Below the pieces are notes generated by a model. That model was given only the letters and a program-made list of their open reading frames with translations, ran no database searches and had not been told where the DNA came from. A stretch of 13,048 nt of DNA from Nitrososphaeraceae archaeon (lineage in GTDB: Archaea; Thermoproteota; Nitrososphaeria; Nitrososphaerales; Nitrososphaeraceae): contig JBIOZG010000049.1 in NCBI GenBank assembly GCA_044870765.1, forward strand, positions 1 to 13,048, written 5' to 3'. This document shows positions 1-13,048 of this stretch, piece after piece (the first letter of the stretch is position 1; every line of letters begins with the position of its first letter). Position numbers and translations under genes: made by a program.

Positions 1-634
1 CTGTTTCAGCAGATCCAAATAGATTGCAGGCATCAGCATATTTTGCTACAATCTTGAGAGTTTTTCTCTCACCGCTTCCACCAACTAGGATGGGTGGCGA
101 AGGTTTCTGTATTGGCTTAGGATTGCAGTATGCATTGCGAATTTGATAGTATATTCCATTAAATGAAGCGGACGGCTCTTCAGTCCACATTTTGCGTATA
201 ACTTGCATTGCCTCTTCTAACCTTGACAATCTTTCACTTGTTGGAGGAAAATGAATTCCATATGCGTTGGATTCCTCCTCATTCCAAGCTGCACCTATTC
301 CCATGAATAACCTACCCTTGCTTAATACATCCAAGGTGGCAGATACCTTGGCTAAAATAGCTGGATACCTGTACGTGATACCTGTGACTAAAGTTCCAAG
401 TTTGATCTTAGTAGTTAATCCTGCTAACACAGACAAAGTTGTCCAACTTTCAAGCATAGGTTCTTCAGGCTTTCCTATCATTGGAATCTGATGGAAATGA
501 TCCATTACCCAAAAAGAATCAAAACCATTTTTTTCTGCCTCAGTAGCCAGCTTCTTTAGTGAATCAATGATCTGAGAAGTATCATTTCCTCTGTAATCGT
601 AAGTGAAGATGGGTTTCTGCAAGCCAAACTGCAT
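1..634 (-). CDS. LLM-class (luciferase-like) F420-dependent oxidoreductase, Rv1855c/TIGR03560-like; 3' end truncated by window edge
   Basis: Not in the ORF track. Manual translation from ATG at 634: MQFGLQKPIF...AEKNGFDSFWVMDHFHQIP...EPMLESWTTLSVLAGLTTKIKLGTLVTGITYRYPAILAKVSATLDVLSKGRLFMGIGAAWNEEE...NPKPIQKPSPPILVGGSGERKTLKIVAKYADACNLFG, open to the edge (211 codons). WVMDHF, LGTLVT..YR.PA.LAK..TLD.LS.GR and P.PPI.VGG.GE are LLM-family motifs. Confidence 0.92.
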   Translation of the reverse strand, partial: MQFGLQKPIFTYDYRGNDTSQIIDSLKKLATEAEKNGFDSFWVMDHFHQIPMIGKPEEPMLESWTTLSVLAGLTTKIKLGTLVTGITYRYPAILAKVSATLDVLSKGRLFMGIGAAWNEEESNAYGIHFPPTSERLSRLEEAMQVIRKMWTEEPSASFNGIYYQIRNAYCNPKPIQKPSPPILVGGSGERKTLKIVAKYADACNLFGSAET

Positions 635-657
635 ATCGTGGTATAGGTTAAAGACGA

Positions 658-664
658 TTATAAA
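658..664 (-). promoter_or_regulatory. Archaeal TATA-box candidate (TTTATAA) for the LLM gene
   Basis: Minus strand reads TTTATAA at 664..658, ending about 24 nt before the ATG at 634, the spacing expected for a leaderless archaeal transcript. Confidence 0.55.
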
Positions 665-842
665 CTTAGTATGAACACATTCGCAGACATAGCATTCGTT
701 AAAGAGTAATTCTTCGAGTCAGAGCACAAACAAAGTAAGGAAACAATTTCAATATTTAAATTGGCCTCAATTACCTGGAAACAAGATTCATCCCAAATAA
801 AAATATGATAGCTTATTATTTATTTTAATCATATACCCTTTT

Positions 843-1268
843 GTGGACAAAAAGATTGTCAAATTAATAAAGAATACAAGCATTGGATATTTAGCTACAG
901 CGGCTTCCAATTTGCAACCTTACATGACTCCTGCCGTTTTCATTATACAGAATGAGAATGTCTATGTTCCCCTGGATGAGAAACCCAAGACTGTCAGTAT
1001 TTCGGAGTTGAAGAGAGTAAAGAATATTCAAGAGAACCCAAAGGTTTGCTTTCTTGTCCATCATTATGATGAAGATTGGACAAAACTGTGGTTTGTAATG
1101 ATAACTGGTTATGCAAGTTTATTGGATTCAACATCGGAAAAATTGAAGACAATTCATAATAAGTTTCTTAGCAAATATTCTCAATATAACAAAATAGGCT
1201 TAGGAAATTTTTACATCAGAATTAGAATTAACAAAACAGCATATTGGAAATATGCTCAATCAAAATAA
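843..1268 (+). CDS. PPOX-class (pyridoxamine 5'-phosphate oxidase-like) probable F420-dependent enzyme, Rv0121/TIGR03668-like
   Basis: 141 aa, GTG start. Motifs GYLAT...PYMTP.VF, D.KPK, LKRVKNIQENPKVCFLVHHYDEDWTKLWFV match this split-barrel subfamily. TTATTATT at 813-820 lies about 23 nt upstream. Confidence 0.85.
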   Translation: MDKKIVKLIKNTSIGYLATAASNLQPYMTPAVFIIQNENVYVPLDEKPKTVSISELKRVKNIQENPKVCFLVHHYDEDWTKLWFVMITGYASLLDSTSEKLKTIHNKFLSKYSQYNKIGLGNFYIRIRINKTAYWKYAQSK

Positions 1269-1315
1269 AGTTACCCTACAAACATACTAGAACTGAAAAC
1301 CCACATACAAGTTAG

Positions 1316-1342
1316 TAGAACCCTAGTACTTGCAGGGTTCTA
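1316..1342. terminator. Inverted repeat TAGAACCCT-N9-AGGGTTCTA between convergent genes (hairpin or operator)
   Basis: Perfect 9-bp inverted repeat (1316-1324 / 1334-1342) in the gap between the PPOX and RDD stop codons. Function is inferred only. Confidence 0.4.
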
Positions 1343-1375
1343 ATCCCGACGCACTAGAACCTATTCTGTCCTACG

Positions 1376-1915
1376 CTAGTCCTTTCTATATCTAATATTC
1401 TCTGTTAGGTCTTCTCTGGGCTTTAATTTGATCACTATAGTATTACTTATTTTGTTAAAAATTCTCTGTCTCTTGTTATTAGTAAAAAGCCATCCTAAGA
1501 TTACATCTAGAGGAAGCAAGAATGATTTTCCAAAGCTTTCTAATGCAGCACTTTTGATATCAACAGCCTTGCTAGACACGTCAGTGGACTTTATTTTCAA
1601 GAGCCTCTTACCGATTGATTGTCCACTTGTATGCTCAAAATAAGTCCAATACGCAAAGAAAGCACTGCTTGACAGAAGATAGTGAAACGATCCAAAGTTT
1701 CTATGAACAATCGCAATACCGTTACTATAATCAGAGAACCAAAATGGAAGTGCTAACAGTGCAAACAAAATTCCCAAACCTATTGATACTATTATAAAAT
1801 CAATTAACCATGCCACAAATCTATCTCCCCAACTAGCTAATATGACTTCTAAAGGGCGATTATCTGCCCCTCCAGTTTCAGAGGCCGGCGGTGAACCGTT
1901 ATTTGATGAAACCAC
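1376..1915 (-). CDS. RDD family membrane protein
   Basis: 179 aa, GTG start. LASWGDRFVAWLID, hydrophobic helices, YWTYFE..SGQSIGKRLLKIK and RQRIFNKISNTIV are the RDD pattern. Confidence 0.88.
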   Translation of the reverse strand: MVSSNNGSPPASETGGADNRPLEVILASWGDRFVAWLIDFIIVSIGLGILFALLALPFWFSDYSNGIAIVHRNFGSFHYLLSSSAFFAYWTYFEHTSGQSIGKRLLKIKSTDVSSKAVDIKSAALESFGKSFLLPLDVILGWLFTNNKRQRIFNKISNTIVIKLKPREDLTENIRYRKD

Positions 1916-2026
1916 TTATGAATAAGGGTAATGCCACTAGACATATATGATTTTATTCTTTTGCTTTTAAAAGAAGAAAATTGTGATTCATAAGCGTTAA
2001 GTATAAGATAATAAAAATATTTTCTT

Positions 2027-2623
2027 ATTGAAAGCCAGTTAGCTAATCTACTGAGTATAGAGGGTGCCGCTTATTACTACGGTAAGATCTTCACATTTGA
2101 TGAAGCAAATGAATACTTTCACTTATTATTACGAAATATCCCCTGGAAGAACGATGAAGTAGTAGTACTTGGAAAACATATAGTTACCAAAAGGAAAACT
2201 GCCTGGTATGGTAATTCTGACTATGTCTATATCTATTCAAATTCTGAAAAGAAAGCGTTACCATGGACTAGAGAACTTACAAAACTTAAACAAGTTGTAG
2301 AGAATCTATCGAATACAAAATTTAATTCCTGTTTATTGAACTTGTATCATGATGGCGATGTAGGTATGGGATGGCATAGTGATGATGAAAAATCAATTGA
2401 ATGTAATAGTGCCATAGCTTCAGTAAGTTTTGGGGCGGAGCGAAGGTTCTCCTTTAAGCACAAACAAAGTAAGAAAACAATTTCAGTATTGCTCGAGAAT
2501 GGTAGTCTACTGTTAATGAAAGATGCAACGCAAAAAAATTGGCTGCATAGTTTACCCAAATCTAAGAAAATCACAATGCCAAGGATAAATTTGACTTTTA
2601 GAACAATGATCAGGCAAATTTAG
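2027..2623 (+). CDS. alkB: Alpha-ketoglutarate/Fe(II)-dependent dioxygenase, AlkB family (ALKBH2/3-like alkylated DNA repair)
   Basis: The track ORF (2336..2623) is only the C-terminal half. The frame is open from 2015: (I)ESQLANLLSIEGAAYYYGKIF...IPWKNDEVVVLGKHIVTKRKTAWYG...LPWTREL...FNSCLLNLYHDGDVGMGWHSDDE...IASVSFGAERRFSFKH...WLHSLPK...RINLTFR. HxD...H iron triad and R-x5-R 2OG motif are intact. The start is uncertain (ATT at 2027 proposed; no in-frame ATG/GTG/TTG before 2336). Confidence 0.9.
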   Translation: MESQLANLLSIEGAAYYYGKIFTFDEANEYFHLLLRNIPWKNDEVVVLGKHIVTKRKTAWYGNSDYVYIYSNSEKKALPWTRELTKLKQVVENLSNTKFNSCLLNLYHDGDVGMGWHSDDEKSIECNSAIASVSFGAERRFSFKHKQSKKTISVLLENGSLLLMKDATQKNWLHSLPKSKKITMPRINLTFRTMIRQI

Positions 2624-2635
2624 TTTCTTAGAAAT

Positions 2636-2657
2636 GTGGGTAAATACCTTTACCCAT
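2636..2657 (+). terminator. Stem-loop GTGGGTAAA-TACC-TTTACCCAT just downstream of alkB
   Basis: 8-bp perfect stem (2637-2644 / 2649-2656) plus a terminal G-U pair, 4-nt loop, starting 13 nt after the stop codon. Confidence 0.4.
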
Positions 2658-2903
2658 CCATCTGAAGAGTAGACTAGTCTAGTTGGGTGTCTTCAAACTG
2701 ATACCGCCAGGCTTACCAGTGGTATAAACTACCCCAATCAAAATAGAATCTCGGTAAGGAATCTTTATTTTTAGCAATGATCAAGAAACAAAACAGGAAA
2801 ATGAGTTATCCTCACCACCTCTCTAAGAGGACCGTGCTTTCATTAATTTTGATGACCGCGACTTTGATAGTCGGAATTCTTATTCTGGTGACAAAGTAAT
2901 AGA

Positions 2904-3281
2904 ATGATTAAAACTAAGTATATCTACACGCCAAAAGAGACCTCCGATGGCACTAGAATTTTAATTGCTAGAAAATGGCCCAGAGGTATAAGGAAATGGC
3001 ATTTCCATGAATGGTATAAGGAATTATCTCCAGAAGAGGATACCCTGAAAAAATGGTTAGATAGCAAAAAGACTGAAGCGGATTGGAAAAAATATTTGTC
3101 CAATTTCCTTCCACAGATGAAAAGTAGTGAAGCAGTTGGTAAAATTGAGGAGCTGCGGGAACGTTCTAAGAATGGAGAAGTTATAACTCTTCTATGTCAT
3201 TGCAGACCTGGTGAGCATTGTCACCGTTATATTATAAAATCCAAGATTAAAAGTTCGTCTAAAGTCATTGAAAGTGATTAA
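2904..3281 (+). CDS. DUF488 family protein (YeaO-like)
   Basis: 125 aa. IKTK.IY.P...DG.RILI.R.WPRGI.K....W.KELSP and C-terminal ITLLCHC....HCHR match DUF488. Confidence 0.85.
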   Translation: MIKTKYIYTPKETSDGTRILIARKWPRGIRKWHFHEWYKELSPEEDTLKKWLDSKKTEADWKKYLSNFLPQMKSSEAVGKIEELRERSKNGEVITLLCHCRPGEHCHRYIIKSKIKSSSKVIESD

Positions 3282-3390
3282 CTAAATGAAGGGGTGAACT
3301 CCAATGCAATTACCGTGATTTTAAAGATGCAATCCTAGCTAGCAATGATTAATAGACCGATGCGGTTGAGTTCATGGCTGATGTGACAAA

Positions 3391-4890
3391 ATGAGATCCG
3401 AAAACCATGTCATGAATCAGATCCTCAATGCTTACAAACCAATGTGGTCGCTAAATCATGCCATTTCTCTAATGGGTTGGGACTTTGAGACCTATATGCC
3501 TAGGAAAGGCACGGAAGAAAGAGGAGTGGCCGATTCTCAACTTCACTTGCTGTATAAAGATCTCTTGCTAAACAAAGATTTTGTTGGTCTTGTTGAGTCA
3601 GCGAAGAAACTGGAGAGCCTTAACGATTTAGAGAAGGGCATTGTACGAGTACTCAACAGGGAAATAACCAAGCAGATAAAGATACCCAAGGAGTTGACAG
3701 AAGCAGAATCTCTGGAAAGAATAAGGGGCAACATGGCATGGAGGGTGGCGAGAGAAAAATCTGATTTCATGATGTATGCACCCCACTTGGAGAAAATGAT
3801 AGAGATAAAGAAGCAAATAGCTGAAAAAATAGGTTATCAAAAGCATCCATACGATGCGCTTTTGGATTCGTTCGAAGAAGAGCTTACAGCAGATGAACTG
3901 GATAAAGTATTCGGTGCGTTGACTCCGCGTCTTCAGAAGATTCTGAAAAAACTCGTAGATTTAGGCAGCCCGTTTCTCCAAGAGAGTAAACTTGTGAAAT
4001 CAAAATATGATATCCGAAGAATTGATGAGCTCAATCATGATATTTTGACTCTCCTGCAATACGACACGGAACGTCTCAGAATGGATGTATCTACTCATCC
4101 GTTCACTGAGACTATGGGCCTCAACGACGTCAGAATAACTACTCGATATGAAGGGACAGATTTCAAAAAATCGATATGTAGTACTATTCATGAAGCTGGT
4201 CATGCCCTGTATGATCTGCAATGCGATCAGTCCTTATCTGTGACCCCTCTTGAGGGCGGATCTTCGCTTGCGCTCCATGAATCTCAGTCAAGGTTTTGGG
4301 AGAATATTGTGGGCAGAAGCCTGCCTTTTGTTCAATTGATAGCTCCATTGATTAGAAAGCAAGTAAGTTTCGCAAACCAAGCAACAGATGACGATTTGTA
4401 CCTATATTTCAATAATGTCAACGCTGATTATATTCGAGTTGACGCCGACGAAGTTACTTACAATCTCCATATAGCATTAAGATATGAGATAGAGAAAAAA
4501 ATATTTGGAGATGATCTCAGTGTCTCTGAGATTCCTGAATTCTGGAACGATAGAATGGAGCAGCTGCTTGGAGTGCGACCAACTGATGATTCACAGGGAG
4601 TGCTTCAAGATACACACTGGAGCAGTGGCCTCTTTGGCTATTTCCCAACTTACACTTTGGGAAACTTGGTTTCAGCTATAATTGCTTCCAAGATGCGCAA
4701 AGATCTCGAGGATTACGAGGAAGAAATCAGGAGGGGTAATTTCAAGCCTATCAGAGAATGGTTAAGATTAAAAATACATCAGTACGGATCTGTTTATGCC
4801 CCCAAAATGCTTCTTAATAGATCCTTAAATGAAGGCTATAACCCGGATTACTTTGTTACATACATAGAGAGTAAATACCTTGCGTCCTGA
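3391..4890 (+). CDS. Carboxypeptidase, peptidase family M32 (carboxypeptidase Taq/Pfu-like)
   Basis: 499 aa. WD.ETYMP, PYDALLD.FE, HPF, DVRITTRY, HEAGH zinc motif, HESQS, IRVDADEVTYNLH, GVLQDTHWS.G.FGYFPTYTLG. Confidence 0.96.
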   Translation: MRSENHVMNQILNAYKPMWSLNHAISLMGWDFETYMPRKGTEERGVADSQLHLLYKDLLLNKDFVGLVESAKKLESLNDLEKGIVRVLNREITKQIKIPKELTEAESLERIRGNMAWRVAREKSDFMMYAPHLEKMIEIKKQIAEKIGYQKHPYDALLDSFEEELTADELDKVFGALTPRLQKILKKLVDLGSPFLQESKLVKSKYDIRRIDELNHDILTLLQYDTERLRMDVSTHPFTETMGLNDVRITTRYEGTDFKKSICSTIHEAGHALYDLQCDQSLSVTPLEGGSSLALHESQSRFWENIVGRSLPFVQLIAPLIRKQVSFANQATDDDLYLYFNNVNADYIRVDADEVTYNLHIALRYEIEKKIFGDDLSVSEIPEFWNDRMEQLLGVRPTDDSQGVLQDTHWSSGLFGYFPTYTLGNLVSAIIASKMRKDLEDYEEEIRRGNFKPIREWLRLKIHQYGSVYAPKMLLNRSLNEGYNPDYFVTYIESKYLAS

Positions 4891-5053
4891 AGTCTAGCCC
4901 TATTTTGATTATAGATATATTCCTACTCTATACTATTTTTCACACGTTTACTAACCCACTCTGGACGCTCATTAGTTCATCTAAGTGAATTTCCATTAAT
5001 TATAAATGTGCAAAGGCAAAGTTTAAAGCTAACTTTAACCCTCCACTAGAAAG

Positions 5054-5094
5054 AATCCCAATTTAGAACCGATAGCGTCGTGGGTACCGACGGG
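5054..5094 (+). repeat. 41-bp intergenic direct repeat, copy A
   Basis: AATCCCAATTTAGAACCGATAGCGTCGTGGGTACCGACGGG; 37/41 identical to 6082-6122; contains a CGTCG-N7-CGACG inverted repeat. Confidence 0.85.
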
Positions 5095-5242
5095 TTTCTT
5101 CTTTTCCCATTTAATGACTAATTTCTCAGGAATATAAAATGGCGGGAGCCATAAGGAAAAAGATGAGGCAGGTTGGATAGGAGAAGTTCGTTACCAAAGA
5201 GAACTGGATCCGATATTATACTGTCTTAGTCCGACTAAACGA

Positions 5243-5632
5243 TCATTTGAGATTAGGCATCTCCAATTTAGGAGGGATCTTCAAAGATTCAAGAGAGGTT
5301 GAATTCTTATCGTTAGCTAAGTTATCAGCAGCATCAGGACTAAGTTCTCCTCCAAACTTAGCAATCTGCGCTTCCTCTATGGCGTCTTTAGCATCTGGTG
5401 TCACGTTCACTTTTTGCACCCATGTAACAGTACAGTTTGTGCCATCATTATCGCAATTAGTTACAGCAATTGCAGGGGGTTTTACTTCGTCGAACACAAA
5501 ATAACATAAGTACCTGCCACCGAAATGGAAACAGGTTGTTGTTGATGCTGACACAAAATTTATTGTTGAAGCAAAAACTGCTGTCGTAAGCACTGAGGCT
5601 AGAAGAATAAAGATCGTAAATTTAGTATCCAC
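5243..5632 (-). CDS. Hypothetical secreted protein with signal peptide and four cysteines
   Basis: N-terminal K + hydrophobic stretch + VSA cleavage-like site, then C-x8-C and C-x6-C pairs and N-x-S/T sequons (NCT, NVT, NST). The track starts at TTG 5641. GTG at 5632 is preferred because TTTAATAA (5663..5656) ends about 24 nt upstream of it. Confidence 0.75.
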   Translation of the reverse strand: MDTKFTIFILLASVLTTAVFASTINFVSASTTTCFHFGGRYLCYFVFDEVKPPAIAVTNCDNDGTNCTVTWVQKVNVTPDAKDAIEEAQIAKFGGELSPDAADNLANDKNSTSLESLKIPPKLEMPNLK

Positions 5633-6007
5633 TACTAGCAAACAGTAACTTCATATTATTAAACTTGTTGTATTTGCGGAACGAAAATCTCCATTACACT
5701 CTAGCTAAGACTTTTAGACCACGACCTCATGATTGAGTTTCACAGATAGGAACTCCTTTAATACAAGTTAACAATACGCAGAAATGTTCTCACTGCATTC
5801 TTAATTCCTTTAGCTTGTTTATCGTTACTATTTTTTGCTATTAATGATCTCCTTATTTAATGAATTTAAAAATTCTAAATTTGACTAACCAGAAAAATCA
5901 GATCCACCCCTACGAACTCGAATTTGCCAATTGTGGAGAGAAAACTTTAATTCTATCCCAATAGTAATATGTATTAGAATCCAGTAACAGGACTAATTTT
6001 ATTACTC

Positions 6008-6018
6008 GTACCGACGGG
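6008..6018 (+). repeat. Partial third copy (GTACCGACGGG core) of the 41-bp repeat
   Basis: Exact 11-nt match to the 3' end of both full copies. Confidence 0.6.
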
Positions 6019-6081
6019 CCCGCACCATTAATTCAACATTCCTTAAAGACATTGAGATTAGCAATTTGTAAATTATATCAA

Positions 6082-6122
6082 AATCCCAATTTGGAATCGA
6101 TAACGTCGTGTGTACCGACGGG
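6082..6122 (+). repeat. 41-bp intergenic direct repeat, copy B
   Basis: AATCCCAATTTGGAATCGATAACGTCGTGTGTACCGACGGG; 4 mismatches to copy A, none in the CGTCG/CGACG stem. Confidence 0.85.
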
Positions 6123-6283
6123 CTCATAAAATAACGTTTCCTCTTATTTACATCTAATAAAATTCTAGTTTTAGAAAATCTAATGGTGTTCCGTATGAAT
6201 ATTACCTTATAGGAAAATCTGTTAACAAATCATAAACAACTTTTAGCAAACTAAAAGAATACCGTGTTTGTTCAATTCTTATT

Positions 6284-7021
6284 ATGAAAGTAAAATATGT
6301 GACAATTTTTTCAACATCCATTATATCATTGGCCACGATCACTATCTTCTGTTTACCTTCTCTTCCTTTCGCAAAGAGTCAACCTGAAGCACCGCTACCA
6401 GTCATCCTTATACATGGTTATCGGGAAGATGAATCAGTCTGGGATACTTGGAAACAATTACTTGAAGATGATGACGTGTCCTACCTTTCAGTAACCTTTC
6501 ATCAATCAGATGATGATTGTGGCTCGGCTGCAGATCATGCTAAGGAGTTGAATAATATAGTTCTCGATGTGCTTAGCGAGACGGGTCGTGATCGAGTTAA
6601 CATTGTTGGTCATAGTAAGGGAGGACTAGATGCAAGACTTTACTTACAAGGTGGTACTGACGATGTTGCTAATTTAATCATGATTGGTACTCCAAATGCT
6701 GGCTCTCCTTTAGCAGAGATTTACGTTGACACAGGTTGTATGCCAGCAGCCTCTGATCTGAAACCTGCCTCTCCTGCCACTAAGGCTGTACAAAACATGA
6801 AAACAGATTACTATACTATTGCAGGCGATTGGGTATGGTGGTGGTACTGGATACCAATTGAAGGAAATCTGCAGATAGATGGCCCAGATGACGGTCTAGT
6901 ACCTGTTTCTAGTGTGGAATCGAAATTATACTTTCATCCATTAGGTCAAACACCTCATAGCCATAACCTATTACTTGGTAGTCAAGAGTATAAACTTGCA
7001 CGAGATATTCTGATTAAGTAG
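6284..7021 (+). CDS. Secreted alpha/beta-fold hydrolase (lipase/esterase, EstA/PGAP1-like)
   Basis: 245 aa. N-terminal signal peptide, PVILIHG oxyanion motif, VNIVGHSKGG nucleophile elbow, IGTPNAGS, DDGLVP (catalytic Asp) and C-terminal HSH (catalytic His). Confidence 0.9.
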   Translation: MKVKYVTIFSTSIISLATITIFCLPSLPFAKSQPEAPLPVILIHGYREDESVWDTWKQLLEDDDVSYLSVTFHQSDDDCGSAADHAKELNNIVLDVLSETGRDRVNIVGHSKGGLDARLYLQGGTDDVANLIMIGTPNAGSPLAEIYVDTGCMPAASDLKPASPATKAVQNMKTDYYTIAGDWVWWWYWIPIEGNLQIDGPDDGLVPVSSVESKLYFHPLGQTPHSHNLLLGSQEYKLARDILIK

Positions 7022-7188
7022 CCATAAATATTATTGAATCTGTCTTCTTCTAGGTTCACTTTTATGCAATTTATTTAGGGGTAGTCATTGGTAGGAAACT
7101 TGGTAATTTCTTTGCAGTTTAAATTCCGAAACCTGGACTGCCTAAGAGACCTATAACGAATAATAACTAGAATGCATGAACAATTCTA

Positions 7189-7947
7189 GTGTCCGGAGAA
7201 TTTATAGATAATTTTTCTACTCAATCAAAAGAATATTCTTTCTCGAGACCAACTTATCCTGAATCACTTTTTGAATTCTTATCTACAGTAACACCCCAAA
7301 AAAATCTCGCTTGGGATTGTGCAACGGGAAACGGACAGGCAGCTATAGGACTCAGCAAATATTTTAAAAAAGTAATCGCAAGTGACGCAAGCAAGAATCA
7401 GATTCGACATGGCTTTCAGAGAGAAAACATAGATTACAAGCTATTTCCGGCTGAAAATGCAGAGTTAGACAATGATTCTGTCGATATTGTGACTGTAGCT
7501 CAAGCATTACATTGGTTTGATTTTGATAAATTTTACTATAATGTAAAAAGAGTTGGAAAAAAAGATGGAATCATAGCAGTTTGGAGTTATGATATGCACA
7601 AGATAAATCCTCAAATAGATAAGGTTACCGACAGGCTTGATGTAGACGGTGAAATTCTTGGTAGTTACTGGGACAAAGAAACAAAATATGTTAAAGAAAA
7701 ATATAAAACAATTGTTTTTCCATTTAGGGAAATTTCTGTTCCTGCGTTTAAGACAACGTTATATTGGAATTTGCATCAACTATGGGATTATATGAAAACT
7801 TGGTCATCAGTAAAGAAGTATTATTCTGAAAATAAACGGGATCCTTTAGATCTAGTCAAACCAGAAGTAAAAACTTTGTGGGGAGATGAGCTTGATAAAA
7901 AAGAAGTTACTTGGAATATAAACATACGTGCAGGCATTATAAAATAA
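7189..7947 (+). CDS. Class I SAM-dependent methyltransferase (Methyltransf_11-like)
   Basis: 252 aa, GTG start. Y..SRP.YP, AWDCATGNGQAA motif I, ASDAS..QI, SVDIVTVAQALHWFD, and TWSSV. Confidence 0.92.
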   Translation: MSGEFIDNFSTQSKEYSFSRPTYPESLFEFLSTVTPQKNLAWDCATGNGQAAIGLSKYFKKVIASDASKNQIRHGFQRENIDYKLFPAENAELDNDSVDIVTVAQALHWFDFDKFYYNVKRVGKKDGIIAVWSYDMHKINPQIDKVTDRLDVDGEILGSYWDKETKYVKEKYKTIVFPFREISVPAFKTTLYWNLHQLWDYMKTWSSVKKYYSENKRDPLDLVKPEVKTLWGDELDKKEVTWNINIRAGIIK

Positions 7948-8007
7948 TATGAAAACTATTTTCTTCCCCATTAGCTGATAGTCGTCATTAGCACTTTGAA
8001 TAACTCT

Positions 8008-8880
8008 CTATTTTCTTCCAACAATTACTATAGCTTCATTTTCGAACCTAACTTTTCCAGTACTGTCGGCAAACTTTTCTGATCCTTTACTAATTGCATT
8101 TTCTATTTGTTGCCTTCTTTCGTTTGTCTCTCCTGCCAGGACTTTTTGAAGAGCAGGGCCACCGTGGTCAATTGTAAAGGCTGCAAAGGCATCAGATGAT
8201 TCAAAATCAGAAACCACTTTTATTCTTTCGATAACAATATGAATGAATCCTGATTCTTCAAAGAGTTTCTTAAGGTTGTTTTGGTCCGACATGCTAAACG
8301 GTCCAAGCGTTCTCGGAGGAGGACTGTTTGTTTCTTGCAGTACGATGTTCATAGGTACAGAAATGAAAGGAACTTTCTCTGGCGAAGCCCAAACAGCGGC
8401 TGCGAAATGACCACCCTTTACTAAAGACTCGTAAATATTAGATAAACCTGCCTTAGGATTTGGTAAAAACATCAATCCCCATCTGCATAGTGCTGCATCA
8501 AATGTTGAGGACGGCAAATCAATTGTTTCCGCATCGCCCTCTTTAAATTCAACCACCTCTTGTAGACCTAAAGAGATAGCTCTTTCTTTTGCAAAGGATA
8601 TCATCCGTGGTGAAATATCTATCGCTAGTATGTGGCCAGTGTTACCTATTTGTTTTGCAGCAGTGAGAGCTGGTTCTCCTATACCGGTAGCAATATCCAG
8701 AACCTTAGAACCTGGTTTTATCACTGCAAGTTCCACTAGGCGTTTACTAACTTCTTGGGTCGCCGTTTCTATTGTCTTCCACCACTTTTGCCAACCAGGA
8801 GCCGCATTATCATAACCATGCCTTAATTCTCCCTTGTATTGTTTTGAATCAATAGTCAAGTAGTTCCTTGTTGGATTCAA
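8008..8880 (-). CDS. Class I SAM-dependent methyltransferase (UbiE/Methyltransf_25-like)
   Basis: 290 aa. KVLDIATGIGEPA motif I, AIDISPRM, GDAE, FDAALCRWGLMFLP. Alternative TTG start at 8859 (MTIDSKQYK). Confidence 0.92.
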   Translation of the reverse strand: MNPTRNYLTIDSKQYKGELRHGYDNAAPGWQKWWKTIETATQEVSKRLVELAVIKPGSKVLDIATGIGEPALTAAKQIGNTGHILAIDISPRMISFAKERAISLGLQEVVEFKEGDAETIDLPSSTFDAALCRWGLMFLPNPKAGLSNIYESLVKGGHFAAAVWASPEKVPFISVPMNIVLQETNSPPPRTLGPFSMSDQNNLKKLFEESGFIHIVIERIKVVSDFESSDAFAAFTIDHGGPALQKVLAGETNERRQQIENAISKGSEKFADSTGKVRFENEAIVIVGRK

Positions 8881-9012
8881 TATTTACGGTATAAAAACAT
8901 ACAACATACAACACCTAAATAATGGAACGAAATTAGACTCAAAATTCAAACCTTAGTCACAAATTATATTATTCTAGGCCTAGCATATTAAAGGATTGAA
9001 AAAAATATGTTT

Positions 9013-9327
9013 TTAGTAACGGTAAGAGTTTACTTCAATTACGGCTTGTGGTATTCCCTTCTTTAGGTCATCAAAGCTCATTACGGGGTGCAACTCTACG
9101 TGAGCACCCATTCCACTAAACAAAGGTTCAATCAAAACTGGTATCTGTTCTGTATTCTCTATATCAACAATAAAGGAAGCCACTCTATTGCCATCCGCTT
9201 CAAAGAAATATGTTGCTTCAGCTTTGACTTTGTTTATATATTTTTCAAGTTTTCTCAATAAGTTTGGGTCCTGTACCATTTTGTTTCCGTCTTCCGTAGG
9301 AATCTTTGCAAGTATTAAGAATCTCAT
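9013..9327 (-). CDS. Conserved hypothetical protein, DUF3303-like small alpha/beta protein
   Basis: Likely start is ATG 9327 (MRFLILAKIPTEDGN...EATYFFEADGNR...QIP..IEPLF...VELHPVMSFDDLKK, 104 aa). The track's 49-codon extension to 9474 is not protein-like, and ATAAATATAA (9356..9347) sits at promoter distance from 9327. Confidence 0.75.
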   Translation of the reverse strand: MRFLILAKIPTEDGNKMVQDPNLLRKLEKYINKVKAEATYFFEADGNRVASFIVDIENTEQIPVLIEPLFSGMGAHVELHPVMSFDDLKKGIPQAVIEVNSYRY

Positions 9328-9491
9328 TCTTGAAGGGAGTTGTTCATTATATTTATGGATATTGCTACATTGGCTACTGTTGAGTAGATACAAAGAATAA
9401 TGAAAGCATAGCGAATAGCGACTTGATTCTAGATTGGGTGTTATATCAAATATGTAATAATGAAAAACAGTCATAGTCCTTTGACGGGATC

Positions 9492-9509
9492 CGAATTGTT
9501 AACAATGCG
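9492..9509. promoter_or_regulatory. Palindromic operator candidate CGA-ATTGTTAACAAT-GCG
   Basis: Perfect 12-bp palindrome at 9495-9506, extendable to 18 bp with one mismatched pair, in the divergent intergenic region 9328-9684. Confidence 0.4.
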
Positions 9510-9684
9510 ATTCACGACGTCCGAAGATCGTAACTTGGATTGTTATTTATTCACTTGTTACTGTTCAATTTACCAGACTTGTAACTGCAATTGGATTAAT
9601 TAAATTACTGTTAACATACACTTAGCCGGCATTTTTTGCCTATTGGATAATGTTTATCTTGAATTTAGTTTATGATATGATTAC

Positions 9685-9834
9685 ATGGCTGATTCGCTGT
9701 TATCGTATGCCATCACGACTGCTGTCTTTATTGGGCTTGTTGTAATCTTGTCTGCATCAAGAGCAAAGAGATCTGGTAAGAAGAACCAAACTTTTGTAGG
9801 GAATTCAGAGGAAATCAAACAATCACCTGATTAA
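9685..9834 (+). CDS. Small single-pass membrane protein (49 aa), below the ORF-track cutoff
   Basis: MADSLLSYAITTAVFIGLVVILSASRAKRSGKKNQTFVGNSEEIKQSPD: one hydrophobic helix followed by a basic cluster. TTTATCTT (9653-9660) ends 24 nt before the ATG. Confidence 0.6.
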   Translation: MADSLLSYAITTAVFIGLVVILSASRAKRSGKKNQTFVGNSEEIKQSPD

Positions 9835-9948
9835 AACATATGAATTACTCGCCCAAAAGGAAGACATCTCTATCCGGGGATATGGTAGAATAGGTAATCA
9901 CTTAACGAATCCTAAACAAACAGGTTACCAGGGGATTTGGATGTCTTT

Positions 9949-11052
9949 TTATTCAGATTTGAGGGATGCCATATCTATAGAGAAGCGATACTTTACATCG
10001 GATTTGAGCATTCTATCGTATGCCTCGTTAACCTTCTGGATAGGAATGACCTCAACATCTGCAGTAATGTTATGTTTGCCACAAAAGTCGAGCATTTCCT
10101 GCGTTTCGGCAAGACCTCCTATGATCGAGCCGGAGATGCTGCGACGCTGGAACAAAAGTCCAAATGCAGAGACAGCGTGAGGCTTGTCTGGAGCACCGAC
10201 AAGGGTTATGTTACCATCGCGACGGAGTAGTTGGATGTATGCGTTGATGTCATGCTCAGCAGAAACCGTATCGAGTATAAAATCAAAACTGCAAGCGTGT
10301 TTGTTCATCTGGTCTGCATCGTGGGAAACGACAATTTCATCAGCTCCAAGGCGAACCGCATCATCCTTCTTGTTCTGCGAAGTGGTAAAGACAACAACGT
10401 AAGCACCAAGGGCATGAGCAAATTTCACCGCCATGTGTCCAAGTCCACCAAGACCAACTACCCCGACTTTCTTACCATTAGTAACGTCCCAGTGTTGCAA
10501 GGGCGAGTAGGTTGTGATTCCAGCGCAGAGGAGTGGTGCTACTCCGGCAAGATTGAGATTGGAAGGAACGTGAAGGACAAAATGATCTTTAACCACTATG
10601 CTGTCGGAGTATCCCCCATAGGTAACACCTCCTAAGTACGGGTCGGGCGAGTTATAAGTAAGAGTCAAGTTGGGGCAGAATTGTTCAAGACCAGTTTGGC
10701 AATCGGGACACTCCCCGTCCGAGTCAACCAAGCAGCCGACTGCCGCAAGGTCGCCTGGCTTGAATTTGGTGACTGCAGACCCGACCTTTGTGACTTTACC
10801 AACTATCTCGTGGCCCGGAATGCAGGGATAGACAGTGGGCATAACGCTCCACTCATTACGGACCTGATGGAGGTCAGAATGACAGATTCCACAAAAAAGA
10901 ATTTCGATCTGAACGTCGTGGTCGCCGGGATCGCGCCGCGAGATTACTGTTGGCGCAAGTGGCGAGATCGCACTTGCAGCCGAATAACCCTTAGCGCTGT
11001 ATTGACTGCGTGAATCAGAGGTAAATTGTGTAGTAGACATGATAGTTTCCAA
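9949..11052 (-). CDS. NAD(P)-dependent zinc alcohol dehydrogenase, cinnamyl-alcohol dehydrogenase/YahK-like MDR family
   Basis: 367 aa. CGICHSDLH, PGHEIVG, GGYS, APLLCAGITTYSPL, VGLGGLGHMAVK, and C-terminal DVKYRFSID. Start is TTG 11052 or ATG 11040. Confidence 0.96.
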   Translation of the reverse strand: METIMSTTQFTSDSRSQYSAKGYSAASAISPLAPTVISRRDPGDHDVQIEILFCGICHSDLHQVRNEWSVMPTVYPCIPGHEIVGKVTKVGSAVTKFKPGDLAAVGCLVDSDGECPDCQTGLEQFCPNLTLTYNSPDPYLGGVTYGGYSDSIVVKDHFVLHVPSNLNLAGVAPLLCAGITTYSPLQHWDVTNGKKVGVVGLGGLGHMAVKFAHALGAYVVVFTTSQNKKDDAVRLGADEIVVSHDADQMNKHACSFDFILDTVSAEHDINAYIQLLRRDGNITLVGAPDKPHAVSAFGLLFQRRSISGSIIGGLAETQEMLDFCGKHNITADVEVIPIQKVNEAYDRMLKSDVKYRFSIDMASLKSE

Positions 11053-11161
11053 GCGATATACAGAAATTAATGTATTTAAAAATTTGAAAATAAAAATTCC
11101 TTCTGTTCAAACTAATCGTGACAGACTTATCTTTTTAAATATCAATTTTACTACGTAATCA

Positions 11162-11404
11162 TTGGTTAAGACTAAAGGTGTATTATTAAAAATGGAATTA
11201 ATGATCGATATTCCGCAAGACATAATGTTGGATAAGAAAAGACTAAAATCCGTTCAACGGGGTATCCTGAAAGCTATATCCAAAGGGCCATATGAAGAAG
11301 GTCTAGCATTCAAAATTTTAAATGCAACCTTTGTTGATTTCTACAGCCCTTATGTTCTGCCTAAAATTAAAAATCAGCCTAGTCCTGGAGAAACTGGATT
11401 ATAG
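11162..11404 (+). CDS. Hypothetical protein (80 aa)
   Basis: Protein-like beta-alpha-beta composition. TTTTTAAA at 11132-11139 ends 22 nt before the TTG start. No family recognised. Confidence 0.65.
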   Translation: MVKTKGVLLKMELMIDIPQDIMLDKKRLKSVQRGILKAISKGPYEEGLAFKILNATFVDFYSPYVLPKIKNQPSPGETGL

Positions 11405-11409
11405 AAAGC

Positions 11410-11710
11410 TTATCGATTTTTCCTTAATGCAGCCTCAATTTCTTTTAAATTCTATTCATATTTATGTCCGGAAATAAATAATGCTGGAAAATGGAATTGT
11501 CCTTCTATCTTGGATGTTCTAACGGTTAGTAAACTATTAAATCCATCTATTCTTATAGGAGTAGATCGTGATAATTTGTTTTTCCCGTCTTTTTCAATTT
11601 TGGCTATATCATTTGTTAGAGTAAAAATCCCGGACGGTAGAAAATATTTTTCATTTGGAAAACTTCCAACGATTGTATATAGGAAAGTACGAATTGACTA
11701 ATATTGGCAA
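11410..11710 (-). pseudogene. Probable degraded gene (frameshift near 5' end plus in-frame TAG)
   Basis: Minus-strand frame open for 81 codons (11697..11455: SIRTFLYTIVGSFPNEKYFLPSGIFTLTNDIAKIEKDGKNKLSRSTPIRIDGFNSLLTVRTSKIEGQFHFPALFISGHKYE), then TAG, then NLKEIEAALRKNR-TAA (ends 11410). No canonical start in this frame. An out-of-frame TTG at 11710 (MPILVNS..) follows TTAATTTA at 11738..11731. Confidence 0.4.
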
Positions 11711-11798
11711 AGAGATAGAGATTCTTATTCTAAATTAATTCCAACAGTTCCCCCGTGAATCAAAAACGTCAACTTTAATTAATTAATTGACTCAATCT

Positions 11799-13048
11799 TT
11801 GGCACAGTTGAAGATATTCGTTTCCTATTCATACTCTGACGGAGACGATATAGCTCGTGCTATCCACAGGCATTACAAATCGCTACATCATTCAGTCTTT
11901 ATTTCGAGCAGTGAGATTCAATTGGGCGACAAATGGAATGAGAGAATAAAAGATAGTATAGCAAGCTGTGACCTTTTCTTGGTAGTGGTTACACGAGGAG
12001 CATTGAATAGCAATTATGTCGGGCAGGAGGTCAGTGAAGCAATAAGAAATTCTAAAACCATCGTACCGTGTAGGTATTACGAAATCCCATGGGAAGACCT
12101 AAAGTGGGGAATGGATCAGATGCAAGGCCTCGATTTTGAGGATAAGGCTCCTTTATTAAGAAAACTGGATGAAAGAATTGCCAGACAATATGGAACTTCC
12201 CATAGTGACGAACGAGAGGAGACCGAGCAGGATACTAAATCCTCAAATAGTGATAAACAAGAAAAAGTAGAAGAAGAGACCGAGCAAGATTCCAGGTTCG
12301 ATAAAAAGTCTCGGCATAGGCATCGTAAATTGGTAATAGGTCTTATCATAGTGATTATTACGGCCTCTTTTCTAGTATATGGAATTATGAATAACATGAA
12401 CACACCCGGAGCATTAAATGAACGCGGTTATTCCCTTTATAAAGAAGGTAAGTATGCCGAAGCTATGACATATTATGACAGAGCATTAGCTATAGATCCA
12501 AGTAATACTTATGCATTAAACGGGATTGGCCTCATCCTTTATTCTCAAGATAAATATGACCAAGCTATGACATATTATGACAGAGCCCTAAAAATAAATC
12601 CAAACCTTTCTGGTGCATTATCTAATAAAGGTAACGTGCTTGATTCTCAAGGCAAATATGACCAAGCTATAACATACTTTGATAAATCCTTAGATGTAGA
12701 TTCAAGCAATACTTATGCTTTAATCGGTAAAGGTAACGCCCTAAGAGATCAATCCAAATACGATGAAGCTATAACATACTATAATAAAGCCTTGGCGATA
12801 GATCCAGATAGTACTTATGCGTTAGATAGGAAAGGTAACGCCCTATATTCTCAAGAAAAATACAACGAAGCTATAACATACTTTGATAAATCCTTGGCGA
12901 TAGATTCAAGCAATTCATACGCGTTAAAGGGTAAAGGTGACGCTCTAAGAGCTCAAGGCAATTACACCGAAGCTATAACATACTATAATAAATCTTTAGA
13001 AATAGATCCAAATGATCCTTGGGTACCGAACAGTATAGGCATTGCCCT
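11799..13048 (+). CDS. TIR domain - transmembrane - tetratricopeptide repeat (TPR) protein; C-terminus truncated by window edge
   Basis: Not in the ORF track. Frame open from TTG 11787/11799 to the edge (416 complete codons from 11799): MAQLKIFVSYSYSDGDDIARAIHRHYKSLHHSVFISSSEIQLGDKWNERIKDSIASCDLFLVVVTRGALNSNYVGQEVSEAIRNSKTIVPCRY (TIR: IFVSYS, GDKW...I...I...D.FLVVVT..ALNS.YV.QE), acidic linker, KKSRHRHRK, TM LVIGLIIVIITASFLVYGIM (12330-12389), then 34-aa TPRs from 12405. Confidence 0.92.
   Translation, partial: MAQLKIFVSYSYSDGDDIARAIHRHYKSLHHSVFISSSEIQLGDKWNERIKDSIASCDLFLVVVTRGALNSNYVGQEVSEAIRNSKTIVPCRYYEIPWEDLKWGMDQMQGLDFEDKAPLLRKLDERIARQYGTSHSDEREETEQDTKSSNSDKQEKVEEETEQDSRFDKKSRHRHRKLVIGLIIVIITASFLVYGIMNNMNTPGALNERGYSLYKEGKYAEAMTYYDRALAIDPSNTYALNGIGLILYSQDKYDQAMTYYDRALKINPNLSGALSNKGNVLDSQGKYDQAITYFDKSLDVDSSNTYALIGKGNALRDQSKYDEAITYYNKALAIDPDSTYALDRKGNALYSQEKYNEAITYFDKSLAIDSSNSYALKGKGDALRAQGNYTEAITYYNKSLEIDPNDPWVPNSIGIA
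12405..13048 (+). repeat. Coding tandem repeat, 102-nt period (six complete TPR motifs plus start of a seventh)
   Basis: Units start at 12405, 12507, 12609, 12711, 12813, 12915 and 13017. Consensus xYALxxKGxxLxxQxKYxEAITYYDKALxIDPxN; recurring DNA blocks AAGCTATAACATACT and AAAGGTAACG. Confidence 0.92.

What the first reader, a model, noticed from the sequence alone, without database searches (positions are those of the whole stretch)
11799..13048. Archaeal TIR-TM-TPR protein with Toll-like-receptor-style topology
Seen in sequence: an N-terminal TIR domain (about aa 4-130) keeps the Glu in SNYVGQE (E77, codon 12027), followed by an acidic linker, a basic patch KKSRHRHRK immediately before one 20-aa hydrophobic helix, and at least 7 tandem TPRs. 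N-x-S/T sequons (NLS, NYT, NKS) occur only after the helix. Established: prokaryotic TIR domains (Thoeris ThsB, TIR-STING, TIR-SAVED, TIR-APAZ) use the equivalent Glu to cleave NAD+ upon oligomerisation, and the positive-inside rule puts the basic side in the cytoplasm. Inference: the TIR is cytoplasmic and the glycosylated TPR solenoid faces outside. That gives a one-component transmembrane receptor in which ligand binding (virion, surface protein, neighbour cell) clusters TIRs to deplete NAD+ or make an ADPR-type signal, analogous to a TLR with reversed N/C order and TPRs in place of LRRs. The characterised prokaryotic TIR defence proteins I know of sense intracellularly. The gene is invisible in the supplied ORF track.
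Basis: partly seen in the sequence, partly recalled or inferred. Interest (0 to 1): 0.85.

Follow-up and report, generated by a model that had tools for sequence, protein, structure and literature searches.

The report
Archaeal membrane TIR protein, outside TPRs
A soil ammonia-oxidising archaeon encodes a membrane protein with an immune-type TIR enzyme domain predicted inside the cell and a repeat (TPR) domain predicted outside, one of a family that swaps its outer domains like immune receptors do; its function is untested.

Summary
Window 11808-13048 (+) is an intact reading frame cut by the contig end. It encodes a TIR_2 domain, a disordered acidic linker, a KKSRHRHRK patch, one 20-residue hydrophobic helix, and 6 complete TPRs plus the start of a seventh. 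The TIR model superposes on NADase TIRs (SPARTA, SARM1, AbTir).

It is not a one-off. This genome has three more TIR-TM genes with NHL or Big_9/cadherin tails. Metagenomes hold many TIR-TM-X relatives. K/R residues lie on the TIR side of the helix in 39 of 39. Tail type changes at least 10 times on the TIR tree.

Some relatives sit beside SLOG-SLATT or TPR-S genes of the Thoeris VII/VIII effector type. In another Nitrososphaeraceae genome a full-length TIR-TM-TPR gene lies in the island that this genome carries on contig C16.

Best reading: a transmembrane sensor arm of a Thoeris-like NAD-derived signalling system, not a proven one-component receptor. Topology, catalysis, ligand and glycosylation are untested. 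TM-less TIR-TPR and TIR-NHL relatives also exist.

Earlier notes from this scan report comparable membrane TIR receptors in bacteria and Asgard archaea. I rate it a new variant of a known kind, of moderate to high interest.

The parts
11787..11810 (+). Three in-frame TTG start candidates (11787, 11799, 11808). 11808 is favoured and gives MKIFVSYS.
   Evidence: Sequence. Family members start at M/V/L-K-I-F. The ORF is listed from 11787.
11808..12191 (+). TIR domain (residues 1-128 counted from 11808)
   Evidence: Pfam TIR_2 E=6.2e-16. Model pLDDT 90.9. Foldseek match to SPARTA TIR-APAZ with TM 0.86, and to SARM1 and AbTir.
12027..12029 (+).
   Evidence: The only invariant column among 100 aligned relatives. 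Codon position. Lies in helix 69-80 after strand 56-61.
12192..12302 (+). Acidic, disordered linker
   Evidence: 14 D+E among 44 residues over 128-171. pLDDT below 50 over residues 131-170. Its length and sequence vary among relatives.
12303..12329 (+). Basic patch KKSRHRHRK directly before the helix
   Evidence: 7 K/R in the 15 residues before the core against 1 after it. Family means are 4.62 against 0.69, with more before than after in 39 of 39.
12330..12389 (+). Single hydrophobic helix LVIGLIIVIITASFLVYGIM, the predicted transmembrane span
   Evidence: Mean hydropathy 2.74 over 19 residues. Modelled helix at 172-196.
12405..13048 (+). TPR array: 6 complete repeats and the start of a seventh, cut by the contig end. 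Predicted to be extracytoplasmic.
   Evidence: Pfam TPR_1 E=1.2e-59 with 6 stretches. 12 helices with pLDDT 96-98.
12445..13011 (+). DNA-level tandem repeat (102-nt unit, 5.6 copies; 204-nt unit at 81% match). Probable cause of the assembly break.
   Evidence: TRF. Contigs of three runs continue past 13048 into sequence identical to 12643 onward (tables 5 and 8).

Best explanation
The gene encodes a single-pass (N-in, C-out) membrane protein. A catalytically competent TIR domain sits in the cytoplasm. It is joined through a flexible acidic linker and one transmembrane helix to a TPR solenoid outside the membrane.

It belongs to a patchily distributed family centred on Nitrososphaeraceae. In this family one conserved TIR module is wired to interchangeable sensor domains: TPR, NHL propeller or Big_9/cadherin/PKD behind a TM helix, or NHL, TPR or a STAND NTPase without one.

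Proposed mechanism. Binding of an external ligand (virus particle, envelope damage, foreign surface) to the ectodomain brings TIR domains together. The assembled TIRs cleave NAD+ and release an ADP-ribose-derived signal. That signal activates separately encoded effectors of the SLATT pore or TPR-S type, or else NAD+ is simply drained. The result is growth arrest or death of the affected cell.

Shown here: the architecture, the TIR fold, the invariant Glu, the charge bias, the swapping of tails, and the gene neighbourhoods in relatives.
Inferred: the topology, catalysis, activation by clustering, the link to the C16 effectors, and a defence role. The ligand is unknown.
For: Architecture and fold.

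Catalytic-type TIR:
- E74 is the only invariant column in 100 relatives.
- The best structural matches are NADase TIRs: SPARTA TIR-APAZ at TM 0.85-0.86, AbTir at 0.78, SARM1 at 0.73.
- The best PDB match by sequence is the SARM1 TIR, E=0.0016.

Topology:
- K/R count is 7 before the helix and 1 after it in this protein.
- The family means are 4.62 and 0.69, with more before than after in 39 of 39.
- Tails in paralogues and relatives are NHL, Big_9/Cadherin or TPR. Pfam confirms this. The tails of the metagenome representatives were classed by eye.
- Sequon density is 1.65 per 100 residues in the tails against 0.84 on the TIR side of TM proteins. In TM-less relatives it is 0.75 against 0.86.
- The three best TPR paralogues in this genome (C16 nSTAND1, C21, C32; 42-46% identity in their best segments) all follow a TM or signal-like segment. 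The two weakest (C24, C6) do not.

Receptor-like modularity:
- This genome has 4 such genes with 3 tail types.
- On the TIR tree, tail type changes at least 10 times among 28 labelled rows. The minimum possible is 2 and the shuffled mean is 13.3.

Patchiness:
- The TIR part was found in 10 of 238 genomes of the family, and in 0 of 39 other genomes of the genus (my reading of the match table).

Link to signalling systems:
- In G362 a complete 402-aa TIR-TM-TPR gene is divergent from a TPR-S/MAP3K_TRAF_bd gene. It lies about 4 kb from TIR-SIR2 and nSTAND1 genes.
- This genome carries the same genes on C16, together with a SLATT_1 gene.
- In G249 and G359, LSDAT(SLOG)-DUF4231-SLATT_1 genes end 88 and 68 nt before TIR genes of this subfamily.
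- SLATT_1 occurs in 6 of the 10 genomes with the TIR subfamily, against 25 of the other 228.
- Within the genus, this genome is the only one of 40 with either.
- A preprint (10.64898/2025.12.03.692087; passages read) reports SLATT proteins (ThsH) and CMP-hydrolase+TPR proteins (ThsI) as cADPR-activated Thoeris effectors.
Against: - No effector gene is visible next to this gene. The upstream neighbour is a divergent zinc-type alcohol dehydrogenase-like ORF and the rest of the window looks like housekeeping genes (read by eye). The downstream side is missing.
- The gene is incomplete, and the assembly holds no contig that continues it.
- The window's TIR is a long, divergent branch of the family (branch length 1.98). 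It matched none of the 40 related genomes searched with it as a single query.
- Relatives with the same TIR fused directly to NHL (L139) or TPR (P0009) without a TM show that these sensors also work in the cytoplasm.
- 4 of the 10 genomes with the subfamily show no SLATT_1.
- Related genomes are not independent samples, so the co-occurrence counts overstate the association.
- The sequon excess is mostly compositional: 117 observed against 106.5 expected from shuffles.
- PADLOC models of ThsB match only weakly, E=3e-5 at best.
- There are no expression data, no biochemistry and no identified ligand.
Confidence: 0.55

Rival explanations
1. Membrane-tethered TIR whose trigger is intracellular or at the membrane, as for ThsB-type TIRs that sense phage inside the cell. 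On this reading the external TPRs only anchor or scaffold the protein to the S-layer or envelope, or report envelope damage, and do not bind a foreign ligand.
For: All Thoeris TIRs described in the passages I read sense infection from within the cell. TM-less relatives with the same TIR exist. TPRs are generic scaffolds, and this genome exports other TPR proteins.
Against: An anchor would not need to be exchanged at least 10 times among TPR, NHL and Ig-like folds on the TIR tree. It would also not need to grow to about 30 NHL repeats, as in the 1529-aa protein of G358. That pattern fits ligand-facing sensors better.
Confidence: 0.2
2. A surface protein for adhesion, neighbour or kin recognition, or environmental sensing that is not part of antiviral defence. 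The TIR would act as a signalling or assembly module for physiology, possibly without catalysis.
For: NHL, cadherin-like and TPR domains are typical of surface interaction proteins. Papers on Thaumarchaeota list TIR, TPR, NHL, cadherin and Ig domains among 'eukaryote-like proteins' considered for host interaction (PMC7848895 and PMC6790972; passages read). The window holds no defence genes.
Against: The Glu needed for NADase activity is the single invariant residue in 100 relatives. Relatives sit in islands with SLATT, SIR2, STAND NTPase and NB-ARC genes. The distribution is patchy: 10 of 238 genomes.
Confidence: 0.15
3. The topology is misread. The hydrophobic helix would not span the membrane (peripheral or re-entrant), or the orientation would be N-out, so that the TIR and TPRs share a compartment or the TIR lies outside.
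For: No topology predictor or experiment was available, only a hydropathy scan and charge counts. Soluble TIR-TPR and TIR-NHL fusions exist.
Against: The hydrophobic core is 20 residues long with mean hydropathy 2.74 and is modelled as one straight helix. The K/R bias is 7 against 1 here and holds in 39 of 39 family members. There is no N-terminal signal sequence that could export the TIR. NAD+, the substrate, is cytoplasmic (established knowledge).
Confidence: 0.05

Closest known systems
Thoeris ThsB-type TIR sensors with signal-activated effectors, especially type VII (SLATT effector ThsH) and type VIII (ThsI, CMP hydrolase + TPR); bioRxiv 10.64898/2025.12.03.692087, passages read
   Same: A TIR with the conserved Glu. 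Relatives of this TIR lie directly after SLOG-SLATT genes or beside TPR-S genes. This genome holds one SLATT_1 gene and one TPR-S gene.
   Different: Here the TIR is joined through a TM helix to a predicted external domain, whereas the described ThsB proteins sense infection inside the cell. No effector is adjacent in this window. PADLOC ThsB models match only weakly. The organism is an archaeon of the Nitrososphaeraceae.
Animal Toll-like receptors and IL-1 receptors
   Same: A single-pass membrane protein with a repeat or Ig-like ectodomain and a cytoplasmic TIR. Both form families with variable ectodomains on a conserved TIR.
   Different: The order is reversed: the TIR is N-terminal and the protein is type II. 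The repeats are TPR, NHL or Big_9 rather than LRR. The TIR is nearest to enzymatic TIRs (SPARTA, SARM1, AbTir), not to scaffold TIRs. This is a convergent layout with no evidence of common descent of the architecture.
SPARTA TIR-APAZ (short pAgo systems) and SARM1 TIR NADases
   Same: These are the closest solved folds: TM 0.85-0.86 at rmsd 1.7-1.9 A for SPARTA and 0.73 for SARM1. SARM1 is also the best match by sequence.
   Different: There is no APAZ domain, no Argonaute partner, and no ARM or SAM domains. The activation logic proposed here is ectodomain clustering, not nucleic-acid-guided tetramerisation or NMN/NAD sensing.
Cytosolic bacterial TIR-TPR proteins (E. coli TIR-II, PMC11350192; actinobacterial 'group 6' TIRs, PMC7075850; passages read)
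   Same: An N-terminal TIR followed by C-terminal TPRs. In E. coli the TIR active site is required for phage defence.
   Different: In the passages I read, those proteins are not described with a membrane helix between TIR and TPR, and some carry an ATPase. Here one TM helix separates the two domains.
Membrane TIR receptors noted earlier in this scan (e1-4325442, e1-697943, e1-2994815, e1-4612297)
   Same: A cytoplasmic enzymatic-type TIR, one TM helix and a variable ectodomain. Some are linked to SLOG or TPR-type signal-binding partners.
   Different: They come from other lineages (Clostridia, Fermentibacterota, Asgard archaea) and have other ectodomains. The Asgard cases have the animal-like order, with the ectodomain first. 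These are unverified AI notes.

Membership tests
TIR domain (Pfam TIR_2, PF13676) | Sequence match above the curated cut-off | tested here: met
   59.4 bits against a cut-off of 28, E=6.2e-16, model positions 1-110 of 122.
TIR domain (Pfam TIR_2, PF13676) | Flavodoxin-like TIR fold | tested here: met
   Model pLDDT 90.9. 167 PDB matches at E<=0.001. Those listed are TIR-domain entries and the best has TM 0.86.
Enzymatic (NADase or signal-producing) TIRs | Conserved catalytic Glu after strand C | tested here: met
   E74 is invariant in 100 of 100 relatives and lies in helix 69-80 after strand 56-61. The survey PMC7075850 (passage) describes this Glu as critical for NADase activity. Its residue-level equivalence to SARM1 E642 rests on the motif Y/W-x-x-x-E and on my recall. 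The phmmer alignment did not place it.
Enzymatic (NADase or signal-producing) TIRs | NAD+ cleavage or cADPR-type product | not testable with these tools
   Needs biochemistry.
Thoeris system | TIR gene in one locus with a signal-activated effector gene | tested here: inconclusive
   In the window the upstream neighbour is an alcohol dehydrogenase-like ORF and the downstream side is lost at the contig end. In relatives, SLOG-SLATT or TPR-S genes are adjacent. This genome's SLATT_1 and TPR-S genes are on contig C16.
Thoeris system | Match to ThsB models | tested here: inconclusive
   PADLOC ThsB1 models match at E=3.1e-5 to 0.029 over part of the domain only.
Toll-like / IL-1 receptor family | N-terminal LRR or Ig ectodomain, TM helix, C-terminal scaffold-type TIR | tested here: not met
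   The TIR is N-terminal and the ectodomain is TPR. The nearest folds are enzymatic TIRs.
Single-pass type II membrane protein | One hydrophobic span with the positive side toward the N-terminal domain and no signal peptide | tested here: met
   One segment with hydropathy 2.74. K/R 7 before and 1 after. Modelled as one helix. This is a prediction only; no topology program or experiment was available.
TPR repeat proteins | Tandem 34-residue helix-turn-helix repeats | tested here: met
   TPR_1 E=1.2e-59 with 6 stretches. 12 helices modelled. 102-nt DNA period.
SPARTA TIR-APAZ | APAZ domain and a short pAgo partner | tested here: not met
   After the TIR come a linker, a TM helix and TPRs. No Argonaute-like ORF is evident in the window (by eye).

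The most novel reading that the evidence does not exclude
Nitrososphaeraceae carry a family of true pattern-recognition receptors. Their interchangeable external TPR, NHL or Ig-like heads would detect virions or foreign surfaces before or during entry. They would signal across the membrane by clustering a cytoplasmic TIR. The NAD-derived product of the TIR would open SLATT pores or activate TPR-S effectors. That would be extracellular immune sensing in a prokaryote, built independently of animal TLRs.
Probability: 0.25. Interest if true: 0.85.

Novelty: new variant of a known kind. Interest (0 to 1): 0.58.

Why it matters
The prokaryotic TIR defence systems described in the papers I read detect infection from inside the cell. 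A TIR wired through the membrane to exchangeable surface domains would mean that some archaea and bacteria survey the outside, as animal Toll-like receptors do. It would also extend Thoeris-type NAD-derived signalling to ammonia-oxidising archaea, whose virus defence is little studied. The family gives a compact test case: a small conserved TIR, one helix, swappable heads, and candidate effectors in the same genome. The value of this single instance is limited because the gene is truncated, its own neighbourhood is uninformative, and comparable membrane TIR proteins have already been noted elsewhere in this scan.

Tried and rejected
- Word-indexed homologue search with residues 1-200: 338 candidates, none scored at E<=0.001. 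It was uninformative. The exhaustive search then found 3774 relatives.
- Single-protein search of 41 related genomes: only this genome matched. The family profile was needed.
- Rfam and tRNA scans of the window: nothing found. The G+C-rich stretch at 10-11 kb is therefore the dehydrogenase-like ORF and not an RNA gene.
- Recovery of the 3' end: no other contig shares the last 21-55 bases, and no contig end opens with a TPR-like frame. Public contigs only show the repeat looping back. The gene's full length and its downstream neighbours remain unknown.
- Expression: no RNA holder was listed.
- Bacterial-type promoter and terminator scan upstream of the gene: no more hits than in shuffles, and not suited to archaea.
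- PADLOC on the C16 SLATT, TPR-S and SLOG-SLATT proteins: no families matched. That library dates from 2023 and predates Thoeris V-XI.
- LSDAT/SLOG in this genome: not found.
- The sequon argument for this protein alone was rejected as evidence. The figures are 0 in 174 residues against 3 in 220.
- Literature searches for this architecture in archaea found no description. The searches used 'TIR domain'+Thaumarchaeota, 'TIR domain'+Nitrososphaer, 'TIR-TM', several phrasings of 'transmembrane TIR', and ThsB+transmembrane+periplasmic. The library covers only open-access papers and bioRxiv, and supplements were closed.
- I did not run a complex prediction of TIR self-association. A pass would largely reflect likeness to solved TIR assemblies.
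Full report
**What is in the window.** The window is an entire 13,048-base contig (C49) of a 2.02-Mb, 59-contig genome estimated 96.65% complete. From 11787 to the last base there is one open frame on the + strand with no stop. It has no ATG. In-frame TTG codons lie at 11787, 11799 and 11808.

Relatives begin M/V/L-K-I-F-V-S-Y-S, and about a third of the 33 aligned ones are printed with V or L first, so non-ATG starts seem usual in this family. I therefore number from 11808.

**Domains.**
- Pfam gives TIR_2 at E=6.2e-16 (59.4 bits, cut-off 28) and TPR_1 at E=1.2e-59 with six stretches.
- A full-length AlphaFold model made with 33 relatives has mean pLDDT 87.1.
- In that model the TIR domain covers residues 1-128. 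A disordered stretch covers 131-170 (pLDDT below 50). One long helix covers 172-196. Twelve further helices at pLDDT 96-98 make six TPRs, and the chain then breaks off eight residues into a seventh.
- The linker (128-171) holds 14 acidic residues among 44.
- The 15 residues before the hydrophobic core LVIGLIIVIITASFLVYGIM hold 7 K/R. The 15 after it hold 1.

**Why the gene is cut.** The TPR region is a tandem repeat at the DNA level, with a 102-nt unit in 5.6 copies and a 204-nt unit at 81% match. No other contig of the assembly shares the last 21-55 bases. In the contigs of three soil-metagenome runs from one study, the sequence after 13048 continues into letters identical to 12643 onward. 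The assembly breaks inside the repeat. The gene's full length and its downstream neighbours are unknown.

**The TIR is of the enzymatic kind.**
- A TIR-only model made with 100 relatives has pLDDT 90.9 and pTM 0.84.
- Foldseek against the PDB returns 167 matches at E<=0.001.
- Among those listed, SPARTA TIR-APAZ is best (TM 0.85-0.86, rmsd 1.7-1.9 A), followed by AbTir (0.78) and SARM1 (0.73).
- By sequence, the best PDB relative is the SARM1 TIR at E=0.0016.
- In the 100-sequence alignment, Glu74 is the only invariant column. It lies in the helix that follows strand C.
- A published survey describes this Glu as critical for NADase activity (PMC7075850, passage read).
- Its residue-for-residue equivalence to SARM1 E642 rests on the local motif and on my recall. 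The phmmer alignment did not resolve it.

**It is one of a family.**
- tblastn of this genome finds three more TIRs of the same type.
- Their products are TIR-TM-NHL on C52, and TIR-TM-Big_9/cadherin-like on C16 and on C40.
- The C16 and C40 genes are 80% identical at the DNA level, so they are paralogues.
- An exhaustive HMMER search of 1.84 billion representative proteins finds 3774 relatives at E<=0.001, 345 at E<=1e-10 and 12 at E<=1e-30.
- Among the best 150, 39 of those up to 900 residues long have exactly one strongly hydrophobic segment after residue 120.
- By eye, their tails are TPR (8), NHL (7), Ig/cadherin/PKD-like (5), or T/P-rich and N-x-T-rich low-complexity stretches and unknown domains. 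Pfam was run only on this genome's paralogues and on two relatives from genomes, not on these tails.
- A second set of 39 was selected for an N-terminal TIR motif and exactly one such segment. It includes eight proteins from this and related genomes. In it the 15 residues before the helix average 4.62 K/R and the 15 after average 0.69, with more before than after in 39 of 39.
- Sequon density in that set is 0.84 per 100 residues on the TIR side and 1.65 in the tail. In 45 TM-less relatives it is 0.86 and 0.75.
- The excess is mostly compositional: 117 observed against 106.5 expected from shuffles. It is mild support for an external location and is not evidence of glycosylation.

**TPRs are exported in this genome.** Of the other TPR loci in this genome that resemble the query, the three closest all follow a TM or signal-like hydrophobic segment. 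These are the nSTAND1 protein on C16 and small proteins on C21 and C32, at 42-46% identity in their best segments. The two weakest, on C24 and C6, do not.

**Conserved signaller, swapped sensors.** On a maximum-likelihood tree of 31 TIR domains, the tail class (TPR, NHL or Ig-like; 28 labelled rows) needs at least 10 changes. The minimum possible is 2 and the shuffled mean is 13.3. A count as low as 10 occurred in 7 of 200 shuffles. The tree used the quick method with SH-aLRT support only. Well-supported branches alone force at least 3, 3 and 2 changes for NHL, TPR and Ig-like.

The window's TIR is a long branch (1.98), so its exact place is unsure. This genome's C52, C16 and C40 TIRs share a supported clade (96) with a TPR-tailed and an NHL-tailed metagenome protein.

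The same TIR also occurs without any TM helix:
- fused to NHL (L139, 424 aa);
- fused to TPR (P0009);
- fused to an nSTAND3-like NTPase with pentapeptide repeats (L144, 1155 aa).

One relative has a TM helix followed by about 30 NHL repeats (1529 aa).

**Distribution.**
- The nearest genomic relatives carry the titles Nitrososphaeraceae or Nitrososphaerales MAGs. More distant TIR-only or TPR-only matches are bacterial.
- With the family profile, 24 of 238 genomes of the taxonomic family match at E<=1e-10. By my reading of the match table, only 10 genomes match the TIR part: G000, G362, G359, G342 (with stops), G249, G250, G358, G216, G374 and G273.
- None of the 39 other genomes of the genus matches the TIR part.
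- Pfam TIR_2 of any kind is found in 31 of 201 sampled genomes of the order.
- Incomplete genomes can hide genes, so these are counts of what was found and not proof of absence.

**Context.** The window itself gives nothing. Upstream and divergent lies an ORF that looks like a zinc-type alcohol dehydrogenase. It sits in a G+C-rich stretch (0.50 against about 0.36). The other ORFs look like housekeeping genes (read by eye, no Pfam run).

Relatives are more informative:
- **G362 (Nitrososphaeraceae).** A complete 402-aa TIR-TM-TPR gene is divergent from a MAP3K_TRAF_bd/TPR-S gene. About 4 kb away lie a TIR-SIR2 gene and an nSTAND1 NTPase that itself has a TM helix and a beta-propeller tail. A second TPR-S gene lies downstream, and a SLATT_1 match lies on the same contig.
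- **This genome, contig C16.** It carries the same set in a row: DUF4231/SLATT_1, MAP3K_TRAF_bd/TPR-S, TIR-SIR2_2 and nSTAND1-TM-TPR. The TIR-TM-Big_9 gene lies about 7.5 kb further on.
- **G249 and G359.** LSDAT(SLOG)-DUF4231-SLATT_1 genes end 88 and 68 nt before TIR genes of this subfamily.

A recent preprint reports that TIR genes next to SLATT genes (type VII, effector ThsH) and next to CMP-hydrolase+TPR genes (type VIII, effector ThsI) are Thoeris systems that signal with cADPR (10.64898/2025.12.03.692087; passages read; its supplementary tables were closed).

Co-occurrence counts:
- SLATT_1 is found in 31 of 238 genomes of the family.
- It occurs in 6 of the 10 genomes with the TIR subfamily and in 25 of the other 228.
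- One of those 25, G394, is flagged as unpublished. No other claim rests on it.
- Within the genus, this genome is the only one of 40 with either gene.
- Related genomes are not independent, so I give counts and no test.

**Reading.** The architecture and the family pattern are solid. The N-in/C-out topology is a strong prediction. Catalytic competence is a reasonable inference. A role as the outward-facing sensor of a Thoeris-like signalling system is the best-supported hypothesis, but it rests on relatives' neighbourhoods and on co-occurrence, not on this locus.

Glycosylation is unproven. The TLR comparison is one of layout only. The existence of soluble fusions of the same TIR to TPR or NHL shows that the sensor domains are not external by nature. 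It is the helix that puts them outside here.

**Novelty.**
- I found no description of this architecture in archaea in the searchable library.
- Papers on Thaumarchaeota only list TIR, TPR, NHL and cadherin domains among eukaryote-like proteins.
- An E. coli study notes that bacterial TIR systems seem to lack some TLR features such as membrane association (PMC11350192, passage read).
- Aravind and colleagues describe TM-plus-ectodomain variants for other conflict-system components (passages).
- Earlier notes of this scan report membrane TIR receptors in Clostridia, Bacteroidia, Fermentibacterota and Asgard archaea. One is marked as in print, and one describes a membrane TIR-TPR protein with a SLOG channel. 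These are unverified AI notes, but they lower the surprise.

I rate the finding a new variant of a known kind.

Noticed in passing
G000 contig C16:14783-21441 (L026:1784-8442): A conflict island in this genome with four genes in a row: DUF4231/SLATT_1, MAP3K_TRAF_bd/TPR-S, TIR-SIR2_2 and nSTAND1-TM-TPR. It resembles Thoeris type VII/VIII gene content, and a ParB-like gene lies upstream.
   Followed up: partly
L026:6127-8442 and L138:938-4093: nSTAND1 NTPases that carry a TM helix followed by a variable tail: TPR in this genome and a YNCE/lactonase-like beta-propeller in G362. The layout matches the TIR proteins: cytoplasmic signaller, TM helix, swapped outer domain.
   Followed up: partly
window 9949-11052 (-): A 367-aa ORF that looks like a zinc-type alcohol dehydrogenase lies in a stretch of G+C 0.50 in a genome of about 0.36. 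It may have been acquired horizontally. No RNA gene lies there.
   Followed up: no
proteins P0011, P0014, P0015, P0023, P0030, P0033, P0048, P0051: Giant metagenome proteins of 1400-2300 aa with 5-7 tandem TIR stretches of this subfamily. Most also have a hydrophobic segment.
   Followed up: no
L144 (G249:C138:1-16000): An NLR-like island in a Nitrososphaeraceae genome: DUF4062-NACHT/NB-ARC, a TPR protein, SLOG-SLATT, TIR-nSTAND3-pentapeptide (1155 aa) and TIR-NB-ARC-TPR (1118 aa).
   Followed up: partly
L010, L011, L013: TIR proteins of 468-514 aa in genomes of the order, with a shared C-terminal region of about 350 aa and an acidic tail. They might be TIR-APAZ-like, but this was not tested.
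   Followed up: no
L015 (G086:C44): A close relative of the window's TIR is fused, with no TM helix, to a C-terminal region that ends in what looks by eye like a cupredoxin motif. No Pfam run was made.
   Followed up: no
G000 C40:1-215 and C16:31635-31849: The two contigs that carry the TIR-TM-Big_9 paralogues end in the same 215-nt sequence (98.6% identical, same direction relative to the genes). This suggests a duplicated segment or a repeat at an assembly break.
   Followed up: no
proteins P0041 and P0110: Two TIR-TM proteins share an unrecognised tail of about 110 aa (CGT..PGV.LFGSWRW.G...). It may be an undescribed ectodomain.
   Followed up: no
L147 (G342:C142:1834-2416): A copy of the subfamily TIR interrupted by stop codons (one TAA, one TAG). 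It is probably a pseudogene.
   Followed up: no
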